Virus record (IMG/VR): IMGVR_UViG_2531839239_000021
DNA length: 4,423 nt
Source: a virus
Taxonomy: Duplodnaviria > Heunggongvirae > Uroviricota > Caudoviricetes
Direction: 5' to 3' (one strand)
Shown: positions 1 through 4,423 of the stretch, in pieces
Layout of the letters: the number at the start of each line of letters is the position of its first letter
Position numbering within the stretch: position 1 is the stretch's first letter
Made by a program: the position numbers and the translations under genes
The notes under the pieces: model-generated
Databases searched by the model: none
Told to the model about the DNA's origin: nothing
The model's input: the letters and a program-made list of their open reading frames with translations, nothing else

Positions 1-451
1 CGTTGTCGTAGCTGTCATGCAACACGCTCATGACATCAGACACGGTGACGATAATCACGCTGCGCCCCTTCGCCATCAGCCGGTTACCCATCGCCGCTGC
101 AAGGTGATTTTTCCCGGTGCCGGTTTTACCGCTGAACACAAAATTCGTGCACCCGGTCATCAGTTCGTCAGCTATGGATTTGGCCTGGCTCAGCGCGTAT
201 TTTTGCCCGTCGTTCTGCACCTGATAATTCGCAAACGAGCATTTGCTGTGCAGAGGCTGGATGCCCGAACGATTCAGGATTTTTTCCACCCGCAACTGGT
301 GATTCTGGCGGTTAATCTCCTCGCTGCGTTTTCGTCCTTCAGCAAGTTGCCATTCCCGCCACTCCTCCACCGTCCGGTACGGTGGAACCGACGCCTGTGG
401 TGCAAGTCTGCGAATACGTTCAAGAACCCCGGCTGCCGCAATGTTTTTCAT
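1..451 (-). CDS. DnaC-family replicative helicase loader (phage replication protein, functional analogue of lambda P); N-terminal 150 aa only, 3' end runs off the left edge of the window
   Basis: Minus-strand ATG at 451..449 preceded by AGGGGGTGA (SD-like). Translation MKNIAAAGVLERIRRLAPQ...NFVFSGKTGTGKNHLAAAMGNRLMAKGRSVIIVTVSDVMSVLHDSYDN has a Walker A P-loop GKTGTGKNHLAAA (about nt 110..130) and is collinear with my recollection of E. coli DnaC (FIFSGKPGTGKNHLAAAI...GKSVLIITVADIMSAMKDTF). Not in the ORF track because it has no stop inside the window. The plus-strand ORF 17..886 is its antisense shadow. Confidence 0.85.
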   Translation of the reverse strand, partial: MKNIAAAGVLERIRRLAPQASVPPYRTVEEWREWQLAEGRKRSEEINRQNHQLRVEKILNRSGIQPLHSKCSFANYQVQNDGQKYALSQAKSIADELMTGCTNFVFSGKTGTGKNHLAAAMGNRLMAKGRSVIIVTVSDVMSVLHDSYDN

Positions 452-457
452 GCCACA

Positions 458-1549
458 TCACCCCCTGAATCCCGGCGGAATTTCGGTATCCGGTTCAGAA
501 ATATGATTCACACAACGCTGGTTGTTCGTGCCGCTTACCGGGAGCAACCAGGGGTTTTCAAAATTCCGGTCCGGCCCAAAAAACGTCGTCGCTCGCTGAA
601 CAAATTCCGTTCCCGCTTTCCCGGTCGCCGCCAGGTATCTCGCGTAACGCCTCACACCATCCAGCATGGTCTCTGGTGGCACCCCCTCGCGCAATCTGGC
701 CTTCCAGGCACTGAAAGCGGATTTCTTCGGGTTTGCCCCAGCACGCAACGGGTATTCCCGCCAGACCTGTTCGAACACATCCGGATAATCCACTCGTCCC
801 ACAGACTGCCCGGTGCTTTCCGGGACTACCCGATCGGCTTCCCGCTGAATGGCGGAATCGGCTTCAGGCTGCTGCAGTTGGTGTGATTGCTCCGACCCTG
901 CGGTCATCACCTGCTGCACAGCGCCCGAATCGGCTTCCGGTGTCGTGCCTGCTGGCTGACCAGGATTGACGGTCTGAACATCCCCTGCCTGGTTCGTGGT
1001 GTTTTTTTTGCCATGAACCATAGTGTTTTTGTCCTGTTCCTGTTCTTTCTCCTGCTCCTGTTCCTGTTCTTGGCTTCGAAGCCCCTTAAAAGCCCCTTCG
1101 AAGCCCCTTACCGAATTTCGGCTATTATTCCGCCTCACATCCAGATGGAAATCCGTTTTATATCTGTCGTAAAACACTGACAGAAAAGCGTTTTCAGGTA
1201 ATGATGCATACTCATTCCTGACACCTGCACAACGGTTATCGCCAGGCTTCAACGTTTCCCCAACCTGCCAGGCTGCCATTTCATGGACCCAGACCATCTC
1301 TGCATCATGGTCATAGCTACAAAAACCAGCTTCAACAGCCCTTTTAAGCCCCTTTGAAGCCCCTTCCAGACCAAGCCCGGTTTCATGAGCAAGGTATAAA
1401 ACTGGCAGGTAATACAAACCCAGCATATTTGCGTGAGGGGATGTCATCAGGTAAAAAGCAACAACTTGCGCTTCTGCACCCGCCTTTCTAAGTTCTCTCC
1501 CCGTTTCTCCCAGCCAGAATCGCGGAGAAACTTTTGCGTAATCACGCAT
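458..1549 (-). CDS. Phage replication initiator / replisome organizer (lambda O-like role), about 363 aa; alternative upstream ATG at 1660 would give 400 aa
   Basis: Long minus-strand ORF 458..1660. I prefer ATG 1549 (MRDYAKVSPRFW...) because it is preceded by GATGAGGTAGCC (GAGG, 5-nt spacer), whereas ATG 1660 has no SD. Stop TGA (460..458) lies inside the SD of the downstream DnaC-like gene, implying coupling. It sits immediately upstream of a helicase-loader gene and contains internal DNA repeats like the origin inside lambda O. The C-terminal region (AFSAWKARL...GVRRYARYLAATGKAGTEFVQRATTFFGPDRNF) resembles phage replication-initiator C-terminal domains as I recall them; exact family not verified. 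Confidence 0.8.
   Translation of the reverse strand: MRDYAKVSPRFWLGETGRELRKAGAEAQVVAFYLMTSPHANMLGLYYLPVLYLAHETGLGLEGASKGLKRAVEAGFCSYDHDAEMVWVHEMAAWQVGETLKPGDNRCAGVRNEYASLPENAFLSVFYDRYKTDFHLDVRRNNSRNSVRGFEGAFKGLRSQEQEQEQEKEQEQDKNTMVHGKKNTTNQAGDVQTVNPGQPAGTTPEADSGAVQQVMTAGSEQSHQLQQPEADSAIQREADRVVPESTGQSVGRVDYPDVFEQVWREYPLRAGANPKKSAFSAWKARLREGVPPETMLDGVRRYARYLAATGKAGTEFVQRATTFFGPDRNFENPWLLPVSGTNNQRCVNHISEPDTEIPPGFRG
1033..1068. repeat. Tandem hexamer repeat (CCTGTT-like x6) inside the replication initiator gene, encoding an EQ-rich linker (QEQEQEQEKEQEQ)
   Basis: Plus strand 1033..1068 = CCTGTT CCTGTT CTTTCT CCTGCT CCTGTT CCTGTT. Units are multiples of 3, so the minus-strand reading gives an alternating Glu/Gln low-complexity segment. 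Confidence 0.85.
1076..1110. repeat. Candidate iteron cluster B: three tandem copies of AAGCCCCTT (minus strand AAGGGGCTT), period 11-12 bp
   Basis: Exact AAGCCCCTT at 1078..1086, 1090..1098 and 1101..1109. The 11-12 bp period is not a multiple of 3, so successive copies are read in different frames; conservation is therefore at the DNA level. Confidence 0.6.
1336..1365. repeat. Candidate iteron cluster A: two exact and one degenerate copy of AAGCCCCTT, period 11 bp
   Basis: CAGCCCTTT at 1336..1344 (degenerate), AAGCCCCTT at 1346..1354 and 1357..1365. Same 9-mer as cluster B, about 250 bp away, both inside the replication initiator gene. Confidence 0.6.
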
Positions 1550-1766
1550 GGCTACCTCATCTGGTGCCGAACCTTCCTCCGGATATAATCTGTGGTTCCC
1601 AATCGACAGAACCAGAGGAGGTTCGACATGTATTTTTTGAAAAGCCTTTATCAGGCTCATGTATTAAATGTTGCAGCAACAAACCGCTGGTGTAACAGCC
1701 CCGAAATGCTCCCGGATTACAGAGCCTGGCTGCGCGCCGAAACATACCTTCGTCTCGACATATTGA

Positions 1767-2276
1767 TTAGCGAACTTCAAAAAGAGACTGCATCCATTCA
1801 TAACCTTCAGGGTATCGACGCTGTTCGCATTCTGGTATCGCGCCATAGTGCTCTCTCAATAATTGAAGTGCGTCATCTCTCTTTTTCTGAACTGATTTTC
1901 TTGCTTCAACCAGCTCTGGAATCAGCGAATATCCCGCCGGAAGTGATCCAATACCCACCTCATGTTGACGAGCAGTTACAAGATGTGCCATACAACCAGC
2001 GTGCTGGATTGACTCCCTGCTCAGAGGCTGAATGGGATCACTCTCTGCTGAAGAAATACCAAGATTTGTATAATCCTCAATAAGCCCGGCACACGCTTCT
2101 GCATCAGCCAGCTTTATTCTGGTTTCCTTGCGCTGTTCTCTGGCTGACAAACGCCAGAGCAGCGCATTAGCTTTATGTATCAACCACTCTGCCAGCTCCA
2201 CATCAGATAAACCGCCACGCCAGATGTGCGGACTGTTTTCGTAAACGCTCAGTGTCAATTTTTTGTCATTACTCAT
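1767..2276 (-). CDS. Hypothetical protein, 169 aa, between the YdaT-like gene and the replication initiator
   Basis: Minus-strand ATG at 2276 (MSNDKKLTLSVYENSPHIWRGG...), 13 nt after the YdaT-like stop, with a weak GGGT upstream; the track's GTG at 2327 would overlap the YdaT-like gene by 38 nt. Co-directional with the flanking operon. In the first 60 codons about 64% of first codon positions are purines (33% G), which is gene-like. No family recognised. It competes with antisense plus-strand ORF 1592/1628..2083, so confidence is moderate. Confidence 0.55.
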   Translation of the reverse strand: MSNDKKLTLSVYENSPHIWRGGLSDVELAEWLIHKANALLWRLSAREQRKETRIKLADAEACAGLIEDYTNLGISSAESDPIQPLSRESIQHAGCMAHLVTARQHEVGIGSLPAGYSLIPELVEARKSVQKKRDDALQLLREHYGAIPECEQRRYPEGYEWMQSLFEVR

Positions 2277-2289
2277 ATTTATTACCCAA

Positions 2290-2715
2290 TTAATGCACAG
2301 CCAGAGTGTTTCCTGCCGGGCCACCACGATTCATCTGATCGAACAGAACGATCGCTGATGCAACGAAATCATCAATATCTTTCACCAGCCGTTCCTTCGT
2401 CTCTACCAACTCCCGAAAATAAGCGGAACTGTGGCTGCGCATTCGGGCCACCAGCGGAGGCGGCATCGCTTTTTCGATCGCTGGTAACAACGCCTGAATT
2501 TTTTTAACCGCATCAGGAGTGTCTTTCTCCACCCAGCGGAAAATTTTCTGAGTATTGCGAGCCATGGCTTCCGGATGGCTGTCGTCATACAGTTCCGGGA
2601 ACGTCATTCCCAGCTCGAAATACGCTTTGGTAATTTTCGCAGCCGGTACTTTTTCGCCGTCCGGATGCGCCCAGACATTCATCGCCATGCGGATGTGTTC
2701 ATGCTTGATTTTCAT
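2290..2715 (-). CDS. ydaT: YdaT-like protein (Rac-prophage YdaT family; reported as the CII-equivalent of Rac-type switches), 141 aa
   Basis: Minus-strand ORF MKIKHEHIRMAMNVWAHPDGEKV...NTLAVH. The start ATG shares the 4-nt ATGA overlap with the stop of the upstream YdaS-like gene (2715..2712). The N-terminal MKIKHEHI and the position directly after a ydaS-like gene match my recollection of Rac YdaT; family call from memory, not a search. Confidence 0.65.
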   Translation of the reverse strand: MKIKHEHIRMAMNVWAHPDGEKVPAAKITKAYFELGMTFPELYDDSHPEAMARNTQKIFRWVEKDTPDAVKKIQALLPAIEKAMPPPLVARMRSHSSAYFRELVETKERLVKDIDDFVASAIVLFDQMNRGGPAGNTLAVH

Positions 2716-3014
2716 GAATCAACTCCATCAGATAAGCATGCACTACAATCACCTTCAGCATGAACTACATGTGTTTGCCCCAAACGAATGCCGCTCGCAT
2801 ACTCAGGCCAAATAAGCTCCCAATCATGGGGTCGTAGCTCCGCCCTACTTACTTGGCCTTCCGTCGCAGATTCGATCATAAGGGCGCGGGTTGGAGATAT
2901 AGCTGTTCGTCCAGACGCCATTTGCGATAAGTAAGATGGCGATACACCAAGTCTGGCCGCGAATTTCTTAGCATCACCAACCCTTAATGATTTAATAAAC
3001 TCTTTTAATGTCAT
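2712..3014 (-). CDS. ydaS: Cro-like HTH regulator of the YdaS family, 100 aa
   Basis: Minus-strand ATG at 3014 preceded by CGAGGAAGGT (SD). Translation MTLKEFIKSLRVGDAKKFAARLGVSPSYLSQMASGRTAISPTRALMIESATEGQVSRAELRPHDWELIW... aligns with my recollection of E. coli Rac YdaS (LGVSPPSVNQW...AIERATRGEVLCEELRP). Transcribed divergently from the repressor-like gene, as for cro. Confidence 0.8.
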   Translation of the reverse strand: MTLKEFIKSLRVGDAKKFAARLGVSPSYLSQMASGRTAISPTRALMIESATEGQVSRAELRPHDWELIWPEYASGIRLGQTHVVHAEGDCSACLSDGVDS

Positions 3015-3042
3015 ACCTTCCTCGGTTTAGTGTTTTTTTGCG

Positions 3043-3072
3043 AGTTTAGTGTTTAATAAACCATTAAGTCAA
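3043..3072 (-). promoter_or_regulatory. PR-like leftward promoter for the ydaS-like operon, with an embedded 11-bp palindromic operator
   Basis: Minus-strand -35 TTGACT (plus coordinates 3072..3067), 18-nt spacer, -10 TAAACT (3048..3043). The perfect odd palindrome GTTTAATAAAC (3051..3061) lies in the spacer. Predicted transcript start is about 22 nt upstream of ATG 3014. Confidence 0.55.
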
Positions 3073-3076
3073 GTAT

Positions 3077-3105
3077 TTGCTTGTTTAGTGATTACTAAAG
3101 ATAAT
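3077..3105 (+). promoter_or_regulatory. PRM-like rightward promoter for the repressor-antitoxin-toxin operon; predicts a leaderless mRNA
   Basis: -35 TTGCTT (3077..3082), 17-nt spacer, -10 GATAAT (3100..3105). The spacer holds the near-palindrome TTTAGT-GATT-ACTAAA (3084..3099). The -10 ends 6 nt before ATG 3112, and there is no SD upstream of that ATG. Confidence 0.5.
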
Positions 3106-3111
3106 TACCAC

Positions 3112-3483
3112 ATGCAAAAAAAAGAAATTCGCCGTTTACGTCTCAAGGAGTGGTTTAAAGATAAAACTCTGCCACCCAAAGAGAAGAGCTACCTATCTCA
3201 ACTAATGAGTGGGAGAGCCTCGTTTGGAGAAAAGGCTGCCAGAAGAATAGAGCAAACATACGGGATGCCGGAAGGGTATCTGGATGCGGAATACGCAGAA
3301 CAACCGGGGGGTTCTCCACCACATGCAGGGTTAACGTCTAATCAACTGGAATTATTGCAGATTTTTTCAGCCTTCCCTGAGGATGAGCAACGCCAGATAA
3401 TCAGCGAGTTAAAGCAGAAAAAAGAATCAATGGAAGATCTCATAGCGAGATGGATTGCGGCGCAAAAATGCCGCCGCGCCTGA
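3112..3483 (+). CDS. paaR: HTH transcriptional regulator in the CI-repressor position; first gene of a three-component TA operon (PaaR-like), 123 aa; the track's GTG at 3049 is a possible but less likely start
   Basis: ORF MQKKEIRRLRLKEWFKDKTLPPKEKSYLSQLMSGRASFGEKAARRIEQTYGMPEGYLDAEYAE... Divergent from the cro-like gene and followed within 20 nt by the antitoxin and ParE genes. Contains the motif SYLSQLMSGR, which is also present in the YdaS-like protein. The paaR name is my recollection of the E. coli O157:H7 paaR-paaA-parE systems and is not verified. Confidence 0.7.
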   Translation: MQKKEIRRLRLKEWFKDKTLPPKEKSYLSQLMSGRASFGEKAARRIEQTYGMPEGYLDAEYAEQPGGSPPHAGLTSNQLELLQIFSAFPEDEQRQIISELKQKKESMEDLIARWIAAQKCRRA

Positions 3484-3503
3484 GTTATAAAACCGGAGGA
3501 AAC

Positions 3504-3695
3504 ATGAATAGAGCCCTTTCACCAATGGTTTCTGAATTTGAAACCATTGAACAAGAAAACAGTTACAACGAATGGCTGCGTGCGAAAGTAGCAACGAGCC
3601 TTGCAGATCCGCGCCCAGCAATTCCCCATGACGAAGTTGAGCGCAGAATGGCAGAACGCTTTGCTAAGATGCGCAAGGAACGGAGCAAGCAGTAA
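3504..3695 (+). CDS. paaA: Small antitoxin of a ParE-type toxin-antitoxin pair (PaaA-like), 63 aa
   Basis: ATG 3504 preceded by GGAGGA (3495..3500). Translation MNRALSPMVSEFETIEQENSYNEWLRAKVATSLADPRPAIPHDEVERRMAERFAKMRKERSKQ. The TAA stop (3693..3695) is 1 nt before the toxin ATG. Size, charge pattern and position immediately upstream of a ParE-family gene fit an antitoxin. The track ORF 3450..3695 includes an unlikely N-terminal extension. Confidence 0.8.
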   Translation: MNRALSPMVSEFETIEQENSYNEWLRAKVATSLADPRPAIPHDEVERRMAERFAKMRKERSKQ

Positions 3696-3696
3696 A

Positions 3697-3975
3697 ATGT
3701 TACCCGTGTTATGGCTTGAAAGCGCAGATACCGACCTAGATGATATAACTAGTTATATTGCTCGTTTCGACATAGATGCGGCTGAACGCTTATGGCAGCG
3801 ATTAAGGGGTTGTGTGCTGCCGTTATCCGAACATCCGTATTTATACCCACCAAGCGACAGAGTACCTGGCTTGCGTGAGATTGTAGCCCACCCTAACTAT
3901 ATAATTCTATACCGCGTAACAACATCAAGCGTTGAAGTAGTAAACGTGATCCACGCAAGACGCCAGTTTCCCTAA
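3697..3975 (+). CDS. parE: ParE/RelE-superfamily toxin (ParE-like), 92 aa
   Basis: ATG 3697. Translation MLPVLWLESADTDLDDITSYIARFDIDAAERLWQRLRGCVLPLSEHPYLYPPSDRVPGLREIVAHPNYIILYRVTTSSVEVVNVIHARRQFP has the ParE/RelE hallmarks (W..A..DL..I..YI, GLREI, YRV, V.NVIHARR). The track ORF 3601..3975 begins at an upstream ATG inside the antitoxin gene and is not the likely start. Confidence 0.88.
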   Translation: MLPVLWLESADTDLDDITSYIARFDIDAAERLWQRLRGCVLPLSEHPYLYPPSDRVPGLREIVAHPNYIILYRVTTSSVEVVNVIHARRQFP

Positions 3976-3993
3976 CTTTCACTACCAATAGAA

Positions 3994-4039
3994 ACATAAC
4001 AACCGCAACGACTTTATCAAAAGCGTTGTGTTTGTTATG
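3994..4039 (+). terminator. Imperfect 16-bp inverted repeat downstream of the toxin gene; candidate weak terminator or protein-binding site
   Basis: CATAACAACCGCAACG (3994..4009) and CGTTGTGTTTGTTATG (4024..4039) are reverse complements apart from two positions (one a G-U wobble in RNA), with a 14-nt loop. The stem is A/T-rich and no clean U-tract follows, so terminator function is uncertain. Confidence 0.3.
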
Positions 4040-4056
4040 TCCCGCGGTTTAGTTTT

Positions 4057-4096
4057 TACTTGACTTAAGTTTAATGTTTATTAAACTAAAAATACC
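4057..4096 (+). promoter_or_regulatory. PL-like rightward promoter/operator unit, an inverted copy of the PR-like unit at 3041..3075
   Basis: -35 TTGACT (4060..4065), 16-nt spacer, -10 TAAACT (4082..4087). Palindrome GTTTATTAAAC (4076..4086) overlaps the -10. The 12-mer TACTTGACTTAA (4057..4068) is identical to the minus-strand sequence at 3064..3075; GTTTAGT at 4047..4053 and ACTAAA at 4085..4090 echo the half-sites of the 3024..3099 region. Confidence 0.5.
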
Positions 4097-4423
4097 AACC
4101 CACCCCGCCCCACAGAACGCAGGGAAATACTTCGAGTTACCCGGCAGTGGTCAGGGGTTAAGTAGCCAGCCCGAGGCGTATGAACATGACGGCAGGGTTC
4201 AACTTTAATAACTATGCAGCAGTTTTTTGTTCCGCTACCCCGGCGTTAAGGGGAAACAGAGGGTTTCTCAGTGGGCGAAGTCAAACATCAGAATGGAAGG
4301 CATCCCGGGATCGGCAAAGAAGCAGCAATGGCGCTTTATATTGACATCAGCGCCATTGCAGGACAGGTAAGAGTTATCAGAGCGGTAACTAAGCGGTATG
4401 CGCCTTTACTTCAGAAAGTCTCT

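Follow-up and report, generated by a model that had tools for sequence, protein, structure and literature searches.

In phage lambda, the replication origin sits midway along the O gene, where iterons precede an AT-rich tract that is presumed to unwind (PMC7466680). The locus described here, part of a 4,423-nucleotide stretch of Caudoviricetes DNA that was analyzed as a whole and is called the window below, resembles lambda in its gene order (cro, cII, initiator, and loader). As in the O genes of lambda and of the Stx phages 933W and P27, its candidate origin is contained in the initiator gene and coincides with the border between what are, here by prediction, a DNA-binding N-domain and a loader-recruiting C-domain. 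An inverted repeat follows the unwinding tract at lambda ori, and both loci present tandem repeats, initiator-binding in lambda and putatively so here, then a repeat or unwinding tract, and then an inverted repeat. Lambda has a single array of four to six iterons of ~19 bp with internal dyad symmetry and a clear AT-rich tract, whereas the present locus has 9-bp cores at an 11-bp period in two arrays (2 + 3 copies) and no strong AT-rich block. The initiator here also lacks a Phage_rep_O match, and its loader is of the DnaC/IstB type rather than lambda P.

At the SaPI origin, two iteron sets flank a central region in opposite directions (PMC9371898). Short iterons read by a winged-helix domain are a feature of SaPI Rep that is predicted here as well, and opposed iteron sets are found in most members of the present initiator family, although both arrays of the window are in direct orientation. 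The SaPI iterons are 5-6 bp with an AT-rich center and the origin is downstream of rep, whereas the arrays described here are inside the initiator gene; SaPI Rep is a self-loading helicase, unlike the present initiator, which is accompanied by a separate DnaC-like loader.

The initiator sites of iteron plasmids (RepA of pPS10 and pSC101, π of R6K, and TrfA of RK2) may serve both initiation and control. Helically phased direct repeats and winged-helix initiators are points of likeness with these plasmids, but their iterons, repeated every ~22 bp, measure 17-22 bp instead of 9 bp, their Rep proteins have two winged-helix domains where one is predicted here, and their origins carry DnaA boxes and AT-rich 13-mers, while no DnaA box was found here at ≤1 mismatch. 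The DnaA box of oriC is a 9-bp asymmetric site, nearly unchanged across very distant lineages and found in either orientation. The present box shares each of these properties, but DnaA is an AAA+ protein with a helix-turn-helix in domain IV, and both the sequence of its box and its protein family are unrelated to those here. At oriL of Bacillus phage SPP1, the G38P initiator binds repeats in its own gene and a separate helicase loader is used, and phage P4, at its ori/crr, needs both of two clusters of short repeats that lie apart; the proteins, repeats, and hosts of SPP1 and P4 are unrelated to the present ones, and no homology to them was detected. Our best reading of the locus is an iteron-type phage origin with a variant layout of a known type.

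Results

The initiator gene and its neighbors

The gene that contains the arrays (Table 1) encodes a protein matching PHROG 1701 with E = 1.3e-148, residues 38-400 of the long ORF aligning to profile positions 1-323 of 323. The annotation of PHROG 1701 is "DnaD-like helicase loader". In the protein, a disordered linker joins the winged-helix N-domain (residues ~5-142) to a C-terminal domain with a DnaT-like tail at its end. Structure prediction gave the N-domain the topology H1-b1-H2-H3-b2-b3 with structural matches to solved winged-helix domains, placed a helix at residues 60-73, and returned a single winged-helix domain, with pLDDT <50 from residue 143. On this model, the N-domain is predicted to be a winged helix.

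The initiator had no Pfam match at E ≤ 0.01, Phage_rep_O included, and so lies outside the Phage_rep_O model; the N-domain searched against Pfam and NCBIfam had no match either. No helicase or ATPase domain was found among the Pfam and PHROG profile matches. A PDB sequence search returned only the DnaT-like tail, the DnaT chains aligning to the initiator solely at ..SEPDxxIPPGFRG. The DnaT family model NF002770 scored 17.8 bits against a cutoff of 201 and covered the last 21-24 residues only. Membership of the initiator in the DnaT (primosomal protein I) family over its full length was rejected, as the match is confined to the tail.

The adjoining loader gene matched PF01695 and PHROG 50 and is annotated in O157:H7 as a 747-nt gene for an "ATP-binding protein". 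The gene order is cro-like, cII/YdaT-like, initiator, and DnaC-like loader.

Table 1. Features of the candidate origin and its genes, in window coordinates.
Feature	Position	Strand	Description
Helicase-loader gene, DnaC/IstB-like AAA+	1..452	-	5' part, truncated at the end of the window; next gene downstream of the initiator
Replication initiator gene	458..1549	-	363 aa; PHROG 1701 match; RefSeq start at 1549
Inverted repeat	990..1020		12 pairs; T8 (1003-1010) in loop; 7 bp past the hexamer tract
Hexamer-repeat tract (CAGGAR)n, coding strand	1027..1075	-	Purine-rich; encodes S159(QE)n..DK
Array B	1079..1109		Exact 9-mers at 1079, 1090, and 1101, 11-bp period; codons 147-157, disordered inter-domain linker
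Inter-array spacer	1110..1345		236 bp; least G+C-rich part of the gene, ~1120-1240, GC 0.37-0.42
Degenerate third unit beside array A	1335..1344		2-3 mismatches
Array A	1346..1365		Exact 9-mers 1346-1354 and 1357-1365, 11-bp period; codons 62-68 (EGASKGL), putative recognition helix H3

Two arrays of a 9-mer within the gene

Five exact copies of AAGCCCCTT are present on the plus strand of the window, with the starts given in Table 1. The chance expectation is a mean of 0.04 exact copies, and none of 200 dinucleotide-preserving shuffles reached five. Within array A and within array B the spacing is exactly 11 bp, which corrects the period of 11-12 bp given in the initial annotation. That annotation had counted a sixth, degenerate copy beside the five exact ones. 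The five stand, but the sixth is weak: ACAGCCCTT at 1335 has three mismatches, CAGCCCTTT at 1336 has two and is offset by 10 bp, and a third array A match at ≤1 mismatch was found in only 6 of the 82 homologues described below. This unit is probably a non-functional copy.

The copies had been said to fall in different reading frames, and on the coding (minus) strand array B indeed uses all three (V-RGF, EGA-F, and KGL) and array A two (EGA and KGL). The peptide EGAxKGL occurs twice in the protein of the window, as might be expected if the repeats were a by-product of a repeated peptide and the constraint were on the protein only. The reading of array B copies in three frames speaks against this explanation, as do the homologues.

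The arrays are conserved as DNA

We collected 82 distinct homologues with 50-80% amino-acid identity, of which 81 were retained after L149, a truncated locus with an artefactual count, was dropped. In the 81, which come from Gamma-, Beta-, and some Alphaproteobacteria, both 9-mer sites are occupied, at +184/+195 of the gene for array A and +428..+462 for array B. The split into two clusters, which had been thought unusual, is a conserved design across the whole initiator family.

In array A, the most frequent codon accounts for 97% at G63 (GGG), 80% at A64 (GCT), 84% at G67 (GGG), and 88% at L68 (CTT); where Gly, Ala, or Leu is conserved elsewhere, the leading codon reaches only 30-60%, and Gly is mostly GGC. 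Variation in array A is limited to the 2-nt spacer and to residue 65, which the spacer encodes. The initial annotation had named free variation of the 9-mer under conserved peptide motifs as what would refute its reading, and these frozen codons are in its favor.

Array B has one to four copies per gene at spacings of 11 bp (n=85) or 12 bp (n=12), and its core is 82-99% conserved at each position. The copies are all inverted in 54 of the 81 genes, mixed in 14, and all direct in ~12. Inversion changes the peptide from EGAxKGL to APSKPL while the DNA word is retained, which bears out the earlier proposal that conservation is at the DNA level. Most homologues thus encode APSKPL at array B, and this inversion, together with the frozen synonymous sites, refutes a constraint on the EGAxKGL protein sequence only; we assign that explanation a negligible probability. 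Selection acts on the array DNA. Across hundreds of phages, it is the DNA of the 9-mer arrays that is conserved and not the protein sequence, and the arrays therefore most likely represent initiator binding sites for starting genome copying.

The exact 9-mer is nearly confined to the initiator gene in three phage genomes

We counted the word in three phage genomes, two of them complete and the third covered over 50 of its 61 kb. Exact 9-mers lying in the initiator gene or no more than 100 bp from it made up five of six in Acinetobacter phage R3177, the only one in CharmingMan, and all three in the first 50 kb of Shigella phage 75/02 Stx. No further 9-mer array was found in the 5-kb flanks of most of 79 loci.

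These counts bear on whether the arrays could also, or solely, be autoregulatory or copy-control sites. Iteron-type initiators often autoregulate as well, the transcription unit of the initiator itself contains the arrays, and no clear A/T-rich unwinding element adjoins them, all of which would fit a role only in control, through a transcriptional roadblock or handcuffing, with the true origin elsewhere. However, since the exact 9-mer is nearly absent from the remainder of the three genomes, a 9-mer-specific initiator would have nowhere else to act, and the flanks of most loci offer no other array. The placement of arrays, repeat tract, and inverted repeat at a domain junction, like that of lambda ori, also argues against an exclusively regulatory role, which we consider unlikely.

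The hexamer tract, the inverted repeat, and the search for an unwinding element

Array B stands immediately before the S(QE)n tract, and codons 147-175, which the two occupy, separate the folded N-domain from the C-domain. The hexamer-repeat tract had been noted in the initial annotation and was recovered by TRF at 1032-1069 with period 6 and at 1024-1063 with period 18. It adjoins array B in every family member, in 3 to >15 copies, and is a candidate unwinding element as well as a flexible linker. The codon for S159 is AGC in 100% of the sequences with Ser at this position, and across taxa the junction retains the DNA sequence cgaAGCCAAGArCAGGA.

Such conservation, and the change of C-terminal domain directly after the (QE)n tract, would also be expected of a recombination junction in which array B and AGCCAAGA(CAGGAR)n provide the shared homology for swaps of N- and C-terminal modules. 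Yet the strongest synonymous constraint is found in array A, in the middle of the N-domain and off the junction, and inversion of array B, which would abolish the homology, is its commonest state. The distant initiator branch described below (family 2) moreover pairs the same 9-mer with quite different linkers. The hexamer tract could serve recombination secondarily; as the reason for the conserved DNA, recombination is highly improbable.

Past the hexamer tract is the inverted repeat, which folded as DNA with -7.8 kcal/mol (z = -4.9). Hairpins of unrelated sequence occur at the equivalent place in ~40% of the homologues, compared with 7% of control windows. The T-rich stretch reported earlier is present insofar as it includes the T8, but this forms the loop of the inverted repeat and is not part of a long or conserved A/T-rich block. 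Neither composition, nor a family-wide A/T-excess profile, nor GC at third codon positions (GC3) revealed a strong conserved A/T-rich element. The lowest 60-bp GC within the initiator gene is 0.37-0.40. Only weak signals, an A/T excess across the family and a dip in GC3, were seen upstream of array B, and this modest excess could be explained by amino-acid composition. The inter-array spacer is among the candidate sites at which the DNA may be wrapped or melted. Scans for promoters and terminators were at chance level, except for the hairpin at 990-1020. The likeness to lambda ori first proposed for the locus accordingly holds for putative iterons inside the gene but not for the A/T-rich region.

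Distribution of the module

Among 5,426 complete E. coli genomes, 469, mostly O157:H7, carry the module, which also occurs in the Stx-converting phages Shigella 75/02 Stx and phiSTEC1589-Stx1c. Phages and prophages of Acinetobacter baumannii and Klebsiella also carry it, as do prophages of many Proteobacteria, the hosts comprising Enterobacterales, Acinetobacter, Burkholderiales, Xanthomonadales, and some Alphaproteobacteria, as well as low-GC hosts. We found no carrier of the N-domain among well-studied phages. A literature search returned no mention of the 9-mer in a phage context, and the literature on in-gene origins of DnaC-type lambdoid modules had nothing on this initiator family, the JC1 paper giving module order only.

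A match to a small "plasmid", NZ_CP069825.1, was considered as an autonomous phage-plasmid with the module and rejected; the record describes a linear contig that carries chromosomal genes, and is uninformative on autonomous replication.

The arrays follow the N-domain

Among loci, the same N-domain and arrays are combined with varying C-terminal domains and downstream partner genes, and the arrays are co-inherited with the N-domain as a module. In a lineage with an altered helix H3 (L153, L162, L164, and L165), the consensus is lost at both array A and array B. L165 carries GGAAGCCCG twice at 11 bp, and Pan5 carries ATGGGGCAT-type units; so small a number of independent cases does not allow a test of covariation.

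Family 2 has the same 9-mer at other codon positions, as pairs at +57 and at the end of the domain, followed by (KD/MD)n linkers. When the profiles of the main branch (family 1) and family 2 were compared directly, no significant match resulted, and only a small local iterative search joined the two, over HMM positions 7-120. Their homology is provisional and rests on that search.

The occurrence of the same word in two branches of initiators for which direct profile comparison showed no link might suggest that the 9-mer is bound by another factor, of host or phage, rather than by the initiator N-domain. We consider this very unlikely. The host range, from Enterobacterales to some Alphaproteobacteria and low-GC hosts, makes a single host factor unlikely, and the neighboring genes vary among loci. 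Where the consensus is lost, helix H3 is changed as well, and the iterative search joins both branches over the whole domain. From co-occurrence and the predicted fold, we infer that the N-domain itself would bind the 9-mer.

Discussion

In our judgment, the arrays are probably iterons for the initiator's own N-domain and, together with (CAGGAR)n and the inverted repeat, make up a putative prophage origin. The candidate origin proposed in the initial annotation thus gains support, as far as comparative evidence goes, from the constraint at the DNA level, the tracking of the N-domain by the arrays, and the near-confinement of the exact word.

Under this proposal, one initiator monomer would bind each 9-bp core (AAGGGGCTT or its complement), and the monomers would be arranged head-to-tail, one per 11 bp, which would place them on one face of the helix. 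Oligomerization of the initiator may pair or wrap the two arrays, which are ~245 bp apart. We infer that the resulting stress would open the DNA beside array B, within either the purine-rich hexamer tract or the immediately upstream DNA of lower G+C content, and that the C-terminal domain with its DnaT-like tail would recruit host DnaB via the phage DnaC-like loader.

More tentatively, and with considerable doubt on our part, AAGGGGCTT may be the near-universal box of a very old, phylum-spanning class of phage replicons, with conservation like that of the DnaA box and, in the main branch, one pair lying within the codons of the reading helix. If this were true, a change of the site would be a change of its reader, so that protein specificity and DNA site would be locked together. 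Co-resident prophages with the same N-domain and different C-domains would then share origin specificity and could titrate, exclude, or cross-activate one another.

The analysis predicts, in concrete terms, the origin and the initiator specificity of an uncharacterized replicon class whose N-domain has neither a Pfam family nor a studied member. The locus is also a clear natural case of double coding, in which a single piece of DNA encodes a predicted DNA-reading helix and, apparently, that helix's own site. A fixed 9-mer would permit automatic annotation of such origins, and replication cross-talk or incompatibility may be possible among the prophages that share the box.

Genomic setting of the initiator gene

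The window comes from a lambdoid E. coli prophage and covers its region for immunity and replication; O157:H7 prophages were 99.7% identical to the window. Its minus-strand genes run in the order YdaS/Cro-like, YdaT/CII-like, initiator, and DnaC/IstB-like loader. The initiator was matched by PHROG 1701 (E = 1e-148) from the ATG at 1549, a start shared by the family alignments and RefSeq. The ORF extends in frame 37 codons further upstream, to an ATG at 1660 (window 1550-1660). At the 1549 start the family conserves ATGCGTGAY at the DNA level, R2 being encoded by CGT in 73% of sequences.

Elsewhere, long ORFs on the two strands overlap each other, and a different database supports each. The plus-strand ORF (1628-2083) was matched by NCBIfam NF033230 'ECs1072 family' (E = 2e-30) and is the one annotated by RefSeq; the minus-strand ORF (1767-2327) was matched by PHROG 8304 (E = 6e-120). 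Shadow ORFs are probably the basis of one of these two families. Between the divergent cro-like and repressor genes, GTTTAGTG occurs three times (3025, 3044, and 3083; 0.10 expected) within direct repeats of 11-24 nt (window 3025-3093), which are likely operator sites. After the PaaA2-ParE pair, an inverted repeat at 3994-4040 (22-nt arms, 82% complementary, 3-nt gap) looks like a terminator.

Features of the window and examples of the distant second initiator branch (family 2)
Feature	Position	Strand	Remark
DnaC/IstB-like loader gene	1..452	minus	start only
Initiator gene	458..1549	minus	
DnaT-like tail	458-530	minus	last ~24 codons of initiator; match to DnaT C-terminus
Array B, exact 9-mers	1079, 1090, 1101	plus	
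Array A, exact 9-mers	1346, 1357	plus	
YdaT/CII-like gene	2290..2715	minus	
YdaS/Cro-like gene	2712..3014	minus	
DicA-like repressor gene	3112..3483	plus	
PaaA2-type antitoxin and ParE toxin pair	3504-3975	plus	directly downstream of repressor gene
Family 2 examples	L209:2261-3010; L183:1959-2765; L172:2-718		

Two arrays of a 9-mer lie within the initiator gene

The initial annotation described five exact copies of AAGCCCCTT in two clusters, and all five were recovered at a period of 11 bp, where shuffled sequences gave a mean of 0.04 and reached at least five copies in 0 of 200 shuffles. A sixth, "degenerate" copy was weak, having 2-3 mismatches and being no feature of the family. In the coding direction, the sequence is gAA GGG GCT tca AAG GGG CTT (E62-L68) at array A and gtA AGG GGC TTc gAA GGG GCT Ttt AAG GGG CTT (V147-L157) at array B, so that array B is read in three frames. 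In the enterobacterial subgroup that includes the window, array B has the appearance of a duplicate of array A's segment (79% identical over 42 nt).

The 9-mer is conserved as DNA

Homologues were collected from GenBank phages, IMG/VR, and one genome per species. This last source contributed 79 loci with 50-79% identity in prophages of Gamma-, Beta-, and a small number of Alphaproteobacteria. Deduplication left 82 distinct genes, or 81 without the truncated L149. The 9-mer (≤1 mismatch) was present at +184/+195 and +428..+462 of the gene in nearly all homologues.

The initial annotation had proposed comparing the DNA word with its peptide and with synonymous positions in homologues, and both comparisons came out in favor of the DNA. 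The codons of array A were held at 80-97% (G63 GGG 97%, A64 GCT 80%, G67 GGG 84%, L68 CTT 88%), whereas the top codon at the remaining conserved Gly, Ala, Leu, Pro, Thr, Val, and Arg positions was mostly at 30-60%, with Gly mostly GGC. Variation in array A was confined to the 2-nt spacer and residue 65, which it encodes. Array B had all its copies inverted in 54 genes, both orientations in 14, and only direct copies in about 12; inversion replaces the peptide EGAxKGL by APSKPL and keeps the 9-mer. Its copies numbered 1-4, spaced by 11 bp (85 spacings) or 12 bp (12 spacings), and every core position was 82-99% conserved around a variable, C/G-rich spacer. The idea that the repeats are a by-product of a repeated peptide was refuted by the data.

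Some Acinetobacter members carry a third array upstream of the initiator start codon, at a distance of 16-38 bp; it lies at 2037-2056 in L004 (phage R3177) and is also present in loci L093, L096, L106-L109, and L127. In locus L151, additional arrays lie 650-900 bp upstream. In a divergent betaproteobacterial lineage of family 1, the window's own initiator family (L153, L162, L164, and L165), helix 3 differs and the consensus is gone from both arrays; L165 has GGAAGCCCG twice, 11 bp apart. These four loci share a palindrome, CTAACAC-TGAC-GTGTTAG, some 40-70 nt past the (QE)n tract, with a second TGACGTGT 30 bp beyond it.

The 9-mer occurs in a second, distant branch

The initiator gene and its immediate flanks accounted for 5 of the 6 exact 9-mers on either strand in Acinetobacter phage R3177 and 1 of 1 in E. 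coli phage CharmingMan (complete genomes), and for 3 of 3 in the first 50 kb of the Shigella 75/02 Stx phage. An IMG/VR scan for two exact 9-mers 11 bp apart returned 80 loci, 48 with the family 1 N-domain and pairs at the expected positions. About 23 of the others encode family 2, ORFs of 210-280 aa starting MAKRFTDTEKW.., with pairs at +57 (peptide RGLQGAY) and/or the N-domain end (KPLTSPL), the latter followed directly by a low-complexity (KD/MD)n or (SN)n linker and a variable C-terminus. These very divergent initiator-like proteins lie on low-GC viral contigs (L166-L245). Profiles of the two families compared directly gave no significant match; jackhmmer on 6,922 local ORFs joined them over HMM positions 7-120 via intermediates, and family 2 probably comprises distant homologues of family 1. 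The named phage nearest to family 2 is Pseudanabaena phage Pan5 (gp50, L290:2800-2900), which has the variant units ATGGGGCAT, ATCCCCCAT, and ATGGGGGTA, repeated every 11 bp at the corresponding place, before a (KD)n linker. Both flanks of the Pan5 units are altered symmetrically (AAG..CTT to ATG..CAT).

A hexamer tract adjoins array B and hairpins often follow it

Of the hexamer tract and T-rich stretch noted initially, the tract was found by TRF and encodes S159(QE)n; T8 (1003-1010) proved to form the loop between the arms of an inverted repeat (990-1020; −7.8 kcal/mol folded as DNA, z = −4.9). In family 1, cgaAGCCAAGAr(CAGGAR)n adjoins array B in every gene, with 3 to more than 15 hexamers and with AGC as the Ser codon wherever Ser is present. 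Inverted repeats (stems of at least 7 pairs, ≤1 mismatch) were enriched within 60 nt after the tract, in 40% of 100 distinct sequences versus 7% of control windows drawn from those genes; stems of at least 9 pairs occurred in 16% versus 0.3%. Perfect stems also differed from controls (Mann-Whitney p = 5e-8, which overstates independence as the sequences are phylogenetically related). The 35 distinct hairpins are unrelated in sequence and differ in reading frame, so that structure, not sequence, is under selection.

Gene composition, the family-wide A/T profile, and third-position GC revealed no convincing A/T-rich unwinding element, and a DnaA box was absent. GC in the initiator gene fell to a minimum of 0.37, A/T excess peaked at +0.11 to +0.14 some 40-70 bp upstream of array B and was modest in the hexamer tract, and third-position GC dipped over codons 118-157; these signals may be an effect of amino-acid composition. 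This leaves two candidate melting sites, the hexamer tract with its many purines and the DNA immediately upstream of array B.

The initiator and a candidate origin

An AlphaFold2 model of initiator residues 1-164, built from 47 sequences (mean pLDDT 83.6), has the topology H25-36, b45-47, H50-57, H60-73, b77-80, b85-88 and is disordered throughout from residue 143. Since canonical topology makes helix 3 the recognition helix, array A would coincide with the codons of the first half of this putative recognition helix, and array B with those of a predicted unstructured linker. At its C-terminal end the initiator resembles E. coli DnaT: its final 21 residues (..VNHISEPDTEIPPGFRG) align with the very end of DnaT (..SEPDxxIPPGFRG; PDB 6aep, 2ru8, 9zbt), with no DnaT match elsewhere in the initiator. 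This tail may be why some records say 'primosomal protein I', and the likeness hints at a helicase-loading partner common to both proteins.

These sequence features are most simply explained by an iteron-type origin of phage replication lying within the initiator gene. Three rival readings were judged less likely: that the arrays serve regulation only, that the conserved DNA marks a recombination junction, and that another factor binds the 9-mer. In an embedded origin, the predicted winged-helix N-domain would bind 9-bp cores that share one face of the DNA helix, the two arrays about 245 bp apart would cooperate, DNA would open next to array B, and the C-terminal domain with the DnaC-like loader would bring in DnaB. 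Whereas these four steps are inferred, the sequences do show the anatomy of the arrays, selection on the DNA, and a modular structure.

Ori-lambda has a palindrome to the right of its AT-rich tract. Its iterons precede that tract in the middle of O (PMC7466680), and family 1 resembles it in the order of iterons, repeat tract, and inverted repeat at the domain junction. In SaPI origins, a winged-helix domain reads short iterons that form two sets of opposite orientation (PMC9371898). By analogy, the candidate origin may work like both. By membership tests the initiator belongs to none of the lambda O, plasmid Rep, SaPI Rep, or DnaT families, and no description of this initiator family or iteron was found in the searchable literature. 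What is unusual here is the short cores phased at 11 bp, a conserved two-array design with one array within predicted recognition-helix codons and the other freely inverted, and a 9-mer that is near-invariant across very distant phages.

Follow-up and report, generated by a model that had tools for sequence, protein, structure and literature searches.

A probable convergent dual-coding gene pair in a conserved cassette of enterobacterial prophages

In bacteriophage lambda, transcription from the promoter pO, next to where the replication initiator gene begins, runs backwards over the 3' end of the early gene that precedes it, cII; its product, oop, is a short noncoding RNA that ends at a terminator. 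The sieB gene of lambda and P22 is expressed in the prophage from its own promoter near the immunity region and is oriented against the early operon. Its antagonist, esc, is an in-frame internal product and not an antisense gene. In IS10, where fold-back limits translation of the transposase, an inverted repeat has one arm ahead of the site at which the element's own transcription begins and a second arm over the ribosome-binding site, and only read-through transcripts are translationally silenced.

Long antisense overlaps between protein-coding genes of bacteria and phages are disputed, most candidates being young and supported by expression data alone. Escherichia coli O157:H7 has provided the antisense overlapping pair ano/ECs2385 (PMC5960689) and three further pairs (PMC9927249). 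These EHEC pairs mostly comprise a young, taxonomically restricted ORF, with support from expression, inside a well known 'mother' gene (PMC5960689; PMC9927249).

The locus described here appears to belong to the same class of antisense overlapping gene pairs and offers evidence of the opposite kind, namely an overlap of 257–323 nt that is kept in the same frame relation down to approximately 30% protein identity.

The locus and the boundaries of the cassette

The 4,423-bp window, i.e. the whole stretch of DNA that was analysed, is identical to a lambdoid prophage region of many E. coli O157:H7 genomes, EDL933 included. The minus strand represents the early-right operon, in which cro/YdaS, a cII-like/YdaT gene, a 169-residue ORF (here termed the minus gene), the replication initiator and a DnaC-like loader follow one another. 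On the plus strand lie a 151-residue ORF (the plus gene), a cI-like repressor gene and then a relB/parE toxin–antitoxin pair. The features used below are as follows.

451–1, minus strand: DnaC-like loader
458–1549, minus strand: replication initiator (O-like/DnaD-like helicase loader), 363 residues, phrog_1701 and PGAP; left neighbour of the cassette
1550–2289: mosaic cassette of 740 bp (leader, plus gene and minus gene), flanked by the start of the initiator and the stop of the ydaT/cII-like gene
1561–1589, plus strand: putative sigma-70-type promoter (−35 CTGGTG at 1561–1566, 17-nt spacer, −10 TATAAT at 1584–1589)
1564–1630, plus strand: leader inverted repeat, in which the arm CCGAACCTTCCTCC (1567–1580, within the promoter spacer) can pair with AGAGGAGGTTCG (1614–1625)
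1616–1621, plus strand: Shine–Dalgarno sequence AGGAGG, 6 nt upstream of the ATG at 1628
1628–2083, plus strand: plus gene, 151 residues, ECs1072 family (NF033230; NCBIfam and PGAP)
1767–2083, both strands: apparent dual-coding overlap, 317 nt
1767–2276, minus strand: minus gene, 169 residues, phrog_8304, in the early-right operon after cro/ydaS and cII-like/ydaT
2290–2715, minus strand: cII-like/YdaT-family gene (PF06254; phrog_163, CII-like activator; PGAP); right neighbour of the cassette
3014–2712, minus strand: cro/YdaS

A preliminary description of this sequence had drawn attention to a gap of 217 nt (1550–1766) between the minus ORF and the initiator. The gap is real, with the stop of the minus ORF at 1767 and the initiator ATG at 1549 (CAT at 1547–1549). 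The opposing plus ORF was also correctly placed, running from the ATG at 1628 to a stop at 2083, encoding 151 residues and passing antisense through the 169-residue ORF (2276–1767) with 317 nt in common. The AGGAGG motif ahead of this ATG is present, but at 1616–1621 and 6 nt from the ATG rather than at 1615–1620.

The initiator start at 1549 had been preferred over an ATG at 1660, with the reservation that the plus-strand signal might simply reflect initiation at the latter. The ATG at 1660 is in frame and would give a 400-residue ORF, leaving no gap. However, the phrog_1701 match spans only residues 38–400 of this 400-residue ORF, the PGAP CDS for the initiator begins at 1549, and the megablast similarity to the replication genes of Stx phages stops exactly at 1549, where the similarity to the initiators of other phages also ends. 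Furthermore, in L034 (one of the homologous loci, which are numbered with the prefix L), an 87%-identical variant of the cassette, the counterpart of the 1660 ATG does not share the frame of the initiator and a stop intervenes between the two, and bases 1628–1660 evolve as plus-frame coding sequence. A start at 1660 is therefore highly improbable, the reservation is contradicted, and the initiator is best placed at 1549. The 217-bp gap can then be read as a promoter and leader (approximately 1561–1627) and the first 46 codons (1628–1766) of the plus gene.

Taken alone, the AGGAGG–ATG signal does not exceed chance: the motif occurs once in the window, and at least one AGGAGG-N4-9-ATG arrangement appeared in 31 of 200 shuffles. 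The signal becomes significant because it is conserved upstream of diverged homologues, and the weight given to it in the preliminary description is borne out by this conservation. Ahead of homologues down to 44–55% (and approximately 30–36%) protein identity, GGAGGTTCGACATG is almost unchanged, GGAGG(T/C)TCGAC(A/G)TG is kept in close and Salmonella-type copies of the cassette, and the GGAGG core is present in all 17 aligned leaders.

Comparison of prophages shows that the leader, the plus gene and the minus gene are kept as a unit in a mobile 740-bp cassette of enterobacterial prophages. Similarity to other phages breaks off at 1549 and starts again at approximately 2290; the stop of the YdaT-like gene is located 13 nt upstream of the ATG of the minus gene. 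In phage Evi the cassette is absent and the CDS of the initiator (Primosomal protein I) is only 71 nt from the ydaT homologue. The cassette is also found at different sites in other prophages. It is carried by 457 of the 5,426 complete E. coli genomes searched, and the carriers among the matches listed are mostly O157:H7 and other Shiga-toxin-type strains. Searches of a phage collection with the cassette and proteins of the window (blastn and tblastn) produced no match, SfIV-type phages being reached in this collection by a distant plus-family member only, and scans of species-representative genomes for relatives found none.

The two gene products and the age of their overlap

In RefSeq/PGAP the product of 1628–2083 is named an ECs1072 family phage-associated protein. 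NF033230 matches it with 105.7 bits (cut-off 70; E-value 2.1 × 10−30) over residues 4–145, corresponding to profile positions 3–141 of 142. Relatives were found at 87–47% identity, and a family profile search extended these to 23 cluster representatives at identities down to 18–30%; distant relatives are contained in phrog_5286. The motifs RAE..LRLD, LSF.E.L and LPPCSE.EWD are kept in the family. An AlphaFold model of the plus protein is all-helical and confident over its full length, including the overlapped part (pLDDT 89.5, pTM 0.86), and a structural search, which covered the plus model alone, identified no significant match to known structures. Neither the plus nor the minus protein produced a match in Pfam, PADLOC or PDB sequence searches, and neither has a profile match to a component of a defence or toxin–antitoxin system. 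The signal of a 70-mer microarray probe for ECs1072, not assigned to a strand, changed 2.13-fold in uninduced cultures (PMC2241611); it registers RNA in such cells and is weak evidence for expression of the plus gene in the lysogen.

The plus ORF carries nonsense mutations in two near-identical copies (at E98 in L032 and at W34 in L033), and G1728A is a natural example of a stop in the part unique to the plus gene. Decay of this kind is sporadic in resident prophages and affects the minus gene as well. In L043 and L044 from Salmonella the plus gene is present and the antisense frame contains stops. L043 has a second cassette with the same leader, a 151-residue plus-like ORF and a 138-residue minus-like ORF, which is a lead only, as hhalign gave no significant relation (E-values of 0.18 and 0.015). 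In L043 a leader of the window type is also found ahead of an ORF that looks unrelated.

The minus ORF (2276–1767) is left unannotated by RefSeq/PGAP and is represented in PHROGs, where phrog_8304 matches it with 398.8 bits over residues 1–169 of 169 and matches the distant minus ORFs of L051, L053 and L067 with 76–77 bits. An annotation blind spot is thereby exposed, with RefSeq keeping the plus gene only and the minus gene appearing in PHROGs as phrog_8304. Relatives of the minus ORF were found at 96–47% identity, distant loci included, and the N-terminal 94 residues used as a query returned close relatives only. The proteins fall into two length classes (approximately 148–151 residues and 168–169 residues), and the tail motifs LG(I/L)S..DPI.P.S.EAI and P.GY.L.P(E/D)L are retained in distant homologues. 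The confidence of the AlphaFold (AF2) model is low (pLDDT 57.6), especially toward the C-terminus. The minus ORF is frameshifted in L038, in L047 and L048, which keep an 83-residue version, and in a clade of E. coli that lacks 1 nt at 2243–2245; it is absent from L043.

These comparisons show that the convergent-overlap architecture, as read from the aligned ORFs, is conserved across distantly related prophages. The overlap amounts to 257–323 nt in the 11 lineages measured (317 nt in the window), always in the same frame relation, in which plus codon position 1 is opposite minus position 1, plus position 2 opposite minus position 3 and plus position 3 opposite minus position 2. In the viral contigs L051–L067 the plus proteins are approximately 30–36% identical to that of the window, and all have a minus ORF of approximately 148–151 residues in the same frame relation with an overlap of 257–269 nt. 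These minus ORFs share the N-terminal motif VTL.VFK.SPHIW.GGL…LA.WL, the leader is of the window type in all but L066, and the pair usually lies directly after cro or cII and ahead of the replication genes. Loci of the L052/L054/L058 type have an open antisense frame of approximately 160 codons, again in the same frame relation. Shigella phage SfIV gp36 (phrog_5286) is without an antisense ORF. Since the plus family thus also exists without its partner (SfIV gp36 and L043), the plus gene is probably the older of the two, and the C-terminal two-thirds of the minus protein probably arose by overprinting on its antisense strand.

Coding signatures in the two frames

Homologous DNA for tests of selection was obtained from E. 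coli, Salmonella and metagenome assemblies, and both ORFs are intact in L034, L039, L040–L042, L045 and L046. The compared sequences are related, and the P values given below therefore overstate their independence.

Codon composition had been thought to favour the minus gene. This is not the case: within the overlap the plus frame has a codon-usage log-odds score of 0.204 and the minus frame one of 0.171, and elsewhere the plus frame scores best in 1628–1765 and the minus frame in 2085–2276. The mean pairwise divergence at codon positions 1, 2 and 3 is 0.33, 0.22 and 0.56 in the part unique to the plus gene (1628–1766, plus frame) and 0.31, 0.22 and 0.50 in that unique to the minus gene (2084–2276, minus frame), and is flat in the overlap (0.34, 0.36 and 0.38 for 1767–2083, plus frame). 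Each unique part has the classic coding pattern in its own frame, and the overlap lacks periodicity.

When the observed substitutions were placed at random in five sequence pairs, amino-acid changes proved too few in the own frame of each unique part (P ≤ 0.002 in all five pairs) and never in the opposite frame. Within the overlap there is a joint deficit of amino-acid changes in both frames in four of the five pairs (P between 0 and 0.003). Single-frame tests there are weak in the closest pairs (P = 0.37 for the plus and 0.65 for the minus frame in the comparison of the window with L034), and the overlap differences summed over the window–L034 and L045–L046 pairs (NN 22, NS 30, SN 30) are not significant.

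Synonymous codons were also resampled with one protein held fixed. Under this resampling the probability that no stop arises in the other frame across the 84–106 overlapped codons is 0.4–39% per lineage, and that frame is open in all intact lineages. Synonymous variation was measured at 11 loci with both ORFs as the fraction of aligned identical residues that have different codons; for the plus gene this fraction is 0.607 in the unique part and drops to 0.365 in the overlap, and the corresponding values of the minus gene are 0.514 and 0.339. Finally, the identity of the antisense frame was compared, using between-group pairs only, with that expected as a by-product of constraint on the other protein. 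With the plus protein held fixed, the antisense-frame identity is 0.355 observed versus 0.171 expected in the overlap and 0.195 versus 0.169 in the unique part, which serves as a control; with the minus protein held fixed, the corresponding values are 0.366 versus 0.154 and 0.258 versus 0.185. A large excess, about twice the by-product expectation, is therefore limited to the overlap.

It is the five tests taken together that indicate a dual-coding overlap, with a protein encoded in each frame; the plus and minus ORFs both look like real genes. At 317 nt, the stretch shared by the two ORFs is longer than the approximately 90 nt asked of an antisense overlapping pair and is open in both frames across homologues, and protein-level selection is seen on both, with the close-pair tests inside the overlap being weak. 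The earlier expectation of a single real ORF is contradicted by coding signatures in the unique part of each ORF and in the overlap. The homologue comparison that had been proposed as the deciding check has thus been run, and it favours both ORFs.

The preliminary description leaned towards a single functional gene, the 169-residue minus gene, with the plus ORF a chance antisense ORF. The existence of phrog_8304 and an orientation that follows the operon are consistent with this, but the reading is already contradicted by the curated NCBIfam match of the plus ORF above its cut-off, by plus-frame purifying selection in 1628–1766, which is free of minus coding, by stand-alone plus homologues without any minus ORF, by the confidence of the plus fold (pLDDT 89.5) and by the invariance of the Shine–Dalgarno sequence and leader, and we give it next to no credence. 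The converse, that only the plus gene functions across the overlap and that the minus gene is real only in its N-terminal 64–85 residues or so, or not at all, with the tail a tolerated read-through, is unlikely. It would account for the disruption by frameshift, or the absence, of the minus ORF in at least five lineages in which the plus gene persists, for the 83-residue version that is all L047 and L048 keep, for the two length classes of the tail, for the low AF2 confidence, especially at the C-terminus, and for the missing PGAP call. It does not explain why the tail is open over 85–105 codons in every intact lineage, given chances of 0.4–39% per lineage with the plus protein fixed, why the synonymous variation of the plus gene drops (0.607 to 0.365) exactly where the overlap starts, why the minus-frame identity is 0.355 rather than the 0.171 expected from plus constraint while the control region has nearly no excess, or why the tail motifs survive in distant homologues.

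An oop-like antisense RNA or peptide had also been considered as the meaning of the plus-strand signal. The topology, with its putative promoter, matches that of lambda pO/oop, and transcripts of the two strands would be perfectly complementary over more than 300 nt because of the overlap. Both points speak for a regulatory RNA that controls the early operon, with the ORF secondary. However, the plus ORF is under protein-level purifying selection, its family extends to 18–30% identity with a confident globular fold, the strong Shine–Dalgarno sequence is conserved, and neither an intrinsic terminator nor an Rfam match was found. Only the topological part of the suggestion survives, with a putative promoter, and the short RNA or peptide is not supported, the product being a protein of 151 residues from a curated family; a mainly regulatory RNA is accordingly very unlikely. 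Antisense regulation may operate in addition to the plus protein. Overall, a real convergent dual-coding pair in a conserved cassette, combined with the switch proposed below, is in our judgement a fairly probable account of the locus.

The leader, a possible switch and comparison with known systems

A stretch of approximately 70 nt ahead of the plus ATG hardly varies among cassettes whose proteins are approximately 50% or even approximately 30% identical, with the consensus TGGTGCCGAACC…TA..CT…AGAACC.AAGGAGGTTCGACATG. The putative promoter, as read from the sequence, predicts a transcription start near 1596. Across 17 diverged leaders there is no or almost no variation at the T-A..C-T positions of its −10 element and in the TGGTG block; a consensus scanner called no promoter for the plus gene, the −35 element being weak. 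No plus-strand terminator-like site was found in 1400–2400, and Rfam gave no meaningful match.

The leader is predicted to fold with a minimum free energy (MFE) of −26.3 kcal/mol (z = −2.7), and the Shine–Dalgarno sequence can be sequestered in this fold. In 13 of the 17 homologous leaders the MFE structure pairs the whole of GGAGG, and in two more it pairs most of it, with z-scores of between −2 and −5 for most. RNAalifold on the 17 leaders recovered only a local 5-bp GAACC/GGTTC stem and not the long-range anti-Shine–Dalgarno stem, and true compensatory changes are few. The long-range stem rests on the individual folds, because the groups differ in register and no single consensus structure can be used for all of them. 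The segment upstream of the predicted start (1567–1580) is complementary to the ribosome-binding site (1614–1625), so that the fold could hide the Shine–Dalgarno sequence only in transcripts that read through from upstream, as in IS10.

The arrangement suggests that the plus gene may be self-promoted, expressed in the lysogen and mutually antagonistic with the early-operon gene that it overlaps. The plus gene would be transcribed from its own promoter, with a weak −35 and a good −10 element, antisense to the early operon, and its product would appear while the early promoter is shut off, i.e. in a lysogen, as with other prophage genes that lie antisense within early operons. After induction, early transcription would read through the overlap, giving the minus protein and shutting down plus expression by interference from convergent transcription and by RNA pairing. 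Conversely, plus transcription could damp leaky early read-through into the replication genes.

A more specific two-state module is possible and rather doubtful. In the lysogen the plus protein, with its new fold, would act on the host or on incoming phages, and upon induction the minus gene would switch it off, by convergent transcription and an RNA duplex of more than 300 nt on the one hand and, at the protein level, through the N-terminal domain of the minus protein, which would target the plus protein. The fold-back leader would insulate the cassette wherever it is inserted. If this were true, the overlap would have a functional reason, and the locus would represent an antisense pair that was overprinted long ago and has been conserved since. 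In any case it places a portable, conserved leader and a protein without a known structural relative beside the immunity and replication switch.

Full-text literature searches, with neighbouring locus tags included, found no description of the plus/minus pair, and the comparison is therefore with systems that resemble it in part. The resemblance to lambda pO/oop consists of a putative promoter beside the initiator start (−10 at 1584–1589, initiator ATG at 1549) and a predicted transcript that would be complementary to the early gene upstream, here the minus gene, at its 3' end. Unlike oop, which is short, noncoding and ended by an intrinsic terminator, the transcript predicted here would bear a strong Shine–Dalgarno sequence and a conserved 151-residue ORF in a region under plus-frame coding selection, no terminator was found, and the cassette is present at further positions in prophages. 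The leader inverted repeat has the arm layout of IS10, an analogy of layout only that depends on a predicted start site; unlike that of IS10, its stem contains bulges and has weak covariation support.

The plus gene may be compared with sieB in lying near the immunity region, against the early operon, and in being paired with a putative phage-encoded counter-product as sieB is with esc. In contrast, there is no sequence or fold similarity between these systems and the cassette proteins, and we know of no exclusion phenotype for proteins of the ECs1072 family. SfIV gp36 is approximately 32% identical to a plus-family member of the L054 type and likewise adjoins an immunity region, against the neighbouring early genes. 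It differs in having a different leader and no antisense partner ORF, and thus represents the plus gene in a non-overlapped state.

The EHEC pairs (PMC5960689; PMC9927249) share with the present locus long stretches of DNA used by opposite-strand ORFs, the organism and the fact that standard annotation keeps only one member. They differ from it in frame relation and lengths. The pair in the window is convergent and only partly overlapping, with each gene having a unique domain, and its arrangement is conserved to approximately 30% protein identity; its support is evolutionary and not expression-based. Because the overlap is long conserved and the non-overlapped parts serve as internal controls, dual coding and overprinting can be tested cleanly at this locus in a natural setting.

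Cassette copies that have lost one gene

The cassette consists of a leader, the 151-aa plus-strand gene and the 169-aa minus-strand gene antisense to it, and copies exist in which only one of the two is disrupted. In the E. coli 2013C-3277 copy (L049) the AAA run at window positions 2243-2245 is short by 1 nt, which puts the minus ORF out of frame from around codon 12 onwards, and the plus protein is unchanged and identical (WP_000273724.1). The same 1-nt deletion occurs in further cassette matches, which are 690 rather than 691 nt long; this length was found in about four of 40 evenly sampled E. coli matches. Two near-identical copies show the reverse, with an intact minus ORF and a nonsense codon in the plus ORF: E98* in L032 (G1919T, which is read as Pro-to-Thr in the minus protein) and W34* in L033 (G1728A). 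These last two are natural single-gene knock-outs of the plus ORF that could be used in experiments.

Related units and the placement of the plus gene

Immediately 3' of a stand-alone plus-gene homologue lies a second cassette-like unit (L043:4482-5187; also L044:640-1174). It carries the same conserved leader as the cassette, followed by two convergent ORFs, one of 151 aa on the plus strand and one of 138 aa on the minus strand, which overlap by 239 nt; the order of their motifs is similar to that in the plus and minus families. Comparison of its ORFs with these two families using hhalign was not significant (E 0.18 and 0.015). In two metagenome assemblies (L047 and L048) and in Shigella phage SfIV (L100), the plus gene lies on the far side of the immunity region, adjoining the cI repressor gene and convergent with it; the family thus stays near the immunity switch and has no single fixed slot.

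Features in and around the immunity region

The genes at the cro and cII positions (2290-3014) are named 'toxin YdaS' and 'toxin YdaT' by Pfam and PGAP, and the latter is a CII-like activator in PHROGs; 'toxin' in these names looks like annotation carry-over. Other features are as follows.

3037-3099: TTTGC..GTTTAGTG.TTA.TAAA repeats, in the cro/cI intergenic region
4063-4086: inverted copy of a 24-mer that adjoins these repeats, at a site beyond parE
3504-3975: relB/parE-type toxin-antitoxin pair, directly downstream of the cI-like repressor gene and on its strand
3994-4040: hairpin with 22-nt arms, after this pair

The repeats between cro and cI are candidate operators. The inverted 24-mer, about 1 kb away from them, points to a second operator site. 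The sole Rfam match, a weak one to mir-4703 (E 0.25), lies on the hairpin and is spurious.

Repeats within the initiator gene

1073-1114 and 1329-1381: clusters of AAGCCCCTT-type repeats, inside the initiator gene
1028-1071: acidic EQ-repeat linker, flanked by these clusters

The AAGCCCCTT-type repeats form a 42-nt family of three copies or, alternatively, can be read as an inverted pair. They look like origin iterons within the initiator gene, and in this placement they are similar to those of the lambda ori, where the iterons also lie inside the initiator gene.

Follow-up and report, generated by a model that had tools for sequence, protein, structure and literature searches.

The window analysed here is the whole stretch of DNA, 4,423 nucleotides long. 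The open reading frame (ORF) of 169 codons claimed on its minus strand is present, and its coordinates, its length and the peptide quoted for it all match. This ORF is called gene B, and its translation begins MSNDKKLTLSVYENSPHIWRGGLSDVELAEWLIHKANALLWRL. It is co-oriented with the early operon, which runs from ydaS through ydaT to the replication genes. In agreement with the placement given by the initial annotation, it is bordered by the YdaT-like gene on one side and by a replication gene on the other. A plus-strand gene, called gene A, is oriented against the early operon and shares its 3′ part with gene B (Table 1). The two genes make up a cassette. Downstream of the immunity switch, the window has a YdaS/Cro-like gene together with a plus-strand module of the PaaR2-PaaA2-ParE type. 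The immunity region of the O157:H7 prophages CP-933P and CP-933M was described with PaaR2-PaaA2-ParE2, YdaS and YdaT (PMC8630535, PMC9986795). This architecture recurs in the window, which also contains an exact copy of the published YdaT operator, TTGATTTTCATGAATCAA, at 2705–2722. The operator and the gene architecture indicate that the window is the immunity and early region of a CP-933M/P-type prophage of E. coli. The two studies go no further than ydaT, and the passages searched name the downstream genes only as replication genes or hypothetical proteins (PMC8630535, PMC9986795). A second YdaT site with two mismatches at 1763–1780 was discarded as a coincidence, four matches having been obtained against 2.9 expected by chance. 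This operator-like copy falls in a conserved coding motif of gene A. The Rac prophage has the direct order ydaT-ydaU, as stated in the initial annotation: ydaU starts 12 nt after ydaT, and the cassette is absent.

Table 1. Positions of the genes and sequence features in the window.
Feature	Position	Strand	Remarks
DnaD-like replication gene	458–1549/1660	−	PHROG 1701
Mobile cassette, about 745 bp	1545..2289	.	Between the replication gene ATG at 1549 (minus) and the ydaT stop
Gene A promoter	1561..1589	+	−35 CTGGTG (1561–1566), 17-nt spacer, −10 TATAAT (1584–1589)
Conserved inverted repeat	1568..1625	.	Arm 1568–1582 (promoter spacer) pairs with arm 1612–1625 (covers the Shine-Dalgarno sequence)
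Inner hairpin of the inverted repeat	1589–1610		
Gene A transcription start site	1597	+	Cappable-seq, EDL933 CP008957.1 position 1257177 (minus strand there)
Gene A Shine-Dalgarno sequence, AGAGGAGG	1614..1621	+	6 nt before the ATG
Gene A, antisense partner, 151-aa ECs1072-family protein	1628..2083	+	PGAP CDS; counter-oriented to the early operon
Convergent (3′-to-3′) antisense overlap of gene A and gene B	1767..2083	.	317 nt
Gene B, flagged ORF, 169 aa	1767..2276	−	ATG at 2276, stop at 1767–1769; co-oriented with the early operon (ydaS-ydaT-...-replication genes)
Private N-terminal coding part of gene B, residues 1–64	2084..2276	−	Motif SPHIWxGGLxxxELAxWLxxKANA
Junction between the ydaT stop (2290–2292) and the gene B ATG	2277..2289	−	Weak ribosome-binding site GGGT
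YdaT-like gene	2290–2715	−	Pfam YdaT_toxin

The gene B protein was matched over its full length by PHROG 8304 (phrog_8304, function unknown; residues 1–169 on profile positions 1–169, E=4.2e-120), and the same profile was matched by all 29 aligned relatives. Homologs reach down to 25–35% identity. A word-indexed search divided the family into nine clusters, and an exhaustive profile search gave about 23 at 50% identity. There is no annotation in phrog_8304 and no link to phrog_5286, which holds the gene A relatives; the overlap is unrecorded. The name "Rha family transcriptional regulator" in the gene B cluster came from mis-clustered YdaT fragments. With gene B as the tblastn query, no match was obtained among the deposited phage genomes of INPHARED, and two pattern scans of genome contigs returned pattern matches with zero confirmed relatives. 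A start at GTG 2327, giving 186 aa, was considered and dropped, because in other lineages it is the ATG at which conservation sets in, together with a GGAG-like ribosome-binding site. GGAG or GGGG stands 6–9 nt upstream of the ATG start in most lineages, and the copy in the window is weaker. The start lies 13 nt past the ydaT stop. The annotation history of this DNA is divided. The original EDL933 record called the minus-strand ORF alone, in a 185-aa form (AAG55469.1 / Q8X4I3). PGAP and RefSeq records with the same DNA do not call gene B, and the opposite-strand CDS is annotated instead.

That CDS is gene A. It is 456 nt long and carries the RefSeq name "ECs1072 family phage-associated protein"; its protein is identical to WP_000273724.1, which received the ECs1072-family name from PGAP. 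The score of the protein against NCBIfam NF033230 (NF033230.2, phage_ECs1072) was 105.7 bits over residues 4–145, the curated cutoff being 70 bits. Gene A is thus a member of this family, whereas gene B, which reads part of this DNA on the reverse strand, is not. The family entry is a name only ("hypothetical equivalog"), and the antisense partner is not mentioned in it. The tag ECs_1072 no longer exists in the current Sakai record; only ECs_5703 is left, and it is encoded opposite to the early operon. The gene A family was resolved into 29 clusters, and its members in Klebsiella, Enterobacter and Yokenella show 33–40% identity. A literature search with ECs1072, WP_000273724, AAG55469, Q8X4I3 and the PHROG identifiers yielded nothing beyond one microarray table. 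Its expression value was set aside, because the 2001 Sakai tag ECs1072 may refer to either strand.

Gene A is preceded by a canonical promoter, and this promoter block is conserved across all lineages. The conservation between lineages covers about 85 nt upstream of the gene A ATG and ends abruptly beyond; at the other side of the cassette it ends just upstream of the gene B start. A transcription start site was reported in six of the eight uninduced EDL933 conditions and assigned to gene RS32100 (PMC10469882 Supplements 7, 8). Its position in the window was converted from the CP008957.1 coordinate and verified on the sequence. It is located 8 nt past the last −10 base (7 nt between) and 31 nt ahead of the gene A ATG. 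The sequence aAGGAGGttcgacATG is found ahead of gene A in nearly all lineages, and the AGGAGG ribosome-binding site is near-invariant. The inverted repeat in the same leader is also conserved. Its folding energy gave z=-3.0 on either strand. In the alignment, 83% of the cells were paired, compared with 35–54% in slid controls, and four pairs showed compensatory changes. RNAalifold did not recover the long-range pairing of the anti-Shine-Dalgarno and Shine-Dalgarno arms and returned a 5-bp hairpin alone. The counts of wobble pairs did not assign the repeat to a strand, and an Rfam search of the cassette gave no match.

The initial annotation had regarded the flagged ORF as an accessory cargo slot in the early operon. 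The accessory character is supported, because the cassette occurs in unrelated early-operon contexts and only 457 of 5426 complete genomes of E. coli have it, whereas the flanking genes are far commoner. An identity of 99% or higher is seen for nearly all of these copies. The description as one early-operon gene did not hold, since the slot is filled by a two-gene, opposite-strand cassette. Over positions 1600–2300, it is 100% identical in many O157:H7 genomes. In Klebsiella and Enterobacter prophages, copies of the cassette occur between cro and cII-like genes and also ahead of various replication modules. In Salmonella elements, it is found between Cox-like and Ash/RecE genes. Gene A is oriented against the flanking early genes and gene B along with them in every context examined. 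All copies of the cassette that were seen belong to prophages or metagenomic viral contigs.

DNA was fetched for about 35 distinct loci. Among 24 loci examined, about 20 distinct lineages of Escherichia, Salmonella, Klebsiella and Enterobacter, down to about 33% identity, have both ORFs open; the frame relation is the same throughout, and the overlap measures 257–323 nt. The overlap in the window is well above the 90 nt used as the threshold for opposite-strand ORFs. In the shared DNA, first codon positions lie opposite one another, and each third position is opposite the second position of the partner. The gene B stop falls into two conserved position classes (relative positions of about 200–206 or about 137–143). 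Gene A was present and overlapping at every locus reached through the gene B family and was intact in all fetched loci, but gene B was not always so. L049/L050 and L055 have no gene B, frameshifts split it in L038 and L047/L048, and its N-terminus is cut in L053. A 1-nt deletion at window position 2243 truncates gene B in five E. coli genomes, where gene A is intact. On the gene A protein tree, the loci without an intact gene B are nested among pair-carrying lineages. The absences are therefore explained as secondary losses. Gene B is dispensable in nature, being repeatedly broken or lost while gene A is kept. Many of the copies reside in cryptic prophages, and selection on such copies may be weak.

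The coding capacity of both strands was examined with the private part of each gene as reference. In the private stretch of gene A, the difference rates at its codon positions 1/2/3 were 0.32/0.21/0.54. The private stretch of gene B showed its substitution peak (0.55) at its own third position. The profile of the overlap was almost flat, at 0.39/0.39/0.45. Substitution ratios were calculated on seven phylogenetically independent close pairs, a set with small pair counts. In the frame of gene B, dN/dS was 0.24 in the private part against a naive value of 0.81 in the overlap. In the frame of gene A, dNN/dSN was 0.16 in the private part and 0.28 in the overlap (p=2e-14 for the overlap). The synonymous rate dropped in both genes upon entering the shared DNA, from 0.43 to 0.14 for gene B (p=4e-11) and from about 0.40 to 0.23 for gene A (p=0.001). 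The amino-acid rate of gene B was 0.103 in the private part and 0.111 in the overlap, which are not different. The dNN/dNS value for the gene B frame in the overlap was 0.51 (p=4e-4), and a control region in which the gene B frame is not an ORF gave 0.62 (not significant) with close pairs and 1.40 with all pairs. This ratio alone is only moderate evidence for gene B, because the control of 0.62 is not clearly separate from 0.51. Purifying selection is clear in both private parts and, for the gene A frame, in the overlap as well; for the gene B frame in the overlap, the lower synonymous rate of gene A lends support to it. The last 20 or so codons of the long gene B form look unconstrained, with a dNN/dNS of 1.07. 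These ratios come from a simplified OLGenie-style re-implementation free of simulation-based calibration, and independent close pairs were used because the all-pairs run was affected by saturation.

A stop test was carried out in addition. One protein was held fixed, its synonymous codons were resampled, and the stops that appeared in the other frame of the overlap were counted. From 1 to 4.7 stops were expected and none was observed in all 17 representative lineages, in both directions; the per-locus probabilities are not simply multipliable because the lineages are related. Loci that lost gene B served as a control, and its former frame carries three stops in L049 and six in L055. Two conserved gene B motifs, LGxSxxxxDPIxPLSxEAI and PxGYSxLPxL, are located inside the overlap. 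Judged from these patterns of sequence change, gene A and gene B are very probably both real genes that are selected for coding and overlap each other. Gene A is the more constrained of the two and was probably the first to occupy the shared DNA.

Structure prediction was done for both proteins, which are soluble and mildly acidic as computed from sequence, with masses of 17.5 kDa for gene A and 19.2 kDa for gene B. The AlphaFold model of the gene A protein is compact and all-helical (pLDDT 89.8, pTM 0.86). That of the gene B protein is helical and elongated and has moderate confidence (pLDDT 74.5, pTM 0.39). It contains a very confident helix at residues 25–70 or so, with pLDDT above 90 for residues 21–60, and the confidence drops after residue 70 or so. 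The fold search proposed for gene B was run on both models, and Foldseek found no significant match in the PDB for either. The gene A model was also compared with BFVD by Foldseek, with a best E-value of about 1. Its top fold matches were Bcl-2-like, with a TM-score of about 0.25 and an E-value of about 1, and are not meaningful. Neither protein matched a solved structure in a profile search of PDB sequences. Pfam has no family for either protein, and NCBIfam has no match for the 169-aa gene B protein. The initial annotation pointed to host replication, recombination or defence as processes that gene B might modulate; none of the defence models of PADLOC-DB 2.0 matched gene B, gene A or three distant gene A relatives. 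No match to toxin or antitoxin families of Pfam, NCBIfam or PADLOC was found for the two proteins. The neighbouring PaaA2/ParE genes are a separate toxin-antitoxin system. The earlier view of gene B as an uncharacterised protein lacking a recognisable motif agrees with the searches of Pfam, NCBIfam, PADLOC, PDB sequences and folds. Its frame is conserved, being open in about 20 lineages, and the protein resembles no known family or fold.

The N-terminus of gene B carries a motif of wider distribution. The pattern xPH(I/V)(W/Y)xGxLxxxELxxW recurs in other early-operon proteins. In L042/L043, an unrelated protein of the early operon, encoded just upstream, carries it at the N-terminus (hhalign probability 90–92%). 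Moreover, 10 of the 29 gene B family members show a weak N-terminal match to phrog_1744, a stand-alone protein of 68 aa. The recurrence of the motif and the phrog_1744 matches fit a short early gene that was extended over the 3′ part of gene A.

The same observations could be read differently. Gene B might be real only as an N-terminal protein of about 60–80 aa, its C-terminal 100 or so codons being read-through antisense to gene A. The tail would then be stop-free in order, for example, to keep ribosomes on the long early mRNA and to avoid Rho-dependent polarity ahead of the replication genes, or it would simply be tolerated. Short forms do exist, with 83 aa in L047/L048 and 68–99 aa in cluster representatives, and the occurrence of the N-terminal motif alone in other early proteins, like the weak matches to phrog_1744, is in line with this explanation. 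The fall of AlphaFold confidence after residue 70 or so and the unconstrained last codons can be explained in the same way, and the control value weakens the dNN/dNS of the overlap. However, a synonymous rate of gene A that is lower by about 40% in the overlap needs a constraint at the sequence level. The amino-acid rate of gene B in the overlap equals that of its constrained N-terminal part, the two motifs of gene B lie within the overlap, and its stop is conserved in two position classes. We therefore consider this explanation unlikely.

It is more improbable still that gene A is the sole gene and that gene B is a shadow ORF, conserved as a by-product of gene A and the neighbouring regulatory DNA. 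The 64 private codons of gene B have a substitution peak at its own third position and a low dN/dS, unlike non-coding DNA. In all 17 lineages its frame stays open although stops are expected, and it decays after loss, and a GGAG-type ribosome-binding site stands at the conserved start in most lineages. These findings outweigh what speaks for a shadow ORF, namely the missing PGAP call, the frequent loss or breakage of gene B with gene A intact, the weak ribosome-binding site of the window copy and the omission of gene B from the transcript and footprint lists of uninduced EDL933 in the accessible parts of their source. The reverse case, gene B as the sole gene and gene A as its shadow, follows the initial annotation and the original EDL933 annotation with its single minus-strand call, and is hardly credible against the mapped start site, the canonical promoter, the near-invariant AGGAGG, the stronger purifying selection, the compact high-confidence fold and the curated NCBIfam model of gene A, which also stays intact where gene B is gone.

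With two overlapping coding genes as the preferred explanation, their expression can be considered. A promoter belonging to gene B itself was looked for and none was found. In the complete tables of a 2020 preprint, gene B is not among the transcribed, ribosome-footprinted or candidate antisense ORFs of uninduced EDL933, and its overlap part appears in the bulk BLASTp table alone (10.1101/2020.11.18.388249). The early operon that holds gene B is known to be repressed in the lysogen (PMC8630535). Absence from lists of uninduced cells is expected if gene B is expressed only with this repressed operon, and it amounts to absence of evidence. The orientation and position of gene B suggest that it is expressed, as transcript and as protein, from the early operon. 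Gene B would be made only upon derepression of this PR-type operon, because no promoter of its own was found and its start follows the ydaT stop by 13 nt. Gene A, with its own sigma-70 promoter and strong ribosome-binding site, is transcribed in the uninduced lysogen against the early operon.

The working of the cassette can be proposed as follows. In lysogeny, gene A would be on and gene B off. After induction, early transcription would run head-on through gene A, which would cause interference and at least 257 nt of complementary RNA. Gene A would be silenced while gene B is made, and transcription would continue into the replication genes. Of the gene B protein, the first 64 or so residues are encoded by private DNA, and the last 105 or so are read antisense to gene A, over the 3′ two-thirds of that gene. 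Reciprocal expression of the two genes by convergent transcription is suggested because early transcription must cross gene A head-on to reach the replication genes, and on the present sequence evidence the chances for and against it are about balanced. For the functions, gene A most likely provides a lysogen-expressed accessory ("moron") function and gene B an early lytic function. A role of gene B as the antagonist of gene A, with antagonistic protein functions, is a tentative idea. The whole explanation, a mobile two-gene cassette of convergent antisense-overlapping genes with reciprocal expression, is somewhat favoured by us. A stronger form, which we regard as doubtful, is an ancient mobile dual-coding antagonist pair, in which gene B would neutralise or replace the lysogen-expressed gene A and the switch would be hard-wired by convergent transcription. 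In such a pair, gene A might act, for example, as an exclusion, defence or prophage-maintenance factor.

In phage lambda, the oop RNA is directed against cII and transcription from PRE runs against cro, and regulation of this type is described as excludon-type or convergent. The geometry of an excludon or a convergent switch is also found here: within one operon, gene A separates ydaT from the replication genes. The likeness to oop lies in a counter-oriented unit that directly follows the cII analogue within the early rightward operon. From a counter-oriented unit inside the early operon, it follows that the transcripts must be complementary and collide. Unlike oop, the counter-transcript here encodes a conserved 151-aa protein, and the overlapped segment is a conserved ORF, not cII.

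Antisense overlapping genes have been reported in bacteria. They include nog1, laoB, ano, asa, pop and three more from EHEC, and likewise olg1 and olg2 from Pseudomonas (PMC9927249, PMC5960689, PMC6294744, PMC8850804). They are like the present pair in that opposite-strand ORFs share hundreds of bases and pipelines keep one of them. To our knowledge, most of the known bacterial cases are ORFs that lie within an older gene. They are often young and restricted to narrow taxa, and their support comes mainly from expression. In contrast, gene A and gene B overlap partially and tail-to-tail, have private coding parts, are carried across genera to about 33% identity and travel in a mobile cassette. 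Also in contrast to the expression-supported cases, gene B is known here from sequence alone. No description of the overlapping pair was found in the literature. Antisense overlapping protein genes are known but contested, and as far as we know a cross-genus, mobile, tail-to-tail pair appears to be new.

The pair bears on both annotation and prophage biology. Hundreds of E. coli genomes lack a conserved gene in their RefSeq annotation, and earlier annotations of the locus settled on opposite strands. Long antisense overlaps of protein genes are disputed in bacteria, and annotation pipelines suppress such ORFs by rule. For the question of how one DNA segment can encode two proteins, the pair of gene A and gene B offers a test case with deep conservation, private segments that calibrate the tests, natural losses, a fixed geometry and a well-studied region. 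If the doubtful reading as an antagonist pair were true, the pair would be among the best-conserved antisense protein-gene overlaps of bacteria and phages and would be a new regulatory module of the lysis-lysogeny decision. The pair could also show whether convergent transcription makes two prophage proteins mutually exclusive, one in lysogeny and the other in the lytic state.

The plus gene, which encodes the 151-aa ECs1072-family protein, carries an inverted repeat within its conserved leader of ~85 nt (window 1545-1627). The upstream arm of the repeat falls within the promoter spacer and can pair with the Shine-Dalgarno (SD) sequence of the plus gene. The pairing is conserved at 83% vs 35-54% for slid controls, and four compensatory pairs were found. 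The plus gene's own mRNA begins at window 1597 and therefore does not contain the anti-SD arm. A putative sequestration of the ribosome-binding site would be confined to transcripts entering the plus gene from upstream, which brings to mind the fold-back insulation of IS10. A second antisense start was detected under most conditions in the published EDL933 transcription start site (TSS) data, at position 1257310 of CP008957.1 on the minus strand (PMC10469882). A transcript initiated there, at window 1464, would carry the anti-SD arm and continue into the plus gene.

The longest ORF of the neighbouring replication gene occupies window 458-1660 on the minus strand, and its start at ATG 1660 would place it over the start, the ribosome-binding site and the promoter of the plus gene. 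A start at 1549 is favoured by PGAP and by the PHROG match, which begins at residue 38. This position is just beyond the edge of the mobile cassette that holds the plus gene and the minus ORF.

The annotations of the locus have disagreed over time. The minus ORF, encoding the 169-aa protein antisense to the plus gene, was annotated in EDL933 (2001). In the current Sakai record, the tag ECs_1072 was dropped and ECs_5703 is placed on the other strand. Despite this removal, ECs1072 is still the namesake of the NCBI family covering the plus protein. The cluster of the minus ORF also contains misplaced YdaT fragments, which bear the name 'Rha family transcriptional regulator, partial'.

A deletion of 1 nt at window 2243, present in five complete E. 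coli genomes (e.g. CFSAN027343), cuts the minus ORF to 31 aa; the plus gene stays intact. In two comparison loci, L042 and L043, a different early-operon protein precedes the minus-ORF homolog; one of the two proteins belongs to phrog_37051. Both open with the N-terminal motif of the minus family (KxEPHVYAGNLSPEEL), which suggests that early proteins have an N-terminal module in common. At the other end, TTGATTAGCGAACTTCAA (window 1763-1780) lies exactly at the minus-ORF stop and within the conserved LDILI motif of the plus gene. It is a copy of the YdaT operator with two mismatches. YdaT, a tetramer, could bridge two sites (PMC9986795), but a match of this quality lies within what chance would yield.

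Coordinates of the features (window positions unless a locus or record is named)
Feature	Position	Strand	Remark
Early-operon protein, 117-128 aa	L042:145-531 and L043:131-484		directly upstream of minus-ORF homolog
Leader inverted repeat, arms	1568-1582 and 1612-1625		inner hairpin 1589-1610
Second antisense TSS	1464	+	inside replication gene of other strand
Sakai locus (L109)	NC_002695.2, 1169360-1169815		
Three-gene toxin-antitoxin module	3112-3975	+	PaaR2-like / PaaA2 (Pfam PF21217) / ParE (PF05016)
Strong inverted repeat	3994-4040		ACATAACAA...TTGTTATGT; directly after ParE stop

The strong inverted repeat behind ParE probably terminates transcription of the toxin-antitoxin operon. Its Rfam match to mir-4703 is weak and meaningless (E=0.25). 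The arrangement of the PaaR2-like/PaaA2/ParE module matches that of the O157:H7 prophages CP-933P and CP-933M. The region of ydaS and the repressor diverges from CP-933M. The O157:H7 alignment covers only 65% of the window, at 99.7%. Because the ydaS/repressor region differs and only this part aligns, the window is a mosaic of the two immunity types.

Follow-up and report, generated by a model that had tools for sequence, protein, structure and literature searches.

The PaaR2 and YdaS regulators of a CP-933P-type prophage switch share a decapeptide that very likely forms the recognition helix of both

The regulators PaaR2 and YdaS, encoded divergently in a stretch of 4,423 nucleotides of viral DNA (record IMGVR_UViG_2531839239_000021, referred to below as the window), have a decapeptide in common, and we consider it very likely that this decapeptide is the recognition helix of both proteins, which compete on the same operators in a CP-933P-type switch. 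The locus is the immunity region of a lambdoid cryptic prophage of the CP-933P type from E. coli O157:H7: positions 2600–4200 have 100% DNA identity to O157:H7 chromosomes, and the order is ydaT, ydaS, a 97-bp OR, paaR2, paaA2, parE2 and OL/PL, as indicated in Table 1. To the left of about position 2290 lie the replication genes, which are mosaic when compared with the O157:H7 genomes matching the immunity region. Both the PaaR2/YdaS/YdaT switch of CP-933P (Sp12) and the three-component toxin-antitoxin operon paaR2-paaA2-parE2 have been described (Hallez 2010; Jurenas 2021, PMC8630535; Prolic-Kalinsek 2023, PMC9986795). The window holds that very system: the proteins, operators, promoters, leaderless paaR2 and PL are all the same, with no difference within the immunity region. 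We note that the RefSeq name for PaaR2 is still 'hypothetical protein'.

Table 1. Features of the immunity region, in window coordinates.
Feature	Position	Strand	Basis or comment
ydaT, CII analogue	2290..2715	-	Pfam YdaT_toxin
YdaT box TTGATT-N6-AATCAA	2705-2722		Read in sequence; agrees with the site published in PMC9986795
ydaS, Cro analogue, 100 aa	2712..3014	-	ORF; Pfam YdaS_toxin and HTH_3; PDB identity
YdaS decapeptide SYLSQMASGR, S27-R36	2907..2936	-	Helix alpha3 (26-33) and S-G-R cap
OR, 97 bp, ydaS-paaR2 interval with divergent PR and PRM and operators	3015..3111		Repeats, pattern and promoter scans, PMC8630535
Weaker 18-bp operator GTTTAGTGTTTTTTTGCG, only left half-site good	3025..3042	+	Repeat family; downstream of PR -10
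18-bp operator GTTTAGTGTTTAATAAAC	3044..3061	+	Exact GTTTA-N8-TAAAC; over PR -10 and spacer
PR	-35 TTGACT 3072..3067, -10 TAAACT 3048..3043	-	Promoter scan
PRM	-35 TTGCTT 3077-3082, -10 GATAAT 3100-3105	+	Read in sequence
18-bp operator GTTTAGTGATTACTAAAG	3083..3100	+	GTTTA-N8-TAAAC with one mismatch; fills PRM spacer
paaR2, CI analogue, 123 aa	3112..3483	+	ORF from ATG at 3112; PDB identity
PaaR2 decapeptide SYLSQLMSGR, S26-R35	3187..3216	+	C-terminal two thirds of helix 22-33 and G-R cap
paaA2 antitoxin	3504..3695	+	Pfam PaaA2, E=1e-19
parE2 toxin	3697..3975	+	Pfam ParE_toxin, E=1.9e-16
OL/PL	4047..4087	+	Repeats, promoter and pattern scans
OL operators GTTTAGTTTTTACTTGAC and GTTTAATGTTTATTAAAC	4047-4064; 4069-4086	+	Repeats, pattern scan; over PL hexamers
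PL	-35 TTGACT 4060-4065, -10 TAAACT 4082-4087	+	Promoter scan

YdaS is 100% identical to PDB 8c7k (100/100 residues) and 8co2, entries named 'YdaS from E. coli O157:H7 cryptic prophage CP-933P'. It scores 46.5 bits against the Pfam family YdaS_toxin (PF15943, cut-off 30) and 29.8 bits against HTH_3 (PF01381, cut-off 23). The AlphaFold2 model has helices at residues 3–9, 14–22, 26–33 and 41–50, and fits the solved N-terminal domain 8co2 to 0.6 Å. The motif stands in the context LGVSP-SYLSQMASGR-TAIS; in the model, SYLSQMA falls within the third helix of a canonical helix-turn-helix, which is capped by SGR. This placement agrees with the HTH_3 alignment, in which YdaS residues 16–50 fall on profile positions 13–47. 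The next structural neighbours of the model are Xfaso-1 Cro, HigA bound to DNA, lambda cI-operator, P22 c2-operator and 434 Cro.

The N-terminal helix-turn-helix domain of PaaR2, of some 60 residues, is joined by a linker to a helical oligomerisation domain at the C-terminus. Residues 1–66 are identical to the N-terminal-domain construct PDB 7nkv (E=5e-41), in which the construct tag starts after residue 66, and 8c3l matches over residues 1–57. The AlphaFold model has helices at residues 3–14, 22–33 and 40–49, and fits the solved N-terminal domain 8c3k to 0.7 Å over 58 residues. The context here is PKEK-SYLSQLMSGR-ASFG, and motif residues 26–33 fall in helix 22–33, which is aligned with helix 3 of YdaS. 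No Pfam family reaches threshold for PaaR2, the best being HTH_31 with 14 bits against a cut-off of 27, and weak HTH matches occur in only 2–3 of 23 family members; no Pfam model covers the N-terminal domain. Foldseek with the PaaR2 model gave nothing significant besides PaaR2 itself (others E>0.09), and since the non-PaaR2 matches are at this level we did not file the protein under a fold family. The N-terminal domains of SinR, ClgR and DdrO superpose on the model at 2.3–2.7 Å with Foldseek E-values >0.1.

The original prediction, which pointed out the decapeptide common to the two regulators and suggested that it might be the recognition helix, is borne out on both counts: 8 of the 10 residues are identical, and in both AlphaFold models, matched by solved structures at 0.6–0.7 Å, the motif lies in the recognition helix (helix 3 of YdaS and the helix of PaaR2 aligned with it, 22–33) and not outside a DNA-binding helix. 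In the 434 repressor-operator complex, residues Q28, Q29, S30 and Q33 contact bases and backbone. When the proteins are aligned with 434 repressor on the G-K/R cap, the residues that we take to stand at these positions are K25, S26, Y27 and Q30 in PaaR2, and P26, S27, Y28 and Q31 in YdaS. PaaR2 and YdaS are identical at three of the four, and we infer that the shared S, Y and Q contact bases or backbone in an equivalent way in PaaR2 and YdaS.

In the mechanism that we propose, PaaR2 would act as the functional CI and YdaS as the functional Cro, with DNA-binding domains that are probably distantly homologous, XRE-type helix-turn-helix domains. The decapeptide would provide the recognition helix (core S-Y-L-S-Q) followed by a closing Gly-Arg/Lys cap. 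Three 18-bp operators lie in OR (starting at 3025, 3044 and 3083) and two in OL (4047 and 4069); because the operators overlap PR, PRM and PL, PaaR2 and YdaS are expected to compete for the same DNA, which would make the switch bistable. The outcome of binding, which is opposite for the two proteins, and the order of site filling would then be set by the parts in which they differ. Candidates are the residue before the motif (PaaR2 K25, YdaS P26); the later half of the helix, LM in PaaR2 and MA in YdaS; the long pre-helix loop in PaaR2; and the oligomerisation domains, which would be the C-terminal helices in PaaR2 and have no counterpart in YdaS.

The DNA between and beyond the regulator genes has the layout of a lambdoid switch, with divergent repressor and cro genes, repeated operators between them that overlap both promoters, and a second operator set with a PL-like promoter beyond the repressor operon (4047–4087). 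Matches to GTTTA-N8-TAAAC with at most two mismatches occur 10 times against 1.7 expected, and a count of 10 was reached in 0 of 200 shuffles. The window also contains five GTTTAGTG-type repeats, and all five of these good units share one orientation. The weaker operator at 3025..3042 is probably the repeat called IR4 in PMC8630535. The PRM hexamers are positioned such that transcription would start on the ATG at 3112, and the paaR2 mRNA was found to be leaderless by 5' RACE (PMC8630535).

Binding has been studied by Jurenas et al. (2021, mBio, PMC8630535) using EMSA, DNase I footprinting and reporters. The sites of PaaR2 and YdaS overlap within the 97-bp region; the DNase I footprints cover 78 bp for PaaR2 and 27+32 bp for YdaS, and the 18-bp inverted repeats have the half-site consensus GTTTAGTAA. 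PR, PRM and PL are each repressed by PaaR2 and by YdaS, bistability was observed, and in reporter assays PL933P is repressed about 100-fold by either protein; no response to mitomycin C is reported. The same paper remarked on the mixture of direct and inverted repeats, and left the exact PaaR2 and YdaS binding sequences for later determination. The overlapping footprints support the earlier suggestion that both regulators act on the same operators, an interpretation that is essentially published. The finding is thus correct but ordinary, and has little discovery value, as the switch is published, the structures are solved and the competition of both regulators for the operators is known. In the literature searched, which took in papers citing PDB 7NKV, 8C3K, 8C3L, 8C7K and 8CO2 and may miss the structures' own papers, we found no statement of a recognition-helix motif common to PaaR2 and YdaS. 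The identity of the motif offers a simple molecular reason for the competition, and singles out residues S26/Y27/Q30 of PaaR2 and S27/Y28/Q31 of YdaS.

We then consider how far the pairing extends. A scan with one peptide pattern found 64 genomic loci with relatives of the PaaR2 N-terminal domain, from Gamma- and Betaproteobacteria; the pattern contains the PaaR2 motif, so that some of the conservation seen in the PaaR2 helix comes from the scan itself, while the Cro partners and operators are free of this selection. In about 50 of the 64 loci a YdaS-like gene lies in divergent orientation, its product mostly carrying S[YF]LSQ[ML]; this count rests on the unfiltered ORF list and sets aside any picking of partners by motif similarity. 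The PaaR2-type repressor carries S[YF]xSQL, and a conserved GTTTAG..CTAAAC operator pair lies between the two genes. The intergenic arrangement AGTTTA-N6-ACTAAAC ... GTCAAG ... TTGCTTGTTTAG-N5-TACTAATCAAAAT is kept in 40 non-redundant loci, ranging from Enterobacterales to Burkholderiales and Nitrosomonas. The co-conservation over the 64 loci, which lends indirect support to binding of the same operators by both proteins, is to be read as a count without phylogenetic control. A 75%-identical PaaR with its own paaA and parE (P0004/L065) was considered as the CP-933M paralogue PaaR1 of O157:H7 and set aside: among the 12 listed of its 19 genomes, none is O157:H7 (one is O157:H16).

The pairing varies in the Pasteurellaceae and Orbaceae, where the sequence of the Cro helix is SYLRQVETG, AFLRHIEIG or PFLRNMAIG; the CI-like helix is still SYISQL, and the operators are unchanged (GTTTAG...CTAAAT). 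One of these loci, L039 from Gilliamella, even has the same GTTTAGTGTTTAATAAAC as the window at 3044–3061. Identical helices are therefore unnecessary for common operators; they are consistent with them. The motif is also recognisable in the wider family: among the 150 best YdaS relatives from an unbiased representative search, 84% have Q31 and 74% have S30, and the Xfaso-type Cro reads SAISQW. (A word-seeded search gave only 14 YdaS relatives, biased to motif sharers, and the frequencies are those of the unbiased search.) S-x-[LI]-S-Q and a G-[KR] cap are thus common in this HTH family, and some of the identity is due to scaffold or family history and not to specificity.

It is conceivable, but on the whole unlikely, that this is the main explanation, and that the decapeptide is a generic XRE-type HTH scaffold or family signature (S-x-L-S-Q-hydrophobic-x-x-G-R) that does not imply the same specificity. 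PaaR2 oligomers might, for example, bind the 18-bp inverted repeats and YdaS the direct GTTTAGTG units, the footprints overlapping by interleaving. The family-wide S..SQ and G-[KR] cap, the single orientation of the five best units in the window and the lineages in which the Cro helix diverges over unchanged operators all fit this reading. However, both proteins would even so recognise one 7–8 bp unit, GTTTAGT. Over about 50 loci this unit is conserved jointly with the CI-like helix and, in most cases, with the Cro helix, and the same three promoters are repressed by both proteins. We favour the reading in which the shared decapeptide is the recognition helix of two competitors. The common orientation of the five units suggests that PaaR2 and YdaS may nevertheless use different arrangements of them. 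One possibility is that the same helix, set on an octameric scaffold in PaaR2 and on a small Cro scaffold in YdaS, which is presumably monomeric in solution, reads inverted and direct arrangements of one unit. If true, this would account for the puzzling mixture of direct and inverted repeats in the 2021 paper.

The short length of the match is all that speaks for a chance likeness between two unrelated small proteins, which we regard as extremely improbable. When both proteins were shuffled 5000 times with their composition preserved, the best 10-residue window had 7 identities 13 times, and 8 never. BLASTP gave an ungapped alignment of PaaR2 with YdaS over 46 residues (16/46 identical, E=3e-4), with half of the 16 identities inside the decapeptide, giving 80% identity inside (8/10) and 22% outside (8/36). 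Profile-profile comparison of the two families with hhalign aligned PaaR2 25–51 to YdaS 26–52, with a probability of 82% and E=1e-5. Homology of the two DNA-binding domains is therefore detectable and is concentrated in helix 3; in addition, the pairing recurs in dozens of independent loci.

The likeness was described from the start as protein-level conservation and not as DNA duplication, and the codons bear this out. The motif is encoded in YdaS (2936..2907) as TCT TAC TTA TCG CAA ATG GCG TCT GGA CGA, and in PaaR2 (3187..3216) as AGC TAC CTA TCT CAA CTA ATG AGT GGG AGA. These are identical at 17/30 nucleotides, and 6 of the 8 identical residues have different codons, including two Ser switches between AGY and TCN and an Arg encoded by AGA in one and CGA in the other. 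Although the genes are only about 250 bp apart in inverted orientation, a recent local duplication or gene conversion between them is ruled out by the Ser codon-box switches and the differing codons, no inverted DNA repeat links the two segments, and at the protein level the pairing is ancient and extends over two proteobacterial classes.

More tentatively, the PaaR2/YdaS module could be an old and widespread immunity cassette in which the recognition helix of the repressor and the half-site GTTTAGT have been virtually frozen. The range proposed for such a cassette is Enterobacterales, Pasteurellales, Orbales, Burkholderiales and Nitrosomonadales. Were it frozen, the basis of heteroimmunity would need to lie elsewhere than in helix 3, in the operator spacer, flanking residues or oligomerisation, or else many such prophages would cross-repress one another across genera. 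The triad of PaaR2-type helix, YdaS-type helix and GTTTAG..CTAAAC operators at about 50 loci has modest value for annotation, and its recurrence raises the question of cross-immunity among these prophages.

The system can be compared with several known switches. The 434 repressor and Cro are also a homologous all-alpha HTH pair, with nearly the same recognition helices and the same operators bound in a different order of affinity, and 434 Cro is one of the structural neighbours of the YdaS model listed above. The 434 helices, QQSIEQLENG in the repressor and QQSIQLIEAG in Cro, are identical at 6/10 positions. The identity of the PaaR2 and YdaS helices is higher (8/10), whereas the domain outside the motif has diverged further (22%). 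In contrast to the 434 pair, PaaR2 has no S24 autocleavage domain, and its model is missing helix 1 and the tight turn that belong to the canonical five-helix domain.

The CI/Cro/CII region of lambda has the same gene order and likewise has divergent promoters with multiple operators of 17–18 bp. In both systems PL, about 1 kb away, has a second set of operators, the repressor mRNA is leaderless, the repressor gene is followed by an accessory operon (rexAB in lambda and paaA2-parE2 in the window) and, as reported in the literature, the repressor forms octamers. Lambda differs in that lambda Cro has an alpha+beta fold and a recognition helix unlike that of lambda CI, that PaaR2 has no RecA-dependent cleavage domain, and that a POU-like YdaT takes the place of CII. 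The RacR/YdaS/YdaT region of the Rac prophage has the same ydaS-ydaT operon architecture, divergent from the repressor; however, the Rac YdaS is only 26% identical, and RacR was not found as a PaaR2 relative in our searches.

PaaR2 gives no match to Pfam Peptidase_S24, and its C-terminal domain is helical in the model. The S24 (LexA-like) peptidase, a classical autocleavage domain, is by contrast fused to a PaaR2-type N-terminal domain in repressors of about 210 aa from Serratia, Yersinia and Erwiniaceae, in which the N-terminal domain is 56–80% identical and contains KSYLSQLM. Peptidase_S24 is matched in 6 of 23 aligned members of the PaaR2 family. As the domain is present in these relatives and missing from PaaR2, PaaR2 is the non-cleavable variant in a CI-like family that is canonical in other respects.

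The plus-strand regulator is identical to PaaR2 of solved structures (PDB 7nkv, 8c3k, 8c3l), and the minus-strand regulator is identical to YdaS of the cryptic prophage CP-933P (structures 8c7k, 8co2). Positions 2600-4200 match many E. coli O157:H7 chromosomes at 100% identity and phage Evi at 98%. Taken with the gene content listed in the table, these matches therefore identify the window as the immunity region of a CP-933P-type lambdoid prophage, which runs in the order replication genes, ydaT, ydaS, the 97-bp OR (the ydaS-paaR2 intergenic region), paaR2, paaA2-parE2 and OL/PL. The ydaT gene is the CII analogue, ydaS the Cro analogue and paaR2 the CI analogue, while paaA2-parE2 takes the position that rexAB has in lambda.

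Genes, promoters and operators of the immunity region, in window coordinates
Feature	Position	Strand	Basis or remark
YdaT_toxin	2290-2715	-	Pfam
YdaT box TTGATT-TTCATG-AATCAA	2705-2722		sequence reading; PMC9986795; ydaS/ydaT junction, includes ydaT start codon
YdaS_toxin/HTH_3	2712-3014	-	Pfam
100-aa ORF with LGVSP-SYLSQMASGR (YdaS)	2712-3014	-	ORF reading
Operator	3025-3042		just downstream of PR
Operator	3044-3061		overlaps PR
PR	-35 TTGACT 3072..3067; -10 TAAACT 3048..3043	-	promoter scan and direct reading
PRM	-35 TTGCTT 3077-3082; -10 GATAAT 3100-3105	+	promoter scan and direct reading
Operator	3083-3100		occupies PRM spacer
123-aa ORF with PKEK-SYLSQLMSGR (PaaR2)	3112 (ATG)-3483	+	ORF reading
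PaaA2	3504-3695	+	Pfam
ParE_toxin	3697-3975	+	Pfam
Operators	4047-4064; 4069-4086		overlap PL
PL	-35 TTGACT 4060-4065; -10 TAAACT 4082-4087	+	promoter scan and direct reading

Counting codons from both starts confirmed the decapeptide at nt 2936..2907 (minus strand) in YdaS and 3187..3216 (plus strand) in PaaR2, with the codons of the original prediction. By direct comparison the two copies share 8 of 10 residues and 17 of 30 nucleotides, and six of the eight identical residues have different codons, including two AGY <-> TCN serine-box switches. This rules out DNA duplication or gene conversion and places the conservation at the protein level, as had been proposed. Shuffling both proteins 5000 times with their composition preserved never gave a 10-residue window with eight identities; the maximum was seven, reached 13 times. 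BLASTP pairs PaaR2 and YdaS in an ungapped 46-residue alignment (E=3e-4), with 8 of the 16 identities inside the decapeptide, and profile-profile comparison of the two families pairs PaaR2 25-51 with YdaS 26-52 (82% probability, E=1e-5).

In the AlphaFold2 model of YdaS, for which the family alignment was the input, helices span 3-9, 14-22, 26-33 and 41-50, and the fit to the solved structure 8co2 is 0.6 A. The model's next structural neighbours are Xfaso-1 Cro, DNA-bound HigA, the lambda cI and P22 c2 operator complexes, 434 Cro and N15 Cro. Since helices 14-22 and 26-33 make the helix-turn-helix, SYLSQMA belongs to the recognition helix, which is capped by S-G-R; the Pfam HTH_3 register, with YdaS 16-50 on profile positions 13-47, is consistent with this. 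The PaaR2 model superposes on 8c3k at 0.7 A and has helices at 3-14, 22-33 and 40-49, then a low-confidence linker and C-terminal helices at 76-86 and 90-122. Motif residues 26-33 fall within helix 22-33, the counterpart of YdaS helix 3 in the alignments, where helix 40-49 likewise pairs with YdaS helix 4. The motif is thus part of the recognition helix in both proteins, on which the expectation of common half-sites had depended. Upstream of the motif, PaaR2 has a single long first helix and the seven-residue loop FKDKTLP where YdaS has a short G-V-S turn, which may be why no Pfam HTH model matches PaaR2 above threshold. In 434 repressor the DNA-contacting residues are Q28, Q29, S30 and Q33. 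In a register that we take from the G-[KR] cap, these positions would hold K25, S26, Y27 and Q30 in PaaR2 and P26, S27, Y28 and Q31 in YdaS, presumably making the two proteins the same at three of the four.

Units of the GTTTAGTG type occur five times, at 3025, 3044, 3083, 4047 and 4069, always in plus orientation; given this single orientation, the half-site arrangement used by PaaR2 and by YdaS may be the same or different. Perfect copies of the 18-bp pattern GTTTA-N8-TAAAC stand at 3044-3061 and 4069-4086, and the copy at 3083-3100 has a single mismatch. A search tolerating up to two mismatches gives 10 matches against 1.7 expected, a number reached in none of 200 shuffles. An operator-like CTTAATGATTTAATAAAC with two mismatches also lies in the first codons of ydaS (2983-3000), sharing its right half, TTTAATAAAC, with the 3044-3061 operator. 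Directly after the parE2 stop and directly before OL/PL is a strong stem-loop (3994-4040) whose arms are 22 nt long and whose free energy is -23.4 kcal/mol (z-score -5.6 against shuffles); no clear U-run follows it, and it may be a terminator or insulator between the paaR2-paaA2-parE2 operon and PL.

That both regulators bind the same operators is experimentally established for the published PaaR2/YdaS switch of CP-933P. PaaR2 and YdaS each specifically shift the 97-bp fragment (Jurenas et al. 2021, PMC8630535), and their DNase I footprints, of about 78 bp for PaaR2 and 27 and 32 bp for YdaS, overlap each other and both promoters. The same study described four 18-bp inverted repeats with half-site consensus GTTTAGTAA, the overlapping pseudosymmetrical repeats being named operators OR1-OR3, together with repression of PR, PRM and the PL-type promoter beyond parE2 by each protein and bistability of the locus (PMC8630535). 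It also reported that paaR2, like lambda cI, is transcribed into a leaderless mRNA. In the window, the PRM elements are positioned for transcription to begin at the ATG at 3112. A description of YdaT and of its TTGATT-N6-AATCAA box has been published (PMC9986795). The shared decapeptide is confirmed, and its interpretation as common operator reading is supported. In the literature searched we found no mention of the shared recognition-helix motif and no citations of the N-terminal-domain PDB entries of PaaR2/YdaS. The present analysis adds the placement of the motif in both structures, solved or predicted, the codon and shuffle statistics, and the co-conservation of both helices with the operator across taxa, together with counter-example lineages.

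PaaR2 has 156 relatives with a common N-terminal domain in two architectures, one short with a helical C-terminal domain, as in PaaR2, the other longer, at about 210 aa, and carrying an S24 LexA-like peptidase domain; PaaR2 is therefore the non-cleavable variant of an otherwise canonical CI-like family. There is an annotation gap here: no Pfam model covers this N-terminal DNA-binding domain, and RefSeq/PGAP labels PaaR2 (3112-3483) 'hypothetical protein', despite solved structures and >150 relatives, of which some are fused to the S24 peptidase. A genome scan gave 64 loci in Enterobacterales, Pasteurellaceae, Orbaceae, Burkholderiales, Nitrosomonas and others, in about 50 of which a YdaS-like protein is the first divergent upstream ORF (unfiltered ORF list). 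Helix 3 of the YdaS-like partner is mostly S[YF]LSQ[ML]A.G, and the repressor has KS[YF][LIF]SQL. Repressor-helix conservation is partly selected for, because the PaaR2 motif is in one of the two scan patterns; Cro partners and operators were outside this selection. Alignment of 40 non-redundant intergenic regions, anchored on the PR -35, gave the consensus AGTTTA-N6-ACTAAAC-N5-GTCAAG-TATTTGCTTGTTTAG-N5-TACTAATCAAAAT, which as aligned corresponds to the same two operators and two promoters. An unbiased YdaS search found 922 relatives at E<=1e-3; in the best 150 representatives Y28 is present in 55%, L29 in 67%, S30 in 74%, Q31 in 84% and G35 in 78%, and thus SYLSQ is a hallmark of this YdaS subfamily.

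The motif is partly family-wide, Xfaso-type Cro having SAISQW in its place. In Pasteurellaceae/Orbaceae loci the Cro helix is SYLRQVETG, SFLCQVEKG, AFLRHIEIG or PFLRNMAIG, while the repressor is still SYISQL and the operators are still GTTTAG...CTAAAT; in a Gilliamella locus (L039), GTTTAGTGTTTAATAAAC is identical to window 3044-3061. Because the Cro helix differs while the operators are the same, helix identity is not required for shared operators; identical helices suffice to explain them, and do so parsimoniously. Lambda is similar, in that CI and Cro have dissimilar helices and common operators. The closest classical analogue of the shared helix is the 434 repressor/Cro pair, with 6 of 10 residues of helix 3 identical.

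Several related loci show variations of this arrangement. In non-O157:H7 E. coli (L065), a second paaR-paaA-parE module adjoins a ydaS/ydaT pair; its PaaR is 75% identical to PaaR2 and its PRM-proximal operator TTGCTTGTTTTGCGATTACTAAAGATAAT differs from that of the window at only two positions, so that cross-regulation between the modules seems possible. In Xenorhabdus khoisanae (L015) an inserted tandem array of ~21-bp GTGTTATGTGTACGGTAAATA-like units separates the PRM-proximal operator from the start of the repressor gene and enlarges the intergenic region to 404 bp; the insertion that locus L008 has at this point is shorter and contains inverted repeats. In Photorhabdus luminescens DSM 3368 (L004) the YdaS-like gene has lost, through an internal deletion, precisely the turn of the HTH and the recognition helix (…EAKLLLRGLGYPVPP…). 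This locus still has an intact PaaR2-like repressor and intact operators, suggesting that repression of the prophage is locked in.

The window is mosaic (1-2290 versus 2290-4256): O157:H7 genomes that match the immunity region have different genes left of ydaT, strain TR01 having genes for a 321-aa HTH protein and an ATP-binding protein, and the best whole-window match among complete E. coli genomes is 97.7% over 86% of the length. Long ORFs at 1592-2083 (plus) and 1767-2327 (minus) overlap on opposite strands, and a Pfam search matched neither. An 'ECs1072 family phage-associated protein' is annotated in related genomes somewhere beneath the match, so that of the two ORFs the one on the minus strand may be the real gene. 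Direct repeats of 11 bp (AAGCCCCTT-type) form two clusters (1073-1114 and 1329-1381) inside the 400-aa O-like replication gene (458-1660, minus), which also has a CCTGTTC repeat tract (1028-1071) encoding a EQEQEQEKEQEQ stretch; by analogy, the repeats look like origin iterons inside an initiator gene, as in lambda O.

Follow-up and report, generated by a model that had tools for sequence, protein, structure and literature searches.

The best-described counterpart of the region studied here is the paaR2/ydaS region of the cryptic prophage CP-933P (Sp12) in Escherichia coli O157:H7 EDL933, where Jurenas et al. (mBio 2021; PMC8630535) analyzed the same 97 bp by 5′ RACE, EMSA, DNase I footprinting, and reporter fusions. 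Two promoters, PR933P and PRM933P, were predicted there and their starts confirmed by 5′ RACE; the PRM933P start is the paaR2 ATG, and a leaderless mRNA was backed by N-terminal sequencing of the protein (MQKKE) and by mass spectrometry (PMC8630535). The fragment was shifted in several steps by PaaR2 and likewise by YdaS, the PaaR2 footprint ran continuously over ~78 bp and that of YdaS covered 27 plus 32 bp, each protein covered both promoters, and both promoters were repressed by PaaR2 and by YdaS (PMC8630535). At low levels PaaR2 activated PRM and repressed PR and PL, the strongest repression by YdaS was seen at PRM, and mutation of either regulator led to the loss of one of two stable expression states (PMC8630535). 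The footprints overlap, and according to the authors PaaR2 and YdaS compete for common sites (PMC8630535).

The same study described the binding sites in two ways. Four equally spaced 18-bp inverted repeats, IR1 to IR4, share the half-site consensus GTTTAGTAA, the good copies being IR1 over PRM and IR3 over PR, while OR1 to OR3 are three overlapping "pseudosymmetrical" direct units; the authors considered that direct and inverted repeats might both serve in binding (PMC8630535). Beyond parE2 lies PL933P, which has the same -35 and -10 hexamers as PR and comes with another three operators; PaaR2 or YdaS represses it about 100-fold (PMC8630535). A PRE-like promoter between ydaS and ydaT is activated by YdaT (PMC8630535), whose box is defined as TTGATT-N6-AATCAA (PMC9986795).

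We analyzed a 4,423-nucleotide stretch of viral DNA (IMGVR_UViG_2531839239_000021), referred to here as the window, a segment that megablast finds in E. coli lambdoid prophages. Its gene map (Table 1) leaves 97 bp (3015-3111) between the ydaS ATG (3014, minus strand) and the paaR2 ATG (3112, plus strand), and these two flanking genes are followed by those of PaaA2-ParE2 and YdaT. E. coli O157:H7 TR01 matches positions 3005-3125 with 100% identity, the region after parE2 that holds OL and PL is likewise identical, and PaaR2, YdaS, PaaA2, and ParE2 are each 100% identical to the O157:H7 protein. The predicted N-terminus of PaaR2 in the window is MQKKE, as sequenced in the published work (PMC8630535). 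PDB entry 7nkv ("Phage repressor protein CI") is identical to PaaR2 residues 1-66, and entry 8c7k ("Phage antirepressor protein Cro") matches YdaS over residues 1-100 at 1.5e-63; a literature search for papers citing PDB 7nkv, 8c3k, 8c3l, 8c7k, or 8co2 gave none relevant. Judged by sequence and protein identity, the region is the OR of CP-933P itself, and the feature is already known, since the experiments of 2021 used exactly this sequence (PMC8630535). We are highly confident in reading it as the OR of a CP-933P-type lambdoid prophage switch in which PaaR2 and YdaS share one kind of operator and the toxin-antitoxin (TA) pair is a passenger.

Of 5426 complete E. coli genomes, 612 contain the 97-bp region, with at least 99% identity in 511, and many O157:H7 genomes carry it at 100% identity. 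One deposited phage genome, that of Escherichia phage Evi, carries it together with the whole ydaT-ydaS-paaR2-paaA2-parE2 block. Outside OR and OL, the window is a mosaic. YdaT is 86.5% identical to its counterpart in O157:H7 TR01 and 97.9% identical to that in strain KS-NP019, and the replication module and the ECs1072-family gene are KS-NP019-like, not O157:H7-like. In related E. coli loci, dicB, ydfC, and ydfD lie downstream. An ORF at 1767-2276 on the minus strand was rejected as a gene, having no family match and overlapping the ECs1072-family ORF.

Table 1. Genes, promoter elements, and operator sites in the window, with positions counted from its first nucleotide
Feature	Position	Strand	Basis or remark
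DnaC-like loader gene	2-454	-	Family searches
Gene for replication initiator / DnaD-like protein	458-1660	-	Family searches
ECs1072-family gene	1628-2083	+	Family searches; annotated likewise in strain KS-NP019
ydaT (CII-like activator)	2290-2715	-	Pfam YdaT_toxin 1.2e-9; PHROG 163 CII-like activator 4e-45; PDB 8bt1/3c4r 4e-83
YdaT box TTGATTTTCATGAATCAA	2705-2722		Exact TTGATT-N6-AATCAA; covers ydaS stop codon and ydaT start codon; OM operator of PRE933P in published work
ydaS (Cro-like HTH regulator)	2712-3014	-	Pfam YdaS_toxin 3e-12 and HTH_3; 100-aa ORF
Accessory site, only left half-site GTTTAGT	3025-3042		5 of 12 positions mismatch; holds first GTTTAGTG
PR933P -10, TAAACT	3043-3048	-	Promoter scan; overlaps outer arm of 3044-3061 operator
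Strong operator GTTTAGT-GTTT-AATAAAC	3044-3061		0 mismatches to GTTTANTNNNNANTAAAC; over PR; holds second GTTTAGTG
Weak site between strong operators, covering both -35 boxes	3063-3080		6 of 12 positions mismatch
PR933P -35, TTGACT	3067-3072	-	Promoter consensus scan
PRM933P -35, TTGCTT	3077-3082	+	17-bp spacer to GATAAT
Strong operator GTTTAGT-GATT-ACTAAAG	3083-3100		1 mismatch to GTTTANTNNNNANTAAAC; fills PRM spacer; holds third GTTTAGTG
PRM933P -10, GATAAT	3100-3105	+	6 nt, then paaR2 ATG; leaderless mRNA
paaR2 (CI-analogue repressor)	3112-3483	+	PHROG 5736; 123-aa ORF
paaA2 (antitoxin)	3504-3695	+	Pfam PaaA2 1e-19; PDB 3zbe/5cw7 5.5e-37
parE2 (toxin)	3697-3975	+	Pfam ParE_toxin 1.9e-16
OL operator GTTTAGT-TTTT-ACTTGAC	4047-4064		2 mismatches; right arm overlaps PL -35 (4060-4065)
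PL933P promoter (TTGACT, 16 nt, TAAACT)	4060-4087	+	Promoter scan
OL operator GTTTAAT-GTTT-ATTAAAC	4069-4086		0 mismatches; perfect 7-4-7 palindrome; over PL spacer and -10

An initial annotation of this DNA had placed back-to-back promoters in the 97-bp gap with their -35 boxes 4 bp apart, and direct reading of the sequence gives the same picture, with an 18-nt spacer for the leftward PR933P in the consensus scan. PR and PL933P have the same hexamers (TTGACT/TAAACT) in the promoter scan, and each is overlapped by 18-mers. The 5′ RACE that had been suggested as a check is already published on identical DNA, with starts that agree with the proposed promoters, and so is the suggested footprinting, in which both proteins protect both promoters (PMC8630535). 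The expectation of two DNA-binding inputs, for instance a repressor and a Cro-like protein, also holds, as PaaR2 and YdaS both shift and footprint the region (PMC8630535).

All the repeats that had drawn attention to the region, three direct repeats and two palindromes, were recovered by direct reading, and each palindrome lies within or across the spacer of its assigned promoter. Exact copies of GTTTAGTG occupy 3025-3032, 3044-3051, and 3083-3090; GTTTAATAAAC at 3051-3061 is a 5-1-5 palindrome with GTTTA/TAAAC arms and a central A, and TTTAGTGATTACTAAA at 3084-3099 has 6-bp arms (TTTAGT/ACTAAA) around a non-symmetric GATT center. The three copies of GTTTAGTG compare with 0.10 expected, a count of three being reached in none of 200 whole-window shuffles. 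Because the G+C content of the region is only 31%, the 97 bp alone were also shuffled 5000 times. A triple 8-mer arose in 121 of these local shuffles (2.4%), 76 had at least two 7-4-7 palindromes with no more than one mismatch, and 640 (12.8%) contained at least one perfect 5-1-5 palindrome, so the 11-bp palindrome is unremarkable when taken alone. The remarkable element is the repeated half-site family, not the 11-bp palindrome.

The conserved unit to which this half-site belongs is an 18-bp 7-4-7 operator, GTTTAnT-N4-AnTAAAC. Both palindromes fall within copies of it: GTTTAATAAAC consists of the GTTT center of the 3044-3061 operator and its right arm, AATAAAC, and the 16-mer TTTAGTGATTACTAAA is the core of the 3083-3100 operator. 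With up to two mismatches allowed, GTTTANTNNNNANTAAAC has five matches in the window against 0.13 expected, and none of 200 shuffles reached five; four of the five matches fall in the two regulatory regions and one is a stray. Sites at OR start at 3025, 3044, 3063, and 3083, with spacings of 19, 19, and 20 bp and 5, 0, 6, and 1 mismatches, respectively, which puts the two strong sites 39 bp apart and reproduces the published pattern of four equally spaced repeats, two of them good and two without one half. By position, the 3044-3061 operator is probably IR3, the 3083-3100 operator IR1, and the 3025-3042 accessory site IR4, and the 3063-3080 site, with coordinates taken from the spacing, is probably IR2. 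The 3025 and 3063 sites match the 18-mer poorly, so a role for them is argued from how they are spaced and how far the published footprint extends. A further candidate operator inside ydaS (2983-3000, CTTAATGATTTAATAAAC, 3 mismatches) was set aside, its equivalent being absent from homologues in other genera.

The second operator set lies about 1.0 kb from OR, at PL933P, where two further copies of the unit are 22 bp apart (Table 1). Homologues also carry the equivalent of the 4047-4064 site, GTTTAATTTTTACTTTAC/ACTTGAC.

A scan of one genome per species yielded 27 loci with PaaR2 homologues (43-76% identity), and the comparisons drew on 26 distinct homologous OR regions and on 25 loci from other genera; all of these loci share descent, so counts made across them are not independent. 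More than 12 host genera are represented, including Photorhabdus, Xenorhabdus, Arsenophonus, Morganella, Raoultella, Enterobacter, Yersinia, Erwinia, Winslowiella, Massilia, Mycoavidus, and Glomeribacter. A divergent YdaS homologue (49-63% identity) is present at nearly all loci. Five loci (L014, L019, L021, L024, and L028) have no recognizable YdaS, and their divergent ORFs are different or decayed.

The homologues share a near-universal cassette composed of an 18-mer whose arms are perfect or nearly so, GTCAAG, ATTTGCTT, a second 18-mer (GTTTAGnnAtTACTAATC), the -10 box, 6 nt, and ATG. GTCAAG, which is the PR -35 box read backwards, and ATTTGCTT, the PRM -35 box, are nearly invariant, and the distance from the -10 box to the ATG is exactly 6 nt in most homologues. 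Most loci also have one to three further 18-mers located 0.4-1.8 kb downstream and 22-24 bp apart. A matrix built from 104 homologous half-sites returned GTTTAGTAA, which is the published consensus. The equivalent of the 3083-3100 site is kept in most loci with 0-3 mismatches and is poorer in L022, L024, and L031. At the position of the 3044-3061 site, the commonest operator is GTTTATTAAACACTAAAC, exact in six loci, and this is the reverse complement of the sequence in the window; the unit can thus lie in either orientation, which is what recognition by a symmetric dimer would predict. Among the homologues the outer arms are essentially invariant, and the 4 bp at the center differ (AAAC, AAAT, AATT, GAAT, and others).

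The two proteins that meet at these sites resemble each other in the segment that would contact DNA. PaaR2 and YdaS align with 35% identity over 46 residues, a stretch that includes SYLSQxxSGR of the helix-turn-helix. All the PaaR2-like and YdaS-like proteins that were recovered retain S[YF]LSQ. As far as sequence can tell, the data fit the view that PaaR2 and YdaS read one kind of operator with the half-site GTTTA(G/T/A)T, and the SYLSQ motif in both proteins likewise agrees with the overlapping footprints that were published and with the competition proposed from them. PaaR2 matched no Pfam family and does not have the make-up of the lambda CI/LexA-like repressors; its residues 72-119 resemble the DicA C-terminus with an E value of 1.4e-6, a match that falls short of the family cut-off. 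The S24-type self-cleaving peptidase motif is absent from PaaR2, and there was no response to mitomycin C (PMC8630535).

If the inverted 18-mers are one layer of recognition, the direct repeats could be a second, with the GTTTAGTG units (OR1-OR3) read head-to-tail, for example by a PaaR2 octamer, and the palindromes left to dimeric YdaS. The authors raised this possibility themselves, and the continuous PaaR2 footprint of ~78 bp would suit it (PMC8630535), as would a 24-nt direct repeat (TTTGCGAGTTTAGTGTTTAATAAA and TTTGCTTGTTTAGTGATTACTAAA, 83% identity) and the five-copy families of 14-nt repeats. The homologues speak against it, since none of the 26 distinct regions contains two or more copies of GTTTAGTG, the equivalent of the 3025 half-site is absent from the homologous loci of other genera, and the flanking bases by which the direct repeat is lengthened show no conservation. 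The triple repeat, the 3025 half-site, and the 24-nt repeat were seen only in near-identical E. coli copies. In addition, the inversion of 3044-3061 relative to the homologues shows that an operator can be turned around, and we consider a separate direct-repeat code unlikely. E. coli NCTC9112, a more distant variant, has ATTTAGA near the position of the 3025 half-site.

From the different appearance of the palindromes, the initial annotation had concluded that there are two operator types, and on that reading one regulator would recognize the 11-bp GTTTAATAAAC and the other the 16-bp TTTAGTGATTACTAAA. It is true that the two differ in arm length and spacing and sit in different promoters, and that YdaS leaves two separate footprints, with a preference for PRM where PaaR2 has one for PR (PMC8630535). 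The internal 5-1-5 palindrome also recurs in 11 of the 26 distinct regions, and for that reason it is not purely an accident of the window. However, in the other 15 regions the center changes and the 11-bp palindrome is lost with the outer arms kept, and a perfect 5-1-5 palindrome is readily produced by local shuffling at the rate given above. Both sites fit the conserved 7-4-7 frame, with 0 and 1 mismatches, and the two proteins, which have a recognition-helix motif in common, compete and leave overlapping footprints, each of them on both promoters (PMC8630535). Two operator classes are therefore very improbable, and this part of the annotation is not supported.

Autoregulation by the TA pair, layered on the switch, had also been proposed, so that one of the palindromes would be the operator of the PaaA2-ParE2 complex. 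In classical type II TA operons, autoregulation acts through palindromes located in the operon's promoter (PMC8630535), and paaA2 and parE2 are co-transcribed from PRM. Such an arrangement would be expected to show a DNA-binding domain in the antitoxin and operators that travel with the TA genes, and neither was found. The only Pfam match of PaaA2 (63 aa) is the PaaA2 family itself (PF21217, residues 16-45), and the protein is reported to be devoid of DNA-binding motifs (PMC8630535). Neither paaA2 nor parE2 is present in any of the 25 loci from other genera, yet all 25 keep the operators, and we regard a TA operator here as extremely unlikely. As for the repeats being chance products of an AT-rich spacer, the low G+C content and the local shuffle rates for the triple 8-mer and the 5-1-5 palindrome lend this some color, but the half-site recurs at OL 1 kb away, keeps its place relative to the promoters across more than 12 genera, and lies under the published footprints (PMC8630535), so that the probability of this reading is practically nil.

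Under the preferred reading, one operator kind contested by PaaR2 and YdaS, the switch works as follows. Two sigma-70 promoters fire back to back, PR933P leftward into ydaS (the cro analogue), ydaT (the cII analogue), and the replication genes, and PRM933P rightward, where the transcript begins with the A of the paaR2 start codon and is a leaderless mRNA for paaR2, paaA2, and parE2. Binding at 3044-3061 would occlude the PR -10 box, since TAAACT is the outer operator arm plus one T, and binding at 3083-3100 would occupy the whole PRM spacer. The logic at PL would be alike, with the right arm of 4047-4064 overlapping the -35 box and 4069-4086 overlapping the -10 box. PaaR2 shuts PR preferentially, and PL too through 4047-4086, and at a low level stimulates PRM; YdaS shuts PRM preferentially, and the contest for shared sites makes the locus bistable. 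The TA pair would be a passenger of the repressor operon, at the place of rexAB in lambda, and would not read the operators.

Some finer points of this scheme are drawn by analogy. The center of the 3063-3080 weak site is at -40.5 from the PRM start, the position of lambda CI at OR2, which makes it a candidate PRM-activating site; PaaR2 spreading cooperatively from 3044-3061 onto 3063-3080 could explain PRM activation at low PaaR2. PaaR2 octamers may also loop OR to OL over the ~1.0 kb between them, which the authors likewise suggested by analogy (PMC8630535). The order in which the two proteins fill the sites, at base-pair resolution, and what the weak sites contribute are points that we infer.

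The comparison makes some minor additions to the published work, namely that one operator type accounts for both "different" palindromes, that the direct repeats were seen only in near-identical E. coli copies, that the leaderless design extends across genera, and that the operators are independent of the TA genes. More tentatively, the 18-mers, together with the leaderless start, the SYLSQ recognition helices, and the two -35 boxes fused as GTCAAGTATTTGCTT, could reflect one near-invariant immunity specificity across at least 12 genera of Gamma- and Betaproteobacteria, a possibility that we consider doubtful. If it were true, repressors of prophages in unrelated hosts would cross-repress and form an unusually broad homo-immune group, and the CP-933P lineage would be a derived variant with its PR operator inverted and an extra upstream half-site. 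Inversion and extra half-site together would then have created the triple direct repeat and might alter the cooperativity of the PaaR2 octamer.

Set against known systems, the locus agrees with CP-933P in the 97 bp, OL/PL, the four proteins, the promoters, the leaderless paaR2, and the consensus, all as described for the paaR2/ydaS region (PMC8630535), and nothing in the finding itself differs. The Rac racR/ydaS region of E. coli K-12 has the same gene order, with a repressor gene, divergent ydaS-ydaT, and then replication genes. Rac has an almost identical YdaT box, and the YdaT proteins of Rac and CP-933P cross-react. Identity to the CP-933P proteins is only 26% for Rac YdaS and 31% for Rac YdaT (PMC8630535). 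Rac YdaT also binds the intergenic region, where CP-933P apparently has no YdaT sites, and no TA pair follows the Rac repressor. Compared with DicA/DicC of Qin, paaR2 occupies the dicA position (PMC8630535) and the PaaR2 C-terminus is DicA-like, but the DicA model does not match the N-terminal DNA-binding domain of PaaR2.

The likeness to lambda OR/OL is one of design. As in a lambda-type switch, divergent promoters (PR and PRM) are overlapped by shared operators and a second cluster sits at a PL-type promoter on the far side of the repressor operon. A repressor and a Cro protein probably act on common sites, with opposite preference, the repressor mRNA is leaderless, and passenger genes follow the repressor gene where lambda has rexAB. 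Lambda OR consists of three 17-bp pseudo-palindromes, 23-24 bp apart. Here, in contrast, the units are 18-bp 7-4-7 operators, the two strong ones separated by 39 bp and the weak ones spaced at 19-20 bp. The match of YdaS to P22_Cro does not reach the threshold, and PaaR2 is without sequence similarity to lambda CI according to the authors of the CP-933P study (PMC8630535). The region works like lambda OR/OL and is not homologous to it, and its biological interest lies in a lambda-like bistable switch made from unrelated proteins, with a TA pair riding on the repressor operon. The comparison of homologous loci narrows the question raised by the authors, which sequences PaaR2 and YdaS read.

The window is a mosaic of a CP-933P immunity core and a different early-right arm, since E. 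coli O157:H7 strain TR01 lacks the ECs1072-family gene and carries a replication module that differs from the one found here, and the window's YdaT, the CII-like activator, is closer to that of strain KS-NP019 (97.9% identity) than to that of TR01 (86.5%). The counterpart of the ECs1072-family gene in KS-NP019 is likewise annotated as belonging to this family. The block running from ydaT and ydaS through OR, paaR2, paaA2 and parE2 to OL was also found, with ~98% identity to the window, in a deposited phage genome of 40 kb, that of Escherichia phage Evi (LR597642.1, 21700-26860), where parE2 is present without annotation. Therefore, the PaaR2/YdaS switch is not restricted to cryptic prophages.

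Features located in the window, with coordinates from the whole stretch
Feature	Position	Strand	Description
ECs1072-family phage-associated gene	1628-2083	+	between ydaT and the replication genes, orientation opposite to both
YdaT box TTGATTTTCATGAATCAA	2705-2722		perfect; covers both the stop codon of ydaS and the start codon of ydaT
Operator-like sequence CTTAATGATTTAATAAAC	2983-3000		within the first codons of ydaS; 3 mismatches
Strong hairpin	3994-4040		shortly after parE2 and shortly before OL/PL

The YdaT box is the same sequence as the published OM operator at PRE933P (PMC9986795). The operator-like sequence inside ydaS pairs with 3048-3068 as a 21-nt inverted repeat and lies ~42 bp from the accessory half-site at 3025; because homologues from other genera have no equivalent, its occurrence may be due to chance. 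Downstream of parE2, the hairpin has 22-nt arms with 82% complementarity and a folding energy of -24 kcal/mol (z = -4.07), and none of 200 shuffled sequences folded equally well. It is probably a terminator or a 3′ stabilizer of the paaR2-paaA2-parE2 transcript, and in this position it would shield PL from read-through.

At the Photorhabdus and Xenorhabdus loci (L003-L009, L015 and L016, at ~1925-2000), ~55-60 nt of leader separate the conserved PRM-like promoter from the repressor ATG, with tandem repeats within or ahead of this leader in L009 and L015. The gap before the repressor ATG is 6 nt at the other loci, which implies a leaderless repressor mRNA. Residues 72-119 of PaaR2 (3325-3470) are similar to the C-terminal end of DicA, the repressor of the Qin prophage, a match to NF007257 that falls below the family cut-off (E = 1.4e-6), and the N-terminal DNA-binding part showed no likeness to DicA in the same comparison. 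The C-terminal part is presumably involved in oligomerization.

Inside the replication-initiator gene (458-1660), AAGCCCCTT repeats spaced by 11 bp form two clusters (1073-1114 and 1329-1381), which are 256 bp apart and inverted relative to each other, and the stretch at 1023-1075 codes for a low-complexity QEQEQEQEKEQEQ linker. The clusters resemble the iterons of a phage replication origin located within the initiator gene, a placement similar to that of the origin iterons within lambda O.

Follow-up and report, generated by a model that had tools for sequence, protein, structure and literature searches.

The paaR2-paaA2-parE2 toxin–antitoxin (TA) system of Escherichia coli O157:H7 was named in 2010 (Hallez et al., Mol Microbiol 76:719), and crystal and NMR structures have since been obtained. 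In the account of that work given in PMC8630535, it described the operon structure, repression by PaaR2, Clp-dependent turnover of PaaA2, nucleoid localisation and induction of the SOS response. Jurenas et al. (2021, mBio; PMC8630535) studied this very locus in the cryptic prophage CP-933P, by means of EMSA, DNase I footprinting, 5′ RACE, N-terminal sequencing, GFP reporters, single-cell analysis of bistability and mini-F stabilisation. PaaR2 was found to form octamers, as CI does, to bind the OR region and to repress the promoters PR and PL, and at low level to activate PRM weakly. The locus is bistable and addictive, its state is heritable, and ydaST-RAE2 is as efficient as ccdAB in stabilising a mini-F plasmid. 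The paaR2-paaA2-parE2 cassette is transcribed in both states of the switch, no ParE2 activity (followed as SOS) was detected in single cells in either transcriptional state, and the natural role of the locus was left by these authors as an open question (PMC8630535). PaaR2, YdaS and YdaT have been described as the analogues of CI, Cro and CII (PMC8630535, PMC9986795), with PaaR2 replacing CI and paaA2-parE2 replacing rexA-rexB (Prolic-Kalinsek et al., Acta Cryst D 2023; PMC9986795), so that the lambda-like wiring, including the cI-rexAB analogy, was published between 2021 and 2023.

The stretch of DNA analysed here, 4,423 nucleotides long and referred to as the window, contains this already published TA operon, a system known down to operator level. 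The features of its immunity region are listed in Table 1. Questions that go beyond the published picture concern the target of ParE2, phage exclusion and the constraint on recombination in the immunity region.

Table 1. Features of the immunity region in the window (coordinates on the strand presented; promoter hexamers are given in the direction of transcription)
Feature	Position	Strand	Description	Basis
ydaT	2290–2715	-	CII-analogue activator of PRE; hybrid allele in the window	
OM, YdaT primary operator	2705–2722	.	inverted repeat TTGATT-N6-AATCAA spanning the stop codon of ydaS and the start codon of ydaT	
ydaS	2712–3014	-	Cro analogue, 100 aa, divergent from paaR2	PDB 8C7K and Pfam
OR region	3015–3111	.	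97 bp; PR, PRM and GTTTAGT half-sites starting at 3025, 3044 and 3083	
PR	-35 TTGACT 3072–3067; -10 TAAACT 3048–3043	-		consensus scan
PRM	-35 TTGCTT 3077–3082 (weak); -10 GATAAT 3100–3105	+	transcription start is the A of ATG 3112	hexamers read directly from the sequence
paaR2	3112–3483	+	123 aa, ATG start; CI-analogue repressor and TA operon regulator; leaderless, no upstream Shine-Dalgarno	
paaA2	3504–3695	+	63 aa; antitoxin without DNA-binding domain	
parE2	3697–3975	+	92 aa; ParE-family toxin	
Long imperfect hairpin	3994–4040	+	between the parE2 stop and OL	inverted repeat and RNA fold
OL/PL unit	4046–4096	+	operator half-sites starting at 4047 and 4069	
PL	-35 TTGACT 4060–4065; -10 TAAACT 4082–4087	+	points rightward, away from the cassette	consensus scan

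Gene content of the cassette

The three genes of the cassette follow one another on the same strand, in the layout that characterises paaR-paaA-parE operons. The regulator gene lies directly upstream of paaA2, from which it is separated by 20 nt containing a GGAGG Shine-Dalgarno sequence, and the paaA2 stop codon (TAA, 3693–3695) is followed by a lone A at 3696 and then by the ATG of parE2 (3697–3699), which leaves a gap of 1 nt. RefSeq annotation of the trio goes no further than 'hypothetical protein', 'RelB family antitoxin' and 'RelE/ParE family toxin'.

The toxin belongs to the ParE family: residues 4–91 of ParE2 span positions 1–89 of the 89-position Pfam ParE_toxin profile (PF05016; 60.9 bits against a cut-off of 23, E 1.9e-16). 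It is also 100% identical over 92 aa to chain B of PDB 5CW7 and to 5CZE, both named 'Plasmid stabilization protein ParE', and, as this identical experimental structure shows, ParE2 has the RelE/ParE fold. The 63-residue protein encoded upstream has a single Pfam match, PaaA2 (PF21217; 70.7 bits against a cut-off of 27, E 1e-19), and is identical to PDB 3ZBE, 5CW7 and 5CZE. Small and devoid of a DNA-binding domain, it is a member of the PaaA2 antitoxin family.

The regulator is of a different kind. Residues 1–66 of PaaR2 are identical to PDB 7NKV and 8C3K, which represent the PaaR2 N-terminal domain and bear the depositors' name 'Phage repressor protein CI'. PaaR2 matches no Pfam family at E ≤ 0.01, so that no S24 peptidase domain, and with it no capacity for autocleavage, is seen; the missing peptidase motif was also pointed out by Jurenas et al. 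(PMC8630535). PaaR2 is a functional analogue of CI that stands outside the CI protein family. Because the S24 autocleavage domain is absent, it is not an SOS-inducible CI, and there is no RecA-mediated induction. The gene was taken to start at ATG 3112. A GTG start at 3049, used by some annotators and giving a 144-aa form, was rejected, since the N-terminus MQKKE determined by protein sequencing and the 5′ RACE start, which coincides with the ATG and makes the paaR2 mRNA leaderless (PMC8630535), favour the former.

At the nucleotide level, positions 2566–4423 of the window and the CP-933P-type locus of O157:H7 strain TR01 share 100% identity. The segment 2700–4260 recurs as a 100% identical stretch in many O157:H7 chromosomes, and at least 80% of it is present in one place in 593 of 5,426 complete E. 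coli genomes.

Divergent promoters and two operator clusters

Upstream of paaR2, and on the opposite strand, ydaS encodes a protein that is 100% identical over 100 aa to PDB 8C7K, 'Phage antirepressor protein Cro', and that matches the Pfam families YdaS_toxin, HTH_3 and, weakly, P22_Cro. Its neighbour YdaT matches Pfam YdaT_toxin (E 1.2e-9) as well as PDB 8BT1 and 3C4R (E about 1e-83). The YdaT operator TTGATT-N6-AATCAA, whose site was mapped by footprinting (Prolic-Kalinsek et al., PMC9986795), has an exact match in the window, TTGATTTTCATGAATCAA, and YdaT has been reported to activate a PRE-like promoter (PMC8630535).

The divergent repressor and cro-like genes share a common region of 97 bp in which their promoters stand back to back, an arrangement typical of lambdoid immunity regions, and a second operator/promoter cluster, OL/PL, lies beyond the repressor operon. 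PR (TTGACT-N18-TAAACT) and PL (TTGACT-N16-TAAACT) have identical hexamers and are both directed outward from the cassette. A perfect 12-nt inverted repeat, TTAAGTCAAGTA/TACTTGACTTAA, pairs 3064–3075 with 4057–4068. The window contains four exact copies of GTTTAGT, at 3025, 3044, 3083 and 4047 and nowhere else, against a chance expectation of 0.45, and at least four copies were obtained in 0 of 200 shuffles; the copy starting at 4069 completes the family of GTTTAGT-type repeats. Taken alone, the 12-nt inverted repeat is modestly unusual (repeats of at least 12 nt arose in 11 of 300 dinucleotide-preserving shuffles), and the case for the operators leans on the combined features and on the published footprints. 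[quoted passage not shown]

The -10 element of PRM ends 6 nt before the paaR2 ATG, and its sole -35 candidate is the weak TTGCTT at 3077–3082. As GATAAT stands six bases upstream of this codon and no Shine-Dalgarno sequence precedes 3112, the sequence agrees with the leaderless model of paaR2. At the other end of the operon, the hairpin at 3994–4040 folds with -24 kcal/mol (z = -4.07), a value reached by 0 of 200 shuffles. No T-run follows its stem and the terminator scan gave no call; by analogy with lambda t_imm, it is likely to be either the end of the operon transcript or a 3′-stabiliser.

All structural claims that the initial annotation had made from the letters are borne out by these results. 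A compact rightward operon of three genes with 1 nt between antitoxin and toxin is indeed present, the gene divergent from it is cro-like by its Pfam matches and its identity to PDB 8C7K, and the two copies of one promoter/operator unit that were said to bracket the cassette correspond to the outward PR and PL with their identical hexamers and to the four GTTTAGT copies, which are confined to the two units. Profile searches place the 92-aa and 63-aa proteins in Pfam ParE_toxin and PaaA2, both above the curated cut-offs, and the suspected relation to the O157:H7 PaaR, PaaA and ParE proteins turns out to be 100% identity to PDB chains, over residues 1–66 in the case of the regulator. The published regulatory model is thus recoverable from sequence alone.

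The lack of a CI autocleavage domain in PaaR2, together with the frequent occurrence of HTH domains in antitoxins, also accommodates a more modest function. PaaR2 would then be the detached DNA-binding half of a three-part TA module inserted by chance into a prophage, regulating its own operon without being the prophage repressor, and the idea of a 'split antitoxin' was raised by Jurenas et al. themselves (PMC8630535). As the sole function of PaaR2 this is very improbable, being contradicted by its footprints on PR and PRM and by its repression of two promoters that do not serve the TA genes, PR and the distant PL (PMC8630535). A second set of operators on the far side of parE2, at a distance of about 1 kb, and the CI-like octamers of PaaR2 speak against it as well, as does the N-terminal-domain part of paaR, for which no nucleotide similarity between the two paralogous prophages was detected, just as for ydaS and the adjoining operators. 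A regulator that serves the TA operon and maintains the prophage at the same time, as the earlier reading had it, agrees with the EMSA, footprint and reporter data on this locus (PMC8630535); likewise, the cI-rexA-rexB slot to which that reading had assigned the cassette is the one given in PMC9986795, with PaaR2 in place of CI and paaA2-parE2 in place of rexAB.

An immunity switch with a proposed role in addiction

Taken as a whole, with the published switch and the inferred role in addiction, the description of the locus as a three-component type II TA operon inside a CP-933P/Sp12-type lambdoid immunity region of E. coli can be held with high confidence. PaaR2, made from a leaderless PRM transcript, binds the repeated GTTTAGT-type operators in OR (3015–3111) and OL (about 4046–4096) and represses the outward promoters PR, which serves ydaS-ydaT, and PL, at low level boosting its own promoter. 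YdaS, the Cro analogue, competes for the PaaR2 sites, resulting in a heritable bistable switch, and YdaT, the CII analogue, binds TTGATT-N6-AATCAA at the ydaS/ydaT border and turns on an alternative promoter of the operon. PaaA2, which has no DNA-binding domain, wraps around ParE2 and neutralises it, itself being subject to degradation by ClpXP and ClpAP. Once the locus is lost, ParE2 is therefore freed, sits on the nucleoid, induces the SOS response and kills the cell, a case of post-segregational killing. The steps from PaaR2 to killing by ParE2 are shown by sequence identity here together with published experiments on the identical sequence. From these steps we infer that the biological role of the cassette is addiction, through which the immunity module would be held against loss or recombinational replacement; the published stabilisation concerned a mini-F plasmid and not a chromosomal prophage (PMC8630535).

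With regard to the killing step, the 92-aa protein had been annotated as a ParE-family gyrase poison, a claim of which the family and the fold have stood. RK2 ParE and Vibrio ParE2 poison DNA gyrase via GyrA. By its family and fold, the present ParE2 could be a classical ParE acting in the same way. Co-localisation with the nucleoid and SOS induction on overexpression, as described in PMC8630535, are compatible with such an activity, and the authors of that work expect ParE2 to interfere with topoisomerases. The gyrase part of the claim did not fare as well: this ParE2 was reported neither to bind GyrA59 nor to inhibit gyrase (2016, J Mol Biol 428:1589), and its precise target was said in PMC8630535 to be yet to be uncovered. 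Poisoning of gyrase via GyrA is regarded as possible but doubtful. A topoisomerase of some kind is the probable molecular target of ParE2.

The position of the cassette and its co-transcription with the repressor, as for rexAB, raise the question of an exclusion function. In that case, infection of the lysogen by another phage would cause levels of the labile PaaA2 to fall, with host shut-off and breakdown by Clp as conceivable causes, and unopposed ParE2 would kill the infected cell ahead of the release of progeny. Many type II TA systems defend against phage. Such a function would be served by the lability of PaaA2 towards both ClpXP and ClpAP, by transcription of the cassette in both switch states and by the presence of an intact cassette in the isolated temperate coliphage Evi, and anti-phage defence by type II TA systems also finds support in PMC10440598. 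However, the products of paaR2-paaA2-parE2 have no homology to RexA or RexB, and the words exclusion, superinfection and abortive infection are absent from the text of PMC8630535. A PADLOC-DB scan for homology to catalogued anti-phage proteins returned a match for 0 of the 3 cassette proteins, and the papers examined that contain PaaA2 along with anti-phage terms, PMC9851616 not among them, report no test of exclusion. Exclusion in the manner of Rex is accordingly judged unlikely. There is a similarly small chance that in live temperate phages such as Evi paaA2-parE2 acts as a functional replacement of rexAB, providing abortive infection or exclusion beside or instead of addiction; the specificity of paralogous PaaA and ParE proteins would then police the exchange of heteroimmune cassettes between co-resident prophages.

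Mosaic structure of the window

Positions 1–2674 of the window, comprising a DnaC-like loader, an O-like gene, an ECs1072-family gene and the 3′ part of ydaT, are 100% identical to a paaR1-type prophage. Since this segment and positions 2566–4423 are each 100% identical to a different prophage of the same O157 genomes, the crossover between them falls within the 109-bp common stretch inside ydaT. The resulting ydaT is a hybrid whose 5′ part is of CP-933P type and whose 3′ part is as in the paaR1-bearing prophage; its product differs at 19 aa from the YdaT of CP-933P and at 1 aa from that of the paaR1-bearing prophage. The window is most likely a genuine natural recombinant, in which the CP-933P immunity cassette has been joined to the replication module of a paaR1-bearing prophage.

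At 99% identity or more, the whole window occurs in none of the complete E. coli genomes of the collection. Two draft assemblies match it over its entire length (99.95–99.98%), and the same order of modules is found in a 139-kb contig (98.9%) and in the complete genome of TK3046 (97.7%). Strains with this window include those of GCA_012098325.1 and GCA_012558605.1. An assembly chimera was rejected as the main reading because two independent drafts, the 139-kb contig and TK3046 share the arrangement; some risk of chimerism in short-read drafts is attached to a common stretch of only about 109–160 bp. The hybrid YdaT failed as a marker of the junction, the same protein being encoded also beside paaR1-type cassettes at three other loci. 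In the left flank, a 186-aa open reading frame (1767–2327, minus strand) has no family match, and the real gene is the ECs1072-family gene at 1628–2083 on the plus strand. The two parental prophages are found in either relative orientation among complete O157 genomes, which fits the reported proneness of Sp12 to inversions (PMC8630535).

The immunity region is also present as a whole, at 98.3% identity, in the isolated coliphage Evi (LR597642.1), where paaR2 and paaA2 are intact and parE2 is intact though unannotated. As Evi carries an intact cassette, the cassette is not confined to defective prophages. CP-933P itself is defective. Recombination adjoining the cassette does occur, the crossover being situated about 50–160 bp outside the immunity-specific segment, and the cassette itself is intact; this position is a small and non-decisive datum on the constraint on recombination. 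Both the mosaic junction and the Evi copy are minor additions to the published picture.

Comparison with known systems

The paaR2-paaA2-parE2 system of CP-933P (EDL933) and Sp12 (Sakai) described in O157:H7 (Hallez et al. 2010; PMC8630535) is the same locus as that of the window, with the same 97-bp OR, the same PL/OL unit, the same YdaT operator and identical YdaS and cassette proteins. The two differ only in their left flank, from the crossover at 2566–2674 within ydaT: in the window, this flank is the replication module of a paaR1-bearing prophage (an ECs1072-family gene, a different O-like gene and a DnaC-like gene) and not that of CP-933P.

A paralogous cassette of the paaR1-paaA1-parE1 type, assigned to CP-933M in the literature, resides in the same genomes, with the same gene order and in the same place between ydaS/ydaT and the PL side. 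Its PaaA and ParE are 70% and 67% identical to the proteins of the window and the C-terminal region of PaaR is conserved, whereas PaaR1, with 133 aa, has a clear HTH_3 match and PaaR2 has no Pfam match. The paralogous loci are near-identical up to 2726 and show no detectable nucleotide similarity over 2727–3417, a segment that takes in ydaS, OR and the paaR sequence for the N-terminal DNA-binding domain. Identity is about 70% at the nucleotide level from 3418 through paaA, parE and beyond, and reaches 95% over 4094–4256. Because the dissimilarity over 2727–3417 is the classical 'imm' pattern of heteroimmune phages, the N-terminal domain of PaaR would be the determinant of immunity specificity and not just a TA regulator, and the paaR1- and paaR2-type cassettes would, from this sequence pattern, be expected to be heteroimmune.

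Canonical ParD-ParE systems, such as RK2 parDE, Vibrio cholerae parDE2 and Caulobacter ParDE1 (3KXE), have the Pfam family and the fold of the toxin in common with the locus, and ParE2 gives weak matches to PDB 3KXE, 6X0A, 5CEG and 8C24. Unlike ParD, PaaA2 has no ribbon-helix-helix DNA-binding domain, regulation having passed to a separate repressor, and gyrase inhibition is not demonstrated for ParE2. DicA of the Qin prophage of E. coli K-12 occupies a position in its prophage equivalent to that of PaaR2 (PMC8630535). Residues 72–119 of PaaR2 match the C-terminal region of DicA (E 1.4e-6; 28 bits, compared with a family cut-off of 101 bits), whereas the N-terminal domains are unrelated in sequence and the sources cited describe no TA pair following dicA.

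Compared with the lambda immunity region, the locus has no sequence homology, its repressor is without an S24 peptidase domain and the place of rexAB is taken by a TA pair. Where lambda has three palindromic operators, four 18-bp inverted repeats and overlapping pseudosymmetric operators are found here (PMC8630535). The architecture is nevertheless common to both, and consists of a leaderless repressor gene with two co-transcribed accessory genes, a divergent cro-like gene, outward PR and PL, a CII-like activator and two operator clusters about 1 kb apart.

Probable mosaic origin of the window

To judge from sequence identity, the window arose by recombination between two prophages co-resident in E. 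coli O157. Its left part (1-2674) is 100% identical to the prophage that carries the paralogous paaR1 cassette and its right part (2566-4423) is 100% identical to CP-933P, which places the crossover within a 109-bp stretch common to both prophages (2566-2674), inside ydaT. No complete genome in the E. coli collection searched matches the whole window at an identity of at least 99%; two draft assemblies, L007 and L009, cover its full length with an identity of 99.95% or higher.

Comparison with the paralogous cassette on L002 delimits a segment, 2727-3417 (opposite L002 6227-6915), over which nucleotide similarity is undetectable and which takes in ydaS and OR together with the 5′ two-thirds of paaR. 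To the left of this segment (1-2726) the two sequences are nearly identical, and to the right of 3417 the remaining cassette can be aligned at ∼70%. Immediately past PL, positions 4094-4256 show 95% identity to the paaR1-type prophage. Homologous recombination within these flanks would allow exchange of the entire immunity-plus-toxin–antitoxin module.

Complete O157 genomes differ in how the paaR1-type and paaR2-type prophages are oriented to each other: both point the same way in, for example, FDAARGOS_293, strain 155 and PA20, and opposite ways in, for example, CDC#03-98 and strain 10671. This difference is consistent with large inversions of the chromosome segment between, or including, the two prophages.

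Conservation of the regulator and of the cassette

Residues 72-119 of PaaR2 (encoded by 3325-3468) match the C-terminal region of DicA, the repressor of the Qin prophage of E. coli K-12, with an E-value of 1.4e-6, a match too weak to reach the family cut-off (NCBIfam NF007257). Since the DicA-like part is also the portion conserved with PaaR1, the alignments suggest a common oligomerisation module under differing DNA-binding heads.

The entire ydaS-paaR2-paaA2-parE2 region is present at 98.3% identity in an isolated coliphage, Escherichia phage Evi (LR597642.1, 5013-6276). Its parE2 is complete and encodes an identical 92-aa protein, although it is left without annotation in that record. Relative to the window, PaaR2 of Evi carries the change GG>EI (residues 67-68) and its PaaA2 a single K>R change.

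Other reading frames

A 186-aa open reading frame on the minus strand (1767-2327) was rejected as a gene, having no family match and overlapping the genuine plus-strand ECs1072-family gene (see table). A naive longest-frame reading selects the wrong strand at this locus.

Downstream of PL (4214-4423), a reading frame with the N-terminus MQQ(V/F)FVPLPRR is complete in phage Evi (137 aa); the window and O157 have a stop (4247-4249) that breaks it after 11 codons. A frame with a GTG start at 4271 runs past the window end, and the RefSeq record of O157:H7 strain TR01 carries no annotation across this region.

Additional features of the window
Feature	Position	Strand	Location	Score
Hairpin, 22-nt arms	3994-4040		Between parE2 stop and OL	-24 kcal/mol, z = -4.07
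ECs1072-family gene	1628-2083	+		NCBIfam E 2e-30

Candidate transcript end and replication origin

The hairpin 3′ of parE2, which has no T-run after its stem, is a possible transcript end resembling lambda t_imm, or a possible 3′ stabiliser. No mention of it was found in the sections consulted of the published paper on the locus.

Within the O-like replication gene, (G/A/T)AAGCCCCTT occurs in five copies with 11-nt spacing (0.33 expected by chance; five reached in 0 of 200 shuffles), which form two clusters, 1078-1109 and 1345-1365, with ∼260 bp between. Tandem repeats of 18 and 24 nt at 1020-1075 (TCCTGTTCCTGTTCTT) encode a low-complexity linker, QEQEQEKEQEQ, in the O-like protein. The (G/A/T)AAGCCCCTT repeats are iteron-like and possible markers of the prophage's origin of replication, a putative parallel to the lambda O gene, which contains the origin within it.

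Follow-up and report, generated by a model that had tools for sequence, protein, structure and literature searches.

The element at positions 4046–4096 of the window, a viral DNA of 4,423 nucleotides analyzed here over its full length, is with near certainty OL/PL933P, the early-left promoter-operator of a CP-933P/Sp12-type lambdoid prophage immunity region. PL933P and its OL are already published (Jurenas et al. 2021, mBio 12:e02947-21, PMC8630535); the idea drawn from the sequence alone is right and is not new. Additions to the published picture are the orientation of the operator array, a two-cluster layout across genera, a homology boundary at ~4098, and a leader RNA. PMC8630535 is the source for PaaR2, YdaS, and PL933P.

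By megablast, window 2900–4423 is 100% identical to prophage Sp12 in many Escherichia coli O157:H7 chromosomes, including Sakai, and Sp12 is reported to be identical to CP-933P of EDL933 (PMC8630535). Phage Evi shares 98.3% identity with the same segment. The alignment to Sp12 is limited to 2290–4423 (97.6% identity overall), of which 2290–2900 is less than 100% identical. The left part of the window, which carries replication genes (520–2290), is absent from Sp12 and is a different mosaic variant. Because the window is mosaic and 2290–2900 is not fully identical, its ydaS and ydaT alleles may differ slightly from those assayed. In Sakai, where the locus is annotated as "prophage Sp12, lambda-like phage," CI is ECs_2279 and Cro is ECs_2278.

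Forward-transcribed genes are paaR2 (3112–3483), paaA2 (3504–3695), and parE2 (3697–3975). paaR2 encodes the CI-analogue repressor, a 123-aa regulator without an S24 peptidase domain (Sakai CI annotation, PMC8630535), for which no Pfam match was found. The paaA2 antitoxin and the ParE-family toxin were identified by the Pfam families PaaA2 (E = 1e-19) and ParE_toxin (E = 1.9e-16). Reverse-transcribed genes are ydaS (2712–3014; Pfam YdaS and HTH_3), encoding the Cro analogue and first in the PR transcript, and ydaT (2290–2715; Pfam YdaT), encoding the CII analogue (PMC8630535). The 97-bp paaR2–ydaS intergenic region (3015–3111) is OR, with repeats at 3025, 3044, and 3083 and a degenerate one at ~3064. 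Inside OR lies PR933P on the minus strand (−35 TTGACT, 3072–3067; −10 TAAACT, 3048–3043). On the plus strand, PRM933P yields a leaderless paaR2 mRNA from 3112, as determined by 5′ RACE (PMC8630535).

PL933P lies beyond paaR2-paaA2-parE2 (3112–3975, plus strand) and on the same strand as the repressor gene. Its −35 TTGACT (4060–4065) is part of TACTTGACTTAA (4057–4068, plus strand), an exact inverted copy of 3064–3075 and one of exactly two copies in the window. Its −10 TAAACT (4082–4087) follows 16 nt after the −35. The first OL repeat, GTTTAGTTTTTACTTGAC (4047–4064), has the consensus GTTTAGT as its left half and carries the PL −35 in its right half; its published counterparts are the 18-bp inverted repeats whose half-site is GTTTAGTAA. 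The second, GTTTAATGTTTATTAAAC (4069–4086), includes a 16-bp palindrome, TTTAAT-gttt-ATTAAA (4070–4085). The OL operators overlap the PL −35 (4047–4064) and the spacer plus −10 (4069–4086), and TAAACT, the −10, falls within an operator half-site. TTTAGT (4048–4053) and ACTAAA (4085–4090) half-sites are present, as the first-pass annotation described. A promoter scan placed TTGACT-N18-TAAACT at 3072..3043 (minus strand) and TTGACT-N16-TAAACT at 4060..4087 (plus strand). The generic promoter/terminator scan gave no enrichment over shuffles (7 promoter sites versus 4.9 ± 2.4 expected) and served solely for locating hexamers; the PL promoter call therefore comes from the published reporter together with comparative conservation.

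The first-pass annotation had also described OL as an inverted second copy of the OR promoter-operator unit. This holds for the promoter core, where GTTTATTAAAC (4076–4086) is the exact reverse complement of GTTTAATAAAC (3051–3061), but not for the operator array, which aligns at least equally well in direct orientation. Local alignment of OL 4041–4086 with OR 3019–3061 scores 47 direct and 41 inverted, and the OL repeat at 4069–4086 aligns with the OR repeat at 3044–3061. Five GTTTAGT-type direct repeats (family D1), at 3025, 3044, 3083, 4047, and 4069, run in the same direction at OR and OL. The 12-mer and the palindrome are separated by 2 nt at OR and 7 nt at OL; because this spacing differs, the identical −10 hexamers derive from different operator half-sites. 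Inversion between OR and OL is limited to the promoter core. As the operators are pseudo-palindromic, their orientation is functionally meaningless.

Regulation of this DNA was described by Jurenas et al. (PMC8630535). PaaR2 is the CI analogue, with a leaderless mRNA, YdaS is the Cro analogue, and YdaT is the CII analogue. PaaR2 and YdaS bind the 97-bp paaR2–ydaS intergenic region in EMSA and DNase I footprints, and the inverted repeats in OR, 18 bp long, have the half-site consensus GTTTAGTAA. Counterparts of PL/OL were then sought, and PL933P, so named in analogy to lambda, is placed downstream of paaR2-paaA2-parE2 with −35 and −10 hexamers identical to those of PR933P and three operators, OL1–3. 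A PL933P-gfp fusion is strongly active without regulators and is repressed ~100-fold by PaaR2 and likewise by YdaS; leaky PaaR2 levels are already enough to shut it off, and YdaT has no effect on it. Primers F-PL-SacI and R-PL-BamHI (Table S3) map to window positions 3976–3996 and 4072–4093, so the assayed fragment is 3976–4093 and includes the flagged element up to 4093, ending just short of the predicted +1. This fusion answers the check proposed in the first-pass annotation, a reporter for 4040..4100 with and without the regulator, and the ~100-fold effect of PaaR2 bears out its prediction of repression by the 3112..3483 product. Together with the conserved hexamers and operators, the published PL933P also agrees with its picture of a repressor–TA operon bracketed by operator-controlled outward promoters resembling OL/PL and OR/PR. 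EMSA and footprints in the available text of PMC8630535 concern the OR fragment, and its 5′ RACE covers paaR2 and ydaS, the two genes with such primers in Table S3. A description of OL being bound directly by PaaR2, or of OL–OR looping, was not found in that text.

The reporter data bear on the view that OL is an auxiliary operator only, looping to OR to tighten PR/PRM control without a promoter of its own. PaaR2 octamerizes in solution (cited in PMC8630535), OL lies ~1 kb from OR, and the array resembles OR in direct orientation, each of which fits that view. Set against these, 3976–4093 drives gfp strongly without a regulator (PMC8630535), OL and PR share the same −35 and −10 hexamers, and outward promoters are kept in relatives. 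Looping and promoter function are also compatible, lambda OL doing both. An operator devoid of promoter activity is at odds with the published reporter result and is considered very unlikely.

Relatives of PaaR2 were compared to place the element in its repressor family. The homologues have a common N-terminal DNA-binding domain (residues 1–58), 60–80% identical, in two architectures: a short PaaR2-like form and a form of 210 aa that includes an S24 LexA/CI peptidase domain. A genome scan gave 64 loci from Enterobacterales, Pasteurellales, and several Betaproteobacteria, and 60 were analyzed. Across these 60 loci, 118 TTTAGT/ACTAAA half-sites fall at −200..0 of the repressor start, versus ~0–11 per 200-bp bin elsewhere on the cro side. 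All further clusters of at least three half-sites occur on the downstream side of the repressor gene, at distances of 67 to ~3400 bp from its stop; the 60 loci have none outside OR and repressor-downstream DNA. At 36 loci, the 3 kb downstream contained a longer maximal match to OR than the 3 kb upstream did, versus 10 loci with the opposite result (Wilcoxon p = 2.6e-5). Sharing of 10-mers between OR and its flanks at the 60 loci was too noisy in AT-rich genomes, and the longest-match and cluster statistics were used instead.

Outward promoters matching the sigma-70 consensus at ≥9/12 positions are embedded in the operators of 8 of the 14 downstream clusters inspected. Seven of these eight have the form TTGACN-17/18-TAAACT, which mirrors the PR arrangement at OR; the opposite strand of the 14 clusters has a single weak promoter site. 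Loci with downstream outward promoters include Yersinia, Proteus, Undibacterium, and a Nitrosomonas MAG. As clusters and outward promoters recur across relatives, the two-cluster design is a family trait. The stretch separating the repressor gene from OL is a variable cargo slot, occupied here by paaA2-parE2. The GTTTAGT operator, a −10 within the half-site, and a second outward-promoter cluster past the cargo constitute a conserved design with or without the S24 domain. These comparative results broaden the published PL933P picture.

Transcription from PL probably starts at ~4094–4095, 7 nt after TAAACT, close to the position near 4094 suggested earlier. The start was inferred from hexamer spacing and from a homology boundary in heteroimmune phages. 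Phages 640R1, Tritos, 689R5, 606R7, 666R9, 683R6, and pPE4 encode repressors unrelated to PaaR2, diverge from the window upstream of ~4098, and are homologous to it thereafter. In the four heteroimmune phages aligned first, manual reading of the alignment revealed their own −35 and −10 just before the shared block. Immunity-specific DNA stops 6–12 nt past each −10 in the heteroimmune phages, as expected if transcription starts there and in agreement with ~4094–4095. In those with the repressor gene fully within the retrieved region, the conserved block starts 100–130 bp past the repressor stop. With heteroimmune homology resuming just past the promoter, the PL element fits an exchangeable immunity cassette.

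These positions also bear on whether OL serves the TA module, as a leftward or antisense promoter or as a PaaA2-ParE2 autoregulation site at the parE2 3′ end. A minus-strand TTGATA-N16-TATGTT with an extended TG (4020..3993) could be read that way. It lies inside an imperfect 22-bp hairpin between parE2 and OL (3994–4040), falls outside 4046–4096, and is a consensus match only, and no minus-strand promoter was predicted within OL. PaaA2 is not known to have a DNA-binding domain. In heteroimmune relatives without TA genes, 100–130 bp separate the repressor gene from their own PL region, and members of the PaaR2 family have TTTAGT clusters as near as 67 bp past the stop. Since PL/OL is near the repressor in relatives, some without TA genes, the element belongs to the immunity switch and not to the TA cargo, and a role in the TA module is regarded as highly improbable.

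Chance likeness of two AT-rich intergenic stretches is a negligible possibility: OR and OL are both ~70% A+T (51% for the whole window) and GTTTAGTG with one mismatch is not enriched by count (5 matches versus 2.9 expected), but the exact 12-mer TACTTGACTTAA averages 0.01 occurrences in shuffles with 0/200 reaching two, TTTAGT-N4-ACTAAA with ≤2 mismatches has four window matches, all in OR or OL (3045–3060; 3084–3099, perfect; 4048–4063, with two mismatches; and 4070–4085), versus a shuffle mean of 0.15 with 0/200 reaching four, the motif pair recurs across 60 related loci, and the regulation is experimentally shown (PMC8630535).

In OL/PL933P, a sigma-70 promoter (TTGACT 4060–4065, 16-nt spacer, TAAACT 4082–4087) fires rightward, away from paaR2-paaA2-parE2. 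It is buried in two or three copies of the 18-bp pseudo-palindromic operator, with half-site GTTTAGTAA, that also forms OR. In a lysogen-like state, PaaR2 would directly occupy the OL operators and silence PL along with PR; in the opposite state, YdaS likewise represses PL. Repression would presumably be by promoter occlusion, and OL and OR may cooperate over ~1 kb through PaaR2 octamers. OL is the distal partner required for any PaaR2-mediated OL–OR looping.

The plus-strand hairpin at 3994–4040 is a candidate terminator and, by analogy with tIMM in lambda, may block PRM read-through into the PL operon. It folds at −24 kcal/mol (z = −4.07), with 0/200 shuffles equally stable. It has no canonical U-tract, and a terminator scan did not pick it up. 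A permissive E-value Rfam search of the whole window returned a single match, a spurious miRNA on this hairpin; over OL, no match was found in the same mode.

Downstream of PL on the Sakai plus strand are DicF (Rfam, 76.7 bits), dicB, ydfD, an exonuclease gene, xis, and an int pseudogene. These genes would form one transcript, and the PL transcript would comprise a ~160-nt leader, small ORFs, dicF, dicB, the exonuclease gene, xis, and int. Because dicF-dicB lies downstream on the plus strand, PL933P is likely the driver of that dicF-dicB copy. CP-933P is reported to carry dicBF (PMC5069750); no explicit literature statement tying CP-933P dicBF to PL933P was found.

The leader (4095–4257, plus strand) is a discrete module, with unrelated immunity DNA upstream and differing first genes downstream (ydfA, a ydaG-like ORF, or an Sp12-type ORF). 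A scan of viral contigs for its invariant core gave at least 120 leader loci. Among the matches listed and the phage loci, at least 92 different leader sequences were counted, with three divergent classes represented. Scores from the covariance model are 184 bits for the window leader and 168 bits for K-12 Rac, between racR and ydaG, where the K-12 annotation has nothing. Divergent copies directly follow PaaR-family repressor genes in Winslowiella (68.5 bits), Pantoea (59.9 bits), and Arsenophonus (38.5 bits), and K-12 Qin has a weak, degenerate match (21 bits). With the covariance model, exactly one copy was found per phage, always on the PL side. A 1.5-kb query containing the leader and flanking immunity and downstream DNA has matches in ~70% of complete E. 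coli genomes. The leader matched no family in Rfam, and a full-text literature search with its core, TAAGTAGCCAGCC, returned one unrelated fish lncRNA paper.

Stems were predicted with RNAalifold, and one stem (P0) was added manually. In a MAFFT alignment, six pairs change on both sides, versus 1.6 ± 0.8 in shuffles and 0–2 in slid controls. With divergent copies included, there are 11 two-sided pair changes, versus 3.8 ± 1.1 in shuffles and 1–4 in slid controls, in an alignment that leans towards structure because it was fitted to the covariance model. The basal stem varies by lineage as CCAC/GUGG, CGCAU/AUGCG, ACUG/CAGU, GCUG/CAGC, and GGCAA/UUGCC. Folding of the single leader sequence is no more stable than that of shuffles (z = +1.25), so the claim of structure comes from covariation alone. 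A small ORF (start 4180/4186) was considered as the source of leader conservation. It meets a stop after six codons in pPE4-class variants, and coding constraint therefore cannot account for that conservation. On alignment and covariation, the leader appears to be a structured RNA common to heteroimmune Rac/Qin/dicBF-type prophages.

A tentative proposal, to which we assign a low probability, is that the PL933P transcript opens within 1–2 nt of +1 with this structured ~160-nt RNA, which may act in cis so that the N-less transcript reaches dicF, dicB, the exonuclease gene, and xis/int. Hypothetically, such a cis role on the early-left transcript could be factor-independent antitermination, processing, or stability. 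HK022 putL offers a likeness in lambdoid phages, as a cis-encoded RNA starting a few nt from the PL start. HK022 lacks N, and in the phages examined the DNA past PL likewise has no annotated N gene. The leader differs from put in length (~160 versus ~70 nt) and in having no second copy downstream of PR. A put-like identity of the leader was rejected, given no meaningful similarity to HK022 PL/putL and no PR-side copy. HK022 and HK639 were absent from distant blastn matches to the leader, and a covariance-model search gave no match in the HK022 locus (L074). The PL/operator sequences of Tritos and 666R9 resemble those of HK022.

The element itself does not differ from CP-933P PL933P/OL1–OL3, having the same DNA and the same regulators, PaaR2 and YdaS. 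It resembles lambda OL/PL in that the promoter lies past the repressor operon and points as the repressor gene does, operators shared with OR overlap PL, and the CI and Cro analogues both repress. Cargo lies between the repressor gene and OL in both, rexAB in lambda and paaA2-parE2 here, and the repressor mRNA from PRM is leaderless in both. Unlike lambda, the operators here are repeats of 18 bp (half-site GTTTAGTAA) and TAAACT, the −10, lies within a half-site, the OL and OR arrays are at least as similar direct as mirrored, and PaaR2 has no RecA-cleavable S24 domain. OL and OR are ~1 kb apart here and ~2.3 kb apart in lambda. No N gene or recognizable nutL follows PL here; the conserved leader and a dicF-dicB operon are found instead. 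K-12 Qin (dicA/dicC/dicB) and Rac (racR) share the order of repressor, early-left promoter, small ORFs, dicF-dicB or kil, exonuclease, and xis/int, and Rac also carries the leader. Both differ in having other repressors and operators (heteroimmune) and no toxin–antitoxin cargo.

For OL/PL itself, the value of the analysis is confirmatory: a lambda-like OL/PL was reconstructed from sequence alone, with no new biology. OL/PL closes the immunity cassette that carries paaA2-parE2, and PL933P probably controls one of several dicF-dicB copies in enterohemorrhagic E. coli (EHEC). The leader starting at the PL +1 is the most useful lead from the analysis. If it is cis-acting, the PaaR2/YdaS bistable switch would set the cell-to-cell heterogeneity of one EHEC DicF sRNA copy, and the leader could explain distal early-left expression in N-less Rac/Qin-type prophages.

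A conserved leader of ~160 nt lies on the plus strand at window 4095–4257 and begins at the predicted +1 of the early-left promoter PL. Copies are found on the minus strand of the K-12 Rac locus (L196, 2963–3118), where the leader is unannotated, and at three further loci, L031 (4485–4652), L026 (4480–4646), and L011 (5886–6037). The leader is common to heteroimmune prophages of the Rac/Qin/dicBF type, in which the immunity DNA 5′ of it and the first genes 3′ of it differ. Its base pairs covary, with both sides changed in 11 pairs (shuffles, 3.8 ± 1.1), a count that leans towards structure because the alignment was fitted to the covariance model. No family for the leader was found in Rfam. The leader may act in cis on the early-left transcript.

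The leader is followed by two overlapping ORFs, antisense to each other. The predicted 118-aa plus-strand ORF (window 4271–4423, continuing into 10372–10728 of the Sakai locus L001) starts at the position of the ydfA start in other phages. RefSeq annotates the other, a predicted 68-aa CxxC...CxxC zinc-ribbon ORF of the ECs_2282 family on the minus strand (L001 10507–10713). Within this ORF region, at window 4325–4359, GCAATGGCGCT and AGCGCCATTGC form a perfect inverted repeat of 11 nt whose arms are 13 nt apart.

Upstream of PL, an imperfect 22-bp hairpin (window 3994–4040; −24 kcal/mol, z = −4.07) is located between the parE2 stop and the operator array OL. The hairpin has no canonical U-tract. 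By analogy with tIMM in lambda, it may act as a terminator and shield PL from read-through from PRM, the paaR2 promoter. A minus-strand promoter-like match, TTGATA-N16-TATGTT (4020..3993), also lies within the hairpin.

By sequence comparison, the window is a mosaic of 1–2900 and 2900–4423. Positions 2900–4423 are identical to the E. coli O157:H7 cryptic prophage Sp12/CP-933P, positions 2290–2900 are diverged, and positions 520–2290 are absent from Sp12. Because 2290–2900 is diverged, the C-terminus of ydaT, the CII analogue, is not the one that a published primer implies for the EDL933 allele. A further junction at ~4256/4257 coincides with the leader end. The minus-strand ORF for a 400-aa replication protein (458–1660) contains five exact copies of AAGCCCCTT (0.04 expected) at 1079–1109 and 1346–1365 with 11-bp spacing, which look like origin iterons inside an O-like gene.

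The DNA-binding domain of PaaR2 (residues 1–58, window 3112–3285) was compared across loci L003–L065. The N-terminal domain of ~210-aa S24-peptidase CI-type repressors is 60–80% identical to it, and PaaR2 appears to be a CI repressor that has had its self-cleavage domain replaced. From Enterobacterales to Betaproteobacteria, these loci conserve the operator half-site GTTTAGT and, embedded in that operator, the promoter TTGACN-17/18-TAAACT. Two Pasteurellaceae relatives (L059 and L060) encode a short hairpin, CGAGAT-ACAC(A)-ATCTCG, just 3′ of the PL-like promoter. In L060, GCTGCTCTT comes after the hairpin, resembling a boxB/boxA nut site. Some of the PaaR2 family may thus rely on N-type antitermination at the place that the conserved leader occupies in Sp12.

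In Sakai, a DicF sRNA gene (L001 11361–11412; Rfam, 76.7 bits) lies ~1.2 kb 3′ of PL933P; dicB is also 3′ of the promoter, and both are on its strand. The EHEC dicF-dicB copy behind PL933P is probably under control of the PaaR2/YdaS switch.

Follow-up and report, generated by a model that had tools for sequence, protein, structure and literature searches.

A conserved structured RNA at the start of the early-left transcript of Escherichia coli prophage CP-933P

Leader RNAs of lambdoid early operons and the CP-933P locus

The put RNAs promote read-through of terminators without the participation of a phage protein, and mutations in the zinc-binding domain encoded by rpoC block this read-through. 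Two other leader-derived RNAs, the C4 RNA of phage P1 and the CI RNA of phage P4, are excised from the leaders in which they are made. The closest functional analogue of the RNA described below is put of phages HK022 and HK639. This RNA is folded, is located where the PL transcript begins and exerts its effect on RNA polymerase; HK022 putL base-pairs from nucleotide 3 (PMC9378689). At the level of operon content, a homologous left operon is found in the dicB region of the K-12 prophage Qin (dicA to ydfA-ydfB-ydfC-dicF-dicB), which shares ydfC, DicF, dicB and ydfD with the locus analyzed here.

Prophages of the Rac, Qin and CP-933P types are the commonest lambdoid elements in E. coli, and the products of their early-left operons include the division inhibitors Kil and DicB, the small RNA DicF, recombinases of the RecET type and excision functions. 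We know of no account of how such prophages, in which no N gene was found here, transcribe operons of 10 kb through terminators. A folded RNA whose pairing is supported by covariation, positioned exactly where an early-left transcript begins, is a concrete, genetically testable candidate for this terminator passage.

The DNA analyzed here, referred to as the window, is a stretch of 4,423 nucleotides from IMG/VR record IMGVR_UViG_2531839239_000021. It represents the immunity region (paaR2-paaA2-parE2) of the cryptic prophage CP-933P of E. coli O157:H7; the 444-nt stretch 3980-4423, the part of the window that was compared with O157:H7 genomes, is 100% identical to them. The locus was extended beyond the window into a longer sequence, L001 (window position equals L001 position minus 2021). 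According to RefSeq annotation, the minus strand of L001 carries replication genes of the ydaV/ydaU type, ydaT and a cro-like regulator, while the plus strand carries a 124-aa repressor (paaR2-like), a small antitoxin-like ORF and the ParE toxin, followed by a gap. To the right of the gap are ydfC, DicF, dicB, ydfD, an exonuclease gene split by IS1203, and xis/int. The DicF gene, which matches its Rfam family at 76.7 bits, is 1.2 kb downstream, upstream of dicB.

A promoter scan recovers a PL-like site (Table 1) whose hexamers sit in a 24-nt segment that repeats the PR region in inverted orientation (3051-3074 versus 4063-4086; repeats I3 and I21), and operator-like repeats surround its -35 and -10 elements. 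Because the scan site falls in this inverted copy and fits the published description, TTGACT-16-TAAACT is taken to be PL933P. In GFP fusions that promoter is active (Jurenas et al.); PaaR2 or YdaS represses it about 100-fold, and it has the same -35 and -10 elements as PR933P (PMC8630535). The promoter proposed upstream of this region in the original prediction is therefore genuine, and the transcript probably starts near the predicted position, 4094. A hairpin with 22-nt arms, located between parE2 and PL, is probably a terminator that would insulate the paaR2-paaA2-parE2 operon from the PL operon.

The sequence downstream of the promoter behaves as a mosaic. In BLAST comparisons, 4092-4256 and 4229-4423 are separate modules, and when nine E. 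coli and phage variants are aligned, conservation sets in just past the -10 element, with unrelated repressor, toxin-antitoxin and operator modules upstream. We are highly confident of the following picture, taken as a whole: positions 4097-4327 are the non-coding 5' leader of the PL933P early-left transcript and contain two independent conserved RNA modules; the first of these, module A, folds from about the third or fourth transcribed nucleotide; and a 54-codon ORF that had been noticed in this region is an accidental frame across leader elements, not a gene.

Table 1. Features of the PL933P leader region (window coordinates)
Feature	Position	Strand	Description and basis
22-nt-arm hairpin	3994..4040	+	inverted repeat I4, 82% complementary, 3-nt loop; between parE2 stop (3975) and PL
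PL933P promoter	4060..4087	+	-35 TTGACT 4060-4065, 16-nt spacer, -10 TAAACT 4082-4087; promoter scan
Module A, conserved structured leader RNA	4097..4199	+	covariation, covariance model R1
Module A P0	4097-4101/4195-4199	+	closing stem
Module A P1b	4102-4106/4154-4158	+	hand-drawn structure, covariance alignment
Module A P1a	4110-4113/4147-4150	+	hand-drawn structure, covariance alignment
Module A P2	4119-4124/4140-4145	+	hand-drawn structure, covariance alignment
Module A apical loop	4125-4139	+	15 nt, AAAUACUUCGAGUUA, essentially invariant; family form CAAKACNNCGAGUUA
Module A core	4159-4193	+	UAAGUAGCCAGCCYGAGGC-N4-GAACAUGAMGGC, essentially invariant; family form AAGUAGCCAGCCYGAGGC-N(2-4)-GAACAUGAMGGC
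Module A P3	4165-4167/4175-4177	+	small invariant hairpin
54-codon ORF	4180..4344	+	not conserved; only second AUG (4186), with GAGG nine nt upstream, kept, inside module A core
Variable linker	4200..4228	+	semi-conserved GCAGCAG 4216-4222; indels shift frame between variants (alignments)
Module B	4229..4256	+	GUUCCGC 4229-4235, then hairpin CCCC 4238-4241/GGGG 4250-4253, loop GGCGUUAA
99-codon sense gene, 5' part	4328..4423 (runs to ~4627)	+	extended ORF; phrog_21318 over residues 20-118
Antisense ECs_2282-family zinc-ribbon ORF, 3' end	4406..4423 (whole 4406-4606)	-	RefSeq annotation

Structure and distribution of module A

Module A is built from a closing stem, P0, which encloses a three-part hairpin (P1b/P1a/P2), the small hairpin P3 and an invariant single-stranded stretch. 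About 35 of its unpaired bases are invariant among homologues, while the stem sequences differ from one homologue to another with pairing kept.

The evidence for this structure is comparative. In an anchored and almost ungapped alignment of 25 sequences, to which a hand-drawn structure was applied, 78.5% of the cells in the helices pair, compared with 30-42% when the 3' partners are slid; double-sided changes occur in 19 of the 25 pairs, and covariation scores 0.425, whereas slid partners reach no more than 0.107. This alignment served to build a covariance model (R1), with which 52 distinct copies were re-aligned. The larger set has compensatory changes in 21 of 25 pairs, 87.1% of cells paired (24-44% with partners slid) and a score of 0.454, against at most 0.108. 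Within the window, R1 detects a single copy on the plus strand, at 4092-4206, with 120.9 bits (E about 1e-37), and this stretch has the helices, the apical loop and the core that define the module. The suggestion that a regulatory RNA might lie here, made in the original prediction as an alternative to a protein, is thus upheld by a conserved, covarying RNA structure at 4097-4199.

MAFFT followed by RNAalifold on 51 sequences returned only the invariant 3-bp hairpin, with the helices misaligned, and the single-sequence fold is not more stable than those of shuffled sequences (z = 0.82). A pseudoknot between the loop sequence AUAC and the linker sequence GUAU was considered and rejected, since inspection by eye found that the pairing is not kept in other clades. 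It was also noted by eye that part of the 5' strand of P1b could instead pair with the invariant GGC and the bases that follow it, for example CCCGCC with GGC(A)GGG.

Thermodynamic comparisons raise the question of which strand carries the functional RNA. In 49 of 52 homologues the fold of the reverse complement is the more stable of the two (mean -30.9 versus -25.0 kcal/mol), and A-C/C-A cells outnumber G-U/U-G cells in the helices by 53 to 24, as might be expected if the functional RNA were transcribed from the minus strand, antisense to the PL leader. However, a G+U-rich antisense strand generally folds better, and these energies and counts lean towards the minus strand only weakly and are confounded by base composition. 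Furthermore, the A-C cells cluster in a few clade-specific pairs; the sequence to the right has no conserved minus-strand promoter and that to the left no conserved terminator, a U-run adjacent to P0 being present only in the O157 variant; and the orientation of module A is always that of PL and of the nutL and N that follow. Since thermodynamics and wobble counts do not favor the plus strand, its assignment rests on the promoter and on the nut/N context, and a minus-strand RNA seems highly improbable.

The architecture of module A on the plus strand, in which several stems meet at a junction whose nucleotides, like those of the loops, are invariant, while the stems vary and covary, is also what one would look for in a ligand-sensing, riboswitch-like leader that links early-left expression to a metabolite or ion. 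Such a leader should have an expression platform, but neither a conserved terminator nor a conserved alternative structure sequestering the ribosome binding site was seen, and no Rfam riboswitch class was matched. We regard a riboswitch as very unlikely.

One-genome-per-species and viral collections were searched for homologues with a pattern based on the invariant core (AAGTAGCCAGCCNGAGG). Module A was found in Pectobacterium, Serratia, Symbiopectobacterium, Superficieibacter, Winslowiella and many Arsenophonus contigs, in a phage deposited as an Actinobacillus phage, and in more than 100 IMG/VR prophage contigs. At least seven genera are represented, with the set of 52 homologues drawn from Escherichia and the six bacterial genera named first. 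Among complete E. coli genomes, 3,748 of 5,426 (about 69%) hold at least 80% of 4088-4270, in 1 to 8 copies each. K-12 has an unannotated copy of the leader in prophage Rac, between racR and ydaG. A shortened version occurs in a Citrobacter prophage.

The surroundings of module A vary: it may stand immediately upstream of a gene, precede nutL plus N, or precede the second conserved module, module B. R1 detects no module A in Qin-type leaders, where only a short 5' hairpin is found in its place, and lambda also lacks it. Module A is accordingly a separate unit upstream of a nutL slot, and that slot holds nutL, module B or nothing. The lambda PL leader does share short strings with the ends of module A (CAUGAAGGUGACG just before boxA), which may be a vestige, a weak point.

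A permissive cmscan of the whole window against Rfam 15 matched nothing to module A and returned only a chance miRNA match at 3994-4040 (E = 0.25), and a full-text literature search for the motif sequence found no relevant paper. The Pas, AgvB and AsxR small RNAs of prophages are located elsewhere, near late genes. Module A is a new RNA family among the early-operon leader RNAs of lambdoid phages.

Candidate functions of module A

Module A and put have several properties in common. Both occur directly after PL, both consist of multiple stems with conserved unpaired bases, and no recognizable N gene was found in the E. coli relatives examined. They differ in length (about 103 versus about 70 nt), in the closing stem of module A, and in the occurrence of module A together with nutL and N. 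Module A has no second copy on the PR side of the window, whereas put has a second copy after PR, but HK639 has putL only. A covariance model of put (R2), built from HK022 putL and putR and HK639 putL and scoring its own members at 54-98 bits, found no match in the window, L001 or the relatives (best E = 1.8, elsewhere), and R1 in turn found no match in HK022 or HK639. A by-eye resemblance to putR (GAACG...CCCGGC.GUGGUCA.GG) falls in helix strands that are variable in other genera; given that both R1 and R2 were negative, it was dismissed as chance.

In Arsenophonus and Symbiopectobacterium, a canonical boxA (CGCUCUUUAACA) comes within 17-35 nt after module A, and a boxB hairpin and then an N-like gene come next; module A lies upstream of nut and is itself no nut site. 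The N-like gene, found only in these relatives, matches Pfam N_peptide at 24-26 bits and PHROG 271 ("anti-termination protein N-like") at 50.8 bits. Nut-like elements had been proposed as something to look for between 4097 and 4423, but no canonical boxA or boxB is present there, and the lambda boxA consensus YGCUCUUUAAC has no match in that interval with up to two mismatches. In addition, N_peptide matches no ORF of the window, nor any of the ORFs that come first after the leader in the E. coli loci tested. An Arg-rich ORF from Pectobacterium was considered as a marker that would identify module B as a nut site; used as a query in tblastn and BLASTP searches, it found nothing in the E. coli loci, and it was dropped since it matches Kil (weakly) and not N.

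The unpaired bases of module A are invariant across enterobacterial families while the phage genes and repressors around it differ, and so its partner is probably a conserved component of the host. Our leading reading is that module A acts in cis within the leader and engages host machinery that is itself conserved, probably RNA polymerase during elongation, thereby sustaining expression of the early-left operon; we infer this role tentatively, as a real possibility with the greater weight still against it. In such a model, module A would fold on leaving RNA polymerase and would then either interact with the elongation complex or keep Rho and decay that depends on the 5' end away from the nascent leader. 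Transcription from PL could thereby run through the whole early-left operon: the 99-aa gene, ydfC, the DicF terminator, dicB, the exonuclease gene and xis/int. In the E. coli prophages, where no recognizable N gene was found, module B might act in a nut-like manner. As an explanation of the entire region, the two-module leader combined with this cis-acting, host-engaging mechanism is the best that we can offer, at somewhat short of an even chance.

In favor of the cis model is a likely need for processivity: the operon is long and has at least one terminator, that of DicF, upstream of dicB. In the case of Rac, silencing of racR has been reported to derepress genes of the left operon, from ydaG to intR (bioRxiv 10.64898/2026.09.06.749655). 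Several observations speak against the cis model, among them the single-sequence fold and the strand comparisons given above. In Arsenophonus and Symbiopectobacterium an RNA antiterminator would be redundant, since module A there accompanies canonical boxA/boxB and an N-like gene; lambda and the Qin-type phages lack module A and yet transcribe left operons of a comparable kind; and translation of a tiny leader ORF is another possible meaning of the conserved GAGG-N9-AUG in the core (see below). A broader assignment, to a previously unrecognized class of RNAs that bind host machinery and head the PL transcripts of Rac/CP-933P-type prophages across Enterobacterales, either as a termination-resistance RNA unrelated to put or as an early decoy or anti-defense RNA, is somewhat doubtful. 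If module A does bind RNA polymerase, Rho or the ribosome, it would be a new RNA-based regulator of elongation.

The same location at the 5' end has another possible meaning. P0 begins a few nucleotides from the predicted transcription start, the Qin-type leaders have a simple hairpin (ACACCGCACGGUGU) early in the corresponding leader, and module A is independent of the genes downstream. These properties would suit a 5' stabilizer that protects the transcript against the 5'-end-dependent decay initiated through RppH and RNase E, or a processing site for RNase III, E or P that sets the half-life. Yet some 35 invariant unpaired nucleotides, kept across families, go far beyond what a protective hairpin needs, and no tRNA-like or RCCA feature was found that would mark a site for RNase P. 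A role confined to stability or processing is rather unlikely.

A third set of models has module A acting in trans, as a small RNA, sponge, or decoy or anti-defense RNA released from the first transcript made upon induction; if so, it would be a new prophage ncRNA. Consistent with such models, module A is an autonomous mosaic unit that comes first in the earliest transcript, its loops are invariant across hosts, and a genome can have many copies. There is also a general likeness to the C4 RNAs of P1 and P7 and the CI immunity RNA of P4, which are likewise structured and located in the untranslated leader of an early operon. However, most clades have no terminator after module A. No conserved complementary site exists downstream, where the invariant loops find only 7-8-mers at chance level, in contrast to C4 and CI, from which module A further differs in lacking tRNA-like processing signals. 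Finally, Rfam gives no match to C4, AgvB, AsxR or other sRNA families. Release of a trans-acting RNA is thus a slightly weaker candidate than a role in stability, and in our view unlikely.

The 54-codon frame, module B and the genes that follow

The original prediction centered on a 54-codon ORF, read as a basic protein that might be an N-like antiterminator, and it had itself called the coding evidence weak. Re-checking the sequence recovered every feature it listed: the first ATG past about 4094, at 4180-4182; GAGG at 4173-4176; the ORF 4180..4344 with the quoted 54-aa translation; a C-rich tract at 4099-4111; the hexamer TTGACA at 4341-4346; and an ATG at 4398. As signs of coding, these features do not exceed chance, given that the 4.4-kb window contains 47 ORFs of at least 30 aa. 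The last of them, said to run off the window, opens an ORF of only 32 codons on the extended sequence and is spurious as a gene; the gene that does follow starts at ATG 4328, in a different frame.

Comparison with relatives justifies the doubt about coding. The frame is not kept: ATG 4180 is replaced by AAG in phage Evi and in strain CREC-629, and indels of 1, 3 and 4 nt within the ORF shift the frame among E. coli variants. Neither the start nor the length is conserved. The original prediction had named an unconserved frame in related prophages as grounds for refutation, and on this point the ORF fails. The 54-aa product has no match in Pfam or NCBIfam, N_peptide included. Its sole family match is phrog_37620, a PHROG of no known function that spans 46 positions in the first half of the ORF and that we read as a grouping of gene-caller ORFs. 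The Arg-rich C-terminus is encoded by module B and variant-specific sequence, and falls in separate mosaic modules. The points in favor of a protein are that the ORF exists with GAGG upstream, that an ORF over this stretch is annotated in some phage records, and that a PHROG family covers its first half; against the comparative data, which contradict it, a 54-aa basic protein is extremely unlikely. The ORFs annotated across the leader in those phage records are probably spurious, and the annotation can be corrected in this respect.

A more modest form of translation deserves separate consideration. The second AUG, preceded by GAGG-N9, starts a short ORF whose translation could compete with P0 and P3 and couple ribosomes to RNA polymerase, and in this way control the access of Rho or translation downstream. 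Every scorable copy has an in-frame AUG at one or both of the two sites (47 at both, 67 at the second only and 4 at the first only), where scorable leaves aside 52 other pattern matches that have an AUG at neither site or could not be anchored by the script. Those 52 are probably for the most part chance matches to the pattern; one of them, L107, appears by eye to be a true copy in decay. The GAGG is invariant, the 3' strand of P0 lies 9-13 nt after the AUG, and the Arsenophonus version of the short ORF ends 6-8 nt upstream of boxA. Among scorable distinct copies, however, the ORF that begins at the conserved AUG varies in length between 4 and 130 codons, its stop falling at no fixed position, and the peptide is unconserved beyond M(T/K)A and altered by frameshifts. 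Moreover, AUG and GAGG both lie within the block that is invariant as RNA, so that constraint at the RNA level explains them equally well. Control through a leader ORF is distinctly unlikely, though far from as improbable as the 54-aa protein.

Downstream of module A and a variable linker, module B has its own pattern of conservation. The block is identical in Rac-type and Qin-type leaders, including that of K-12 Qin, where it precedes the first gene, ydfA. It occurs without module A in K-12 Qin, mEp460 and PPompW. Its stem covaries across genera, with CCCC/GGGG, ACCC/GGGU, GCCC/GGGU and CCGC/GCGG as well as GCCG/CGGC, GCCAG/CUGGC, GCGU/ACGC and GCC/GGC. Module B occupies the position of nutL in relatives that encode N, and the first gene of most relatives has its Shine-Dalgarno sequence and start within about 10 nt after it. 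Lambda boxB has a 5-bp stem and a GNRA-like pentaloop, whereas module B of the window has a 4-bp stem and an 8-nt loop. Some relatives have loops containing GAAAGA or GACAA, and the GAAAGA form, found in Serratia and Winslowiella, recalls boxB.

The first gene of the PL operon in the O157 type is the 99-codon gene that begins within the window. Its homologues in Klebsiella and Citrobacter are 60-64% identical, and at the aligned start each has an ATG with a strong Shine-Dalgarno sequence; replacements are conservative in the part that is coding in the sense direction only. The gene is overlapped almost completely by an antisense ORF for a zinc-ribbon protein, which matches NCBIfam NF047912 at 57.3 bits (cutoff 37). 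Homologues of this second ORF, 60-70% identical, are open, have a Shine-Dalgarno sequence of their own and keep the CPEC...CxxCGH motif. Counts of substitutions by codon position did not favor one of the sense and antisense ORFs over the other; both look constrained, and both may be real genes.

Module A in Arsenophonus and Citrobacter, and a possible remnant in lambda

Copies of module A, the conserved structured leader RNA that directly follows PL, are very numerous in Arsenophonus genomes (Arsenophonus spp. loci L017, L022, L023, L027, L031, L036, L037, L046, L049, L063, L065, L067, L075, L076, L088, L094, L096, L101, L102, L111 and L122). Two copies on the same strand can be spaced 1.9-2.7 kb apart; some copies precede nutL and an N-like gene, and the rest lie immediately before a gene. 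A Citrobacter freundii prophage has a shortened version of the element, to which the covariance model R1 of module A gave only 12.8 bits. Its P0 pairs AUCAUC with GAUGAU, its hairpin is short, and its core reads GAAGUAGCC-GCCGGU-GGC-GUAUGAAUGACCGG. The string GCAGGACGC is common to this short form and the lambda PL leader, and CAUGAAGGUGACG, located directly 5' of boxA in the lambda leader, also occurs at the 3' end of module A in Arsenophonus. These strings may be what lambda retains of module A.

Open frames in and after the leader

In IMG/VR, the commonest E. coli variant comprises a cluster of 57 copies, with L144 as its representative, and the relatives of that cluster. In this variant, the ORF that begins at the conserved leader AUG inside the module A core is free of stops and continues in frame across module B, the conserved hairpin in the nutL slot, into the DUF1391 (YdfA/YdaF-like) gene (76-80 codons). 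Such extended calls are included in the PHROG profiles phrog_751 and phrog_37620, and the open frame could reflect either chance or an N-terminally extended isoform.

Pectobacterium-type loci carry an Arg-rich ORF (MNIRQFRxAQRLA...SSKKWDAANRIMARA) after the leader. It resembled N at first sight, but no N family matched it, and in PHROG it gave a weak match to Kil (E = 1e-3).

For about 200 nt, the first gene of the PL operon, which belongs to phrog_21318, and the ECs_2282 ORF overlap on opposite strands. Homologues of 60-70% identity from Klebsiella and Citrobacter retain, for both ORFs, the open frame, the Shine-Dalgarno sequence and the conserved motifs, and divergence was lower in the overlap than in the sense-only part in two of three comparisons. 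The pair may consist of genuine overlapping antisense genes. In Klebsiella it is found within the PR operon, after ydaS, with its orientation still sense to the operon.

Other features of the window and its extended locus

The hairpin upstream of PL is probably the terminator that keeps PL apart from the repressor-toxin-antitoxin operon; the one Rfam hit for the window, a miRNA match due to chance, lies here. The iteron-like repeats may mark the prophage origin. The interval from the O-like gene to ydaT has two overlapping ORFs, one on each strand, neither being annotated in full in RefSeq. DicF and the STnc100-like stretch lie between ydfC and dicB.

Coordinates of the features discussed (L001, extended locus of the window; other L numbers, relatives)
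Feature	Coordinates	Strand	Remark
Iteron-like repeats of AAGCCCCTT(N)	window 1073-1114 and 1329-1381		direct and inverted; inside O-like replication gene
163-codon ORF	window 1592-2083	+	
186-codon ORF	window 1767-2327	-	
Near-perfect hairpin	window 3994-4040		22-nt arms; between parE2 stop and PL
99-codon sense ORF (phrog_21318)	window 4328-4423; full extent L001 6349-6648	+	
ECs_2282 zinc-ribbon ORF	window 4406-4423; full extent L001 6427-6627	-	annotated
DicF	L001 7281-7332		76.7 bits
STnc100 match	L001 7330-7539		39.7, below gathering score of 47; immediately after DicF
Shortened module A	L257 4547-4622	-	Citrobacter freundii prophage
Lambda PL leader	L260, J02459 about 35,520-35,582		
Arg-rich ORF after leader	L071 6445-6576; also L138, L216		41-45 aa; Pectobacterium-type
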